This document shows, one piece after another, positions 1 to 64,000 of a DNA stretch of 64,000 nt. The stretch lies in IMG/VR virus record IMGVR_UViG_3300032282_004772; one strand, given 5' to 3'. The position numbers and the translations under genes are program-made. The notes under the pieces were generated by a model that was not told the DNA's origin, did not search any database, and was given only the letters and a program-made list of their open reading frames with translations. The stretch's first letter is position 1. Each line of letters begins with the position of its first letter. Origin of the DNA: a virus.

Positions 1-340
1 TAAATCCTCTTATTTTATTAGCCATCTCAACTGCCGTGTCTAATTTGTTGGCAATAATCAATATTTTTTCAGGTTTCTTTTTTGACGCAAAAACTATTTT
101 CTTTGATGCCCAAGCCGCGGTTACGGTTGATACTCCCGCTTGTCGGTATTTCAATGCAATGTTTTCATTGTATTTTTCGTAATCTTCCAATAGATTAATT
201 TGGTCATCAAAAAGGTCTAACGGAACATATCTTGATACTAAGTTGTCATATGTTTGCAAGTATGTTCTAAGAGCATATGGCGTATTTAATATACATTTTT
301 TATACTCTAATATTAATTGTTCTTTAGTTAAGCTCATCAT
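1..340 (-). CDS. terL: Terminase large subunit, N-terminal part (T4 gp17-like; continues beyond the window start)
   Basis: Not in the ORF track. Manual translation MMSLTKEQLILEYKKC...LKYRQAGVSTVTAAWA...ILIIANKLDTAVEMANKIRGF shows the T4-type terminase Walker A (K-x-R-Q-x-G-x-S-T) and the downstream IIANK strand. Confidence 0.85.
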   Translation of the reverse strand, partial: MMSLTKEQLILEYKKCILNTPYALRTYLQTYDNLVSRYVPLDLFDDQINLLEDYEKYNENIALKYRQAGVSTVTAAWASKKIVFASKKKPEKILIIANKLDTAVEMANKIRGF

Positions 341-341
341 A

Positions 342-349
342 TATAAATA
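342..349 (-). promoter_or_regulatory. TATTTATA motif (putative phage late promoter); example copy upstream of terL
   Basis: Sense-strand TATTTAT(A) lies close upstream of about 30 genes in the window; here it is 1 nt before the ATG. Confidence 0.65.
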
Positions 350-403
350 GTAAACCCCTCCTGAATATTACTAAAGGAGGGGTTTAAGTAAATAAGTTGT
401 TTT

Positions 404-1702
404 TTATCTAGGTTTTTGTATACCTAATCTTGTAAAAAAGTCATCATCATCGTCATCGTCTCCTCCATCATCGCCACCACCATCATCCTCGTTCGGGTTA
501 AAGTTTTCATAATCTTCCTTCATTTTTTTAGCTTCTTTCATAATAAGATTAAACTTAGACTTAACTCTATTTTCTTTCGATGCGTCACCAGACATTAAAT
601 CACCCATAATTTCTAAAAATATTTTAGCCTCAGTCTTATAAAGAACCATTTCAAACCAATTAATTAAACCTTTATTTTCAGGTTCAAAAATTTCATCAGG
701 TAGTAACAATCTTAATTTCTCAACAATTTCAGGTCCAATTCTCAATTGCATTGGTTCATTTGATAATATATCAGTTTGTCCTAAAACTTTTTGCGCCATT
801 TCTTCATCTTCAGGGTATCCATGTCTAGAATTTGCTTCTTTAACACCCTTAACTAATTCATGACATAGTATTGGAAAAATTAATCCGTATGCTTTAATTA
901 CAGTATCAGATTCTTCCGAACTAGGTTCATCTTCATCTTCTTCAGGGTCTTGTGTTGGATACTGGCCTAATTGTACTTTACCTGCAACACCGTTACCTGT
1001 TGCACTCATTTGTTCAATCATTTGTTCCATCGTAAAATAAAGAAAGTCATTTGTTGCCATTATTTTAAGATATGCAGGATATAAACGAGGGTCAATTGCG
1101 TCTAATTTAGACTTAATTTCAGGTTTTTGAAAAAGATAATGTGATTTTTTTGCAGAACCTTGTACAATCGCATTAATTAAATTTCTTTTATGTTTTTCTA
1201 ATTCAAACTGTTCTTCATCGGTTAAATCTTCAATATCAAAAGACATTTGTGGAGAGATTTTAGGTTGTTCTTTTTTTTCTTTTTCTGGTTTAAATTTAAA
1301 ATTAGAAATATCTATTGGAGCTCTATTTAAGTAAGCCTCTAATTTAAACCAATTTTCAGGAACTTCAGTTTCTTCTAATGCCGCCTCAATTGCCAATTGT
1401 TCAAGTTCGTCTTTATGCCTTGATTCTATATTCACAATCGATGGAACCATTCCAAAACTTTCTTGCATTATCATAGATTGGACTTGTCTTGAACTTAAAT
1501 TTTGAATTCCACTAACCTCTCTTAGTTTGTCCACAACTTTTTTAAATCTTGTTGAAACAAGTCTTTCGACATCCGCAGGACCTTTTCTCATTGCAGGGTT
1601 CTTACCATACAAATTTTCAGGACTTCCTAATTTTCGTTCTAAATTAGGGTCCATCCTTTCTGGGTAATTACCGTAATCTATTTGTTCTCTAATTTTTTTC
1701 AT
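404..1702 (-). CDS. Hypothetical phage protein with acidic C-terminus
   Basis: 432-aa ORF next to terL; no recognised motif. Confidence 0.75.
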   Translation of the reverse strand: MKKIREQIDYGNYPERMDPNLERKLGSPENLYGKNPAMRKGPADVERLVSTRFKKVVDKLREVSGIQNLSSRQVQSMIMQESFGMVPSIVNIESRHKDELEQLAIEAALEETEVPENWFKLEAYLNRAPIDISNFKFKPEKEKKEQPKISPQMSFDIEDLTDEEQFELEKHKRNLINAIVQGSAKKSHYLFQKPEIKSKLDAIDPRLYPAYLKIMATNDFLYFTMEQMIEQMSATGNGVAGKVQLGQYPTQDPEEDEDEPSSEESDTVIKAYGLIFPILCHELVKGVKEANSRHGYPEDEEMAQKVLGQTDILSNEPMQLRIGPEIVEKLRLLLPDEIFEPENKGLINWFEMVLYKTEAKIFLEIMGDLMSGDASKENRVKSKFNLIMKEAKKMKEDYENFNPNEDDGGGDDGGDDDDDDDFFTRLGIQKPR

Positions 1703-2580
1703 TATTTATTATTTATAACATTCATTATTGATTTTATCATATCAGATTTCACATTTTCGGGAGATTTTGCTTTTGGAACAGGGTTTACTCCCGGATTCGG
1801 ATTTTTACCTGGATGTGAGGGTCTTGTTTTTGGAGGAGTTTTTGTGCCCGGTTTTGTACCCGGTTTTGTTGTTGGAGCGTCAATAACATCTTCGTTTGCA
1901 ACTCCAATAGAACCTAATTTACCAATAGGGTAATTCATTTTCTTTTTCCCAATTAAATCCATTAATTCTCCTTTTTTCATTTTTGGTTTTGTGTATTTTT
2001 CAACCAAAGATAAAATTTTATTTTCTAAAAGAACAGCGTAAGGGTTCTTTCCTTCTGAAATAGATTTTTTAACTTGTTTAACACATCTTTCAAATTTTGC
2101 GGTTTTTTTAGGTCCTAATTGTGAATGGCAAACCGCCCAAGGATTAACTTCAGTTTTTTTTGATTTCTTTTTTTCTTCTTTAACTTCTCCTGTGGTTAAA
2201 TTCATTTTCCTTGTTGTAGGATTTATTTCGGCATTTAAACCTTTATCCATCATCGCCTTATTTGCCGCTTGAGCATCTGCAACGTTAGTTAAATCAAAAG
2301 TAGTTGTTGTAGATGTTTTTGTTACCGCTTCTTTTGTTTCTTCTTTCTTTTTTGCCTTTGCGGGGGCAGGACTTACTCCCGGATTCGGATTTTTACCTGG
2401 ATGTGAGGGTCTTGTTTTTGGAGGTGTTTTTGTGCCCGGTTTAGTTTTTGGGGCAGTCTTTGTTTGTTCTCCCTCAATTAAATTTTTGTGTAAAACATTA
2501 ATCTCAGACTCACTCAAAGATAGTAATGTTTTTTGACTTAATCCAAACTTAATTAAATCAGAATATTTATTAGTTTTCAT
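1702..2580 (-). CDS. Hypothetical Lys/Pro-rich protein with an internal duplication
   Basis: Likely start MKTNKYS at 2580 overlaps the upstream stop; contains two copies of KPGTKTPPKTRPSHPGKNPNPGV. Confidence 0.7.
   Translation of the reverse strand: MKTNKYSDLIKFGLSQKTLLSLSESEINVLHKNLIEGEQTKTAPKTKPGTKTPPKTRPSHPGKNPNPGVSPAPAKAKKKEETKEAVTKTSTTTTFDLTNVADAQAANKAMMDKGLNAEINPTTRKMNLTTGEVKEEKKKSKKTEVNPWAVCHSQLGPKKTAKFERCVKQVKKSISEGKNPYAVLLENKILSLVEKYTKPKMKKGELMDLIGKKKMNYPIGKLGSIGVANEDVIDAPTTKPGTKPGTKTPPKTRPSHPGKNPNPGVNPVPKAKSPENVKSDMIKSIMNVINNK
1785..2442. repeat. 70-bp direct repeat (1785-1854 and 2373-2442)
   Basis: 69/70 identical nucleotides by direct comparison. Confidence 0.9.
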
Positions 2581-2980
2581 ATATAACGTTTTTTTCAAAT
2601 TCAAGAACGATATCTCGTTCATATAGTTTATCTTTAACTTGTTGTTCTGTTTCTCCAAATCTAAACACTAATCTTTTTGTTGTAGTAAAATCAATGGTAT
2701 CATTTTCTTTTTCCCATCCTAATGCGATGACATCATCCATACTATCCATAAAACTAAAAAAATCAGAGTTTTGAATTAGTTCCAACTCTAACGAGGTGTT
2801 TTTCAATACTCCAACTTTTTTAATATACTCCAAACTAGGAGGTTTCGGATATCCGTTTGATGGTTTTGACTCCCAACTTTCATCCCATATGTCTTTTATG
2901 TCATCAGAGAAAATGAATTCATACATATTATCCCCTTTATAGTTAGGACCCAATCCATTTATAAAGACTAAATGGTTCAT
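2570..2980 (-). CDS. Hypothetical protein
   Basis: 136-aa ORF, translationally coupled to its neighbours. Confidence 0.75.
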   Translation of the reverse strand: MNHLVFINGLGPNYKGDNMYEFIFSDDIKDIWDESWESKPSNGYPKPPSLEYIKKVGVLKNTSLELELIQNSDFFSFMDSMDDVIALGWEKENDTIDFTTTKRLVFRFGETEQQVKDKLYERDIVLEFEKNVIYEN

Positions 2981-4293
2981 AGAATACTTCCAAAAGGAGA
3001 AATTTTATATTGTTTATTTCCAACTTCAAACACTAAATTTTTCTTATTTGTTTTTCCAACAAATCTTGAATTTATGTTTTCTTTAAAGAATTTTTTTGCG
3101 TTTACTTCTTGTTGAATTGATTCTGAAAGTCTTTTTATTTCAGAAAAAATTTCAGATTTTTTTATTTTTCTTTTATTTTCTCTCTCTTGATTAATTTTTT
3201 GATTAAATTTTTTCTCATCTTCAGATACTATAAAATATTTTAATAAAACATCTTCAATTTTAGATTCTTTAAAAACAGAGTCAGCAATATTACCTAAATG
3301 AGTCATATCATCATCTTCACTTTCTCCAAATCTAGCAGTAGTTGCTTTAAGAGCGGTTCTTTTAGCAATTTCATCTCCAAGTTCAGGCCAAGTACCTTCT
3401 CCTAATTCACTTTCTTTTGGTTCCATTTCAGGAGACATTTCTCCTTCTTCAGATGAAGTCTCATCTTCTTCTGATGGTGACTCTTCCTCAGAACCAAATG
3501 TTTCTTCAGGATTAAATTCTTCTTCAGTACCCTCAAGTTTATTCATTACATCTTCTCTATCATCTTCATCTAACAAATTTAAATCAAGTGCCGATAAGAT
3601 TGAATTTATAACATACTTAACATCTTTTGAAGACATTTGTTCCTCTTCATTTGATTTTAACGCTCTTAATTTTTGACCTAATTTTCCTGTAAGTTTTTGA
3701 ATGGTTTTGAAAGTAACAACTTCGTCTCTTTCTTCGTTTGAACCCATCTCATCTTCAGGAACCTCCATATCCCCTTCTTCAGAAGGCATTTCGCTTTCTT
3801 CTTCGTCTGATGGTGGAACAGGTGGTGGAGTTGGTTCTCCCCCCATCGGGGGTGCCGGTGGTGGAGGTACATTTTCTACCTCATCAGTCGGTTCAGGATT
3901 TTTTTTTTCTAAATTTGTGGTTTTTAAAACGAATTTTTTTTGTTCAGAAAATAAAGAAACTCCTTCTTTATTTTCAAAAAGTTCATTCATTTCTTTCGCC
4001 ATTAAATTTAATCTTTTTAATGCTTGTGAATATGAACTATAATATTTTCTATCTTGCATAGGTGATATATAATCAACATTAGATTCTGAAATTGTTTTTT
4101 TAATTACATATCCTGATTTTTCTCTAATGATTTGATACTCATTTCCATCAGCAAGAGTTAATTTATATTCGCTTTTTGAAGTTTCGTTAATATTTGAAGG
4201 AGTAGACTCTTTATATCTTGCAATTTCTAAAATTCTTGAAATTTTATCAACTCCTGTCAATTTTTCACTTCCTAGTGGGTTTAAATTGGCCAT
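2977..4293 (-). CDS. Acidic Glu/Pro-rich hypothetical protein (possible head core/scaffold-type)
   Basis: 438-aa ORF with low-complexity acidic tracts and an upstream TATTTATA; the function is inferred only. Confidence 0.6.
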   Translation of the reverse strand: MANLNPLGSEKLTGVDKISRILEIARYKESTPSNINETSKSEYKLTLADGNEYQIIREKSGYVIKKTISESNVDYISPMQDRKYYSSYSQALKRLNLMAKEMNELFENKEGVSLFSEQKKFVLKTTNLEKKNPEPTDEVENVPPPPAPPMGGEPTPPPVPPSDEEESEMPSEEGDMEVPEDEMGSNEERDEVVTFKTIQKLTGKLGQKLRALKSNEEEQMSSKDVKYVINSILSALDLNLLDEDDREDVMNKLEGTEEEFNPEETFGSEEESPSEEDETSSEEGEMSPEMEPKESELGEGTWPELGDEIAKRTALKATTARFGESEDDDMTHLGNIADSVFKESKIEDVLLKYFIVSEDEKKFNQKINQERENKRKIKKSEIFSEIKRLSESIQQEVNAKKFFKENINSRFVGKTNKKNLVFEVGNKQYKISPFGSIL

Positions 4294-4379
4294 TTTATAT
4301 TTTATTTAATTTTTTTATTTTTAATGACAAAAATCCAATTAGATTTTTTCTTTATAAATATATCGAACTATTGATTATT

Positions 4380-5141
4380 TCAAGACAAACGGTTTAATTC
4401 CTTTAAAGAAAGAAGATTATCCATCATTTTATTTTCAAAATCATACAGTTTTTGGATATACCCGTTTCTTCTCAATACTTTAAACACAAGATTTTCAATA
4501 GCGTATTCTCCCCCACTTTCTAATCCTGTCTTTCTAAATTTTTTTATTTTTTCTTTAAACTTACTTATTATTTTTTTTGCCTCATCTAAATCTTCATCGG
4601 ACGCATTTTTAATAACCTCATCAATCATATTCATCCAAGACTTGCTTTTCTTATCAACTTCTTTAAAATTAATATCAATATCTTCTTTTTTTGGTTTTTT
4701 AATCCATTCATCAAAAAGTACGGAATAAACACCTGAACTTTCATGAGGTTCACTTTCATCTTGAGCGTAAAGTTCAACCTCATAATTTTTTATGGTAATA
4801 TCATGATTAGAATTAAATAATAGTTTTTTTAAATTAAAAAGTTTTTGGTACAGTTCTAAAGTTTCTTTAGGAAACTGTCCATAATCAATAATCAAGTGTA
4901 AATCAAAGTCAGAATATTTTGACCAGTTAAAATTAGATAAAGACCCTGTTAATACTATATCTTTTACAAAAACGGGTACATCTAAAAACTCAATAAATTC
5001 GTATGCAATCTCTAATAGTCTTTCTCGTATTTCAGGTTTAATTTTTTCATCACCATCTGATTTTTTTGGAGTGTACCAAACATCAGGGTTCAAATTATCC
5101 TGTAATGCAAAACTTTTTAGAATATCGATATTTTTATCCAT
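4380..5141 (-). CDS. Nucleotidyltransferase (Pol-beta superfamily) domain protein
   Basis: LTGSLSNFNWSKYSDFDLH matches the GS...DxD motif; a third acidic residue lies in EVELY. Confidence 0.75.
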   Translation of the reverse strand: MDKNIDILKSFALQDNLNPDVWYTPKKSDGDEKIKPEIRERLLEIAYEFIEFLDVPVFVKDIVLTGSLSNFNWSKYSDFDLHLIIDYGQFPKETLELYQKLFNLKKLLFNSNHDITIKNYEVELYAQDESEPHESSGVYSVLFDEWIKKPKKEDIDINFKEVDKKSKSWMNMIDEVIKNASDEDLDEAKKIISKFKEKIKKFRKTGLESGGEYAIENLVFKVLRRNGYIQKLYDFENKMMDNLLSLKELNRLS

Positions 5142-5171
5142 TATAGATAAATACTCGATAAATAAAGTTTT

Positions 5172-5414
5172 TTATACTTTTTTATATTTAAAAACTTTTG
5201 AAATGTTAGAATTAAAGTATTTTCCTTGGGATTCGGCCATCCTAAATTCTGTATAAGTCCTGTGAGGTACTTTTTCGTACTCATATTTAGAACCATTTTT
5301 AAACTCAACAATTAAAGAATTGCTTTCAACATCGTATTCAGTTTTAACCAAATTTGATGAATCAATTTCATTTATTATTTTAGTCCCTTGTATTGTTTCT
5401 TTTTTTATTCCCAT
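5172..5414 (-). CDS. KTSC domain protein
   Basis: SSNL..EYD....LIVEFKNG..YEY..VP...Y..F..AES.GKYFN..I matches the KTSC pattern. Confidence 0.9.
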   Translation of the reverse strand: MGIKKETIQGTKIINEIDSSNLVKTEYDVESNSLIVEFKNGSKYEYEKVPHRTYTEFRMAESQGKYFNSNISKVFKYKKV

Positions 5415-5721
5415 TTTTTTTGTTATTTGTATTTAATGGAGTTTCGTCATTAATACGACTCATCTCTTTTCTAAGATAAACAACAAAATCATTGTGGTCA
5501 ATATCAAAAAAAGATTTAACTTCATTAAATAACTTACTATGTTCATTACTATACTCTTGGAAATATTTCATAATATCTTGTGGATAATATGGTGGATTTT
5601 CTAACTGTTCTTCAGTCCATCCTTCTCTTTGGAAACATTGCCTTAATTTACGATATATTGACATTAGATTCTTATCCGCGTCAAGTTGTTTAATAAATTT
5701 TTCAAATGGTTTCATATTCAT
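5380..5721 (-). CDS. Hypothetical protein
   Basis: 113-aa ORF. Confidence 0.65.
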   Translation of the reverse strand: MNMKPFEKFIKQLDADKNLMSIYRKLRQCFQREGWTEEQLENPPYYPQDIMKYFQEYSNEHSKLFNEVKSFFDIDHNDFVVYLRKEMSRINDETPLNTNNKKNGNKKRNNTRD

Positions 5722-5765
5722 AAATACATCTTAAATAAAAAACCCCCAATTAATGGGGGCCTTTT

Positions 5766-6215
5766 TTAAGATTTTAATTTTTTAAGTTCGTCTCGAATCT
5801 CAATTGCTTTTTCAAAATTATGTTCTTTAATCGCCAATTTTAAATCACTCTCAAGTGAATCAATCTTTTCTTTGTTTTTTTCCAAACTTTTTATTTGGTC
5901 TCTTAGTTTAACAGCCGACTCAAAATCTTCATTTTCTATCGCCATTTCAAGTTGGTAATTTAACATGTCAATTTTATTACCACCTTTTTTAATTCTTTGG
6001 TTTGGTTGTCGGTCATTAGTTCTAATAAAATTAGTTATGACGGTTTCACCATCTTCTGACTTATAGGTTTCTTTAATCCAATTACCTTGTTCGTCAGAAC
6101 CTTCCTCAATTGTTCTGTTTAGGTTTAAATGATTGTTAAACATAGAGTCGAATTGATTGAACATCGCATCAAAATCTCTAAAAAAATCGTTAAAATTTCT
6201 TTTTCTTCCAAACAT
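5766..6215 (-). CDS. Tandem UvrB/UvrC (UVR) motif protein, candidate Clp adaptor
   Basis: Two UVR motifs: LEMAIENEDFESAVKLRDQI and LKLAIKEHNFEKAIEIRDEL. Confidence 0.8.
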   Translation of the reverse strand: MFGRKRNFNDFFRDFDAMFNQFDSMFNNHLNLNRTIEEGSDEQGNWIKETYKSEDGETVITNFIRTNDRQPNQRIKKGGNKIDMLNYQLEMAIENEDFESAVKLRDQIKSLEKNKEKIDSLESDLKLAIKEHNFEKAIEIRDELKKLKS

Positions 6216-6261
6216 AATGTTTTTTTTTATTTTAGTTTATTTATTTTTTTTTCGTTAAAGA

Positions 6262-6363
6262 ACGAATCCCGTGCCAAAGTAATAACATTATAATTATTGT
6301 CATAATATAATAAATATTAATGACAAAAAGTCATTAACTTATTTTAAATATGTCATTTTGTCA
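6262..6363. promoter_or_regulatory. Divergent control region with a sigma54-like -24 box on the minus strand and TGACA/TGTCA operator-like repeats
   Basis: TTTGGCACGGGATTCGT (6278-6262), palindrome TTAATGAC-N5-GTCATTAA (6317-6337), TGTCATTTTGTCA (6351-6363). Confidence 0.45.
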
Positions 6364-6412
6364 ATATTGGATTTTTAATTTAATTTTTTTATTATTATAA
6401 AAAAGTAATGTT

Positions 6413-8431
6413 ATGATTGAATCTATGGATAACGAAAACAGAAAAGAAAATAAAAAATCTACTGAGTCTACGACACCCGCATTGGATAATTTTAGTCGTG
6501 ACTTGATTAAATTGGCCGAACAAGGAAAACTTGACCCTGTAATTGGTAGAGAAAAAGAAATTCTTCGCATCGCTCAAATTCTTTCAAGAAGAAAGAAAAA
6601 TAATCCTATTATTATAGGTGAACCAGGTTGTGGTAAAACCGCTATTGTCGAAGGTCTTGCAATGAAAATTTTTAATGGAGAATGTCCAAGAAATTTAGTG
6701 GATAAAAGAATTCTTTCATTAGATATGACTTCTATTGTTGCGGGAACAAAGTATAGAGGCCAGTTTGAAGAAAGGATGAAAGTAATTATTGAAGAATTAC
6801 AGGCTAATCCTGATATTATTGTGTTTATCGATGAAATACACACAATTGTTGGGGCAGGTAATTCATCGGGTTCATTGGATGCTTCTAATATTTTTAAACC
6901 AGCATTGGCTCGTGGAGAAATACAATGTATTGGGGCCACTACATTAGACGAGTATCGTAAAAACTTTGAAAAGGATGGGGCTCTTGAGCGTAGATTCCAA
7001 AAAGTAATTGTTGATGGTGCAACGAAAGAAGAAACACTAGAAATTTTAAAAAATCTAAAAGATAGATATGAAGGATTTCATAAGGTGTCTTTTTCAGATG
7101 AAGTTTTAAACACATGTGTCACTTTGGCAGAAAGATACATTACTGATAGAGAGTTCCCTGATAAAGCAATTGATATTTTAGACGAGGTTGGAGCCAGATG
7201 TCAAGTTGATATGAAACTTCCTGAAATCATTGAGGAATTAAAACTAAAGGCTCAAGAAATTAAATTAAAAAAAGTTGAGGTGGTTAAAAGTCAAAAGTAT
7301 GAGGAAGCAGCTGAACTTAGAGATAAAGAAAGAAAAATTTTATCCTCATTAGATGAAGAGAAGAAAAAATTTGAACAAGATTTAAACACAAAAAAGAAAG
7401 AGGTTGAGTTGGAATTAGTTTACGAAGTAGTTTCAAATATGACAAAAATACCTGTTAGTAAATTAACTTCTGATGATACAAAAGCGCTAATTGATTTAGA
7501 CGAGATATTAAATAAAAAAGTAATTGGTCAGTCAGACGCGGTTAAAAGAATTGTTAAATCAATAAGAAGAAATAGACTTGGGATAAAAGACCCAAGTAGA
7601 CCAATTGGTTCATTTATTTTCTTAGGGTCAACTGGTGTTGGTAAAACTTATTTAGCAAAACAATTGGCTAAAGAAGTTTTTGGTAGTGAGGAATCTTTAA
7701 TTAGAGTTGATATGTCTGAATATCAAGAAAAACATTCGATATCAAGATTAATTGGAGCTCCTCCAGGATATGTCGGATATGATGAAGGAGGTCAATTAAC
7801 TGAACAAGTTAAAAATAAACCTTATTCGGTGATTCTTTTTGATGAAATTGAAAAGGCAAATAAAGACATTTTTTCTTCTTTATTACAAGTTCTTGATGAA
7901 GGACACATGACCGATGGTTTAGGTAGAAAAATTAATTTTAAAAATTGTATTATAATAATGACATCTAATTTAGGTGTTAAAAAATTACAAGACTTCGGAG
8001 TTGGAGTTGGATTTAGAACAAATAATGAGTACACCAATGAAGAAATAAGAAAAGAAACATTACAAAAAGAGCTTAAAAAGTTTTTTTCACCAGAATTTTT
8101 AAATCGTATTGATGATATTGTAGTCTTTAATTCTTTAAATAAAACCAATATTGAATCTATCGTTAAGATTGAGCTTAACAAACTTAAAGATAGATTGGAT
8201 GGTCTAAAATATAACATTTCATTTGATAAGAGTATTGAAGATATGATATCTAAAGTTGGATTTGATGAATTATATGGCGCCAGACCTCTTAAGAGGGCAA
8301 TACAGGAAAAGATTGAAGATTATATTTCGGAAGAAGTATTAAAAGGAAACATTAAGGAAAATACGAAATATGTTATAAAGTCTGATGAGGATGAAAAATT
8401 AACGATAGTTAAATCTAAAAAATCAAAATAA
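6413..8431 (+). CDS. clpC: ClpC-like AAA+ ATPase lacking the N-terminal Clp-repeat domain
   Basis: Two AAA modules (GEPGCGKT, GSTGVGKT), RLIGAPPGYVGY, a UVR-type M domain (QKYEEAAELRDKE) and a VGF loop; begins almost directly at TPALDNFSRDL. Confidence 0.9.
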   Translation: MIESMDNENRKENKKSTESTTPALDNFSRDLIKLAEQGKLDPVIGREKEILRIAQILSRRKKNNPIIIGEPGCGKTAIVEGLAMKIFNGECPRNLVDKRILSLDMTSIVAGTKYRGQFEERMKVIIEELQANPDIIVFIDEIHTIVGAGNSSGSLDASNIFKPALARGEIQCIGATTLDEYRKNFEKDGALERRFQKVIVDGATKEETLEILKNLKDRYEGFHKVSFSDEVLNTCVTLAERYITDREFPDKAIDILDEVGARCQVDMKLPEIIEELKLKAQEIKLKKVEVVKSQKYEEAAELRDKERKILSSLDEEKKKFEQDLNTKKKEVELELVYEVVSNMTKIPVSKLTSDDTKALIDLDEILNKKVIGQSDAVKRIVKSIRRNRLGIKDPSRPIGSFIFLGSTGVGKTYLAKQLAKEVFGSEESLIRVDMSEYQEKHSISRLIGAPPGYVGYDEGGQLTEQVKNKPYSVILFDEIEKANKDIFSSLLQVLDEGHMTDGLGRKINFKNCIIIMTSNLGVKKLQDFGVGVGFRTNNEYTNEEIRKETLQKELKKFFSPEFLNRIDDIVVFNSLNKTNIESIVKIELNKLKDRLDGLKYNISFDKSIEDMISKVGFDELYGARPLKRAIQEKIEDYISEEVLKGNIKENTKYVIKSDEDEKLTIVKSKKSK

Positions 8432-8529
8432 ATCAGGTGGGGAAACCCACCTTTTTTTTTAAATTATTTTTACGTTAAGACTTCTTTATTTGACCATAAA
8501 AAACTATTTATAGGTAAATAGAAAATAAT

Positions 8530-9615
8530 ATGCAAAACGAAAAAAAATGTCCGTACAGTAAGCGTAAAACTAAAGTGTTATTCATTTGTAAAAAGAGAAA
8601 ACATCCATATGAATATACTGAGATTGACGATAATTTAAAATCAAACGAAAATACTAAAATTCTAAAATCTTCAGGTCTATTAAACTCAGCGAAATTTGTT
8701 TCTAAAATGTTAAATAAAAATAATATAGAATCAAAAGTTGTTGATGTTATTGATAATAATAGTATTGATAAAGTAGTAAAAGAATTTAAACCTGATTACG
8801 TAATAATTGAAGCTCTTTGGGTAGTACCTGAAAAATTTGAAGTATTGACTAAACTACATCCAAAGGTTAAATGGATAGTTAGATTACATAGTGAAATACC
8901 GTTTTTATCTAATGAAGGAATTGCGATTGAATGGTTATACAAATACATAAAATATAAAAATGTTTACATTGGTTCAAATAGTATTGAAGCAACAGAAATA
9001 CTTGAAAATATATTAAAAACAAAATTATTCTACTTACCAAATTACTACCCAATTAAATCCGAAGGAGGATGTCCTGTTGTGGAGACTCAAGAAAATACAA
9101 TCAATATTGGATGTTTTGGTGCAATTAGACCAATGAAAAATCAACTACAACAAGCAATCGCCTCTATTGAATTTGGTGACTCATTAAACAAATCAATTAG
9201 ATTTCATATAAATTCTGAGAGAATTGAATCTAGAGGGGAACCTGTATTAAAAAATATACGAGAATTATTTAAAAACAATCCAAAACATACATTGGTAGAA
9301 CACCATTGGCATGACCATCATGATTTTATAAATTTAGTTAGAAAAATGGATATAGGACTACAAGTTAGTTTTTCTGAAACATTTAACATTGTTAGTGCCG
9401 ATTTTGTTTCAAATGGAATACCCGTTATAGTTTCTCCGGAAATTAATTGGGCATCCCGTATATTCAAAGTAAATCCTAACTCAAACAAAGAAATAGTAAA
9501 AAAATTAAAATTTGTTTGGAAATATAAAAAATTCGGACTAAACTTGTTTAGTTTATTTGGACTAATCAAATACAATTGGAAATCTAAAAACGAGTGGTTA
9601 AATTATTTTTTATAA
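8530..9615 (+). CDS. Glycosyltransferase (GT-B-like)
   Basis: GCFGAIRPMKNQ and SETFNIVSAD..SNGIPVIVS resemble GT4-type C-terminal motifs. Confidence 0.65.
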   Translation: MQNEKKCPYSKRKTKVLFICKKRKHPYEYTEIDDNLKSNENTKILKSSGLLNSAKFVSKMLNKNNIESKVVDVIDNNSIDKVVKEFKPDYVIIEALWVVPEKFEVLTKLHPKVKWIVRLHSEIPFLSNEGIAIEWLYKYIKYKNVYIGSNSIEATEILENILKTKLFYLPNYYPIKSEGGCPVVETQENTINIGCFGAIRPMKNQLQQAIASIEFGDSLNKSIRFHINSERIESRGEPVLKNIRELFKNNPKHTLVEHHWHDHHDFINLVRKMDIGLQVSFSETFNIVSADFVSNGIPVIVSPEINWASRIFKVNPNSNKEIVKKLKFVWKYKKFGLNLFSLFGLIKYNWKSKNEWLNYFL

Positions 9616-9619
9616 AAAT

Positions 9620-9650
9620 TTTGCCAGAATAGTAAAATTTCATATATTTG
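9620..9650 (+). promoter_or_regulatory. Bacteroidota housekeeping-type promoter (-33 TTTG, 19-nt spacer, -7 TATATTTG)
   Basis: Exact match to TTTG-N19-TAnnTTTG, 4 nt upstream of ATG 9655. Confidence 0.75.
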
Positions 9651-9654
9651 CAAT

Positions 9655-10158
9655 ATGAAAAATAATCTACCATATTGTAAAACTTCTTTGGCGATTAAAG
9701 GTTATGAAGATTCTTCTATTGCCAAATCAGAAAAAAATGATTGTGTTGTTAGAGCAATTGCATCGTCTTTTGATATTGATTATGATTCGTCTCATTTTTT
9801 TGTAAAAAAAATGTTTTATAGAAAACATAGACAAGGGACTAAAAATTTTGTCTCTAAGATGTATTCTTTAATTGAAAAAGGTATTGATATTGGTGGTAAA
9901 AAATTTGAAGCGGTTGGTAAAATTAAACATGATTTTACAAAAAGACATACATTAAAATACGAAGTTAAGGTTAATGGTTCTGTGGTTGAAAGAAAAATGA
10001 CCGTTGGGACATTCACTAAAAAAAACCCTAAAGGTACTTATTTGGTTGTTGTTAGAGGTCATGCGTTTACCATAAAAAATGGTGTGGTTATTGGAAATAT
10101 AGAAGACTCAGAGAGAAGGAAAAAAATCATTAATTACGCTTGGAAAGTTATCAATTAA
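9655..10158 (+). CDS. Hypothetical phage protein (NDCVVRAIA...GHA motif)
   Basis: 167-aa ORF with its own promoter. Confidence 0.7.
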   Translation: MKNNLPYCKTSLAIKGYEDSSIAKSEKNDCVVRAIASSFDIDYDSSHFFVKKMFYRKHRQGTKNFVSKMYSLIEKGIDIGGKKFEAVGKIKHDFTKRHTLKYEVKVNGSVVERKMTVGTFTKKNPKGTYLVVVRGHAFTIKNGVVIGNIEDSERRKKIINYAWKVIN

Positions 10159-10163
10159 AAAAC

Positions 10164-10619
10164 ATGAAAAGAATATACCTCGATGATGTCAGAACTCCAA
10201 TTGATAAGGATTGGATTGTTGTTAGGTCTTACGATGAATTTGTTTCTAAAATACAAGAAATCGGATTGTCTAAAATTGAAACAATTTCATTAGACCATGA
10301 TTTAGGACGAGAAGCCATGAATGAGTACTTCAACAACGTGTCACCTAATTATACATTGGATTATAATAATTTAAAAGAAGAATTTACAGGATACGATTGT
10401 GCAAAATGGTTAGTTAATCACTATTATGAAAAATATCACAATGACGAAACTTCATCAAAAGACAAAAAATCTTTGGGAATCTCTTTCCCTAAAGTTTATA
10501 CTCATTCCGCCAACCCTATTGGAAGTGCAAATATTATGGGTTACATCAATAATTTCTTAATGAATGAACACCAATCTCAAACTTGTATAAGAGTTCAAAT
10601 CGCACATAATGTTGATTAA
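10164..10619 (+). CDS. Cyclic-phosphate-processing receiver (cREC-like) domain protein
   Basis: IYLDDVRTP, ISLDHDLG, TGYDCAKWL and HSANPIG motifs. Confidence 0.75.
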   Translation: MKRIYLDDVRTPIDKDWIVVRSYDEFVSKIQEIGLSKIETISLDHDLGREAMNEYFNNVSPNYTLDYNNLKEEFTGYDCAKWLVNHYYEKYHNDETSSKDKKSLGISFPKVYTHSANPIGSANIMGYINNFLMNEHQSQTCIRVQIAHNVD

Positions 10620-10620
10620 T

Positions 10621-10857
10621 ATGGAAAATTTAAGAATTAAACTAAATTCTGTTTTAAAGGTAATAATGATGATATTAATTCCTTTGGTAATTGCCGATTC
10701 ATTTTTTTACCTGATAGGTTCGTTTATTGCTCAAGATTGGAATTATGAAAATTGGTGGATGTTTACTTCTACAATTGGAAGAATTTTATTATCTTTGATT
10801 CAAATTATGATATTAGTTAACATACCTAAGTGGTACGAACAATTTAACCAAAAATGA
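10621..10857 (+). CDS. Small membrane protein
   Basis: Two hydrophobic segments. Confidence 0.6.
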   Translation: MENLRIKLNSVLKVIMMILIPLVIADSFFYLIGSFIAQDWNYENWWMFTSTIGRILLSLIQIMILVNIPKWYEQFNQK

Positions 10858-11339
10858 ACATATTCTTTTTAGACAAAGACCCAAGAAAATGTGCTGAATA
10901 TCACTGTGACAAACATGTTGTTAAAATGATATTGGAAACCGCTCAACTTCTTTGTTCTGCACACCACATGACCCCTCAAGTCACCCCTCAAGTCCCATAT
11001 AAACTTTCTCATAAAAATCACCCTTGTTCGATTTGGGTTAGAGAAAGTTTATCAAACTATCTTTATCTATGTGAACTTGGCTTAGAACTTTGTAAAGAAT
11101 ATACATATCGTTACGGTAAAAGACACAAATCACAAGATGTTATTGAGTGGTGTCTTGTAAATAAAGTAAAAATTTGTGATAAGGGATTCACTGAACCGGC
11201 AAAAGCAATGCCTGAATATTTTAAAGTAACAGATGTTGTTGATTCTTATAGGAATTATTATATTGGCGCAAAATCAGGATTTGCACATTGGACTAATAGG
11301 GATGTCCCTTATTGGTTTACTAAATCATCATTAAATTAG
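10854..11339 (+). CDS. Pyrimidine-dimer DNA glycosylase / endonuclease V family protein
   Basis: MNIFFLD..P..CA..HCDKHVVKMILETAQLL...HKNHPCSIW signature. Confidence 0.75.
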   Translation: MNIFFLDKDPRKCAEYHCDKHVVKMILETAQLLCSAHHMTPQVTPQVPYKLSHKNHPCSIWVRESLSNYLYLCELGLELCKEYTYRYGKRHKSQDVIEWCLVNKVKICDKGFTEPAKAMPEYFKVTDVVDSYRNYYIGAKSGFAHWTNRDVPYWFTKSSLN

Positions 11340-11440
11340 ACTATAATTTTGTAGATAAAATAAGACAAATCATAATTTTTATTTTTTTTGATATTTATTA
11401 TTAAAAATAATATAAACTTAAATTAAAATTATCGATTTAT

Positions 11441-12046
11441 ATGTCCAAAGAGGTTATTGTGGCATTTATTACTGGTGTTTTCGGACCGGTGCTTTTACTT
11501 TTCTTAAAATACAAATTCTCTAAATTAAAAAAGACTGATATGGTCATTGACACTTTAAAAGTTAGTGAAACAGTAATGACAAAACTTGAACAGGTAAAAG
11601 ATGAGTTTGAGTCGGATAGGGTTTGGATTTCACAATTTCATAATGGTGGCAATTTTTATCCTACAGGTAAATCTATGGCTAAGTTTAGTATACTATATGA
11701 AGTTGTTAATCCTGGAATACTATCAATACAAACAAATTTTCAAAATATTCCTGTAAATTTATTTAGCAGGCCAATAAACAAATTATATGAATCTGATTTA
11801 ATTGAAATTCCTGACTTTAAAGATGTCACAATTGCAACATATGGTTTAAAATATGTTGCGGAAGACAGTGGATGTAAATCAGGATATCTTTTTGCAATAA
11901 AAACTATTGATAACAAATTTATTGGTATTTTAGGGATAGATTTTGTTAAAAAGAAAGTTAAACTTAATCAAGAACAAATTACTCATTTACAAGTCCATTC
12001 GGCCACATTAGGTGGAGTAATGATGGATGGTTTAAAAAAGAGTTAA
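11441..12046 (+). CDS. N-terminal TM helix plus GAF-like domain protein (candidate holin)
   Basis: Hydrophobic N-terminus, then DRVWISQFHNGG...FIGILGIDF GAF-like pattern. Confidence 0.55.
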   Translation: MSKEVIVAFITGVFGPVLLLFLKYKFSKLKKTDMVIDTLKVSETVMTKLEQVKDEFESDRVWISQFHNGGNFYPTGKSMAKFSILYEVVNPGILSIQTNFQNIPVNLFSRPINKLYESDLIEIPDFKDVTIATYGLKYVAEDSGCKSGYLFAIKTIDNKFIGILGIDFVKKKVKLNQEQITHLQVHSATLGGVMMDGLKKS

Positions 12047-12948
12047 GCGTAAAAATCTTGGATTTCCGCAGGAGTATCTTGAGTTATATTTTTATTTTTA
12101 TATAATACTTCATCTATATCACCAGTAACTACATTAAGTAAAAAAACTCCATCTTCATGGGTTTGGTCAATTTCATCAGTATCCTCATCTCCAGCATTAA
12201 CAGTAATAGTATTTAATAAAAATGTTTTTTTTGTTTTATTAAGTTCAAAATCTTTTCTTTCGACTGTATTAATAGTTGATAATACATTTTGGTCATATGA
12301 TGCGTACTCATATACATCATAAGGAAGAAATTCGTTTGTATAAGTTACACCGTCCCCATTACAGTAATAACATTGTACGTTTCCGGTGCCGTCACAATTT
12401 TGACAAGTAACATCTTTTTCTCCCTTACAATCATCACAAGTAATTTCTTTGTTTCCTTCACAATAATCACAAGTAATTTTACCTCTTCCATCACAATTAC
12501 CACATTCATCCCCTTCCTCATCCACACCGTCTCCATTACAATCAGGACAATCGACAGTACCGTCTCCATCACATTCAGAACAATTGACAGTACCTTCTCC
12601 ACCACAGTTATCACAACTTACCAAGCCTCCACCATAACAATCCTCACACACCTCATTTCCACTTTCGTTACAAGAATTACACTCAATTGAATTATTAATT
12701 TCTCCAAATTCAACTACTGAAAAAATAAAAAGATTACTATTTAATTCATTAATTAAAGACTCGACATCTTTTTCTTGGTAAACCGCATCAGCAATAAAAA
12801 CTAATTTTATTATTTGGGATGGTTTCATCAGTTCTCTTATATCTTTAATATATGAATTAGACATAATTACACGATAAATTGATTCTAAACTCAAATTAGT
12901 GTCATCCATAAATGGTCTAATTGCTCTTGAAATGGAAATTAAATTCAT
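12043..12948 (-). CDS. DnaJ-type zinc-finger repeat protein (10 CxxC repeats, no J domain)
   Basis: Ten CxxC repeats counted in the translation, most of the CxxCxGxG form. Confidence 0.8.
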   Translation of the reverse strand: MNLISISRAIRPFMDDTNLSLESIYRVIMSNSYIKDIRELMKPSQIIKLVFIADAVYQEKDVESLINELNSNLFIFSVVEFGEINNSIECNSCNESGNEVCEDCYGGGLVSCDNCGGEGTVNCSECDGDGTVDCPDCNGDGVDEEGDECGNCDGRGKITCDYCEGNKEITCDDCKGEKDVTCQNCDGTGNVQCYYCNGDGVTYTNEFLPYDVYEYASYDQNVLSTINTVERKDFELNKTKKTFLLNTITVNAGDEDTDEIDQTHEDGVFLLNVVTGDIDEVLYKNKNITQDTPAEIQDFYA

Positions 12949-13037
12949 AATAAATTTTATTTATAAATATCTTGAGTTTATTTAATAAAAAACCCCCTAT
13001 AAAAATATAGGGGGTCTTAACGACTACGTAGTATAAA

Positions 13038-13217
13038 TTACTTAACCACTACAGTTGTATCAACAACAGTTGTGTCCGCGGCAGTTGTGTCAACAGATAA
13101 AGAAACGGTATCAATTGAAACTGCAGTTGTATCTGTAGTTGATTCAGTTGAAGTTGTTTCAGTTCCGCAAGAAGATAACATTGTTACTACACCGAGTGCT
13201 AAAATTACTTTTTTCAT
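13038..13217 (-). CDS. Small Thr-rich lipoprotein (59 aa)
   Basis: Not in the ORF track: MKKVILALGVVTMLSSCGTETTSTESTTDTTAVSIDTVSLSVDTTAADTTVVDTTVVVK, with an LSSC lipobox and an upstream TATTTATA. Confidence 0.8.
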   Translation of the reverse strand: MKKVILALGVVTMLSSCGTETTSTESTTDTTAVSIDTVSLSVDTTAADTTVVDTTVVVK

Positions 13218-13331
13218 TTTTCTTTTTTTTGTTATTTAATTTTTTATTTTCACTTATAAATATACTACATTAACCAAAAATAGTCAAATACTATTAATAA
13301 AAAAAGGGGATATTAAATATCCCCTTTTTGT

Positions 13332-13720
13332 TGGTGGAGGTAGAGGTATCGAAACCTCGTCTTGTTTATTTTGAATAACTATGACTACATGTTTAGGATA
13401 ATATTCATTCTAAATATTCCAAAATATGAAGTTCAAATTTTGCCATCTGAGCTTCCAACGGTGGAAGGTTCACTTATACTGTGGTAGAACCTCTAACGAG
13501 ACCAACAATCCACGGCTTCTGTTCCTGGGTTATACGCCTGCCGACCCGGACGAGGAAGTGCTTACGCTACTTCAACGAGCTCGTCTTGTTTAACAAGACC
13601 TAATAGAGCCATTTTGTTCAATACGTTGCCGATTGAGTTTTGAATCAGTTTTAACGAAGTTAATTCAGCTTCGACATGCCATTGATATACAATAATACCA
13701 ATCAATTCCAACTTACCCCC
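13332..13720 (-). ncRNA. ssrA: tmRNA
   Basis: 5' GGGGGTA pairs with 3' TACCTCC-ACCA including the G3:U alanine identity pair; T-arm GAGG-TTTCGATA-CCTC; internal tag ORF at 13630-13562; TAnnTTTG promoter at 13747-13740. Confidence 0.9.
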
Positions 13721-13791
13721 ATATTTTCAAAGAACACTACAAAGATATAAATATATCTTCAAATAATCAAATTATTTGAATATTTATTGGT

Positions 13792-14847
13792 ATGAGATTA
13801 AAACTTTTTGAAGAAGTTAATGAAGATTGGCTCTATATGCAATTGCATATGTTTAAAAGAGGTATTGTTTCTGAAACACAAATTAAACGTGCGGATGATT
13901 TGATTTATGATATTAAAAAAAATGGAATCATAACTTTAAAATTTGATAATAATAATGACTATTTTAAATTATTTAAAAATAAACTTAGTAATGATGACAT
14001 TTTTATTATGGACCAAATTTTTAATTCATACTATGGAAGTATGGAATTTTTTGATAGTTATAGAGCAAATGAAGATTGGGAGTGTGGGTACATTGTAAGT
14101 ACATTTAATGAATCTAACATGGATAAAGTAAAAGAAATTTCCATGATAATATCACCTGGAATAGATTTTGAAGATTACGCATCCACTCCAAGGGAAGATT
14201 TTTCTCAAAAATTAAATAATTTTTTTCCAAGAATTGTAGAAGATATAATTAATGAATATTCTTCATCCATAGATACCGCAATAAAAGACTATATTTCAAA
14301 TTACATAGAAAAAGATATTTGTGACGCTTTTTATAATTATGGAATTTATAATTCAAATTATTGTTTTTACAAATATCACACAACAGTTGATAATCTTATA
14401 AAATTGTATGATACTTTTGGTGAAAAAAGTAAGCCTTTGGTGAACTTATTAAAAAAAATTGCCGATTTAACCGATATTGAAGGTAATTATTGGGAAGAAT
14501 ATATTGATGCAACAAGTAGCGTAAATTTTGATAGTGACTCTTTTAATAACTATGTTGGAAGAAAGTTAGATGATATTATAGAGCGATTAGAAGAGGATTC
14601 TGAAATGTTTTTATCTATTAATGAATACAAAAACATAGTAAAAAAATTATCAAAAAAATATAATTTTAATAGATGGTATGATTTACCAAAGGATAAAAAA
14701 ATAATGTTTAAGATTACTCATATTGACCCCGGAACAAACAAGATTAATTTTGAAGTTAAAAACCAAAATGGTTTTTATCGTAACTCATTAAACTTGGAAA
14801 ATTTTAATTTATTTTTACATCATCCTGAAATAAAATTTGAGGATTAA
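13792..14847 (+). CDS. Hypothetical protein
   Basis: 351-aa ORF starting MRLKLFEEVNE, with TATTTAT upstream. Confidence 0.7.
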   Translation: MRLKLFEEVNEDWLYMQLHMFKRGIVSETQIKRADDLIYDIKKNGIITLKFDNNNDYFKLFKNKLSNDDIFIMDQIFNSYYGSMEFFDSYRANEDWECGYIVSTFNESNMDKVKEISMIISPGIDFEDYASTPREDFSQKLNNFFPRIVEDIINEYSSSIDTAIKDYISNYIEKDICDAFYNYGIYNSNYCFYKYHTTVDNLIKLYDTFGEKSKPLVNLLKKIADLTDIEGNYWEEYIDATSSVNFDSDSFNNYVGRKLDDIIERLEEDSEMFLSINEYKNIVKKLSKKYNFNRWYDLPKDKKIMFKITHIDPGTNKINFEVKNQNGFYRNSLNLENFNLFLHHPEIKFED

Positions 14848-14883
14848 AAAATTATTTATTATCTTTGTGTAAAAGATATAAAA

Positions 14884-15708
14884 ATGTCAAGAGACCTTAA
14901 TTTATTAAAAGAAGTTCTTTCAGTTCCAACTCACACATATGAAGAGGATTTGATGGTTCAATTCATTTCTGATTGGTTGAGAAAAAATAATATAGACCAT
15001 TACGTAGATGAACACTTAAATGTTTATGCGACCAAACAAACTGGTGTGTTATCAGACGATTTTATGTTTCCTTGTGTTGTATCTCATACCGATACTGTAC
15101 ACAGACTTGACACTATCAATGTTGTAGAAGAAATGTTACCTAATTCACACGGTGAATTAAAATTATCACTTAAGGCGTATAATAATGATGGAGAACCGAC
15201 AGGAATTGGTGGTGATGATAAATGCGGTGTATTTGCATGTTTAGAACTTTTAAAAGAATTACCTAATTTAAAAGCGGCATTTTTTGTTTCAGAAGAAACG
15301 GGGTGTCACGGCTCAAAAAAAGCAAACGAATCATTTTTTTCAAACGTAGGTTATGCAATTCAATTTGATGCACCAGAAAATTGGATGGTGACTGAAACTT
15401 GTTTTGGAACAAGGTTGTTTGATAGAAAAAGTGAGTTTTTTGAGAAGTGTGATATCATTTTAAATGAAAACATGAATGATAAACTCAAGTATATGACACA
15501 TCCTTATACCGATGTTTATGCGCTTAAAAACAAATTTAATTTTTCATGTATTAACTTCTCAATCGGATATTATCGATATCATACAAGAAATGAATATGTT
15601 GTTGTGGAAGATACATTTAATGGAATTGAGATGGGTAAAAAAATGATTGAGTCCTTGGGATATCAAAAATACGAGTACAAACAAACTAAGAAAGAATACT
15701 TTTTTTAA
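14884..15708 (+). CDS. M20/M28-family zinc peptidase-like protein
   Basis: SHTDTVH, GGDDKCG, SEETGC and C-terminal YHT.NE metal-binding motifs. Confidence 0.75.
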   Translation: MSRDLNLLKEVLSVPTHTYEEDLMVQFISDWLRKNNIDHYVDEHLNVYATKQTGVLSDDFMFPCVVSHTDTVHRLDTINVVEEMLPNSHGELKLSLKAYNNDGEPTGIGGDDKCGVFACLELLKELPNLKAAFFVSEETGCHGSKKANESFFSNVGYAIQFDAPENWMVTETCFGTRLFDRKSEFFEKCDIILNENMNDKLKYMTHPYTDVYALKNKFNFSCINFSIGYYRYHTRNEYVVVEDTFNGIEMGKKMIESLGYQKYEYKQTKKEYFF

Positions 15709-15713
15709 CTCAA

Positions 15714-16694
15714 TTATTGTGGAGGTATTGCGTAATAACAATATCTTTTGGTGAACCATACAAATCCTTTAAGATTAATCCATTGTTTTTGGAATGTAGT
15801 CATTCCTCCATATATGTTGTTATACGCTTGTTGTTCAATATAAAAATATGGGTTGGGGTAGTTTATAGCTGACGCTAAAGCAGGACCTGTAAAAGTATTA
15901 TTAGCTCCCCAGGCTGTATTCTCAACAGATATAATAATGTATAAATCAATTCTTCTATTATTTTGTCTCGCACCTTTTGCGATAATATCCAATCTGCCAC
16001 CGGTGGCACCAGCACTTTGAGCATTAGCATAACTATAAGTAGGAATCCCATTTTGATAACAATGTAATAATATTCTGTCAGAATATCGAACTTGGTCTTT
16101 TGCTGCAATAGTATCTATTGTTGGAGACATGTTTTTATACCACCCTTCATAAAAATCATTGTCTTGTATTGATTCTCTTGATATTTGGGAATTTATAGTA
16201 TCCCAAGTAGTCCAAGAACAAGCATTATTCCACCATTCTAATTCTAAATTAGCTCTGTTTATTTTTTTTAAATTATCTGTTTGGGAATTATTATACCTTG
16301 TAATATTACCTGTAGACTTAAATGTTGTTGCACTTCCTGATACAACGCCCTTATATATTACTCCACTATCATTTAACTGTTTTAAAAATATTGAAAAATT
16401 AGTATAGTTACTTGTTGATGAAACTATACTTGAGGTACTATATAGGTACACGCCATTAAATCCGTACTTTTTTAAGTATTTTGATAATGTCGAACGACCA
16501 TTTAAATTATTGTATATCGTATCTGTCTTATCGATATACATATATCTTTCCCAACTATATTCATAAGGTATTAATGGTCTTGATTTTTCGGTTTTTGAGT
16601 TTAAATCAAACTCAGTTACTTCCTCTTTTTTACAGTTAGTAATTAACAAGATTAACAAAAATAAAAAACCACTTAAGATAGATTTTATTTTCAT
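15714..16694 (-). CDS. Putative lipoprotein, possibly with a glycoside hydrolase-like fold
   Basis: Signal peptide ending ITNC followed by KKEE; aromatic-rich body with NLELEWW. The fold is a guess. Confidence 0.5.
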   Translation of the reverse strand: MKIKSILSGFLFLLILLITNCKKEEVTEFDLNSKTEKSRPLIPYEYSWERYMYIDKTDTIYNNLNGRSTLSKYLKKYGFNGVYLYSTSSIVSSTSNYTNFSIFLKQLNDSGVIYKGVVSGSATTFKSTGNITRYNNSQTDNLKKINRANLELEWWNNACSWTTWDTINSQISRESIQDNDFYEGWYKNMSPTIDTIAAKDQVRYSDRILLHCYQNGIPTYSYANAQSAGATGGRLDIIAKGARQNNRRIDLYIIISVENTAWGANNTFTGPALASAINYPNPYFYIEQQAYNNIYGGMTTFQKQWINLKGFVWFTKRYCYYAIPPQ

Positions 16695-16773
16695 ATTATA
16701 TCTTTTTATATAAATATAAAAATAGATTACCTAAAGTGGCTAGTTAAAACCTAATTTCATTTTGTATCCAAAA

Positions 16774-17349
16774 TTAAGTTAAAAAAGAGATGATTTTTTC
16801 TTTAATCCCTAATTGTTTAATCCCTTCATTTTCTTTAATAGTATGGACAAAATTATTTAAACCAAAACTTTCAAATCCTCTTTTATTAAAAAATTCCTCA
16901 GACATATTTAAATCATCAATTGCGACCCAATTAGTTACACTTTTATGTTCAGATAACCAATGAGATATCTCTTTCGCTCTTTCAAATTCTAATTCGGCTC
17001 TAAACCTTAGAGATGACCATTCTTTAGGAAAAATATCCTTAAACATCTCTGTTGTTGCAATTGGTTTTTTGATTATACCTTGATTGGTGTAATATTCCCT
17101 TAATTCTTCAAGAGTAGCGTGGTATCTCCAATCAGATGTGATTACAATTTCCGCATCAGTTTCAGAAATAATTTCGTTTAAAAGTTTAATCGCCTTTTTG
17201 TCAAAATCATCAAATCTAACATCAACAGGTACTTGTTCAATATCGGAAGAAGGATTTTTCTTTAAATATTTTTGGCGTTTTTTAGTTCTGTTTCCCCAAT
17301 TATTGGACAAACAAATTACTCCATCATGGTCTAAAAAAATAATTTTCAT
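16774..17349 (-). CDS. HAD-family phosphatase (Swiss-army-knife RNA-repair HAD type)
   Basis: KIIFLDHDGVI, IVITSDWR and WVAIDD motifs; the start was moved to 17349 because the longer ORF runs into tRNA-Cys. Confidence 0.75.
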   Translation of the reverse strand: MKIIFLDHDGVICLSNNWGNRTKKRQKYLKKNPSSDIEQVPVDVRFDDFDKKAIKLLNEIISETDAEIVITSDWRYHATLEELREYYTNQGIIKKPIATTEMFKDIFPKEWSSLRFRAELEFERAKEISHWLSEHKSVTNWVAIDDLNMSEEFFNKRGFESFGLNNFVHTIKENEGIKQLGIKEKIISFLT

Positions 17350-17365
17350 TTTAGTTTTTTTTTTG

Positions 17366-17436
17366 AGGTCAGAGGTGGATTCGAACCACCGTATATGGTT
17401 TTGCAGACCACCGCCTAACCACTCGGACATCTGACC
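17366..17436 (-). tRNA. tRNA-Cys(GCA)
   Basis: GGTCAGA/TCTGACC acceptor stem, CTGCAAA loop, GGTTCGAATCC T-arm. Confidence 0.9.
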
Positions 17437-17453
17437 AATAATTATAAAAAATG

Positions 17454-17527
17454 TACTACCACCAGGACTCGAACCTGGAACCTTGACGATATAAGCGTCC
17501 TGCTCTCACCTATTGAGCTATGGTAGC
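17454..17527 (-). tRNA. tRNA-Ile(TAT)
   Basis: GCTACCA/TGGTAGT acceptor, GACG-CTTATAT-CGTC anticodon arm, CCAGGTTCGAGTCCTGG T-arm. Confidence 0.85.
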
Positions 17528-17533
17528 GTGTCG

Positions 17534-17755
17534 TTACCAATGTACTATATCTCCTTGGTGATTATCCCACTCATCATCATTTTTAATCGAGTCTATAAAC
17601 TCTTTAGAATTTTCCACATTCGCAGGATATACCTCACGTATAGTTTCAACATTATTTAGATTGTTTAGACCTAATTTAATGTTATCTGAAGCAGGTGCAG
17701 ATGGAGACTCATCCATTAATGTAAATTTCTTGAAGTCATCAAATTGTTTGCTCAT
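17534..17755 (-). CDS. Hypothetical protein
   Basis: 73-aa ORF coupled to the upstream gene. Confidence 0.55.
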   Translation of the reverse strand: MSKQFDDFKKFTLMDESPSAPASDNIKLGLNNLNNVETIREVYPANVENSKEFIDSIKNDDEWDNHQGDIVHW

Positions 17756-18042
17756 TTTTTTTGTTTTTTATATACGTAAGTTATAGTATCTCCTATTTTG
17801 TAAACATCATTCCTATTTGTTGTTATTCTATTTCCACAATCAGTTATATAAACATATGTTGGGTCTATTTGCAATGTAGACTCAGGTTGTTTTGAATATT
17901 GGCTATCAATCACACATTTTACAATCTTATCACCGTCTTCAATTGTGTGATTTTTACCATTACAACTTGTAATGAAAACCGAGAACAAAGTTATAAAAAT
18001 AAACCATAAGACAATACCAATAATTGTAGAATTTTTTTTCAT
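17752..18042 (-). CDS. Putative lipoprotein
   Basis: MKKNSTIIGIVLWFIFITLFSVFITSC lipobox; start adjusted. Confidence 0.65.
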   Translation of the reverse strand: MKKNSTIIGIVLWFIFITLFSVFITSCNGKNHTIEDGDKIVKCVIDSQYSKQPESTLQIDPTYVYITDCGNRITTNRNDVYKIGDTITYVYKKQKK

Positions 18043-18043
18043 A

Positions 18044-18301
18044 TTAATAATTATTTTTTTTACAGTATGTTTTTGATTGCGATTCAATCCAATTTTCATC
18101 ATTTTTAAATTCCTTCCAAGTATCAAAATCTTTCAATGATTCCAAAACTTCTGTTGGAATTAAAATAAATCCATCAGGCGCAATTCCCGAATATTTGTAA
18201 TAGTGGGAATTTTCCAATTTTTCTTTCATCATTTGACAAAATAACTCGTCTTTGATGAATTCATTATGTTCATCTTCTAAATAATTGTCTTGACTTCCCA
18301 T
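18044..18301 (-). CDS. Hypothetical protein
   Basis: 85-aa ORF with a TAnnTTTG promoter upstream. Confidence 0.6.
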   Translation of the reverse strand: MGSQDNYLEDEHNEFIKDELFCQMMKEKLENSHYYKYSGIAPDGFILIPTEVLESLKDFDTWKEFKNDENWIESQSKTYCKKNNY

Positions 18302-18357
18302 ATTGATAATCTTTTTACAAATATAGAATATTTTTTTATTAATAAAAAGTAAAAAAA

Positions 18358-18948
18358 TTAATTTTTTTGTTTTAAATATCTATTTTTTCTTGCGGAATTT
18401 TTATTACGAGATTTGAAAGTACTTAATTGAGAATCACAATTAGGACAAACCAATCTTAAATTATTTCTATTGTTATTGGACGCATCTCCATCTATATGGT
18501 CTAGAACAAATACTAGAATTTTTCCCATCCATTCATCATCCATATTACAAATAGCACATTTATGATTTTGTTCTTCTAAAAATTTTTTTTTAAAACTTCT
18601 TGGATTAAAATTTTCTCTACAATATTCTTGATTATTGTTGAGGAAATGTTCATATTTTTTTTTACTTAAATCTTTATGTTGACAATCTAAAGAACAATAT
18701 TTTTTAGAAAAAAGATTACATTCTTTTTCACAATACACACATTTAATTATTTCGTATTTTTTACATTTACCATAATTGTGAGGCTTATATCCTTCAGGTA
18801 TTTTTTTTCTGATTTTTAATTCAATTCCTAATTTTTTTGCAATTTTTTTTATGTAAGTATCAGAAACATTATATTTTTTTGCAATTTCAGTATAAGGTAA
18901 ATTTTTATTAAAGATTAAATCTTCTAAATCTTCTTTTATATATTTCAT
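18358..18948 (-). CDS. Free-standing HNH homing endonuclease
   Basis: HTH-like N-terminus, CAIC, and LDHIDGDASNNNRNNLRLVCPNCDS. Confidence 0.85.
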   Translation of the reverse strand: MKYIKEDLEDLIFNKNLPYTEIAKKYNVSDTYIKKIAKKLGIELKIRKKIPEGYKPHNYGKCKKYEIIKCVYCEKECNLFSKKYCSLDCQHKDLSKKKYEHFLNNNQEYCRENFNPRSFKKKFLEEQNHKCAICNMDDEWMGKILVFVLDHIDGDASNNNRNNLRLVCPNCDSQLSTFKSRNKNSARKNRYLKQKN

Positions 18949-18984
18949 ATCTATATTTTACTATAAATATTACTATCGAACTGA

Positions 18985-19030
18985 AAATCAAAACGAACTA
19001 CAATTTTTATTTTATAGTTCGTTTTGATTT
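18985..19030. repeat. 16-bp perfect inverted repeat directly 3' of tRNA-Arg
   Basis: AAATCAAAACGAACTA (18985-19000) and TAGTTCGTTTTGATTT (19015-19030). Confidence 0.8.
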
Positions 19031-19312
19031 GGTGGTCCCGGGGCGATTCGAACGCCCGACCGACTGCTTAGACATACCACTATGACTTTCGTCACCCTTT
19101 TGGTTTGTGGTCTGGACTATATCATCATCCATTTTTAGGATGCTTCCCCCTTAGTCTCTACACACTTTCCTATTTGATAGGAGTTGGCTCGGTATTACCA
19201 TCAGCATTATCTGTTAAGGTTTCACCGAATTCGAGAAGTTCTATATATGAATTACTTCATATACGCCCCCTTTACTTGAGGCAGTTGCTCTATCCAGCTG
19301 AGCTACAGGACC
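19030..19312 (-). tRNA. tRNA-Arg(TCT) split by a group I intron (exon 1 19312-19279, exon 2 19072-19030)
   Basis: Joining the exons gives the ACTGC-CT-TCT-AA-GCAGT anticodon arm, a normal D arm and T arm, and an encoded CCA. Confidence 0.88.
19073..19278 (-). mobile_element. Group I intron, 206 nt, no ORF, inserted after U33
   Basis: Follows U and ends in G; core elements AATTCGGTGAAACC, AATACCGAGCC, GTAGAGACTA and ATATAGTCC. Confidence 0.88.
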
Positions 19313-19462
19313 ATTTTTTAAATAATTTTATAACACAAATATACTAAAAGAAATATTAAAAATCCAATAAAACTTATTACCCAATAACCAACAATTTTAT
19401 TTGTCGTTTTAACGTTTTCTTCTGAACGTCCTTGCCACTTATCAGGATTCCAATTATCCATT

Positions 19463-19720
19463 TTATTTATATTTTTTTACAATGTTACTAATGATTTGTT
19501 CCTCTTCAGCAGAAATTCGATAATAATTTTCAATTAGAAATATACAATTATCTCTATGATTTTCTTCATGCAAAGACATACGGTCATTTTTTTTAAATTT
19601 GTCCAAATGACCCTCTTCATCAAGAGTATGAATAATTTCTTTTATATCATCAGATTCACACATTGATATAAATTCATTTACTGAAATGTATTCTTCTGTT
19701 TCTATTGTTATGTATGGCAT
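19463..19720 (-). CDS. Hypothetical protein
   Basis: 85-aa ORF between tRNA genes. Confidence 0.6.
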   Translation of the reverse strand: MPYITIETEEYISVNEFISMCESDDIKEIIHTLDEEGHLDKFKKNDRMSLHEENHRDNCIFLIENYYRISAEEEQIISNIVKKYK

Positions 19721-19739
19721 TGTTTTATTTATTTTATTG

Positions 19740-19812
19740 TAGTCCGTACGGGAATCGAACCCGTGTTTCCTCCGTGAAAGGGAGATGTCCTAGACCCCTA
19801 GACGAACGGACC
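19740..19812 (-). tRNA. tRNA-Glu(TTC)
   Basis: GGTCCGT/ACGGACT acceptor, CTTTCAC loop, GGGTTCGATTCCC T-arm. Confidence 0.9.
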
Positions 19813-19818
19813 ATTAAA

Positions 19819-19982
19819 AAATTCGTCTCTAACCTGTCGGTTTAATTTACTTTTTCACCACCAATCGCGATAAAGATGGCCGAAACCGAAAAACTTATAG
19901 GATACATTACCTACCTAAGTTGAGCTAAACCCTCATACCCCATTTTAGACTCGTGCACAAGATTGGAGTTGGGACCGAATTT
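19819..19982 (-). ncRNA. Candidate structured ncRNA between tRNA-Gly and tRNA-Glu
   Basis: GC-richer spacer with no ORF of 60 aa or more contained in it; paired termini and several internal helices. Confidence 0.45.
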
Positions 19983-19984
19983 AG

Positions 19985-20056
19985 AGCGGATAGTCAGAAT
20001 CGAACTGACATCTTCAGATTGGAAGTCTGAAGTAATGGCCGTTATACGATACCCGC
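19985..20056 (-). tRNA. tRNA-Gly(TCC)
   Basis: GCGGGTA/TATCCGC acceptor and TCAGA-CTTCCAA-TCTGA anticodon arm. Confidence 0.9.
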
Positions 20057-20063
20057 ACCTTAC

Positions 20064-20396
20064 TTATTCATCATCGTCTTCGTCATCTTCTTTGGATTCG
20101 TGGAACTCAAGTTCATACGTCTCATCAAGAACTTTGTCCTTACCATAATCGGCATCCATAAGTTGGTCCCACAGATTATCGTAATACTCAGTATCTACCG
20201 AAGCCATAGTCTGAGCATTCTCTTTAACATAATTCTCAATCTCTTCTTTAGACATTCCTTTTAGTTCAGGATGTGTATCTTCATTTACTGTAATCGGACC
20301 CCTCCAACAAACGTAGTAATGACCATCGGCCATATAAACATCAAGAGATACTTTTTCGTCTTTAACTGCACTCATTTTTTTGACTTTTTTTGACAT
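20064..20396 (-). CDS. Hypothetical acidic protein
   Basis: 110-aa ORF. Confidence 0.65.
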   Translation of the reverse strand: MSKKVKKMSAVKDEKVSLDVYMADGHYYVCWRGPITVNEDTHPELKGMSKEEIENYVKENAQTMASVDTEYYDNLWDQLMDADYGKDKVLDETYELEFHESKEDDEDDDE

Positions 20397-20421
20397 GACT
20401 TTTAAGGTTTAAGGTTTTTAG

Positions 20422-20494
20422 TAGCGGGAGAAGGAATCGAACCTCCGACCTCCAGGTTATGAGCCTGGCGAGCTACCTCTGCTACCATCCCGCG
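20422..20494 (-). tRNA. tRNA-Met(CAT), initiator-like
   Basis: Starts CGCGGG with an unpaired C1:U72; anticodon arm CCAGG-CTCATAA-CCTGG. Confidence 0.85.
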
Positions 20495-20674
20495 ATTTTG
20501 TTACACAAAGATAATATGTTTTATCTTAACTATCAAATAAAAAAAATATTTTTTTTCTATTAGATTAAATATACTTTAGGATGAATTTATCTTATTTTTT
20601 AGTATAAAAACAATCTAAAGTAGACTTCATTTGACTATTTTAAGATATTTATAGAATAGAAAAACCGTAAAATT

Positions 20675-20779
20675 ATGAAAACAACAGATAATATGATAGG
20701 TCTTTTGGTACAGGATATTCTATTGGCATCATTACGTGTTCATAAACTGACCTTACGAAGTTTAGATAAACAAAATTAA
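20675..20779 (+). CDS. 34-aa leader / small peptide ORF
   Basis: MKTTDNMIGLLVQDILLASLRVHKLTLRSLDKQN, lying between TATTTATA (20646-20653) and a terminator. Confidence 0.5.
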   Translation: MKTTDNMIGLLVQDILLASLRVHKLTLRSLDKQN

Positions 20780-20793
20780 ATCAACTAATTTAT

Positions 20794-20823
20794 AAAAGGT
20801 CACAAGAAATTGTGACCTTTTTT
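20794..20823 (+). terminator. Intrinsic terminator with an alternative antiterminator pairing
   Basis: AAAAGGTCACAA-GAAA-TTGTGACCTTTTTT; its 5' arm AAGGTCA can instead pair with TGACCTT at 20748-20754. Confidence 0.75.
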
Positions 20824-20857
20824 GATTTTATATAATAAAAATTATATATTTAACCCC

Positions 20858-21352
20858 ATGAACAAAGTATTAGTTTTAAATTATGATTATACCCCACTCA
20901 ATGTGACCTCTTTTACAAAAGGTTTTAAATTGGTTTATAAGGGTAAAGCAGAGGTTCTGAAAGAGTCTGACACTCCCATATATACTGAGTATCAAAAATT
21001 TGTAAGACCTCTTATAATTCGTTTATTAAAGTATGTGAAGTTTCGTATTAAAAGTATTAAAGTTAATCGTTATAGAATTTACAGAAGAGATGGAGGAAAA
21101 TGTGTTTATTGTGGGTCTCAAAAACAATTAACCATTGACCACGTAATTCCTAAATCAAGGGGAGGTAAAAATAGTTGGACAAATCTTGTTACTTGTTGTC
21201 ATAAGTGTAATCTTAATAAAGCAGATAGGACACCATCCGAAGCTAATATGTCATTTATAATTAATCCGTATGAACCTGATATTTTTTCAGATATTCTAAA
21301 TAATTCCATTGAGACTATATGGAAAGAATATAAATTATCGATAGGGATTTGA
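20858..21352 (+). CDS. HNH endonuclease (McrA-like family)
   Basis: VLVLNYDYTPL; RDGGKCVYCG..LTIDHVIPKSRGG..W.NLVTCC..CN..K. Confidence 0.88.
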   Translation: MNKVLVLNYDYTPLNVTSFTKGFKLVYKGKAEVLKESDTPIYTEYQKFVRPLIIRLLKYVKFRIKSIKVNRYRIYRRDGGKCVYCGSQKQLTIDHVIPKSRGGKNSWTNLVTCCHKCNLNKADRTPSEANMSFIINPYEPDIFSDILNNSIETIWKEYKLSIGI

Positions 21353-21437
21353 TTATATATAAAAAATTATATATATTTGTATTGTTGTTCTTTGAAAGAA
21401 ATGCTCGGGTGATGAAATTGGTATACATGAGAGACTT

Positions 21438-22123
21438 TATTCTGTTTCGTTTGTATTTATAAGTATGAATACAAAATATACGAAAGAATCTCTTGAACCT
21501 ATAGTTAAAAGATGTGGCTCAATTAGACAAGTTTTAAAAGAACTTGGACTAAAAGAATCAGGTGGTAACTACAAAAATATCAAAACAAGAATTAAATTGT
21601 TAGATATTGACACATCTCACTTCCACGGCATGTTATGGAATAAAGGTAAAACTTGGTCAAAAACTAAAGACCTTTCGTCCAAATTAGTTGAGTATTCAAC
21701 ATATAGTACAGGATTACCTGTATCAACTTATGTGTTGAAAAATCAACTATTAAAACTTGGTTATAAGGTGCACATTTGTGAAATGTGTAATAATACCAAA
21801 TGGATGGAAAAAAAGATACCTTTAGAACTTCATCATGTAAATGGAAATAGATTCGACAATAGGATTGAAAATATTCAATTATTATGTCCTAATTGTCACG
21901 CTTTGACTGATAACTATAGGGGAAAGAATATGAGTGCTAGATAAGAAATTATCTAAGTAGAATTCCGTAAATTCGGTGAACCCTTTAGACTGGGAACGCC
22001 GAGCCAAGCCTTACAATAAGGAAGGTGTAGAGACTAGACACGGAACATCTAAGTCGAAAGATATGATGAAGGCATAGTCCAGACTACAAACTCAAATGAG
22101 GTGGTGAAAACCATAGTAGTAAG
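21438..22123 (+). mobile_element. Group I intron, 686 nt, inserted after U34, carrying an HNH ORF
   Basis: Core AAATTCGGTGAACCC, AACGCCGAGCC, GTAGAGACTA and CATAGTCC; terminal G at 22123. Confidence 0.88.
21465..21944 (+). CDS. Intron-encoded HNH homing endonuclease
   Basis: CEMC...LELHHVNGNRFDNRIENIQLLCPNCH; own TATTTATA at 21454-21461. Confidence 0.88.
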   Translation: MNTKYTKESLEPIVKRCGSIRQVLKELGLKESGGNYKNIKTRIKLLDIDTSHFHGMLWNKGKTWSKTKDLSSKLVEYSTYSTGLPVSTYVLKNQLLKLGYKVHICEMCNNTKWMEKKIPLELHHVNGNRFDNRIENIQLLCPNCHALTDNYRGKNMSAR

Positions 22124-22183
22124 AAAATCTCTTGGTCATTGCGACCGTGCGGGTTCGACCCCCGCCCCGAGTACCAAAAAAAT

Positions 22184-22262
22184 ACCACAGTGGTGAAATG
22201 GTAGACACGTCAGTTTTAGGAACTGATGCTTTGGCGTAAAGGTTCGAGTCCTTTCTGTGGTA
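22184..22262 (+). tRNA. tRNA-Leu(TAG)
   Basis: ACCACAG/CTGTGGT acceptor, TCAGT-TTTAGGA-ACTGA anticodon arm, short variable arm. Confidence 0.85.
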
Positions 22263-22342
22263 CAAAAAGAAAAAGAGGTCAAAAGACCTCTTTCCACGGG
22301 AAAATTACCCTCCTTTTTTTATTATTTATAATAAACAAGCAT

Positions 22343-23032
22343 CTACGCTTGAATATTCATTGGATTTGAAATCAATGAGGTTTTCATTGAATTTAAATGG
22401 TTGTCGAATTTACCTGACATTTTTTCCACTAAAGGACAAATAATTCCTGAGATTCTTCCTTCAACCTTTTCTGCAAAATCACTATTTCTAATTACATCGT
22501 ATAATGAACCTCTAACAACATCCATAAAATCACCACCCATACCTTTTTCGTATTCTAATTGTCTAAGATACGCTTCGGGAATTGATTCCGCAATCTTTTT
22601 TGTTAAAAATTCACAATCCGAAAATAAACTTGGTACATCTCTTAAATCTGTATTACCCAAAGCGGTAATTAAAAAATTCTTTAAGAAATTATTATCTTCA
22701 ATACCTAATTGTTCTAATATCCATTTAACCCCTTTTTCTTTAAAGAGTTCAATCACAATGTTTGTTGTTCCACCAAATAAATTTCCTAATACAGTGAAAA
22801 CACTTGACACATTTTCTTCAATTATTCTTTTATCAAACCCTTGTTTGTGTAAATAAACCATTTCTGACAATATATTGATAAACACATTGTCCAAATGTTT
22901 TTTTGTCTTCAAAGGAGATGATTCCAAAATAATTCCAAATCTACTTTTTACAATATTATTTTCTTGTAAAAGTTTATCTTTTTTTGTTTTGGTTTCAATA
23001 AGTTTTACTTTTATTCTATTTTCAAGTTTCAT
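22343..23032 (-). CDS. Hypothetical protein
   Basis: 229-aa ORF, last gene of a minus-strand cluster. Confidence 0.7.
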   Translation of the reverse strand: MKLENRIKVKLIETKTKKDKLLQENNIVKSRFGIILESSPLKTKKHLDNVFINILSEMVYLHKQGFDKRIIEENVSSVFTVLGNLFGGTTNIVIELFKEKGVKWILEQLGIEDNNFLKNFLITALGNTDLRDVPSLFSDCEFLTKKIAESIPEAYLRQLEYEKGMGGDFMDVVRGSLYDVIRNSDFAEKVEGRISGIICPLVEKMSGKFDNHLNSMKTSLISNPMNIQA

Positions 23033-23036
23033 AGTA

Positions 23037-24296
23037 TTATCCAGTTTGGTCTGTAGTGTTATCAGTTGAGAAATTAATGTAATACTTTTTAGTCTTACTT
23101 CCCGGTGAACCTAAATCATCTAAAATCTCTTGATATTTTTTGTAAAAAGGTCTCTTTGGGAATTTTTGGTCATTTTTTAATTTTCCGTCTTTAGATTTTC
23201 TTGAACAGAATACAATTGCTTGTTTAAGAGATTTTATCTTATTAGCGTTAAATCTACCTTGTGCGTTTCTATATGCGTCAATATCATTCATGAATTTTTC
23301 ACATTTAGCATAATCAATGTCTTGTCCTTGTAAGAAAGACGCCAATATATTGTCATACGCAGTCATTTCCGCCTCACTTGTCCCTTCTGCCGCCAATCTA
23401 TATAAAGTAATCTTTTCTGTAAATGTAGGTGGATATGAAACAGTTTCCACATCATAAGTACTCTTATCAACAGGGTCTAAAAACGAATTCCATTCAAGGT
23501 CACCAACAGTTCGAGCTTTTTCATTTTTAACCTCGGTTGCATTAGTATTTAAAGCGTCATATTGACTTTTTATTATTGCGTAATCATCATCATAATCTTT
23601 TCCTTTTTTACTATAGTATGAACCTAAATAATATAAAAAGTATTTTAAATTTGAGAAGAAACTACCTCTATATTTGTCTTTAACTTTTGTTATTAAAATA
23701 TTAACCGCATTAGACGCTTCTGTCCCATTTATGTGGTCATAATTAACAAATATATTACCAATACCATATGGCTTAAGATAATTTATTGCAGTTTGAAGTT
23801 CTGTTGCCAATTGACCTGATTGTTGATTCTGATTTTGGTTTTGATTCTGATTTTGGTTTTGATTCTGATTTTGGTTTTGATTTTGGTTTTGATTCTGTGT
23901 TTTAGGAGCAACTAATACTGTTTTTGAAACATCGTTCCCTTGACATTTCCAAGTTCCTGATTCTCCGTTTGATATTGAATATTGCCCATTAGCATTGAAA
24001 TTATATGTTAGACCATTAGATACAAATGTTGCAGTGTCTCCAACTATTTGTACCCCCCCAAAACTTGAAAGACAAGGTGTAAACGCGGCATTAACTCCGC
24101 TTTGATTTCCACCACCTTGATTTCCGCCACCTTGATTTCCACCACCTTGATTTCCGCCACCTTGATTTCCACCACCTTGATTTCCACCACCTTGATTTCC
24201 ACCACCTTGAGCCGGAGGTAATCCGCCACCTTGAGCCGGAGGTAATCCACCTGCGGGAGGTAAATCTTCTTTCAGTATTCTTATATTTTTTTTCAT
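23037..24296 (-). CDS. Hypothetical protein with (GGGNQ)7 and (QN)12 low-complexity tracts
   Basis: Likely start MKKNIRILKE at 24296. Confidence 0.7.
   Translation of the reverse strand: MKKNIRILKEDLPPAGGLPPAQGGGLPPAQGGGNQGGGNQGGGNQGGGNQGGGNQGGGNQGGGNQSGVNAAFTPCLSSFGGVQIVGDTATFVSNGLTYNFNANGQYSISNGESGTWKCQGNDVSKTVLVAPKTQNQNQNQNQNQNQNQNQNQNQNQNQQSGQLATELQTAINYLKPYGIGNIFVNYDHINGTEASNAVNILITKVKDKYRGSFFSNLKYFLYYLGSYYSKKGKDYDDDYAIIKSQYDALNTNATEVKNEKARTVGDLEWNSFLDPVDKSTYDVETVSYPPTFTEKITLYRLAAEGTSEAEMTAYDNILASFLQGQDIDYAKCEKFMNDIDAYRNAQGRFNANKIKSLKQAIVFCSRKSKDGKLKNDQKFPKRPFYKKYQEILDDLGSPGSKTKKYYINFSTDNTTDQTG
23820..23897. repeat. 6-bp-period coding microsatellite encoding about 12 QN units
   Basis: ttttga/ttttgg/ttctga units. 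Confidence 0.85.
24102..24206. repeat. 15-bp tandem repeat x7 encoding GGGNQ
   Basis: TTGATTTCC(A/G)CCACC units. Confidence 0.9.
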
Positions 24297-24315
24297 ATTA
24301 ATTTTTTTATCAAAA

Positions 24316-25710
24316 TTATTCTCTCCAAAATCCATCAGATTCTTTTTTAATTGTTCCTGTCGAGGAACCATTATCGTAATCGTATTTTACTGTTTTATTT
24401 GCCGAATCATAATCTGTAAATTTCAGCTTATCAAGTTGACTCTGACTGAATTTTAAATCTCTTCCATTTGAATCTTTTTGTCTTAAATTTCTTCTAATAT
24501 CATCCGTAACATCTTGTGGGACAGGATTAACTACACCTCCAGGGGACTGAGTTGTGGTAGTAGTTGTTGCACCTCCAGACGACTGAGTTGTGGTAGTAGT
24601 TGTTGAAGGCTCATCATTTACTTCACCTCTAAATTTTTCAACGGATTGTTTTATAGTCTTTATTGATGCACCGACTCTAAATCCTAAAAATTGGAAAATT
24701 GCATATACCGTAGGGAATACCGTATCTAAAGTAGTTGCCCACATAAGAAATTGTACAGTACTTGATATTAATAAATCTATACCAATCCACCAAAGCGCTT
24801 TACCGGCAAATCCTAAATTTTCAAACATAAAATCTTTAATATTTGATATTCTATCAGTAATCTTTGTAATTTGAGCATCTGTTGCACCTTCTTTTTTTAA
24901 CGATGTACGAACCGCTTGTGCTAAAGCTGTTTTCATTTCTGCCGGAGTTGTTAGATTTGCCTTTTCCATCAATCTAACAATTTTTCTTGCCTTGCTACCT
25001 TTAACACCATTTAACTCTAATTGAGCTAAAATTTCTTTTTTATTAAAAACAAATTTTCCGTTATTTTTTGATTCGTTTTCTCTGACTGCGTTTTGTATTA
25101 TATTACCTATCTCATTTGCTTCTTCAGTGGAATTAACCGAAAGTTCGTCACCAATTTTTTCACCTATCTCACTAGATGTTGGTTTACCAATCTGTTCCAA
25201 ATCTCTTTCAACTCCTTTTTCAACAGTAAGACCGTATTCTCTCATAGCCAACGCTTCTTCTCTACTTATAAGGTCAGGAACAATTCCTCTATCCTCTAAG
25301 GCAGTAATAACTTCTTCTGTTGATTTATTTGAATTACTAATAAATCCTTTTATTTTATCATAAAGACCCGGTTTTGATTCTAATTTACTTTGTAAAAACA
25401 TGAATCCTTCTTCCGCGGTCGCTTTCATTTCACTAGGGAAAAGTTTATTGAAAATTTGGGTAATAAATTCGGATTCTTTAGTTGTTAACGATTCGGCTCC
25501 TTTTGATGCTATTTCGCTCATTTTTTCCGCCAATTCATCTGCGTTTCTTACACCAGTGGCTCTCAATTTCTCTAAAACATCATCTAAAGATGTTCCTGTT
25601 TTTTCTAAAAATTCAGTAACTTGTTCAGAGATTAATGGTTTAAATTGGATACCCATTATCTCAGATAATCTAGATAACTCTTCATTAATTATTTTATGAT
25701 TTTTTTTCAT
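24316..25710 (-). CDS. Hypothetical protein with a hydrophobic hairpin (putative virion protein)
   Basis: 464 aa; INEELSRLSEIMG leader, TM-like segments and a Thr-rich linker. Confidence 0.65.
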   Translation of the reverse strand: MKKNHKIINEELSRLSEIMGIQFKPLISEQVTEFLEKTGTSLDDVLEKLRATGVRNADELAEKMSEIASKGAESLTTKESEFITQIFNKLFPSEMKATAEEGFMFLQSKLESKPGLYDKIKGFISNSNKSTEEVITALEDRGIVPDLISREEALAMREYGLTVEKGVERDLEQIGKPTSSEIGEKIGDELSVNSTEEANEIGNIIQNAVRENESKNNGKFVFNKKEILAQLELNGVKGSKARKIVRLMEKANLTTPAEMKTALAQAVRTSLKKEGATDAQITKITDRISNIKDFMFENLGFAGKALWWIGIDLLISSTVQFLMWATTLDTVFPTVYAIFQFLGFRVGASIKTIKQSVEKFRGEVNDEPSTTTTTTQSSGGATTTTTTQSPGGVVNPVPQDVTDDIRRNLRQKDSNGRDLKFSQSQLDKLKFTDYDSANKTVKYDYDNGSSTGTIKKESDGFWRE

Positions 25711-25777
25711 TTTTTTAATTGTTTTTATATAAATACATCTAAACTATAAAATAGTTTGATATTTTTTTTATGTTGAT

Positions 25778-27280
25778 TTAATCCCAATTTTGTTTTTCCC
25801 AACCATCCAATTGTTCTTGAGATACAGTTTTACTTGTATCTACTTTATATATTTTTTCTCTCGCCTTAGATAAATCCTCTATTTTACTCGATTCTTTTAG
25901 TTTTTGAGTATAATCATTAATTATTTCTTCTTGTTTCTTTTTATCTCCGTTAGTATTTTCTAGTTCTTTAATTATATGTTCTATAACTTCAGGATGTTTT
26001 TCAACCTCAATGACTCCAAATTTCTTTGCAATACTCTCGACTAAATTAATTAGTGCAATATCATGTGCAAACACACCTAACGTTTTTGTCAACCATGTTT
26101 TACTTAATAATCCTCCTGTCTTAATTACCGTTCCTTGGGCCGAATTCAAAGATTTTTGCATTACAGTAGATGGTTTTAGTCCTCTTGATTCTAATTTTTG
26201 TGATGCATCTTCAAAAACCTTGACCATCTCTTCTTTAAATTTTTCAGGTTTTATTGATAATATTCTTTTAAATAATTGTTTTTCTTGTTGGGATAATCCG
26301 CCTTCTTTAATCCCCTTTGTCATTAATTGTTCTATTTCTTTCTCACTTTTACCAATTAATTTTTGTCCTAAAGCTGCCACTTCTTTTTCAGTCGCATTTA
26401 TGCCTAATTTAAAATAACTGGCGTGACAAAGAGGTAACACAAATGCAAATAGAAAATCAACTAACGCCCCTTTTTCATCCCCCTCATTAAGTTCTATCAT
26501 GGCCTTTGTTGACCAAACTCCTGCCTCCCCTAAGTAGATTGCTAATGCCCTTGTTGTTACATTGTAATTTAATACAGTAAAAGCTTCCGCCGCCACAAGT
26601 TCAGTCCCAATTAACAAATCGGCAAGTCCTCCGGTTAAAATTCCGGCAATAATTGCACCTCCAATCCATAATAAAAGTTTAAATGCTTCTTCATGGTCTC
26701 TAACAAAATTACCAACCGAACCTCTATCCTCAACATACGCATTTCCTTCGTTATCATAATACCAAGAAAATGACCAAGTATTTGGTTTAGGCATAAGACT
26801 ATAAAAATCTTCCCAAGATTTTATAGACTCCAAATATGAATTTTGATAATTCGCTCTATAAACTTTTCCATCAGATGTTTTAATTTTAACTACTGAATCG
26901 GGTTGAATTAAAAAATGTAAGTCTTTTGGAACCCAAGCGTCAGTTCTATCATTACCTTGCCCACCTTTACTCTTATCTACCCATAACATAAATCCTGGGT
27001 ATGATTTAATATTATATGTTGATGGACTTTCATTTGCAAAAGTAACTTTATCATCATATTTAACCAAAACATTTCCTCCTGATGGTGTCTTTAGTTTAAC
27101 ACTTTGCATAGGATAAGTTTGGGATGCTTGTGCGTCAGTTACAGTAACATCATATTTATTATCAGATTGGGGATTTTGTTCTAATAAATTTTCAGAACGA
27201 GTTTTATCCAAACTATATTCCATTAAAAGTTTGATTCTTTTTAACGACTCTAATCCTTTGTCTATATTATTTTGTTTCAT
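25778..27280 (-). CDS. Hypothetical protein with hydrophobic Gly/Ala helices (putative virion protein)
   Basis: 500 aa; LLLWIGGAIIAGILTGGLADLLIG. Confidence 0.65.
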   Translation of the reverse strand: MKQNNIDKGLESLKRIKLLMEYSLDKTRSENLLEQNPQSDNKYDVTVTDAQASQTYPMQSVKLKTPSGGNVLVKYDDKVTFANESPSTYNIKSYPGFMLWVDKSKGGQGNDRTDAWVPKDLHFLIQPDSVVKIKTSDGKVYRANYQNSYLESIKSWEDFYSLMPKPNTWSFSWYYDNEGNAYVEDRGSVGNFVRDHEEAFKLLLWIGGAIIAGILTGGLADLLIGTELVAAEAFTVLNYNVTTRALAIYLGEAGVWSTKAMIELNEGDEKGALVDFLFAFVLPLCHASYFKLGINATEKEVAALGQKLIGKSEKEIEQLMTKGIKEGGLSQQEKQLFKRILSIKPEKFKEEMVKVFEDASQKLESRGLKPSTVMQKSLNSAQGTVIKTGGLLSKTWLTKTLGVFAHDIALINLVESIAKKFGVIEVEKHPEVIEHIIKELENTNGDKKKQEEIINDYTQKLKESSKIEDLSKAREKIYKVDTSKTVSQEQLDGWEKQNWD

Positions 27281-27519
27281 TATTTTAATTGGTTTGCGGG
27301 ACCGTCTCGTTTGACTCTATCAGGTCTTGGTTCATTTGAAATAGGATTTGCCGGCCCTCTTGTAAGTTTTGCCCCAACAATTTTAGACCATGTGGTTACA
27401 TCGTTTTTTTTACCACCTCCACCTGTTGATGCTGCGTCTTGTTCACCTAATTCTTTTTTAGGTTCTTTAATGGTATATCTTTCCATTAAAGAAATTAAAT
27501 AATCTATGTCTGACTTCAT
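27280..27519 (-). CDS. Hypothetical protein
   Basis: 79 aa with TATTTAT upstream. Confidence 0.6.
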   Translation of the reverse strand: MKSDIDYLISLMERYTIKEPKKELGEQDAASTGGGGKKNDVTTWSKIVGAKLTRGPANPISNEPRPDRVKRDGPANQLK

Positions 27520-27569
27520 TTTTTTAATAAATATTTGTAGTTATAAAAAAATGTATTTATCTTAGCATT

Positions 27570-28076
27570 ATGAAAAAATTATTTATAATCATCATATGTC
27601 TCCTGTTTCTTACTTCTTGTGAAAAGTATGAACAACCTAAATTCCTAACATTGAGTGGAGAATACATCATTGATAAAATAACATACGAAAAAATTGATAA
27701 TTATCCATCTTATAACGACTCAATCTATCAACCAGGTACTGTATACATCAACCACAGCGAAGTCTTTCCTATGGATACAATAAATGTCGGTATTACAAAA
27801 TGGCATTTTGATTATTCAGTAATTTCAATGTGCCCTACACCAACACAAACAGGACAATATATTTGGAACAAACGATATTTTTATAACATCATTAACCATA
27901 ACTCAAATTATGATTTAGGTTATTTAGAATTCATTTGTGAAGGAAGGAGGAGAGTTTTTAAAATATTAGATGATGGCCTTGAAAGCTTAACTTTAAGAAG
28001 TACTGGCGATTGGGGTTATACTGTTTTGGGTTCTGATGTACAGGTTACACTGTATTTAACAAGAATCGGCCCTTAA
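27570..28076 (+). CDS. Putative lipoprotein
   Basis: MKKLFIIIICLLFLTSCEK lipobox. Confidence 0.75.
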   Translation: MKKLFIIIICLLFLTSCEKYEQPKFLTLSGEYIIDKITYEKIDNYPSYNDSIYQPGTVYINHSEVFPMDTINVGITKWHFDYSVISMCPTPTQTGQYIWNKRYFYNIINHNSNYDLGYLEFICEGRRRVFKILDDGLESLTLRSTGDWGYTVLGSDVQVTLYLTRIGP

Positions 28077-37803: not shown

Positions 37804-38427
37804 ATGACACATATTAAAAATTTAATTAGAGATATCTTACGTGAAGAAACTTCTAAAAACATGTTATTAAATAAAAAAGTTGATGTTTCAGAATCATTAA
37901 AATACCATTTGGATAATGGTTTATCACTAACTGAAAATATTTTCAGGATATACTCAAAATCATATTTTAACTTAGTAAATGAAGTAAGAGAATTATATCA
38001 AAATGGTTTAATATCCTTAAATGATGATGATAAAGCTCTTGTTGAGTCTGATTTGGGTAGAACCGCAGAATTATCAGATGGGACTATAGTTTATTTAGAC
38101 GCTCCAATATATGAACAAGACCAAGATGAATTGATGCTTGAGGCAAAACATCATGGTAAAAATGTAAAGTTAAATAGTCCCTTTAGAACACCAGGAGGTC
38201 CTAAAAAATTTGCAGTATATGTTAAAACTCCAAGAGGTAGTATTAAAAAAGTCACATTTGGTGACCCAAATCTTAGAGTTAGAAACGCAAATAAAGCCAG
38301 AGCTAAATCATTCCGAGCTCGTCACAAATGTGACCAAAAAACCGATAGGACCACCGCAGGATATTGGAGTTGTAATGTTGCAAGATATGCTAAAAAGTTA
38401 GGACTTAAATCTTCAAGAACTTGGTAA
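37804..38427 (+). CDS. Phage hypothetical protein with a basic C-terminal domain
   Basis: KKVTFGDPN..KSFRARHKC..AGYWSC motif. Confidence 0.7.
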   Translation: MTHIKNLIRDILREETSKNMLLNKKVDVSESLKYHLDNGLSLTENIFRIYSKSYFNLVNEVRELYQNGLISLNDDDKALVESDLGRTAELSDGTIVYLDAPIYEQDQDELMLEAKHHGKNVKLNSPFRTPGGPKKFAVYVKTPRGSIKKVTFGDPNLRVRNANKARAKSFRARHKCDQKTDRTTAGYWSCNVARYAKKLGLKSSRTW

Positions 38428-38979
38428 ATGAGATTAAAGAAATTTATTAATTTATATTTAGAAAAAATAACAAACCCAAAACTTTTAGAATTTGGTATAA
38501 ATGATGTGTACGTTAAAGGATTATTACACCCTGGTAATAAATTAGGTGCGGTTTTTATTTTTACAGAACCAAACGCTCCTGAATATTACGAAAATTATAA
38601 AAAGATTAAAAAAATTATTGAGTTGGATGTTTGGGATTCAATATCTCTTTTTAGTGAATCTCCCGAAGATTGGGCGATTTATTTAAATAAATTACCTTTA
38701 AAACCATTAGACGAATCACTCCCTTTTAAAGAAGTAATTAATCATAATGAAAGAATTAGGACTTTTTTAGAATCAACTAATGACGAAGAATTTAAATGGC
38801 ATCAAGACAATGAAGATAGATTAGTTTCGACAATACATGAAACAGATTGGATGATTCAATTAGATGATGAATTACCAATAAAATTAGAAGTAGGTAAACA
38901 AATATTAATACCTGAAGGCGTTTGGCATAGAATTATAAAAGGTACTGGAGATTTACAGGTAAAAGTTGTTTTTATATAA
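38428..38979 (+). CDS. Protein with a C-terminal cupin-like domain
   Basis: WHQDNEDR...IPEGVWHRIIKG. Confidence 0.6.
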   Translation: MRLKKFINLYLEKITNPKLLEFGINDVYVKGLLHPGNKLGAVFIFTEPNAPEYYENYKKIKKIIELDVWDSISLFSESPEDWAIYLNKLPLKPLDESLPFKEVINHNERIRTFLESTNDEEFKWHQDNEDRLVSTIHETDWMIQLDDELPIKLEVGKQILIPEGVWHRIIKGTGDLQVKVVFI

Positions 38980-38985
38980 AATCGC

Positions 38986-39150
38986 CTATTCTTTTTTGTT
39001 ATTAAAAAATTCCACAATAACGCCAAAAAAAGACATCAATAAGATTATCGATAAAATAATACTCATTGTAATTGGGAATGATACCCAAAATGCGATTGCC
39101 GACATTATTAATAACATTATTACAATGATGTTTTGAATTTTATTTTTCAT
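38986..39150 (-). CDS. Small two-TM protein (54 aa)
   Basis: Manual translation MKNKIQNIIVIMLLIMSAIAFWVSFPITMSIILSIILLMSFFGVIVEFFNNKKE. Confidence 0.55.
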   Translation of the reverse strand: MKNKIQNIIVIMLLIMSAIAFWVSFPITMSIILSIILLMSFFGVIVEFFNNKKE

Positions 39151-39152
39151 GT

Positions 39153-40085
39153 TTACGCTATATTAGTTGTATTAATATCATATGTTGGTTGGTTCGGAGA
39201 TTCTTCAACCATCGGAGCAGGGTCAGTTAGTCTAATCATACGAACAGGTTCGTCTAACATAATTTTATCTCTTTCCGATTGTTCCCAAATAAATTGTTTT
39301 CTTTTTTCTTCTTCGCTAACTAACTCCCAATTTGTTTGTAAACAATTATTAAATTCTTTTCGAATCACATTTAATGCAATTTCATCTAAACCACTCTCCA
39401 TGGAATCAATTCTATTATCAATCACATCCCAAAATGAGATTTCTTTTTTCTCATATGATATATCTAAGTTTTTAAACGCAGCGACTTTGTTACCCGTTAA
39501 TTTATTTATAGTATAAATAATAATACCTCTTTTTGAATAATTATAAAATTGTTCCGGGGTATGTTTTGATGCGGTACACCATCTCGTATTTGCACCATAT
39601 TTTCTAGAAGATTCAAGAGACAAAGGTTTTAGTATTAACCACTCATTATTCTCAAATAATTTAATAACTTGATTTTCAATTTCTTTACCCATTAATTTAA
39701 TTTCAGATAAAGAAATTTGTGAAATAACATCATCAAAATCTTTATATGTCGTTAAATCATTTTTTTCTATTAATTTTCTTTCGTTGAGTTCAATAAACTT
39801 AACAAATGTATCTAAATTGTTTTCTCCAACAAAATCAACAATACTCCTGTGCAAATGTAATAAATCCAAAGTACTTAATTCTTGTAAAAACTCTTCATCA
39901 AAATATCTTGTTAGGTCGGCAATAAGATGAAATCTGTGATTTTCATCATAGTTGGACAGTTTGTTTTTTGCTAAATTAATTATTAATTCGGTATATTTTG
40001 ATTTTTTTGTCAAAAGATTAAAAATATCAATCAAGCTCATTGATAGTATTTCATTTTGTTTTTTTAATTCAGTTATTCTTGACAT
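39153..40085 (-). CDS. Hypothetical protein with a YGANTRWCT domain
   Basis: Similar motif (P-L...WCT) in ORF 51754-53583. Confidence 0.65.
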   Translation of the reverse strand: MSRITELKKQNEILSMSLIDIFNLLTKKSKYTELIINLAKNKLSNYDENHRFHLIADLTRYFDEEFLQELSTLDLLHLHRSIVDFVGENNLDTFVKFIELNERKLIEKNDLTTYKDFDDVISQISLSEIKLMGKEIENQVIKLFENNEWLILKPLSLESSRKYGANTRWCTASKHTPEQFYNYSKRGIIIYTINKLTGNKVAAFKNLDISYEKKEISFWDVIDNRIDSMESGLDEIALNVIRKEFNNCLQTNWELVSEEEKRKQFIWEQSERDKIMLDEPVRMIRLTDPAPMVEESPNQPTYDINTTNIA

Positions 40086-40090
40086 AAAAT

Positions 40091-41122
40091 TTATTTATTA
40101 AATCTGTTTAATGCGTTTTGTGTTATGAATATAAAATTTGATTCTTTAAATTGTTGTAGATTATATGAGTTTGTATATGACATTGCCGATTTTAAATAAT
40201 CAACAAAATTATCCGACCATTGATTTAAAGTATACTCAATTTTATTTAGTTTGGAAATACCCTCGGACGTTTTTAATTTACCTTTTTTCCATTTTTTTTG
40301 AACTTCTTTTGTACTCATTCCTCTGAATGATTTGTACATATGTTTTCTAATTTTTGGATAGTTATCCCAAATATAGTTAGATGTATTTTCAGATAATGTT
40401 ATTTTTTTAAACAACTTTGTTTCTCCACAAGATTCTAAAGTTTTATTTAAGATACCCCCCAACATTACGTAATCCGCCCCCAACATTATTGCCTTAATAA
40501 CATCATCATAGTTTTTAAATCCCCCATCCGCAACAATGTTTGTTTTATATCCGTTAGATTGTTTTATCAAGTAACATTCGTGAATTAGAGATGCCATAGG
40601 ATAATGAACTCCAATATTTGCAGAAGTCAAACATCCACTACCCCCTCCAATACCTACTCGAATATAATCAACTCCAATATTAGCAAACAATTGATATGTT
40701 TTAGGATTTGCAATATTCCCAATCATTAGTACATGTTTTTCAGAATGCCTATTCTTATAAAAAGAATCTACAAGGTCATACAATCTCTTCATATGGCCAT
40801 TTGCAATGTCAATCAAAATTTTGATATTTAAATCTTCATTATGAATCGTCTTGTATATTTCGAGATACTCCTCAAATTCGTCTAATGACATTGATGAAAA
40901 AACATCATCATCATTAGTTATTACACCTCTAGGTGTGCAAACAACATATCCCGCATCTTTGAATTTTTTATAGTTGTTTTCACTAACCACGGTGTCCATT
41001 GGAGATACCATCAAGGGTAAGTTTCCTTCTTCATTGAAAGGGTTTACCATATGTCTATGGGAAATATCACTCAATGGTTCGGGCACAATAGTAATGTCTT
41101 TAAAATCGAATTTTTTTTCCAT
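40091..41122 (-). CDS. IMP dehydrogenase / GMP reductase family protein
   Basis: SPMDTV, IDIANGH, RVGIGGGSGCLT, ADGG, MLGG and FRGMS motifs; no CBS domains. Confidence 0.85.
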   Translation of the reverse strand: MEKKFDFKDITIVPEPLSDISHRHMVNPFNEEGNLPLMVSPMDTVVSENNYKKFKDAGYVVCTPRGVITNDDDVFSSMSLDEFEEYLEIYKTIHNEDLNIKILIDIANGHMKRLYDLVDSFYKNRHSEKHVLMIGNIANPKTYQLFANIGVDYIRVGIGGGSGCLTSANIGVHYPMASLIHECYLIKQSNGYKTNIVADGGFKNYDDVIKAIMLGADYVMLGGILNKTLESCGETKLFKKITLSENTSNYIWDNYPKIRKHMYKSFRGMSTKEVQKKWKKGKLKTSEGISKLNKIEYTLNQWSDNFVDYLKSAMSYTNSYNLQQFKESNFIFITQNALNRFNK

Positions 41123-41125
41123 GAT

Positions 41126-41650
41126 TTAAATTAGCGTATATGAATATTCTTTAGTGTTATAATCACCGTACTCTTTATATGTGTTTAGAGAAAAATCTTC
41201 GTAAGTTATGTCTGAAATTACTTGAACTTTTCCTCCAATATCTGTAACAATTACTGATAACTTTTCTTCTTCAAACTCTCCTTCAAGTTCAATAGCATAA
41301 TCATAAAAAAACCCTTTTGATTTTCCATCTACAATTAATGTGTTTTTTGAATTACACATTAATTCAATACATTCTTCAGGAATATTCCAATTATTTGGAC
41401 TTCTCCATATTTTTTTACCATTTTCGTCCTTCACTGTTATTGTGAAACTGTTGGTGGTTGTATGTGGTCCAACATAAAAATGACCACAATCGTATAAGGA
41501 ATCTTCCTCTACTAAATCCAAGATATCATCAACATCTAAGGTATTGATGTCTTTGTTCATATTAGTTAATTTTTCTCGTTGGTTATCAGTAATGTCAAAA
41601 ACAAAACATTCTGAGCCATTTCCGCTAACTTCGATAAAGTACTTACGCAT
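41126..41650 (-). CDS. Hypothetical protein
   Basis: 174-aa ORF. Confidence 0.65.
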   Translation of the reverse strand: MRKYFIEVSGNGSECFVFDITDNQREKLTNMNKDINTLDVDDILDLVEEDSLYDCGHFYVGPHTTTNSFTITVKDENGKKIWRSPNNWNIPEECIELMCNSKNTLIVDGKSKGFFYDYAIELEGEFEEEKLSVIVTDIGGKVQVISDITYEDFSLNTYKEYGDYNTKEYSYTLI

Positions 41651-41923
41651 TTTTATTTAATTTAAATAGTTTTTCCAAAGAGTTTCTAATTTTGTTTTGG
41701 GGTTAAAATGTCGGTCTATTGTGAGATGTTCTATTTAGGAAGAAAAAATAAAACTATCTTTCAATAATTGAAATATCTTCTCTAAGTTTTTCTTTAAACT
41801 CTTTTCTAATATCATTGGCATAGAGTGTAAGGTCACACTTTCTTTTGAGTTTTTGGAATAATTTTTCATCTAATAGTACTTTATAAAGTGAATTAATAAT
41901 TTAATTATAGTAAACTATTTATA

Positions 41924-42017
41924 ATAAAACAAGCCACCCCAATATGGGGACGTTTAGGACCGTTCCAGTTATGGGACACAGAATAGGGGAATTCGCTACT
42001 CCCCTTTTCTTTTTTTT
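41924..42017 (+). ncRNA. Candidate small RNA (~90 nt)
   Basis: TATTTATA at 41916-41923; hairpins CCCC-AATAT-GGGG and TTCCA-GTTA-TGGGA; terminator AGGGGA...TCCCCT with a U tract. Confidence 0.5.
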
Positions 42018-42182
42018 AGAAGAATATTCCCCATACTTTTAAAAATATCCATTTTGCAATGTAGAAACAACACATCATTGTTACAATGGAAAGTCCTACT
42101 ATTAGACCTATGACGCTTAACCCAAGCGTAGTCAAACCGATTTTCATTAATGTTGAATTCATACCGCTAAGATATGAAAAAA

Positions 42183-42599
42183 TTATGTTTCGACCAAATT
42201 ATTTTCGTCAATAAGTTTACTAACTCTATTTTTTCCTTTCTCTCCAATAGGTATTGGATTTCCTTCTTCATCAATATGAACAAATCTAATATGTGTTTTT
42301 AAAATCAAAGTTTGATTCCCTGTATATACATTATGGGCTCTTGCCTCCATATAAATTGTGATAGAAGTTGTTCCAATTTTACTTGGAGTTCCGTATATTT
42401 TTAAAATTTGCCCTTCTTTTGCGGGTTTTTCAAAATGACATTTATCTATTGAGACGGTAACCATTCTTGGGGAATCACAAAGTTGCATAGCATATCCCGC
42501 GGCCGCAGAATCTATAAACTTTAATAAAGTTCCTCCAAATAAATTACCATGAAATCCCAAATCGGATTTTTTAATCGGATGAGTAGAAATTAGTTCCAT
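42183..42599 (-). CDS. Acyl-CoA thioesterase (hotdog fold, YciA-like)
   Basis: DLGFHGNLFGGTLLKFIDSAA, MVTVSID and GTTS motifs. Confidence 0.85.
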   Translation of the reverse strand: MELISTHPIKKSDLGFHGNLFGGTLLKFIDSAAAGYAMQLCDSPRMVTVSIDKCHFEKPAKEGQILKIYGTPSKIGTTSITIYMEARAHNVYTGNQTLILKTHIRFVHIDEEGNPIPIGEKGKNRVSKLIDENNLVET

Positions 42600-42637
42600 A
42601 TAAAAAAGATAACAAAAAAAACCTAATAGTGAAAGTA

Positions 42638-43933
42638 TCACTTATTAATTAAATCAACAAATCGATTAAATCCATCATTTGTTTTATGTAGTTGATATAA
42701 TTTTGCACTAGGGTTTACATTATAAAAAATAGAAAGTCTTGGTCTTTTTGCATACCCAATTGTGTTCCAATAAAATACAATATCCTCTTTCCTTACAAAT
42801 ATGTTGTCTTTAAATATCATTCCTGACATGTCTTTTATAAGATGATTTATAATATTTTTACCATCACCTTTATTCATAGTATGATATAAATTCATAACCA
42901 TGGCTTCCAAAAAGAGTTTTAAAGTTTCTGAAGGATTTACAACATTGGGTATTTTTGATATTGCGTCTAATAATAAGTTATAATTTTTATCAGTACTATC
43001 TATTTTAAAAAACTCGGATATAAAGTCAGGTGTTTTATATAGTTTGTGTTTAACTTCAACGTATGAATTGACACTTCCAATATAATTTACTTTTTTTGTT
43101 GCTCTATCTTCATAAACTAAAGCTTCTTTTAATTTTAAGTCCGCCTTTATATTATCTTCAGAATAATTAAAATATATGTCAAAATTTAAATTTAACATTA
43201 CGTTTTTTATGAAATCATTGGCGGAAGAATAAAACTTTGCCTTTGACATTGTTTGTATCAGATACAATACTTTTGATATATCAGATTTTTGTGAATTAAA
43301 TTCATCTTTAGATATTGTCATCTTGTTATAGATAAAATCACTAGCCAATGACACTGATATTTCAGGTATTGTTTGGTGAACTAAAAATGGACTAAGAGGA
43401 CCTTCGGCAAAAGATTTTTGATATTCATCATAAACCTTTTTAGTTTCTCTATAAAAAGAATCTAAGTCAATAGGAGCAACCCCTGTCAAAATACTTATTA
43501 ACTTTTTTTTGTATTTTTCTTCAAATCTCTTGTCTTCAAAAATAGAAATAATTTGTTCTATTTGTTCTTTTGCGACATTAATATCTTTTTTAACTAAATT
43601 ATCTATTATTTGGGATAGTTTTTTTAATGAAAATGACCCCTTTTTGTAGATGGAAATTAGTTCCGCAATCTTTATAAAATATTTTTCAAAGACATCTTTA
43701 TCTTCTAACTTTTCAATGTCAGATAATAAACCTGAAATATCTTTTCCTAATTTTCTAGATTTGCTGGTTTCAGAGTGCTGATAACCAATAGTTTTTACTT
43801 TATTTTTAAAATCTTTTAAAGAATCCACACTAGAAAGATTAACATCTTGGTCTAATCTAATTTCAGAATCATCTTCAAATAGTAATTTTGAGAGTATGTT
43901 TTTATATTGTTCTAGTGTTAAAACTAATTTCAT
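42638..43933 (-). CDS. Hypothetical protein
   Basis: 431 aa with a MKLVLTLEQY leader. Confidence 0.7.
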   Translation of the reverse strand: MKLVLTLEQYKNILSKLLFEDDSEIRLDQDVNLSSVDSLKDFKNKVKTIGYQHSETSKSRKLGKDISGLLSDIEKLEDKDVFEKYFIKIAELISIYKKGSFSLKKLSQIIDNLVKKDINVAKEQIEQIISIFEDKRFEEKYKKKLISILTGVAPIDLDSFYRETKKVYDEYQKSFAEGPLSPFLVHQTIPEISVSLASDFIYNKMTISKDEFNSQKSDISKVLYLIQTMSKAKFYSSANDFIKNVMLNLNFDIYFNYSEDNIKADLKLKEALVYEDRATKKVNYIGSVNSYVEVKHKLYKTPDFISEFFKIDSTDKNYNLLLDAISKIPNVVNPSETLKLFLEAMVMNLYHTMNKGDGKNIINHLIKDMSGMIFKDNIFVRKEDIVFYWNTIGYAKRPRLSIFYNVNPSAKLYQLHKTNDGFNRFVDLINK

Positions 43934-43987
43934 TATTTAATTATAACCCATATCTAATTAAAGGTTTTATATAAATATACTGAAAAT

Positions 43988-44277
43988 AAAAAAGGGAAGC
44001 CGTCGCTTCCCTTTAAACACCCCGTCAGGGCTTTTGTACCATACTTTAAGGATTGGCTAGGTGTACCGTAGAGTGGGACTTCCTCTCGTTTTTTTTTAGA
44101 TAAAACGTCCAAAATCTAGGTCTGTTTACAGTTATCAAAGGTGACTGTGGGATACCAATACCCATAAAACCTTCCAAATTTATTATTTGTTTGATTCGTT
44201 ATTTAAAGAGGGGGAACAATTTCAGACGAATAATTGGTAACGCCTACTAAACAACCCTCTGTCCTTCTTTCTTTCTA
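43988..44277 (-). ncRNA. Candidate ~290-nt structured ncRNA
   Basis: Promoter TTTG-N20-TAAATTTG (44314-44283), terminator at 43991-44014, multiple hairpins, no long ORF. Confidence 0.45.
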
Positions 44278-44335
44278 CTCTACAAATTTAAGAAACTTTT
44301 TTTGTTTCGTCAAATCTTTTTTAAACTTTTTTTTG

Positions 44336-44409
44336 TGGTTGGGACCGGAATCGAACCAATGACTCACCGTTCTTCAAACGGACGCTCTACCTTCTGAGCT
44401 ACCTCAACC
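44336..44409 (-). tRNA. tRNA-Phe(GAA), atypical (bulged acceptor stem)
   Basis: GGTTG(A)GG/CCCAACC acceptor, CCGT-TTGAAGA-ACGG anticodon arm, own TATATTTG promoter. Confidence 0.7.
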
Positions 44410-44467
44410 ATTATTCTATACAAATATAAGATTTATTTTTATTACAGTCAAAAAAAAAGGAAGATTT

Positions 44468-44620
44468 TCATCTTCCTTGTCCTTTATATTTTTTTCTATA
44501 GTTTTTACTACGTTTTGAAGTCGAGTTTTTCTTTTTTGATATTACACCCGGTCTTTTTCTTTTTCGTCCAAACGATACTTTTTTGTTTTGGCTTATTGAG
44601 CCACCTTTTGTTTTTGCCAT
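44468..44620 (-). CDS. Small highly basic protein (50 aa, ends YKGQGR)
   Basis: Manual translation MAKTKGGSISQNKKVSFGRKRKRPGVISKKKNSTSKRSKNYRKKYKGQGR. Confidence 0.7.
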   Translation of the reverse strand: MAKTKGGSISQNKKVSFGRKRKRPGVISKKKNSTSKRSKNYRKKYKGQGR

Positions 44621-44668
44621 TATTTTAGGTTATTTAAAATTTTATTAAATTGGTGTTAGTGTTGGTGT

Positions 44669-45004
44669 TTAAGTAGGAGTTGCAGTAGGAGTTGCAGTAG
44701 GGGTTTCAGTAGGGGTTTCAGTAGGGGTTGGAGTTGCTGAAGATGGGGTTGCGGTTGGGGTTACAGGTGCGATTGTTGTTGTAGTGGTAGTTCCAGTTGG
44801 GGGGAAAAATACCGTAATTTCAGAAATATTGGGATTCGGTGTATCAATAACCAAAGAGCCTTCAGAATGCCAAATTCTTTTAGTTTGTTGAGGTAAAAGA
44901 GGTACTTCATCAAAGTACATACCATCAGATAATCTTCTGTAATTGAAATATATTACAGTATTTCCATTATTAGTAAGTGTTGTTTTAAATCCTTGTGTTG
45001 CCAT
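44669..45004 (-). CDS. Hypothetical protein with a Pro/Thr-repeat tail
   Basis: 111 aa with TPT repeats. Confidence 0.65.
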   Translation of the reverse strand: MATQGFKTTLTNNGNTVIYFNYRRLSDGMYFDEVPLLPQQTKRIWHSEGSLVIDTPNPNISEITVFFPPTGTTTTTTIAPVTPTATPSSATPTPTETPTETPTATPTATPT

Positions 45005-45009
45005 TTTTA

Positions 45010-46023
45010 TTATTCAAATTTAATATGTACATATTCCCCCAAAGGACCTGCGGCCTTTAAAATATAAGGAGCACTCGCCAATTCAGGAATTGCATTTTTT
45101 AGTTCATTATATGTATTAACCGCCTTGGCTTTACATAGTTGTAAATTACCTGTACCGTCATCGTTATTTCCTATTACCATATCATCATAATCTAAAACTT
45201 CAGACCATTTAGATTTGTTTGAATCATTATCAACATATCCTGCCGGCATTTTAGAAGTGGAGGAGTTTACAGTAAACTTATTTATTTTACCCCCATCTGA
45301 GATAAACTTTTTTATTGTATCGATAAAAGATGCCTGATGTACATTGTGTGGAATAGCACTATTTTCAGCAAAAAAATCACCAATATTATAAGTCTTTGGT
45401 AATTTTAACATGTTTTGTGAGATTCCAAAATCTTTCAATGATATTGGTTGTCCGTGCATTGCAACTTCTAACCTTATACCATATTCTTTTCCCATCTTAA
45501 ATGCCGACTGTTGGAAATATATTTTATTTCCCGGCTTTGCATCAATAACATTTATTTTACCTTCAACTCCGTCAGGGAATTCTGTTCCAACAACAAATCC
45601 ACCAAGAGTTGGTGCCATATATTTTTGTGAATAAAATATTATTGGCATCATACTACCAAAATTAACTATGGCTTCATTTTTTCCATATATGTGTTTACCA
45701 TAATTTATGGCGTTTTTCATTTTTGGGTCAAAATTAAGTCCTGAAAGTTCTGTTCCTTTAATATTTTCATCATCAACTTCTTGAGTTTTTTGTGTCCATT
45801 CTGCAGATATCTCTTTTGTTGATGGAAATTCTACTGACATATTTGGGCTAAGTTCTCCTGTTGATTTGTCGGCCAAACACATTCTACCATTATCAACATA
45901 AAAATAAAATCCACCAAGAGCAAAATATTCACCAGTGTGAGTCACCGGTTCTTCACTTTCAACGACAACTCGTTTTATAATTCTTCTTAAATCAGACTCG
46001 TTTAATTTTATAATTTTTTTCAT
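45010..46023 (-). CDS. Leader-motif protein with a possible OmpA-like C-terminal domain
   Basis: MKKIIKLNESDLRRIIKRVVVE leader; FFAENSA..SSTS..GNLQLCKAKA. Confidence 0.6.
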   Translation of the reverse strand: MKKIIKLNESDLRRIIKRVVVESEEPVTHTGEYFALGGFYFYVDNGRMCLADKSTGELSPNMSVEFPSTKEISAEWTQKTQEVDDENIKGTELSGLNFDPKMKNAINYGKHIYGKNEAIVNFGSMMPIIFYSQKYMAPTLGGFVVGTEFPDGVEGKINVIDAKPGNKIYFQQSAFKMGKEYGIRLEVAMHGQPISLKDFGISQNMLKLPKTYNIGDFFAENSAIPHNVHQASFIDTIKKFISDGGKINKFTVNSSTSKMPAGYVDNDSNKSKWSEVLDYDDMVIGNNDDGTGNLQLCKAKAVNTYNELKNAIPELASAPYILKAAGPLGEYVHIKFE

Positions 46024-46065
46024 ATTTAATATCTTAACTATAAATACACAGGTGATTATAAATGT

Positions 46066-46827
46066 TTAAAATAATTCGTCTTTTAGTTCTTTATTATTAA
46101 AAACATATCTTTTAACTAAAATACCGGCCATGGCATTTGCGTGATTTTCTGACCATCCTCCAACTTCTTTAGTTCTTGAGTTATCAGTAATTTTCATATA
46201 TTCGTGTTGATACTCATGGACCCACTCATGAGCGATTGTTCTTAAAACATCAATTAACATTCTATTTTTACATAATACTTTTATATGATGATGAGCTTCT
46301 CTTACTCCGGTTGTCATATCAAAATCTTTTTTATCTTGTAAATCAATTAAAACGTTTCCATTTAAAGTTAATTTTTTATTTATGAATTTTATAAAATCTT
46401 TAATAATTTCAAATTTTTTATTATCAAGTTTAGTCTTTTTATTAATTTTTAATTTCAATTTTTTTATATGTGATTCATTGACTGAGTCTTTTTTTATTGA
46501 CTTTATATTGTATGAGAAAAAATATGAAGTATCAGATAATAAAATATTTTTGGTAAAAGACGCAAAACTGTATATCATATTTACCATATTTTTCATATTT
46601 TTGTCTACTGTTTCGTCATAAGGTCTATAATCCATATTATAACCAATATCAAATGTTACTATGACCATACCAAAATTAGGGTTAGATAAACCATATGACT
46701 TAAATTCGACATTGGTGTCTAGTAATACCAGTAATTCCAAATTACAATTTTTCTTAATTAATTTTAGATAATTTTTAAAAGAGTTTGTAATTGTTTGAAT
46801 CTCTTCTTTGTTAATATTTTGTTCCAT
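46066..46827 (-). CDS. HExxH domain protein
   Basis: LRTIAHEWVHEYQ..ENHANAMAG. Confidence 0.6.
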   Translation of the reverse strand: MEQNINKEEIQTITNSFKNYLKLIKKNCNLELLVLLDTNVEFKSYGLSNPNFGMVIVTFDIGYNMDYRPYDETVDKNMKNMVNMIYSFASFTKNILLSDTSYFFSYNIKSIKKDSVNESHIKKLKLKINKKTKLDNKKFEIIKDFIKFINKKLTLNGNVLIDLQDKKDFDMTTGVREAHHHIKVLCKNRMLIDVLRTIAHEWVHEYQHEYMKITDNSRTKEVGGWSENHANAMAGILVKRYVFNNKELKDELF

Positions 46828-46855
46828 TATTAATAAATATAATATTTATTAATAT

Positions 46856-47440
46856 ATGGAAGAAAAAAAATATACTGAAGTAATAAATTTCATAAAAAAA
46901 CAAAATAGTGTTTTTGAAGCTGCAAAATATTTTGGAGGAATGGATGAACTAAAAAATTTAGCAAAATCAAATTCAGAATTAAAAAAACATATAGAGAACT
47001 CATTACGTGGGTATTTGACCCTAAAATACCAAAACATAACATATTCTTTTGATTTTGAAATTAATGCGGTTGATTTTGATAATGTAGAAGATGACGTAAC
47101 ATTTTTAAGCCCTACTCTTAATCTATTAATAAAGTCTAATTATTTAAGTGATTCAGGATATGAAGTGATTGCTAAATGGGTTAGTAGTTTTTGTGAGGAT
47201 GCGTCCGTTGATTACCATTTTAATGACATATTTTTATCAAAGTATAATCAGGTTTTAGGTTATGTTGATTCGGTTAATGGAAAAAAATTAGATTGGGGTA
47301 AAAGTCCGTTATATAAAGACATAGTAACAATAGAATATGATTCTATTGTGGTTGGATTGATAAAATCTTTAATTAAAGAACAAAGTGATAATATAAAAAT
47401 TTCATTATTAGAATTAAAAAATTTACTTCGTGAAATTTAG
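46856..47440 (+). CDS. Hypothetical protein
   Basis: 194-aa ORF. Confidence 0.65.
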   Translation: MEEKKYTEVINFIKKQNSVFEAAKYFGGMDELKNLAKSNSELKKHIENSLRGYLTLKYQNITYSFDFEINAVDFDNVEDDVTFLSPTLNLLIKSNYLSDSGYEVIAKWVSSFCEDASVDYHFNDIFLSKYNQVLGYVDSVNGKKLDWGKSPLYKDIVTIEYDSIVVGLIKSLIKEQSDNIKISLLELKNLLREI

Positions 47441-47674
47441 TACTTTTCTTTTTAGATTTACCAAACCTCTTTTAGATGCTGGAGACAATAAAAAATATAA
47501 CCCAAAGAAAAATCCCGAAAGGCAATAAAAAATTAAATCCGTAATCCAATAAGACCCTGTCCAATTCATAATCAAACGGAATAGAGCGTCGAACCCTAAA
47601 GGATTGAAAAATGTCGCCAGAATTAGAGACGCGACCGCTAATTTTCTTTTTATTTTTCTTTCTTTTACTATCAC
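47423..47674 (-). CDS. Small membrane protein
   Basis: GTG start; two hydrophobic segments. Confidence 0.5.
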   Translation of the reverse strand: MIVKERKIKRKLAVASLILATFFNPLGFDALFRLIMNWTGSYWITDLIFYCLSGFFFGLYFLLSPASKRGLVNLKRKVLNFTK

Positions 47675-47758
47675 TTTCCATGTTTGTTTATTTAGAAATT
47701 TATCTGTACAACAGTTTGTTTTACTATGAAAACTTATTTTACTATAATTATTTAAATT

Positions 47759-47962
47759 ATGAAAAAAACAAAAAAAATAGAAAGTTATTCGGTGAATAAC
47801 GATTTTGTTATCACAAATTTCACAACAAATAATGATTATGCTTGTTTTGAATTTTTAGGATTAGTTAATCTAAGTGAAGTTTTGGTTAATTGTGTAATAT
47901 GTAATTACAAAAAGGAAAACAAAAATCATAATTACTGCCCGAACTGCGGAAAAGCGTATTAG
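47759..47962 (+). CDS. Small zinc-ribbon protein
   Basis: CVIC...YCPNCG. Confidence 0.55.
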   Translation: MKKTKKIESYSVNNDFVITNFTTNNDYACFEFLGLVNLSEVLVNCVICNYKKENKNHNYCPNCGKAY

Positions 47963-48010
47963 TTTTGTTTAAGGACAACTATTTATAGAAAACCTTAAAA
48001 TTTTTGTAAA

Positions 48011-48568
48011 ATGAAACATTTTATCATCTTAGTATCAATATTTACGCTTTTTAGTGTAAATGTTAAGTCACAAAATACTTTAGAAAGTATTGGATTACCT
48101 GGGTCAGGATTATTCAGAGGATTATTTTTAAATTCAGAAAGATATAATCTAATAAGAACTGACGAATTTGGTGATATTAAATCAATCTCGGATATTTCTA
48201 ATTCTAAACTTGATTCTTCTGATTTAAATGAATCTTCTTTTATAATCTATGGATATACCACAATAAAAAACGGTAAAATAACATCAAAATCATCCGACTA
48301 TGATTATTGGTTGGTGTTAAAAGAAGAATCCATAAATAGTTATATTTTTCCAAACCCGACTTCAAGTAAACTATACGTCTTTTTAAATGGACAATTAGAA
48401 AACTCCGAAATATCCATATATGATATTAGAGGAAGATTGGTTGTAGATTATTCTTTAAACGATAATTTAACTGAATTATCTGTAAATGGATTGCAACCGG
48501 GTTATTATATCTGTAAAATTTACAATAATAAAACTTTAATAAAAACAGAAAAATTATGCATTATTTAA
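48011..48568 (+). CDS. Secreted protein with a type IX secretion (T9SS type A) C-terminal sorting domain
   Basis: Signal peptide plus IFPNPT..ISIYDIRGRLV..GLQPGYYICKI..TEKLCII. Confidence 0.85.
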   Translation: MKHFIILVSIFTLFSVNVKSQNTLESIGLPGSGLFRGLFLNSERYNLIRTDEFGDIKSISDISNSKLDSSDLNESSFIIYGYTTIKNGKITSKSSDYDYWLVLKEESINSYIFPNPTSSKLYVFLNGQLENSEISIYDIRGRLVVDYSLNDNLTELSVNGLQPGYYICKIYNNKTLIKTEKLCII

Positions 48569-49956
48569 AAAAATTAATTTTATCATGTTTACTAACATTA
48601 GTTAGTTTGTCAGTTTTTAGTCAAAACACAATAACATGGTATAGGGTTACATCAGATTCATCGAATCTAAATTATAATCCATTTGTGGGTAACACAATAA
48701 AAACTAGTTACTATAACATAAACCCAAAAACAGGAGAACAAAAAAGATATATCGGCAATTCTATTTGGGTGGTAGATTCTTTGTTCGCACAAAAATCAAC
48801 TCCTGTAACATCAAACTCAATATCTCTTGATTATAGTCCTGAACAATTTGGGGCGGTAAATTCAAATATCACATTTGCTCAAAAAGGGATTGACCAAACA
48901 ACAGTAGATTTGACCTATCCAGGTATTGGTGCGAATACTTCTGATAACATAGATTGGGCAGCTTGGCAAATGGCCGTTAAAATGGCAACAACTAATGGAG
49001 GTAGTGTCAAAGCTAAAGGTGGAATATATTATATAGGCTCTAAACCAATTTATATCGAAAAGTACGCAAAGAATTTTCAAATAGATGGAAATTACTGTAA
49101 GGTAATCTCAACAAGTCCGTCTTCAATTTTTACAAGAATATCACCATCAAGTAACAGTGATGCTCAAACGATGGTTGAATTAAAACTAACATTCAAAAAT
49201 ATTACATTGAGAGGGAACTCTTCTCAAATCGGTATTGATTTTGGGCCTTCTTATGGTGCGGTATATGAAAATATTATAGGAGAAAATTTAATGGAGTGTA
49301 TTCATTTAAGATTTGCTTTAAGAACCATAATTAGTAATTGTTTTTCAACTAACTCCAATATAGGTTGGGTTGCAGATAAAGGTAATTGGTCAGGAGCGTC
49401 TAATAGTAACTCACAATCAAATCACACTACTTTCACAAGTTGTAGATATTTTGGTGCCGGTGATTGTGCTTTTAAAATAATTGCATCATCAGGATGTGTT
49501 GTTGAAAACTGTATCATTGAAGGCCAGTCTGTTAGAGCGGGTATAGATTTTGATGGGAATGGGTCAACTGTGGTTAAAGATTTTTCAGTTAGAAATATTC
49601 ACTTTGAATGTACTGGCGGAGCATCGGAATCAATTATAAAAATAAGAATGCACAGTGGTATTGCAACAGTGGATAAAGTTTATGCAATTTACTCATCTAT
49701 TTTAGTTGACGCTGGAGCAACCACAGGGTATCTAACTATGAGAGTTTCAAACGTTTCATATTGTGTTTTGAAAAATGGTAAAGCTTTCAATAATGCAGGT
49801 AACGTTGGGTGGATATTAGAATACAATGAAAACCCTTTAACTACTAATTCAGCATCTACTACAGTCCCTACATGGTTTAACGGAACTGCGGTATCTTTAT
49901 GTAATGGGAGTGGTTGTGGTTCAAATAGATTTTATTATATTGGTATTCCAAGATAA
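48556..49956 (+). CDS. Secreted right-handed beta-helix (pectate-lyase-like) protein
   Basis: Signal peptide ending VFS-Q; PEQFGA..D..AWQMA..GGIYYI start motif and Asn/Cys ladder repeats. Confidence 0.7.
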   Translation: MHYLKKLILSCLLTLVSLSVFSQNTITWYRVTSDSSNLNYNPFVGNTIKTSYYNINPKTGEQKRYIGNSIWVVDSLFAQKSTPVTSNSISLDYSPEQFGAVNSNITFAQKGIDQTTVDLTYPGIGANTSDNIDWAAWQMAVKMATTNGGSVKAKGGIYYIGSKPIYIEKYAKNFQIDGNYCKVISTSPSSIFTRISPSSNSDAQTMVELKLTFKNITLRGNSSQIGIDFGPSYGAVYENIIGENLMECIHLRFALRTIISNCFSTNSNIGWVADKGNWSGASNSNSQSNHTTFTSCRYFGAGDCAFKIIASSGCVVENCIIEGQSVRAGIDFDGNGSTVVKDFSVRNIHFECTGGASESIIKIRMHSGIATVDKVYAIYSSILVDAGATTGYLTMRVSNVSYCVLKNGKAFNNAGNVGWILEYNENPLTTNSASTTVPTWFNGTAVSLCNGSGCGSNRFYYIGIPR

Positions 49957-50005
49957 AAAAAATACTCTAATTTTTAACAAAAAACCCCTATTTTAGGGGT
50001 TTTTT

Positions 50006-50224
50006 TTATCTATTATTCAAAGTCTTGAATAAATTTCCAATAAGTTTCATAGAATCTTCCATTTGTTTTGAGTCATTAATTACAGGGTATTTACCCATAA
50101 ATGGATTATTTTGAGATAATTTTATTATATTTTTACCATATTTTTTCCAAAAAAGTATAATACATACTAAAAAAGATAATAAAATTAAACAAAGAACCGT
50201 TAGAATAAAATTTAAATAAATCAT
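50006..50224 (-). CDS. Small single-TM protein
   Basis: Hydrophobic N-terminus. Confidence 0.55.
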   Translation of the reverse strand: MIYLNFILTVLCLILLSFLVCIILFWKKYGKNIIKLSQNNPFMGKYPVINDSKQMEDSMKLIGNLFKTLNNR

Positions 50225-50294
50225 TTTTTTTATTTTAAAATTAAAATAAAAAATTTAAATAATCAATATTATACTATTAATTTCCTGACGAACC

Positions 50295-51092
50295 TCACTG
50301 TCCTGCAACTCCACTTTGTCCCGCAATTCCACTTTGTCCATAATAAGTGCTCGAATTAATTATATTAGGGAACGCACTTTTTACTTGGGCTTGTCGTTCA
50401 GGATTTCTATTTGCATATATAAATCCTTGTCCGTATTTTTCCCAAGCGTCTTTAACATCTTGTGTGAATTTATTAGTTGCATCTGAAAAAGTTATGTTTC
50501 CACCCAATCCTATGACATAGTCTTTAAATTTTTTTATAATTTCAGGGGTGGATAATTCTGCAGGTGATTGACCTGTTAACTCTGAGCCAGGTAAATTAGG
50601 AACCACTGGTGGCAATGTATTTATGATACTTAATAATTGCGTAACTTCTGACGCTTTTTTCCATGCACCTTGTGTTGCTGCCGGACTAAATACGAGTACG
50701 TTTCTATCTGATTCAATATAAGGTTTTAAATCATCTATCTTATCTACTTTTTTATACCCACTAGTTTCGTTCTTATCAACGACATACCATAAATCAGATG
50801 TTCCCGACTGTAAAGTCTTTAAATAAGTGTCTTTGTTTGCATTCCAAGCTGCAGTAGTTTTAGGTCCAAAATTACCATACCCTTTTCCTGTTTTATTTAA
50901 TTTTTTACCGCCACCTAACCAATCTGTATTAGCATCTAGCCAATCTTGAAATTTTTTAACACCTTCTCTATCTTTAAGTTCTGTAGGTATTGTTGCTTCA
51001 GATAATAATGATTTATCTTTTTCATAAAGATTTCTAATGTGATTCACATCTTCTTCTGTTATAACTAATGCTAAACTATTTTTCATATTCAT
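50295..51092 (-). CDS. Leader-motif protein with a peptidoglycan-binding-like segment
   Basis: VKKFQDWLD...GNFGPKTTAAW. Confidence 0.55.
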   Translation of the reverse strand: MNMKNSLALVITEEDVNHIRNLYEKDKSLLSEATIPTELKDREGVKKFQDWLDANTDWLGGGKKLNKTGKGYGNFGPKTTAAWNANKDTYLKTLQSGTSDLWYVVDKNETSGYKKVDKIDDLKPYIESDRNVLVFSPAATQGAWKKASEVTQLLSIINTLPPVVPNLPGSELTGQSPAELSTPEIIKKFKDYVIGLGGNITFSDATNKFTQDVKDAWEKYGQGFIYANRNPERQAQVKSAFPNIINSSTYYGQSGIAGQSGVAGQ

Positions 51093-51121
51093 TTTTATTT
51101 ATATAAATATTATTGTTTTGA

Positions 51122-51442
51122 TTAATATTCTACTCGACATATGTCTAAGTATTTTTTTATAGTCCTTCTAATAACTTCTTTATCAACATCTTTAAATTCA
51201 TCCTCCATACAATTAAAAATGGCTCCAACCAAATATTTTTTACTATCATCTAAATTTTTAGATTTTCCGCAAATAAATATATGTCTAAATTTAAGTTGAG
51301 GTAAATTCCCAAAATCCATGTCAGTGACATATGTACTAACAGGAAAATGTCTTTTAAGATAATTTAATACCCTGTTATCCGTATTTCCTGAATACTTGTT
51401 AAATAACTCTTCCTTTTGTTGTTCAGTTATTATTATTTTCAT
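51122..51442 (-). CDS. Hypothetical protein (MKIIITEQQ leader)
   Basis: 106 aa with TATTTATA upstream. Confidence 0.65.
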   Translation of the reverse strand: MKIIITEQQKEELFNKYSGNTDNRVLNYLKRHFPVSTYVTDMDFGNLPQLKFRHIFICGKSKNLDDSKKYLVGAIFNCMEDEFKDVDKEVIRRTIKKYLDICRVEY

Positions 51443-51487
51443 AACTATAAATACCTTTTAATTAAAAAATAACTATAATTATTATAA

Positions 51488-51757
51488 ATGAAAAGAATGT
51501 TAGAACATTTAATTAATGTTGTTCAAAAAGATGACGTTGAGCTAATGTTTGGAATTGGTAGTAAAGTAATTATAGAAGGGATATCTTACTCTACTAATTC
51601 TAAAACATATGTAATCCACACCAAGGTTATGGCCACAAATATAGATGATTCTTTAGATATTTTTCCAACAGGTCTCAATATGTTGATTACTGAAGGATGG
51701 AAATACACAGGAATCGATAGTGAAATTACTATGATTAATTCAATTGATGTTCTTTAA
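51488..51757 (+). CDS. Hypothetical protein
   Basis: 89-aa ORF. Confidence 0.6.
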   Translation: MKRMLEHLINVVQKDDVELMFGIGSKVIIEGISYSTNSKTYVIHTKVMATNIDDSLDIFPTGLNMLITEGWKYTGIDSEITMINSIDVL

Positions 51758-53583
51758 AATACTTTACTATAAAAAGGACTTCCTCCTTCAGACTGGAAAT
51801 GTTTTTCAAATCCTTCCGGTAATTTTGGATTAGAGTTTTTAAGATTAATGAACATTAATGCCGGCAACTCTAAAATAGAACTTGGTAATTCAATAAGATT
51901 AGAATTGTCAGGTAAAGATAAGAATGTTAAGTTTTTTAACTGTCCCATCTCATCAGGTAAAGTTCTAACACAATTCATTAATAATAACGCCTCTAAATTT
52001 TTAAATTTACTAATATCTGAAGGAATATCTAAATTAAGACTATCGTTTGATTTATTGCTAAAAACAAAACTTTTTAAGTTGTTAGGTAATGAACTAAAGA
52101 AACTATTAAACCCATACAATGCAATTATTTTCGCCTCACTACTATTTGGAAATTCAATTTCAAGTTTTTCTCCTCCCGAGCTTGTAACCTGAGACATGAA
52201 AGTTGGACGTAACTCTTCTCTTAATTGTTTTAACATCGGAGTTCTTAATAATGCAATATCAGCTTGTGATAGATTTCTAACATTAGTTGTCTTTAAAGAA
52301 TCAATTTTCTTAGATATATAATATTTTAAAACTTCAGGTTCTGAATTTTGTACCATACCACTACTCAAATCTAAACCTAAAGCAATATATTTCTTTTTTA
52401 GATTTGGTGTTAGGTTAGAATATTGAGTATCATTTAATCTTGGACTAGTTACTTCTAACCATAATTCAGTCATATCAACATCATCATTAAATGATTTGAT
52501 TGGGTCGTCTCCGACTCTAACACTTTTTACTCTTCTAATTAAATCTTTTTCTTCTGAGGTTAAAGGTTTTGGAACAAAAATATGTTCTAGTCCTTTTAAT
52601 TTTGGAACTTTACTAACAATGTCATTCCAAGGGATATTAGAGTGTCCGCTATATTTTCCTGAGTTAGAACCATCTGCTAAAGACATTCCACCTCTAGGGT
52701 CAACTAAAACAACCACCGCAAAATTTAAATCATCAAATGGTTTATCTTCATCAATCACATAATACAGAGTTCTTTCATTATCTAATCTGTAATTATAATA
52801 CATATTTCCGGACCCCTCTCTACTTGTACACCAACTTCTACCATTTCTGAGTTTAATGCATTGGTCCTTAGTTAAAGGTGCAAATATTTTTAGATTATTT
52901 TCATCGTATTTTAATTCAATGTCTGAAATATCAACTGTTTTACTTTTTTCTTTACTCGTATTTGCGGTAATCCCATCTAAAAGATGTTCGAACTCACTAA
53001 ATGACATTTTATCTGCCCCTTTAGTTGTAAAAGGTATTAAGTCAAAATTATCCAAATATATTCCAACATAAAATAAAATTTGGTCTTTAGTTAAATTAGG
53101 GTTTTCTTTTGAGAATTTTGTCCAAAGTTTTTTAGAAATTAACTTAGGATAAACATCATCAACTAATTTAACCAAATCTAAAAATTTATATTTTAAAATA
53201 TCTTTTTTCTTTTCAGGTAATTCAGATTGTATTTCTAAAAATTTCTTAATATATCTTTTTAATGAATTATTTTCTAATTTTGACTCTTTTTTCTTAAATT
53301 CTGTAAAAATATCATCAAGAGTTTTTGCCGATTCCTTTGAAGAAATTAATGATTTTAATTCCTCATAAGAGTATTTCATAATATCTCTTTTATCTTGGGC
53401 TAACCCTGTTTTATATCTATCGAATAGGTCTATAACCGCTAAAATTGTTTCTTCCGAATCGGTTGTCGTTGGCAAAAATTTTGTTAATAATTGTTTCTTT
53501 ACTTTTTCAGAAACTTCTGAAATGAAAATTTTAGGACTTTGTGTCTCTAAAACAACATTAGTTAATAGTTTAAGTAATTTCAT
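51754..53583 (-). CDS. Large protein with a WCT domain and C-terminal leucine-rich repeats
   Basis: IPSDISKFKNLEAL, LPDEMGQLKNLTFLSL and LPSSILELPAL repeats. Confidence 0.75.
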   Translation of the reverse strand: MKLLKLLTNVVLETQSPKIFISEVSEKVKKQLLTKFLPTTTDSEETILAVIDLFDRYKTGLAQDKRDIMKYSYEELKSLISSKESAKTLDDIFTEFKKKESKLENNSLKRYIKKFLEIQSELPEKKKDILKYKFLDLVKLVDDVYPKLISKKLWTKFSKENPNLTKDQILFYVGIYLDNFDLIPFTTKGADKMSFSEFEHLLDGITANTSKEKSKTVDISDIELKYDENNLKIFAPLTKDQCIKLRNGRSWCTSREGSGNMYYNYRLDNERTLYYVIDEDKPFDDLNFAVVVLVDPRGGMSLADGSNSGKYSGHSNIPWNDIVSKVPKLKGLEHIFVPKPLTSEEKDLIRRVKSVRVGDDPIKSFNDDVDMTELWLEVTSPRLNDTQYSNLTPNLKKKYIALGLDLSSGMVQNSEPEVLKYYISKKIDSLKTTNVRNLSQADIALLRTPMLKQLREELRPTFMSQVTSSGGEKLEIEFPNSSEAKIIALYGFNSFFSSLPNNLKSFVFSNKSNDSLNLDIPSDISKFKNLEALLLMNCVRTLPDEMGQLKNLTFLSLPDNSNLIELPSSILELPALMFINLKNSNPKLPEGFEKHFQSEGGSPFYSKVF

Positions 53584-53614
53584 TATATTTTTATTTTATA
53601 AATATTCAGAAAAT

Positions 53615-53854
53615 TTAAATTCTATATATGTTAAACTCAAATCCAGTTAAATTTGATAATTCTTCACTAATATCTGAAGAGTTTGGTGGGAATTCTTTAA
53701 TGTCAACCCCTACGAAAATTGCTGGAGTATCGTCTTCCCATATATTATCATCTGTTAGTTTTTTTCTATTTAAAACCTCAATATCTTTAATTTCAATTTT
53801 TAAATCAGGATGAACCTTATCAAAATAAGTTTCACATAAAAACCTAAAATCCAT
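53615..53854 (-). CDS. Hypothetical protein
   Basis: 79-aa ORF. Confidence 0.55.
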   Translation of the reverse strand: MDFRFLCETYFDKVHPDLKIEIKDIEVLNRKKLTDDNIWEDDTPAIFVGVDIKEFPPNSSDISEELSNLTGFEFNIYRI

Positions 53855-53857
53855 AAG

Positions 53858-54178
53858 TTAATTTGTATAATATGCCAATATTGTTTGTTTTATTATATTA
53901 TTTAAATCCGATTCAGTAATCCTAATTACTTTTTTTCCAACACTTTCTTTATGTAATCTAAATTCATTTCTAACTTTAAGTTTCATTAAAGATAATAAAT
54001 CGGACAATTTTTTAAATTCTTTTGTATTTTCCCTTATTTCGTATTTTCTAATAAAGGTGTTTATTTCTTTTGTAACATCTTTTATTTCAAAAAGATTTTT
54101 ACAAGAAACTAATTTTTTAACCAAACTATTATATTCATATCTCCACCTATTTGGTGGAATAGTGTAATTAAAGTCCAT
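53858..54178 (-). CDS. Hypothetical protein with the leader motif at its C-terminus
   Basis: KKVIRITESDLNNIIK near the C-terminus. Confidence 0.65.
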   Translation of the reverse strand: MDFNYTIPPNRWRYEYNSLVKKLVSCKNLFEIKDVTKEINTFIRKYEIRENTKEFKKLSDLLSLMKLKVRNEFRLHKESVGKKVIRITESDLNNIIKQTILAYYTN

Positions 54179-54205
54179 TCTAATAAATATCGTGGTTACC
54201 TGATA

Positions 54206-54391
54206 TTATTTCATCATTTGTTGGACTTCTTTCATAATCTGATTTTGTTTTGTTTTTAACATGTTAATCTCATTTATTTGAGATTGGTTTAAGTCTATAT
54301 TTTGCCCTTTAATTTCTGCAATTTTATTTCCAATTTTATCGAATTGGTTTAATAAAGACCAATATTTTTGTGATTTTTCTTCTTGTCTCAT
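54206..54391 (-). CDS. Small coiled-coil protein
   Basis: 61-aa ORF. Confidence 0.55.
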   Translation of the reverse strand: MRQEEKSQKYWSLLNQFDKIGNKIAEIKGQNIDLNQSQINEINMLKTKQNQIMKEVQQMMK

Positions 54392-54481
54392 TTTATTAAA
54401 CTAAATGTTTTTTATTTTTTGTAAACTAAATTGTTACTAATTTGTAAACTAAATTACTTGCAATTTGTAAAATAGAATTTA

Positions 54482-54826
54482 TTAATAAGTTTCTGGCATA
54501 GAAATATCACTAATATTGATGTCGAACATTTTCGAGAAAAAGTTTTTGAGGTCTTCCAAATTTAATCCGTATAATGAAGAATATTCGGTTTCTATTTTTC
54601 TATGTAAAATTAACCTACATTTATCTTCTTGTTTACAATCAATTAAAAAAATACCTTGTAGATTTCCATTATTATTTTCATACCCAACGATATTTTGTAT
54701 TTGATGTCCCTCTGTTGAGTATTTGTAATCAACTTCTAAACTTGATATATAGTTTTCTAAATTATTTAGTCCGAATTCTTTTATTTTATCAAATTGATTT
54801 TCGGTTATTAGATATTTCATACTCAT
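54482..54826 (-). CDS. Hypothetical protein (~110-aa paralogue family)
   Basis: MKYLITENQF leader. Confidence 0.65.
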   Translation of the reverse strand: MSMKYLITENQFDKIKEFGLNNLENYISSLEVDYKYSTEGHQIQNIVGYENNNGNLQGIFLIDCKQEDKCRLILHRKIETEYSSLYGLNLEDLKNFFSKMFDINISDISMPETY

Positions 54827-55158
54827 AAATACCTACGTTTAATCATTTTAACCGTAGATTTAAATGGAGTATTATCCATCCACTTACATTTTCTTATTTT
54901 TTTCTCCAATATTTCTTGTACAAACAAAACCAATATTGATTCATATTCAACTTCATCTAATGAAAAAAACTGAAAAAAATCATCAAAAAAAGGTAAATTC
55001 CACGTCAATAAATGTTTTTTTTCATCAAATCTAAAATAACAAATGTTTGTTTCATCATTAATAAACCACAATTCATTTTCGTGTTCATATACTTTCATAT
55101 CGTGTAACTCAAACCAAAGTTTACGTATGACAATGTCATTATACTTATCCGAAAACAT
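54823..55158 (-). CDS. Hypothetical protein (~110-aa paralogue family)
   Basis: YFRFDEKKHLLTWNLPFFDDFFQFFSL. Confidence 0.6.
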   Translation of the reverse strand: MFSDKYNDIVIRKLWFELHDMKVYEHENELWFINDETNICYFRFDEKKHLLTWNLPFFDDFFQFFSLDEVEYESILVLFVQEILEKKIRKCKWMDNTPFKSTVKMIKRRYL

Positions 55159-55221
55159 ATATCTATAGTTGTTAATAAAAAAACCCCCGTGTAGAGGGTT
55201 TTCTTTTGATTATAAGGTTAA

Positions 55222-55653
55222 TTAATAGTACATGTGGATTGCAACCTCATCAAACTTATTACCAACCCTGGTGACAACAAAAAGACATTCTGGGGTATTA
55301 AGTCTATTTTTACCTTTTTGTACGACAGTAAAACTCATATTTTTTTCTGTATTTAAAGAAATGACTTTTACTGAACAATAAAAATCATCTGTTGCCAAAG
55401 TATCAAACAATTCTTTAGAATACCACTTAACATTTTCTCTAGTTAATCCACACTCCGACAAACAAGAATCATATAACGATTTTTCTGTTTCCGATAAAAA
55501 AGACCAAATTTCATCATTGATGTCTCCCGCGTAAGAAAGGTAGTTTGACTCATGATTATAAATAATATCAGGTCTTGTTGGTGTTAAATGATTTTGAGCA
55601 ATTGCAATGCCATTAACAATCACCAACATAACGATTAACAGGATTCTTTTCAT
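55222..55653 (-). CDS. Secreted hypothetical protein
   Basis: Signal peptide ending AIA-Q; TATCTTTG promoter. Confidence 0.65.
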   Translation of the reverse strand: MKRILLIVMLVIVNGIAIAQNHLTPTRPDIIYNHESNYLSYAGDINDEIWSFLSETEKSLYDSCLSECGLTRENVKWYSKELFDTLATDDFYCSVKVISLNTEKNMSFTVVQKGKNRLNTPECLFVVTRVGNKFDEVAIHMYY

Positions 55654-55730
55654 GTTCTATTTTTTTTATTGTTTCATACAAAGATAAATACATTTTTTTT
55701 AATTATCAAAATATTTATAAATAAAAAATT

Positions 55731-56261
55731 ATGAGATTTACCATATCAGAATCAGAAAAGAAAAAAATATTGTCTTTACACAAACTAATAAATGAACAAG
55801 AGTTTACTGTTAATCTTGGTAACGAGGGAATGAAAACTTTAAAATTCATAAAAGTAGGTAGTGATTGGTATGGATATATTGTTCGTCAGGGACAACCAAT
55901 TTCCCAAGAAAATAGAATAAAAGTCCCTAAATCGTCTGAAATAGGATTTATTTACAACTCGAGTACTAAACAATGGACACCAAATGATGCAACAAGAGCC
56001 GCAAAGAATTTGGCGGATATGTTATATTCAGATAGTTTAGAAGGGTCACAAAAAGGTCCTAGATACATTTTTTTAGATGAAGATAAAAACACTTTTGTTT
56101 CAGGAAATATATCACTTTCCAAATATCCGAAAGGAACTGTAGATGGAAATGAAATTAAATTAAAAGACGGAGTAGAAATGTTTTTTAACAAAGATTATTT
56201 TAACGATGGTGAATTTAGTAAAGTAATTTCATCTTCTAATTATGAAGTGGCGGAAATTTAA
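55731..56261 (+). CDS. Hypothetical protein (MRFTISESEK leader)
   Basis: 176 aa with TATTTATA at 55712-55719. Confidence 0.65.
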   Translation: MRFTISESEKKKILSLHKLINEQEFTVNLGNEGMKTLKFIKVGSDWYGYIVRQGQPISQENRIKVPKSSEIGFIYNSSTKQWTPNDATRAAKNLADMLYSDSLEGSQKGPRYIFLDEDKNTFVSGNISLSKYPKGTVDGNEIKLKDGVEMFFNKDYFNDGEFSKVISSSNYEVAEI

Positions 56262-56737
56262 TTGGCTATATTCTTATCATTAGCAAAATCCTGTAATATA
56301 TCTAAAATTTCATCAAGATTATCTGTTACCATATTTTCATAAGGTAATGTAACTTGTCCTAATTCTTCTTCATAATCGTTTCCTTGATATATTGAGATTA
56401 AGATTCCATCAGGCTGAAAAGCGTCTAATACGTGCATCTCACCATTTTCTTCTCTCAATACAATTGGAGAATCCGCACCTAAATCAACTGCGGTTATATT
56501 ACCCTCAAATAAATCGACAAGTTGTTTTATTTGTCTAATTAATTCTTGTCGAGTAGAATAGTCTTTATTGAAACTATTGTCAAGAGTCATTTTTTCGGCT
56601 CTAGTAATAGACTGTATTCCATTTTGGGATATTTTATCTAAAATTCTATTAACTTCATCTTCGTTATAAATTTCATTTATAACTTTTCCTATGATGTCTT
56701 CTAATACCGATTCAGTTATCTTAACGACTTTTTTCAT
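56258..56737 (-). CDS. Hypothetical protein (MKKVVKITES leader)
   Basis: Contains VNRILDKISQNGIQSITRAEK. Confidence 0.65.
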   Translation of the reverse strand: MKKVVKITESVLEDIIGKVINEIYNEDEVNRILDKISQNGIQSITRAEKMTLDNSFNKDYSTRQELIRQIKQLVDLFEGNITAVDLGADSPIVLREENGEMHVLDAFQPDGILISIYQGNDYEEELGQVTLPYENMVTDNLDEILDILQDFANDKNIAN

Positions 56738-56759
56738 ACAAACGTTTTAATAATAAATA

Positions 56760-57074
56760 TCAATAAATTTTATTATTGTTTTTAATATTAAAAAGAATGT
56801 CGCTCACCAAATTATAACTGAGAAGAAGATTAATTTGGAGATTTTTTAATTTTTTTTCTGTTGTAATTATACCATCCCCTTTTAGACATCTAAATTCAGA
56901 CCAAGGTAATTTAACAATTTCTCTATTTTTCATAATAGAAAAATTATTAACATTAACACTATGGACTCTATAACATCCATCCCATTTTTTTATATGAATA
57001 TAATTACCTTCTAAACAAGGTTTCTGTTTTTTTATTAACTCACCTTCTATTTTATAATACCAAGGACTTGACAT
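56760..57074 (-). CDS. Hypothetical protein
   Basis: 104-aa ORF. Confidence 0.55.
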   Translation of the reverse strand: MSSPWYYKIEGELIKKQKPCLEGNYIHIKKWDGCYRVHSVNVNNFSIMKNREIVKLPWSEFRCLKGDGIITTEKKLKNLQINLLLSYNLVSDILFNIKNNNKIY

Positions 57075-57110
57075 AACAAAAAAATAAAAAAACTAATTTA
57101 AATAATCAAT

Positions 57111-57524
57111 TTACTTAGGCATAAAAAAATATGTTCTACACAAACTTGGATGTAGTTTTAATCCCAGTGATTTGTAAAGAAAATCTTCAATATCTCTGAA
57201 TATTTGATATACGTTAATATTTCTAAGGTATGGGCTCAAATTTTTATTATGATTTTTAATCGCTCTTTCGACTTCAATCCCATATAATGCGTATCCATCA
57301 TACTGTTTTAAAAAATTTGACCATACTTTATATTTGGTTAAATACTCTTGTATCTCATCGACTAATTCTAAAAATATTCTATATTCTATAAATCCATTCG
57401 ATTCTTCTACTTCAACAAACTTAACTTCTTTCACTATCTTGAAATTCTTGTCATCTGAAAATTGTATTTGGACAAAATTTTTAATTAAGTTCTCAAGTTG
57501 TTTTTGGTCAAAAATATATTCCAT
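57111..57524 (-). CDS. Hypothetical protein
   Basis: 137-aa ORF. Confidence 0.6.
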   Translation of the reverse strand: MEYIFDQKQLENLIKNFVQIQFSDDKNFKIVKEVKFVEVEESNGFIEYRIFLELVDEIQEYLTKYKVWSNFLKQYDGYALYGIEVERAIKNHNKNLSPYLRNINVYQIFRDIEDFLYKSLGLKLHPSLCRTYFFMPK

Positions 57525-57530
57525 ATTCGT

Positions 57531-57848
57531 TTAAAATGTCATGGATTCGGCGTTTAAACCGTAGTTTATATTAACCCAATCTATTATATATTCCATAAAT
57601 TCTTCGCCAAACACAGATTTTATTTCATCCCAAAAAGCATAAGTTAAAATTATTTCATTTTTGTCTTTAATGAACCTAAAAAATTCATCACCATCATCAT
57701 TTCTAAATTTCCACCCTACAATAGTGTCATGTCCATAAAAATTACGTGTAATTTTGTGCTTTTTTAAATTTTTATATTCGGGATGCATTGATTCCATATA
57801 ATGGAAAAACGCGGTTTTAATTTGATGTTCTTCTACGATTAATTTCAT
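57531..57848 (-). CDS. Hypothetical protein (~110-aa paralogue family)
   Basis: MKLIVEEHQI leader; YIIDWVNINYG. Confidence 0.6.
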   Translation of the reverse strand: MKLIVEEHQIKTAFFHYMESMHPEYKNLKKHKITRNFYGHDTIVGWKFRNDDGDEFFRFIKDKNEIILTYAFWDEIKSVFGEEFMEYIIDWVNINYGLNAESMTF

Positions 57849-57853
57849 AATTA

Positions 57854-58111
57854 TTATGTTGTTGGTGGAAATAATTCTCCTAATCTATCCGCAACATCTT
57901 GGTTTGTCCAATCCCCTATCATATCATAATCATCCCCACTCCAAAGAACAACAAAAAAAGGTGGTTCGGTAATTTGAACTTTAACTTCTCTTTCATTGGG
58001 TAAATCAAACATTTTTAGAATTGTTACTGAAGAATAACTAAAGACTTGTTCCGGTATTATTTTTTCAGGAACTAATTTAGTTGTTCTAGGTACATCAAAT
58101 ATTATTTTCAT
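57854..58111 (-). CDS. Hypothetical protein
   Basis: LWSGDDYDMIGDWTNQDV. Confidence 0.65.
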   Translation of the reverse strand: MKIIFDVPRTTKLVPEKIIPEQVFSYSSVTILKMFDLPNEREVKVQITEPPFFVVLWSGDDYDMIGDWTNQDVADRLGELFPPTT

Positions 58112-58132
58112 AATGTAATTTATTTAGGTGAA

Positions 58133-59122
58133 TTAATTTTTTGGTTTTCTTTTAAGTATCTCTTCAGGTGACATAAATGATTCCGCATACTTATTATAAC
58201 CTGAATAAAATGAACTTGTAGATTTCCCCATCCAATTATTATATTTTATAGTATAGTCCCATATGTCACTTGGTGACCATCCTTTTGTTTTTAAAAATCC
58301 TCCGACAGCGCCACCAGTTCTGTCAGCTCCTGCGGCACAATGAACTAAAGTATTCCCCTTATCTAAAATATTATTAATCTCGTTTTGAGATTGGGTATAA
58401 CCTTTTCCTTTTTGATATCCTTTATGATAGTTTATTGAATAATACTTACATCCATTTTTTTCACAAATATCTCTTTCTTCGGCCCCACTTAAAATATCTG
58501 AGCCGTCACCCCCACTTTCAGCATTCATTCTAATTAAATTTTTAATACCATAAGTTTTAATAATTGAATTTAAAACATTTCCTGGTAATTGTTTAGACCT
58601 ATAATTACTTCTATTTCCATCAGGTATTAAATCAAAATTATATTTTGTTTTAGGTCCCATAGGTATATTACCTACGTTTGTGTATTCTTTTTTCGGTGAT
58701 TCTTTCTTTTCCTCATCATTTACAACGAATGAACCAATATCTGAAGATTTAACATTTTTTTCTTTCATTAAATCAACCATTTTATTTATAACCGCAGACC
58801 TAGCCTCAGACTTTGTTCCGGTAAATCTTTTTTCAGGGAAATTTTTTTCTATAAACTTATTTACTGCTCTACCGGTTTCATCACCAAATTTACCATCAAT
58901 ACCGTATATTGGTAATGAAAAACCAAGAGTTTCTAATGCGATTTGTAAGGCTTCAACTCCTTTTTGGTATGTAATACTACCTTTATTTTGTTGTTGGAAT
59001 CCGTCATTTTTCACAGAATCCATTAAAATTGAATAGACATCTTCAATACTCTTAAAGTGTTCTGATTTTTTAGACTCAGTAATTATTTTATAAAATTGTT
59101 CTTTATTTAAAATTAATCTCAT
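58133..59122 (-). CDS. Peptidoglycan-binding domain fused to a tyrosine/dual-specificity phosphatase domain
   Basis: VEALQIALETLGF..IDGKFGDETGRAV; CX5R motif in VHCAAGADRTG. Confidence 0.8.
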   Translation of the reverse strand: MRLILNKEQFYKIITESKKSEHFKSIEDVYSILMDSVKNDGFQQQNKGSITYQKGVEALQIALETLGFSLPIYGIDGKFGDETGRAVNKFIEKNFPEKRFTGTKSEARSAVINKMVDLMKEKNVKSSDIGSFVVNDEEKKESPKKEYTNVGNIPMGPKTKYNFDLIPDGNRSNYRSKQLPGNVLNSIIKTYGIKNLIRMNAESGGDGSDILSGAEERDICEKNGCKYYSINYHKGYQKGKGYTQSQNEINNILDKGNTLVHCAAGADRTGGAVGGFLKTKGWSPSDIWDYTIKYNNWMGKSTSSFYSGYNKYAESFMSPEEILKRKPKN

Positions 59123-59135
59123 GTGATTTGTTTTA

Positions 59136-59603
59136 TTATACTTGTATTATTTTTAAAAGTTCTCCATTTTGTAACCCAACGTGAACATGAGGTGTCATTC
59201 CTTCTGGCGCCATTATATACCCTATTACATCACCTGCGGAAACTTTTTGTCCCTGTGTTACTGCGGATTTTAAATGTGCATAATAAATCATTCCGTTTTT
59301 TGATTTTATTGTTATACCATCACCAAATAATTTTTTAACACCGTCTTTAACAATACTATCACCATAGTGGTTAACTTTTGTGACAACACCATCATAAATT
59401 GAATATACTTTACTTCCTATTGGAGATGCAACATCCCAAGCATTATTATTATACCAACCTGTAGCCGAATGAGTTCCTTTCCCAGGATAACCTATTATTT
59501 TTGATACACTGTCTACAACTTTTGGTTTTAAATCAACTATGTTTGGAGACGCTATGTCTTCAAACATATTTTTTAATTGTGACTCAGATAAAATTATCTT
59601 CAT
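59136..59603 (-). CDS. M23-family peptidase
   Basis: AWDVASPIGSKVYSIYDGVV, YYAHL, GQKVSAGDVIG and PHVH; start MKIILSESQL. Confidence 0.8.
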   Translation of the reverse strand: MKIILSESQLKNMFEDIASPNIVDLKPKVVDSVSKIIGYPGKGTHSATGWYNNNAWDVASPIGSKVYSIYDGVVTKVNHYGDSIVKDGVKKLFGDGITIKSKNGMIYYAHLKSAVTQGQKVSAGDVIGYIMAPEGMTPHVHVGLQNGELLKIIQV

Positions 59604-59683
59604 ATTAATTGTTTTTATATAAATACATTTAATAACAAAAAACCCCACAATGTTGTGGGGTTAATTACTGTATTTTTATTTAA

Positions 59684-60556
59684 TTATTGTAATATGATTG
59701 AGATTTTATCTCCAACAACTTTTGCAATTTTTCCTTTGCCTGATGTTGCTGCGGCACGATTCAATTTTTTTACAAGTTCAACTCTTTCTAACTCATCACC
59801 AAAAAATGTACCATTTTGAATTGTACTATTGATGAACTCCTGCAATCCTCCTTGTGTTATTAATTTTCTATCTAATGTAGTGATATCACTATAAGTTTGT
59901 AAATTTTTTATCGCGTCTACAATTGCCTTCTCATCAGGATTGATGTTGTAACCTTTTGCCATCACTAATTTATCTCTAGTTATATCTAACATAGGGTCTG
60001 ATAATCCCGCGGTCGTTAAAGGATTTATAGTTATAAAACATTTTCTTTCTTGTGAATTGGGTTTCATTTTTGATGTGTCGAAAAAATCTTCATCCCAATG
60101 AGTTGGGTTATACGCATCGTTTGATTTATTAATAACTATTTGATACGCAACGTCTTCTCTAATACCCAAATTTGTTAAAGCGTTAATACACACATCTCTT
60201 AAAGACTTTAGTCTTCCTTCTGCAACATTTCTGTTTGTTCCATAACTTCCTGTTGAAGATGTCCCAACATATAGGTCTATAAAAGGAGGAACCTTCATTG
60301 AAGTAGCTCCAGCTTTATTTAGGCTTTGGAATTTCATAATGGTTTGAATTGTATTTCCTTGTGCTAATTTACGGGAAATCCATCCTGATATCATTCTTTT
60401 TACATTTGTCGGTATTTCAGTTTTTCCTTCGTCAAAATAAACCGCTGCGGTAAAAGAATTTCCGGCGAGTACAGGTTCTAAATCAACCTCATTTATTACT
60501 CGTTCTACGAGTCTTATAAGTTCGGACTCGGTTAGTCTAATTATTTTCTTTCTCAT
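59684..60556 (-). CDS. Leader-motif protein with an OmpA-like domain
   Basis: VYFDEGKTEI..GTSSTGSYGTNRNVAEGR..ERKCFI. Confidence 0.55.
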   Translation of the reverse strand: MRKKIIRLTESELIRLVERVINEVDLEPVLAGNSFTAAVYFDEGKTEIPTNVKRMISGWISRKLAQGNTIQTIMKFQSLNKAGATSMKVPPFIDLYVGTSSTGSYGTNRNVAEGRLKSLRDVCINALTNLGIREDVAYQIVINKSNDAYNPTHWDEDFFDTSKMKPNSQERKCFITINPLTTAGLSDPMLDITRDKLVMAKGYNINPDEKAIVDAIKNLQTYSDITTLDRKLITQGGLQEFINSTIQNGTFFGDELERVELVKKLNRAAATSGKGKIAKVVGDKISIILQ

Positions 60557-60561
60557 TTTTT

Positions 60562-60957
60562 TTATTTAGTTCCTAGTTTACTTAATGCAGTCCAAAGACA
60601 TGGAGTAAGAGTAAGTGCCACCATTGGAGCGGTTGCAACTATATTGTTAATACAAGGTGCCATAACTTTCCAAATTTCTTGTGGGTTAGGAGGAGTACCT
60701 GTTGGCATTTTTTTAATCGCCTCATTAAACGCATTAATACATGGTTCCGCGTCTACATTTGCACTTGCAAAACAAGCTTGCATTGCAACTATAACTTCAG
60801 TAGGGTCTACGGACTGTTCCTTAATAAGTTTAACATTACCTGATTTATGCTTAGATAATTTATTAAAGTTTTCGTTGGTGATTACTTTTCCACCTTTATG
60901 TTGTTCCAAAATAGCATTTTTTTCTTCGGAACTTAAATCATTAAATAGATGTTTCAT
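60562..60957 (-). CDS. Hypothetical protein
   Basis: LSSEEKNAILEQH leader; four Cys. Confidence 0.65.
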   Translation of the reverse strand: MKHLFNDLSSEEKNAILEQHKGGKVITNENFNKLSKHKSGNVKLIKEQSVDPTEVIVAMQACFASANVDAEPCINAFNEAIKKMPTGTPPNPQEIWKVMAPCINNIVATAPMVALTLTPCLWTALSKLGTK

Positions 60958-61073
60958 ATTATTTTTTGTTATATTGATAAATATAACGATAGTTACTAAT
61001 TAACTATAACATTTTCTAAAATTAGAAAAATATTTGAAATCCATGTGTCTTTTATTATTGAGTATAATTTATT

Positions 61074-61391
61074 TTAACATGCATCAACATAGTTTATTTT
61101 AACAGGATATCTACGTTTAAACCAATCTTCCATAAATTTAATGGATTCTTCTATCTCCATTGGGAAGAGTCGTGAGAATGTCTCTATGAAATCCTTGTCA
61201 ATATATAATCGACCGTCATCATAGTCGTATTCAAAAATTACATCAGTATCATCATCGTCATCTTCTACAGGACGAGAAATATATAAAATAATAAAACTAT
61301 CAAAAATAGATTGGTTTTCACCTAACTTGTCATCTAAATAAGATGACATTAACTTATATAACATATTTTCAGGTACTATATATTTTTTCAT
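61074..61391 (-). CDS. Hypothetical protein (~110-aa paralogue family)
   Basis: IFEYDYDDGRLYIDKDFIETFSRLFP..EDWFKRRY. Confidence 0.65.
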   Translation of the reverse strand: MKKYIVPENMLYKLMSSYLDDKLGENQSIFDSFIILYISRPVEDDDDDTDVIFEYDYDDGRLYIDKDFIETFSRLFPMEIEESIKFMEDWFKRRYPVKINYVDAC

Positions 61392-61392
61392 A

Positions 61393-61737
61393 CTAATCTT
61401 CCATTTCTGCAATAGTTACTTCATCAACTGTTCTTCTGTATTTTTTTTCAAACCACATTTTAATGTAATATTCATCCATTAAAGGAAAAAAGGAGTTAAT
61501 TGTCTCAACTAATCTATAATCAATAGATAAGACATTAACACGTTCATGAAAGTGTAAAACATTAGTGTCATAATTAAAAATGACACGACCATTTTCATCT
61601 GAAATTATTAAGGCATTAAAATTAAAATGTCGTATACTCCAATTTTTTGAATCCCTATCTAACATAGAATTCATCATGCTTATCATTACAGATACTTGGG
61701 ATTCACTTATAATGAATTTAGTTTTAATAATGAACAT
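61393..61737 (-). CDS. Hypothetical protein (~110-aa paralogue family)
   Basis: KFIISESQ; IFNYD..LSIDYRLVETINSFFP..KMWFEKKY. Confidence 0.6.
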   Translation of the reverse strand: MFIIKTKFIISESQVSVMISMMNSMLDRDSKNWSIRHFNFNALIISDENGRVIFNYDTNVLHFHERVNVLSIDYRLVETINSFFPLMDEYYIKMWFEKKYRRTVDEVTIAEMED

Positions 61738-62017
61738 AATATTTTAATTTTATTCCGTTAAATATTTCATTTAATTCATGACTAATGTGGCTACCAGCTC
61801 TGCGAATTAACATATTTATTCCTCCTCCCATTTCAACGGCAATTTGTCTATCAAAGAAAATATTAATATCATATGAATCGTGAACATCATTATAATCAAC
61901 CCAAAATCTTTTAATTGCATAATAATTTTCGATATTTTTATCTAAATAAGACTGAATAATATCACGTAAATTATCTTTTAATTCATTTTTTTGTTGTTCA
62001 CTTATTATATATTTCAT
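61724..62017 (-). CDS. Hypothetical protein (MKYIISEQQ leader)
   Basis: Start adjusted to follow TATTTATA. Confidence 0.65.
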   Translation of the reverse strand: MKYIISEQQKNELKDNLRDIIQSYLDKNIENYYAIKRFWVDYNDVHDSYDINIFFDRQIAVEMGGGINMLIRRAGSHISHELNEIFNGIKLKYYVHY

Positions 62018-62078
62018 ATTATATAAATACACATAAATAAAACCCCCCCCCCCCAATATTGGAGGGTTTTTATTATTT

Positions 62079-62513
62079 TTATTTATTCCATCTCCACCCT
62101 ATAGTAAATATGGCATTTTGTACCCATAAATACCTACTCCACATCATAGATTCTGCTGTCAATACAATATTTGAAGACTTATTTGGTCTACGTATATTCA
62201 TTTGTACAAAAGTAGATGCTGGCCATGGACGAATTCCAACACTTAAATCTAAATTTTCATCTATCGATAATCCAACACTACCTTTTCCTGTTACAATACT
62301 AGGAATCGCAATTCCTCCTTCATAGTCCAAAATAACTCCACTTGGGTATTTTGTTGTTGCACCAATCATATATGACGCACCAGGAAATAAAGGAATTATT
62401 CCTGTGCTTACACCTGTGTTTAATTCAGTATACTTTGTTGTAGTTTGAGCGAATGAATTAAAAAAACAAAGTGTAAAAAATATGGATATTAATATATTTT
62501 TATGTGATTTCAT
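62079..62513 (-). CDS. Secreted / outer-membrane beta-barrel-like protein
   Basis: Signal peptide ending SFA-Q; C-terminal FTIGWRW strand. Confidence 0.6.
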   Translation of the reverse strand: MKSHKNILISIFFTLCFFNSFAQTTTKYTELNTGVSTGIIPLFPGASYMIGATTKYPSGVILDYEGGIAIPSIVTGKGSVGLSIDENLDLSVGIRPWPASTFVQMNIRRPNKSSNIVLTAESMMWSRYLWVQNAIFTIGWRWNK

Positions 62514-62524
62514 TTGTTTTAAAG

Positions 62525-62887
62525 TTATGGTTCAAAAGTTACAATTCCTGATTGAATAACACTTTCAATACGTTTCAATGTATCAGCATTAAATGTTAAT
62601 TGTTTCTTTCCTCTAATACTAAATGTTTCTGAATTATATTTTATGTTATATAAAGCGCCATCAGTGCTTACTGTTAAAGAGAGTTCACCGTTTTTAATAA
62701 CTTTATAATAATTAATGTTTTCTCTATCCCCATTTGAACAACTATATCCCATTTTTTTCATAACTTCATGGTATTTCAATAGATTTGCAGAAGTTGCTGG
62801 GGTTATACAAGTATCGGTTTGTTCTTTAATTATTTTTTTAACAATCCTATGTAAATCGGATTCAGTTAATCTTATATTTTTTTTCAT
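62525..62887 (-). CDS. Hypothetical protein (MKKNIRLTESDL leader)
   Basis: 120-aa ORF. Confidence 0.65.
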   Translation of the reverse strand: MKKNIRLTESDLHRIVKKIIKEQTDTCITPATSANLLKYHEVMKKMGYSCSNGDRENINYYKVIKNGELSLTVSTDGALYNIKYNSETFSIRGKKQLTFNADTLKRIESVIQSGIVTFEP

Positions 62888-62910
62888 ACTTTATTTATTT
62901 TTTATTTATT

Positions 62911-63435
62911 TTACATGAAATTACCTTTGAATCCGTGTTTTTTAATTAATCTACGTCTTCTTCTACATCCTTTAAAAGAACGAGAATTCTTTTTTATTAT
63001 AGCACTAATAATGATTATCAATATTAAAGCCCCAATCCCAACTAATATTAATGGGTTTATAGTTACTCCGGCAATTATTAGGGGTGCCGCAACTTGTTCA
63101 GTCATTGACTGACCTTTAGTTTTTGTTTTGGCATCACGAATCGCGGTTTTAACTTGGTTAAAAATTGATTTTAAATCAGATATAGAGGTTTCGGGTGCGT
63201 GAGCCCAATCCCATACTTTATTTAAAATTCCGTCTTTTTGTGGGTCACCTGTCTCAGGTTGGACACAAGTTTCAACATCAGCATCAACAATCTCATTTGG
63301 GTCTATATCAACACCGGCATCAGATATCATATCTGACGCAATCTCCAAGTCAGAAGATTCGGCTAATAAGAGTCTATTTTCTAATTTTTTGTTTAACTCT
63401 TGTATGTGTCTTATTTTACTATAACTTCTATTCAT
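62911..63435 (-). CDS. Hypothetical protein with a C-terminal TM helix and basic tail
   Basis: LILVGIGALILIIIISAII followed by RRRRR. Confidence 0.65.
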   Translation of the reverse strand: MNRSYSKIRHIQELNKKLENRLLLAESSDLEIASDMISDAGVDIDPNEIVDADVETCVQPETGDPQKDGILNKVWDWAHAPETSISDLKSIFNQVKTAIRDAKTKTKGQSMTEQVAAPLIIAGVTINPLILVGIGALILIIIISAIIKKNSRSFKGCRRRRRLIKKHGFKGNFM

Positions 63436-63539
63436 ACCAATAAATATATCATCAATTATTAAAAAAAAATATCATTTTGTTTTGTAATTAAAATAATTTA
63501 CTTATCTTTGTATTCTTGAATTATTAATTAAAAAATAAC

Positions 63540-63860
63540 ATGGGTACAAGAGTTAAAATAACCTATATCGCAATGGATACTGATGGGAATAAACCCATAA
63601 TGAGCGCTGGTACATTTGGGGACCTTAGAGCAGGATTAGATGATTATTATGGATGTAATGGTAGAGGAGGAGAGTGTCTTGGGTTTACTCCTTACCAAAC
63701 TAAGTATCCTGATGAATACGAAGGGTATTACGAATATAAGGTAAAAATGATTTATTCCGATAGAGATGAAAAACCAACCGAATATGTTGACAAAGTAAAA
63801 GTATATTGTGTGGATTTTCATCCGTATACAATTTATGAAGTAGTGGAGGAATCAAAATAA
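63540..63860 (+). CDS. Hypothetical protein
   Basis: 106 aa after TTTG-N18-TATCTTTG. Confidence 0.65.
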   Translation: MGTRVKITYIAMDTDGNKPIMSAGTFGDLRAGLDDYYGCNGRGGECLGFTPYQTKYPDEYEGYYEYKVKMIYSDRDEKPTEYVDKVKVYCVDFHPYTIYEVVEESK

Positions 63861-63891
63861 CCGAGTTCTTGTTTAGTCGAATATTAATAAT

Positions 63892-63996
63892 AGTCAGGTG
63901 GCGGAATTGGTAGACGCTAAATTAACGAGTGGATAGTGTGCCATTGGGGAAGGGCCAAGAAAGTTACACATACGGGTTCGAATCCTGTCCTGACTG
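63892..63996 (+). ncRNA. tRNA-like element with a non-canonical anticodon domain
   Basis: Perfect AGTCAGG/CCTGACT acceptor, Leu-type D arm and ACGGG-TTCGAAT-CCTGT T arm, but no standard anticodon arm. Confidence 0.7.
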
Positions 63997-64000
63997 CAAA

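What the first reader, a model, noticed from the sequence alone, without database searches (positions are those of the whole stretch)
20646..20823. Leader peptide with terminator/antiterminator switch upstream of an HNH nuclease, targeted by that sRNA
Seen: TATTTATA, then a 34-codon ORF (20675-20779), then a strong terminator (20794-20823). TGACCTT (20748-20754) inside the ORF can pair with the terminator 5' arm AAGGTCA (20796-20802), and TTAG/CTAA extends that helix. Established: this is the geometry of ribosome-mediated attenuators. Inference: a ribosome running to the stop codon would favour termination. The 34.0-kb sRNA binding codons 9-22 would block the ribosome and allow read-through into the HNH gene, giving an sRNA-gated attenuator. 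Alternative: the peptide is a small toxin and the sRNA a trans-encoded type I-like antitoxin. Caveat: a near-consensus host-type promoter (TTTG-N20-TATATTTA) lies just after the terminator.
Basis: partly seen in the sequence, partly recalled or inferred. Interest (0 to 1): 0.8.

Follow-up and report, generated by a model that had tools for sequence, protein, structure and literature searches.

The report
sRNA-targeted leader attenuator before phage tRNA-Leu
A large uncultured phage places a tiny translated "test" gene and a switchable transcription stop in front of a nuclease gene and its two leucine tRNA genes. A small RNA made 13 kb away pairs with that test gene, a pairing that related phages have kept, so this is probably a new way of tuning phage tRNA supply.

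Summary
Homologous units occur in seven related IMG/VR phage contigs. In these the 33-40-codon ORF stays open and its indels are all multiples of three. The stop-hairpin and the ORF segment that can pair with its 5' arm change together: one three-way compensatory change, and a different-sequence 16-bp alternative helix in a distant relative. In five lineages, the phage's own small RNA is the best partner for its leader. There are two compensatory substitutions and one G.U change.

The unit with a clear antiterminator occurs only where tRNA-Leu genes follow the HNH gene (6 of 6). About 40 HNH loci without the unit have no tRNA-Leu downstream. So the likely payload is tRNA-Leu(UAA) and tRNA-Leu(UAG), not the nuclease alone.

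A host-type promoter between the terminator and the HNH gene is conserved, so the switch is an added layer of control, not the only one. The direction of the sRNA effect and the sensing of leucine are inferred.

The scan has seen this before: the same unit in another genome, and leader attenuators before phage tRNA blocks in at least eight other genomes. I found no paper describing either.

The parts
20646..20653 (+). Phage promoter-type 8-nt motif that heads the leader transcript
   Evidence: 39 copies in the window, 30 intergenic, 19 lying 11-31 nt before a same-strand ATG. The same motif precedes the sRNA at 34090 (-) and the leader in relatives.
20675..20779 (+). Leader ORF, 34 codons plus stop
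   Evidence: It stays open at 33-40 codons in G009, G011, G010, G012 and G013. Indels inside the ORF are 3 or 6 nt; those outside are 13 and 1 nt.
20702..20707 (+). Tandem Leu codons CTT-TTG (codons 10-11), one for each downstream tRNA-Leu, inside the sRNA site
   Evidence: The two codons each make up about 1.2% of phage codons. The Leu-Leu pair at this site is kept in 7 of 8 units, with synonymous variants in G010 and G012.
20699..20731 (+). Pairing site for the 34.0-kb small RNA: 20 perfect pairs (20699-20718), then 3 + 6 pairs
   Evidence: Compensatory changes in G009 and G012 and a G.U change in G011.
20748..20754 (+). Segment 2, the antiterminator strand inside codons 25-27
   Evidence: It changes together with both terminator arms in G012.
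20794..20827 (+). Intrinsic terminator: segment 3 at 20794-20805, loop, segment 4 at 20810-20821, then the T tract
   Evidence: (12 pairs), (-15.1 kcal/mol, pair probabilities 0.82-1.0).
20821..20852 (+). Host-type (Bacteroidota-like) promoter between the terminator and the HNH gene, with its upstream element in the terminator's T tract
   Evidence: A 31-nt look-alike lies at 21348-21378. An equivalent site is conserved in all relatives.
20858..21352 (+). HNH-1 nuclease gene (HNH_5), a conserved member of the cassette
   Evidence: It is 70-74% identical in G009-G012 and has 151 relatives in IMG/VR.
21403..21437 (+). 5' exon of tRNA-Leu(UAA); approximate end
   Evidence: alignment to the intact tRNA of G011.
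21465..21944 (+). HNH-2 gene inside the intervening sequence that splits tRNA-Leu(UAA) in this phage only
   Evidence: Relatives have an uninterrupted tRNA.
22124..22174 (+). 3' exon of tRNA-Leu(UAA); approximate start
22184..22263 (+). tRNA-Leu(UAG)
34000..34090 (-). Trans-encoded small RNA: promoter motif, hairpin 1, conserved A/U stretch, variable seed, terminator
   Evidence: (z -3.4; family alignment; 66.4 bits, the only strong match in the window).

Best explanation
This is a leader-peptide transcription attenuator with a second, RNA input.

Layout. A phage-type promoter (20646) starts a short transcript that encodes a 34-codon leader. Near its 3' end the leader carries a segment (20748-20754) that can pair with the 5' arm of the terminator at 20794-20821.

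Proposed switch (inferred):
- If a ribosome follows the polymerase closely, it covers that segment while the terminator is being made, and transcription stops at about 20827.
- If the ribosome lags, the antiterminator forms first. Transcription then runs on into HNH-1, tRNA-Leu(UAA) and tRNA-Leu(UAG), and into clpP in relatives. The best-placed stall site is the conserved tandem CTT-TTG leucine codons 10-11.

Second input. The small RNA made from 34.0 kb pairs with codons 9-19, directly over those leucine codons. I infer that it slows or excludes the ribosome, or triggers cleavage of the duplex, and so shifts the switch, most simply towards read-through.

The cassette also has its own host-type promoter after the terminator. 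The attenuator therefore adds conditional, probably late, expression on top of a basal level.

Shown by sequence and comparison: the ORF, the two alternative helices, the sRNA pairing, and the link to tRNA-Leu. Inferred: translation coupling, leucine sensing, and the sign of the sRNA effect.
For: 1. Conserved unit. Homologues lie upstream of HNH-1 in G009, G011, G010, G012, G013, G014 and G015.

2. Coding signature. The frame stays open in every lineage. Indels inside the ORF are 3 or 6 nt, those outside are 13 and 1 nt. A lost ATG in G012 is replaced by an in-frame ATG six codons upstream.

3. Antiterminator.
- The predicted fold of the nascent transcript pairs a 3' ORF segment with the terminator's 5' arm in all 8 units.
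- In the five close units the helix is 97.5% paired, against 27-48% when the partner is slid.
- In G012 one position changed in segment 2, segment 3 and segment 4 together. The segment-2 change is a synonymous Val codon change.
- G013 has a 16-bp alternative helix of different sequence.
- Arm-duplex shuffle p is 0.014 or lower in the five close units.
- The seven lineage p-values combine to about 0.003 (my arithmetic, Fisher).

4. Payload. tRNA-Leu genes follow HNH-1 in all 6 phages that have a clear antiterminator unit, and in none of about 40 distinct HNH-1 loci without the unit.

5. sRNA.
- Perfect 20-nt pairing in the window.
- Both partners changed together at position 10 in G009 and at position 7 in G012, and G011 has a G.U change.
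- The cognate sRNA is the best partner of its leader in 5 of 5 lineages.

6. Leucine. 8 of 34 codons in the window are Leu, against 8.3% background (p 0.006); pooled, 36 of 237.
Against: - A host-type promoter sits between the terminator and HNH-1 in every lineage, so the payload does not depend on read-through.
- At equilibrium the terminator wins by about 10 kcal/mol and the antiterminator has zero pair probability. The window's antiterminator (7 bp) is the weakest in the family.
- Only five or six independent lineages are available. The three-way change is a single event, and the shuffle control cannot reach significance with 5 sequences (119 and 93 of 500).
- G014 and G015 have leader-like units with no significant antiterminator and no downstream tRNA-Leu.
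- Leu enrichment is not significant in 5 of 7 lineages.
- There is no segment 1:2 anti-antiterminator as in trp.
- Segment 2 lies 21 nt upstream of the stop, so a ribosome parked at the stop does not cover it.
- In G013 the sRNA pairs with segment 2 instead, which would favour termination, so the sign may differ between lineages.
- There are no expression data for any of these uncultured phages.
Confidence: 0.55

Rival explanations
1. An ordinary micro-gene. The 34-residue peptide has a job of its own, its transcript simply ends at its own terminator, and the distant sRNA represses it by antisense pairing, for example through RNase III cleavage of the 20-bp duplex. No read-through control exists.
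For: The ORF is conserved with a coding-type indel pattern, and two peptide blocks are kept. The promoter motif lies at the usual distance from the ATG. The terminator is strong. HNH-1 has its own conserved promoter.
Against: - It does not explain why a segment of the ORF stays complementary to the terminator's 5' arm, including the joint change in G012 and the different-sequence 16-bp helix in G013.
- It does not explain why the unit is found only with downstream tRNA-Leu genes.
- The middle of the peptide is poorly conserved.
- No homologue was found among 1.84 billion representative proteins.
Confidence: 0.2
2. The terminated leader transcript is itself the product: a decoy or sponge that titrates the sRNA, or a dual-function RNA. 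The sRNA's real targets lie elsewhere.
For: Both RNAs carry the same promoter motif and are short terminated units. Attenuator-derived RNAs acting in trans are known, for example rnTrpL (PMC6614838, listed). The pairing is extensive.
Against: - In the 64-kb window the leader is the only strong match to the seed; the next best is 17 nt inside a terminator.
- In five other relatives that carry the sRNA family but lack the leader on the fragment I hold, no alternative target stood out.
- The idea does not explain the antiterminator.
Confidence: 0.12
3. A trans-encoded type I-like toxin-antitoxin pair, with a small toxic peptide kept silent by the sRNA.
For: A small ORF with an antisense RNA partner.
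Against: The peptide has no hydrophobic transmembrane stretch, and its conserved C-terminal block is polar and charged. The partners are 13-25 kb apart. There was no match in Pfam or PHROGs.
Confidence: 0.03
4. The 20-nt identity is a leftover of duplication: a decayed copy of the sRNA gene on the minus strand at 20.7 kb, with no function. On this view the attenuator geometry is chance.
For: Weak collinear similarity exists on both sides of the 20-mer.
Against: - The flanks are not significantly similar (p 0.33 and 0.21).
- The sRNA covariance model scores the minus strand at 20675-20734 at only 17.7 bits, E 2.2.
- The pairing is kept through compensatory changes across lineages whose HNH-1 proteins are only 53-74% identical.
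Confidence: 0.03

Closest known systems
Leader-peptide (ribosome-mediated) transcription attenuators of amino-acid operons: E. coli leuL, trpL, hisL, pheL, and the pheM leader of pheST
   Same: A short translated ORF with codons for the sensed amino acid, an intrinsic terminator before the payload, and an antiterminator that shares one strand with the terminator. The payload is functionally tied to that amino acid.
   Different: - The payload is tRNA genes plus a nuclease, not biosynthetic or synthetase genes.
- There are only two adjacent regulatory codons.
- No 1:2 anti-antiterminator is present.
- Segment 2 lies inside the ORF, 21 nt before the stop.
- A second promoter follows the terminator.
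- The setting is a phage of a Bacteroidota-type host.
- There is an extra trans-RNA input.
Antisense-RNA (countertranscript) driven transcription attenuation of plasmid replication genes: pT181 RNAI/II and pIP501 RNAIII (from my own knowledge)
   Same: A small RNA pairs with a nascent leader and decides between terminator and antiterminator folds.
   Different: - Those RNAs are cis-encoded and fully overlap their target; here the RNA gene is 13-25 kb away.
- Here the pairing is 12-21 contiguous bp.
- The leader is translated.
- In most lineages the site lies upstream of the antiterminator strand rather than on it.
c4 antisense RNA of phages P1 and P7 acting on ant mRNA
   Same: A phage-encoded small antisense RNA that acts in trans on a phage transcript, with downstream transcription affected.
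   Different: c4 is processed from the same operon as its target, blocks a ribosome binding site and acts through Rho. Here there is a separate gene, the site is inside the coding region, and the terminator is intrinsic.
rnTrpL of Sinorhizobium meliloti (PMC6614838, PMC7968998)
   Same: It links a leader-peptide attenuator with trans RNA regulation.
   Different: There the attenuator RNA is itself the trans-acting sRNA. Here the attenuator is the target of another sRNA.

Membership tests
Leader-peptide transcription attenuator | Short ORF upstream of the payload that is translated | tested here: inconclusive
   The ORF is conserved and its indels preserve the frame. The promoter-to-ATG spacing is typical. 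There are no ribosome data.
Leader-peptide transcription attenuator | Intrinsic terminator between the leader and the payload | tested here: met
   12-bp stem plus T tract, -15.1 kcal/mol; present in all 8 units.
Leader-peptide transcription attenuator | Antiterminator that is mutually exclusive with the terminator, supported by covariation | tested here: met
   The nascent fold shows it in 8 of 8 units. There is a three-way compensatory change in G012 and a different-sequence 16-bp helix in G013. Support is limited to a few lineages.
Leader-peptide transcription attenuator | Run of regulatory codons for the sensed amino acid | tested here: inconclusive
   The tandem Leu pair at codons 10-11 (CTT-TTG in the window) is conserved in 7 of 8 units. 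Leu enrichment is significant in 2 of 7 lineages, and 36 of 237 codons pooled against 8.3% background. This is shorter than classical runs.
Leader-peptide transcription attenuator | Anti-antiterminator (segment 1:2) or pause hairpin | tested here: not met
   Predicted upstream hairpins end just before segment 2 but do not include it.
Leader-peptide transcription attenuator | Payload functionally matched to the sensed amino acid | tested here: met
   tRNA-Leu(UAA) and tRNA-Leu(UAG) follow in all 6 phages with a clear unit, and in none of about 40 HNH-1 loci without it.
Antisense-RNA driven attenuation (pT181 / pIP501 type) | Antisense RNA complementary to the leader | tested here: met
   20 perfect pairs; the pairing co-varies in relatives.
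Antisense-RNA driven attenuation (pT181 / pIP501 type) | Cis-encoded on the opposite strand of the target | tested here: not met
   The sRNA gene lies 13.3 kb away in the window and 14-25 kb away in relatives.
Antisense-RNA driven attenuation (pT181 / pIP501 type) | Binding sequesters the antiterminator strand so that the terminator forms | tested here: not met
   In the window, G009, G011, G012 and G015 the site is upstream of segment 2. Only in G013 does it overlap segment 2.
Type I toxin-antitoxin | Small hydrophobic membrane-active toxin peptide | tested here: not met
   No transmembrane stretch; the conserved C-terminus is polar; no family match.
Type I toxin-antitoxin | Antitoxin RNA gene adjacent to or overlapping the toxin gene | tested here: not met
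   The genes are 13 kb or more apart.

The most novel reading that the evidence does not exclude
A two-input switch on phage tRNA supply. A leader-peptide attenuator senses how fast ribosomes read one CTN and one TTR leucine codon, and so gates the two phage tRNA-Leu genes that read them. A trans-encoded phage sRNA pairs exactly over those sensor codons to override or reset the switch. This would be the first leader-peptide attenuator known to control tRNA genes, and the first shown to take a trans-encoded sRNA as a second input.
Probability: 0.35. Interest if true: 0.85.

Novelty: new variant of a known kind. Interest (0 to 1): 0.72.

Why it matters
Large phages carry many tRNA genes, but how those genes are regulated is almost unknown. 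A switch that reads ribosome speed on the very codons served by the downstream tRNAs would let a phage top up a tRNA only when it runs short. That could happen through codon-usage mismatch with the host or through host anticodon nucleases.

A trans sRNA input on a translated attenuator would be a regulatory design not described for phages or bacteria in the papers I could search. It would also give one clear, testable target for a family of phage small RNAs that is widespread in uncultured freshwater phages.

Tried and rejected
- Peptide homology. There was no hit among 1.84 billion representatives and none in Pfam or PHROGs. tblastn in eight related contigs gave only noise.

- Cultured phages and exact matches. 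INPHARED phages have no relative of the leader or the sRNA. The exact 20-mer is absent from IMG/VR.

- Neighbour genes as anchors.
  - The 110-aa gene at 20064-20396 led to relatives that lack the unit at that site. This is a plastic region.
  - The 500-aa gene at 25778-27280 has only four distant relatives.

- Targets of sRNA family members in G001-G006 and G008. I found no convincing complementary site. These contigs are 14-76% complete.

- Energy scan of the whole window with the sRNA. The leader tile ranks first among non-self tiles, but only narrowly (-55.3 against -54.5), because long A/U-rich duplexes inflate the background. The exact-match and comparative tests are the informative ones.

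- Decayed sRNA paralogue on the minus strand at 20.7 kb. Rejected.

- A stabilisation statistic for the antiterminator was noisy: individual p-values ranged from 0.015 to 0.83.

- A scan with the leader-peptide alignment and a second DNA pattern added no new lineages.

- Limits reached.
Later work used coordinates only.
I have five lineages.

Full report
**What is in the window**

The window comes from a large, A/T-rich uncultured phage. It carries a tmRNA gene, at least eight tRNA genes (one more is cut by the window's end) and several HNH genes. Earlier notes describe it as a T4-like freshwater phage of about 320 kb with a Bacteroidota-type host.

The stretch from 20646 to 22265 is a plus-strand island between minus-strand blocks. 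It holds, in order:
- an 8-nt promoter-type motif (20646-20653);
- a 34-codon ORF (20675-20779);
- a canonical intrinsic terminator (20794-20821: 12 pairs, 4-nt loop, T tract);
- a host-type promoter-like site (20821-20852);
- HNH-1 (20858-21352, HNH_5);
- a second copy of the promoter-like site (21348-21378);
- tRNA-Leu(UAA), split by an intervening sequence that carries HNH-2, with exons at about 21403-21437 and 22124-22174;
- tRNA-Leu(UAG) (22184-22263).

**Checking the observation**

The promoter motif is not a chance word. Of its 39 copies, 30 are intergenic, although only about 11% of the window is non-coding. Nineteen lie 11-31 nt before a same-strand ATG. The leader ATG is 29 nt after its copy, and another copy heads the small RNA at 34090 on the minus strand.

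The claimed antiterminator pairs 20748-20754 with 20796-20802.
- It appears in the predicted fold of the nascent transcript up to the terminator loop (-7.7 kcal/mol locally).
- Once the 3' arm is made it loses to the terminator (-15.1 kcal/mol). The full-length fold is -29.0 against -18.9 kcal/mol when the antiterminator is forced.
- In classical attenuators the terminator is also the more stable fold, so this does not argue against a kinetic switch.
- By shuffling, the complementarity has p about 0.03, and it is the strongest among 10 terminators in the window.
- On its own this is suggestive, not convincing.

The link to the 34.0-kb RNA is an exact 20-nt identity on the plus strand, 20699-20718 = 34026-34045. 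The minus-strand RNA there has the promoter motif, a G/C-rich hairpin and a strong terminator (z -3.4). It is therefore perfectly complementary to codons 9-15, and 3 + 6 further pairs reach 20731.

**Finding relatives**

The peptide has no detectable homologue. Cultured phages and an exact-word scan of IMG/VR gave nothing. Relatives found through the neighbouring 110-aa gene lack the unit at that site.

An earlier scan note on another genome described a look-alike unit with an 8-nt version of the same complementarity. I turned that lead into a structural DNA pattern and found three IMG/VR contigs, G009, G010 and G011. An alignment of HNH-1 proteins then found 151 relatives. The unit is present upstream of the gene in G012, G013, G014 and G015 as well. 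HNH-1 identity to the window is 70-74% in G009-G012 and 53-58% in G013-G015, so these are distinct lineages.

**The ORF behaves as coding**

- In all lineages an ATG-started frame of 30-40 codons ends shortly before the terminator.
- In the alignment of the five close units, the gaps inside the ORF are 3 or 6 nt in two separate places. The gaps between the stop and the terminator are 13 and 1 nt.
- In G012 the ATG has become ATA, but an in-frame ATG six codons upstream keeps the frame open.
- The peptide keeps an N-proximal Gly/Ser-Leu-Leu-Val/Ile-Gln-Asp block and a C-terminal Thr-Leu-Arg-x-Leu-Asp-Lys-Gln block. The middle is variable.
- Both conserved blocks coincide with RNA elements, the sRNA site and segment 2, so peptide and RNA constraints cannot be separated.

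**The terminator/antiterminator has comparative support**

- The predicted nascent fold pairs a 3' ORF segment with the terminator's 5' arm in all eight units.
- In the five close units segment 2 ends exactly 24 nt before the end of the stop codon, whereas the distance from stop to terminator varies from 14 to 29 nt.
- The 2:3 helix is 97.5% paired, against 27-48% when the partner is slid by 1-3 columns.
- In G012 one position has changed in segment 2, in segment 3 and in segment 4, which keeps both alternative helices. The segment-2 change is a synonymous Val codon change.
- G013 has a terminator of different sequence and a 16-bp alternative helix to the ORF's 3' end.
- Arm-duplex shuffle tests give p of 0.014 or lower for the five close units. 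G013 is 0.13 in that narrow test. G014 and G015 are not significant.
- A noisier stabilisation statistic gives lineage p-values that combine to about 0.003 (my arithmetic).
- Caveat: the lineages are few, and the three-way change is one event. The column-shuffle control cannot be significant with five sequences.

**What the switch controls**

In G011 the order is leader, HNH-1, intact tRNA-Leu(UAA), tRNA-Leu(UAG), clpP, followed by the convergent homologue of the window's 229-aa gene.

tRNA-Leu genes follow directly in all six phages that have a clear antiterminator unit (window, G009, G010, G011, G012, G013). They follow in none of about 40 distinct loci that lack the unit, nor in G014 or G015. 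G013 is more distant in HNH-1 than several relatives that lack both features, so this is not simply one clade.

The leader's conserved tandem codons CTT-TTG are rare in this phage, about 1.2% each. Between them they represent one codon for each downstream tRNA. Leucine is enriched in the window's leader (8 of 34, p 0.006) and in the pooled leaders (36 of 237 against 8.3%), but not significantly in most single lineages.

I therefore read the tRNA-Leu pair as the likely payload, with HNH-1 as a conserved passenger. Homing nucleases inside phage tRNA regions are known, for example T4 SegB (my own knowledge).

**The sRNA input**

The sRNA belongs to a family found upstream of a conserved 194-aa gene in many IMG/VR phages. 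It has the promoter motif, hairpin 1, a conserved A/U stretch, a variable seed and a terminator.

In the lineages that carry the leader:
- G009 has 21 perfect pairs. Position 10 of the site has changed in both partners relative to the window.
- G011 differs by one change that keeps a G.U pair.
- G012 has position 7 changed in both partners, giving 12 + 4 pairs around a 2-nt mismatch.
- G015 has 10 + 10 pairs. G013 has about 14 pairs, but on segment 2.
- In a matrix of six sRNA seeds against eight leaders, the cognate sRNA is the best partner of its leader in 5 of 5 lineages.
- The leader is the only strong match to the seed in the window.
- The idea that the site is a decayed sRNA copy fails.

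This agrees with the earlier follow-up on the sRNA (e1-5742818), although I could confirm five lineages rather than dozens.

**Mechanism and its status**

Shown: two alternative helices, a frame kept open, sRNA pairing over the tandem Leu codons, and the link to tRNA-Leu.

Inferred:
- A ribosome that keeps pace with the polymerase covers segment 2 as segment 3 emerges, which gives termination.
- A ribosome delayed at codons 10-11 leaves segment 2 free, which gives read-through. The delay could come from scarce Leu-tRNA or from the sRNA duplex.
- A ribosome parked at the stop does not cover segment 2, which lies 21 nt upstream, but it would sit inside the antiterminator loop.
- The sRNA site starts 25 nt after the A of the ATG, outside the initiation footprint. 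A roadblock or duplex cleavage is therefore more likely than a block of initiation.
- The sign of the sRNA effect is open, and the G013 arrangement would favour termination.

**Comparison and novelty**

The design works like a leuL/trpL-type attenuator combined with countertranscript-driven attenuation as in pT181 and pIP501. It fails defining features of each: there is no 1:2 element, and the RNA is not cis-encoded. Three full-text searches found no report of attenuation control of phage tRNA genes, or of a trans sRNA acting on a leader-peptide attenuator.

Within this scan the same unit was noted in another genome. Leader attenuators before phage tRNA blocks were reported in at least eight other genomes. 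Those are unchecked notes, which I used as leads only.

**Verdict**

This is a new variant of known attenuation mechanisms. Confidence in the two-input attenuator reading is about 0.55.

Noticed in passing
window 33999-34090 (-); L023, L030, L035, L047, L074, L076 and L100 upstream of the 194-aa gene homologue: A family of small RNAs sits just upstream of a conserved 194-aa gene in many IMG/VR phages. Each has the promoter motif, hairpin 1, a conserved A/U stretch, a variable seed and a terminator. In relatives that lack the leader unit on the contig I found no target.
   Followed up: partly
window 21403-22174 (+): tRNA-Leu(UAA) is split in this phage by an intervening sequence of about 690 nt that carries the HNH-2 gene (21465-21944). 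G009, G010, G011 and G013 have the tRNA uninterrupted. Rfam reported no group I intron at gathering score.
   Followed up: partly
L206-L224: More distant HNH-1 homologues sit directly after long tRNA arrays, typically right after tRNA-Gln. This HNH family appears to be a habitual resident of phage tRNA regions.
   Followed up: no
L139 4556-5230; L138 12925-13596: Relatives carry a clpP-like gene right after tRNA-Leu(UAG), on the same strand. The window lacks it and goes straight to a bidirectional terminator at 22270-22295.
   Followed up: no
L235 (G013 175008-175086, minus strand) and L153: In the complete 268.7-kb genome G013, the sRNA family member is complementary over about 14 pairs, two of them G.U, to the antiterminator strand of the leader rather than to its Leu-codon region. 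The sRNA's own terminator arm resembles the leader's.
   Followed up: partly
window 20821-20851 and 21348-21378: A 31-nt promoter-like element (84% identical) is repeated before HNH-1 and before tRNA-Leu(UAA).
   Followed up: no
window 23037-24371 (-) versus L001 13626-14399: The 444-aa protein with Gly-Gly-Asn-Gln and Asn-Gln repeat runs is called at 257 aa in a near-identical ENA assembly and at 437 aa in another. This suggests repeat-length variation or an assembly collapse.
   Followed up: no
L017 and L018-L021 versus window 20400-22300: The closest relatives found through the 110-aa gene have different genes (DUF932 and others) where the window has the leader, HNH and tRNA-Leu island. This junction is a hot spot for gene exchange.
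   Followed up: partly
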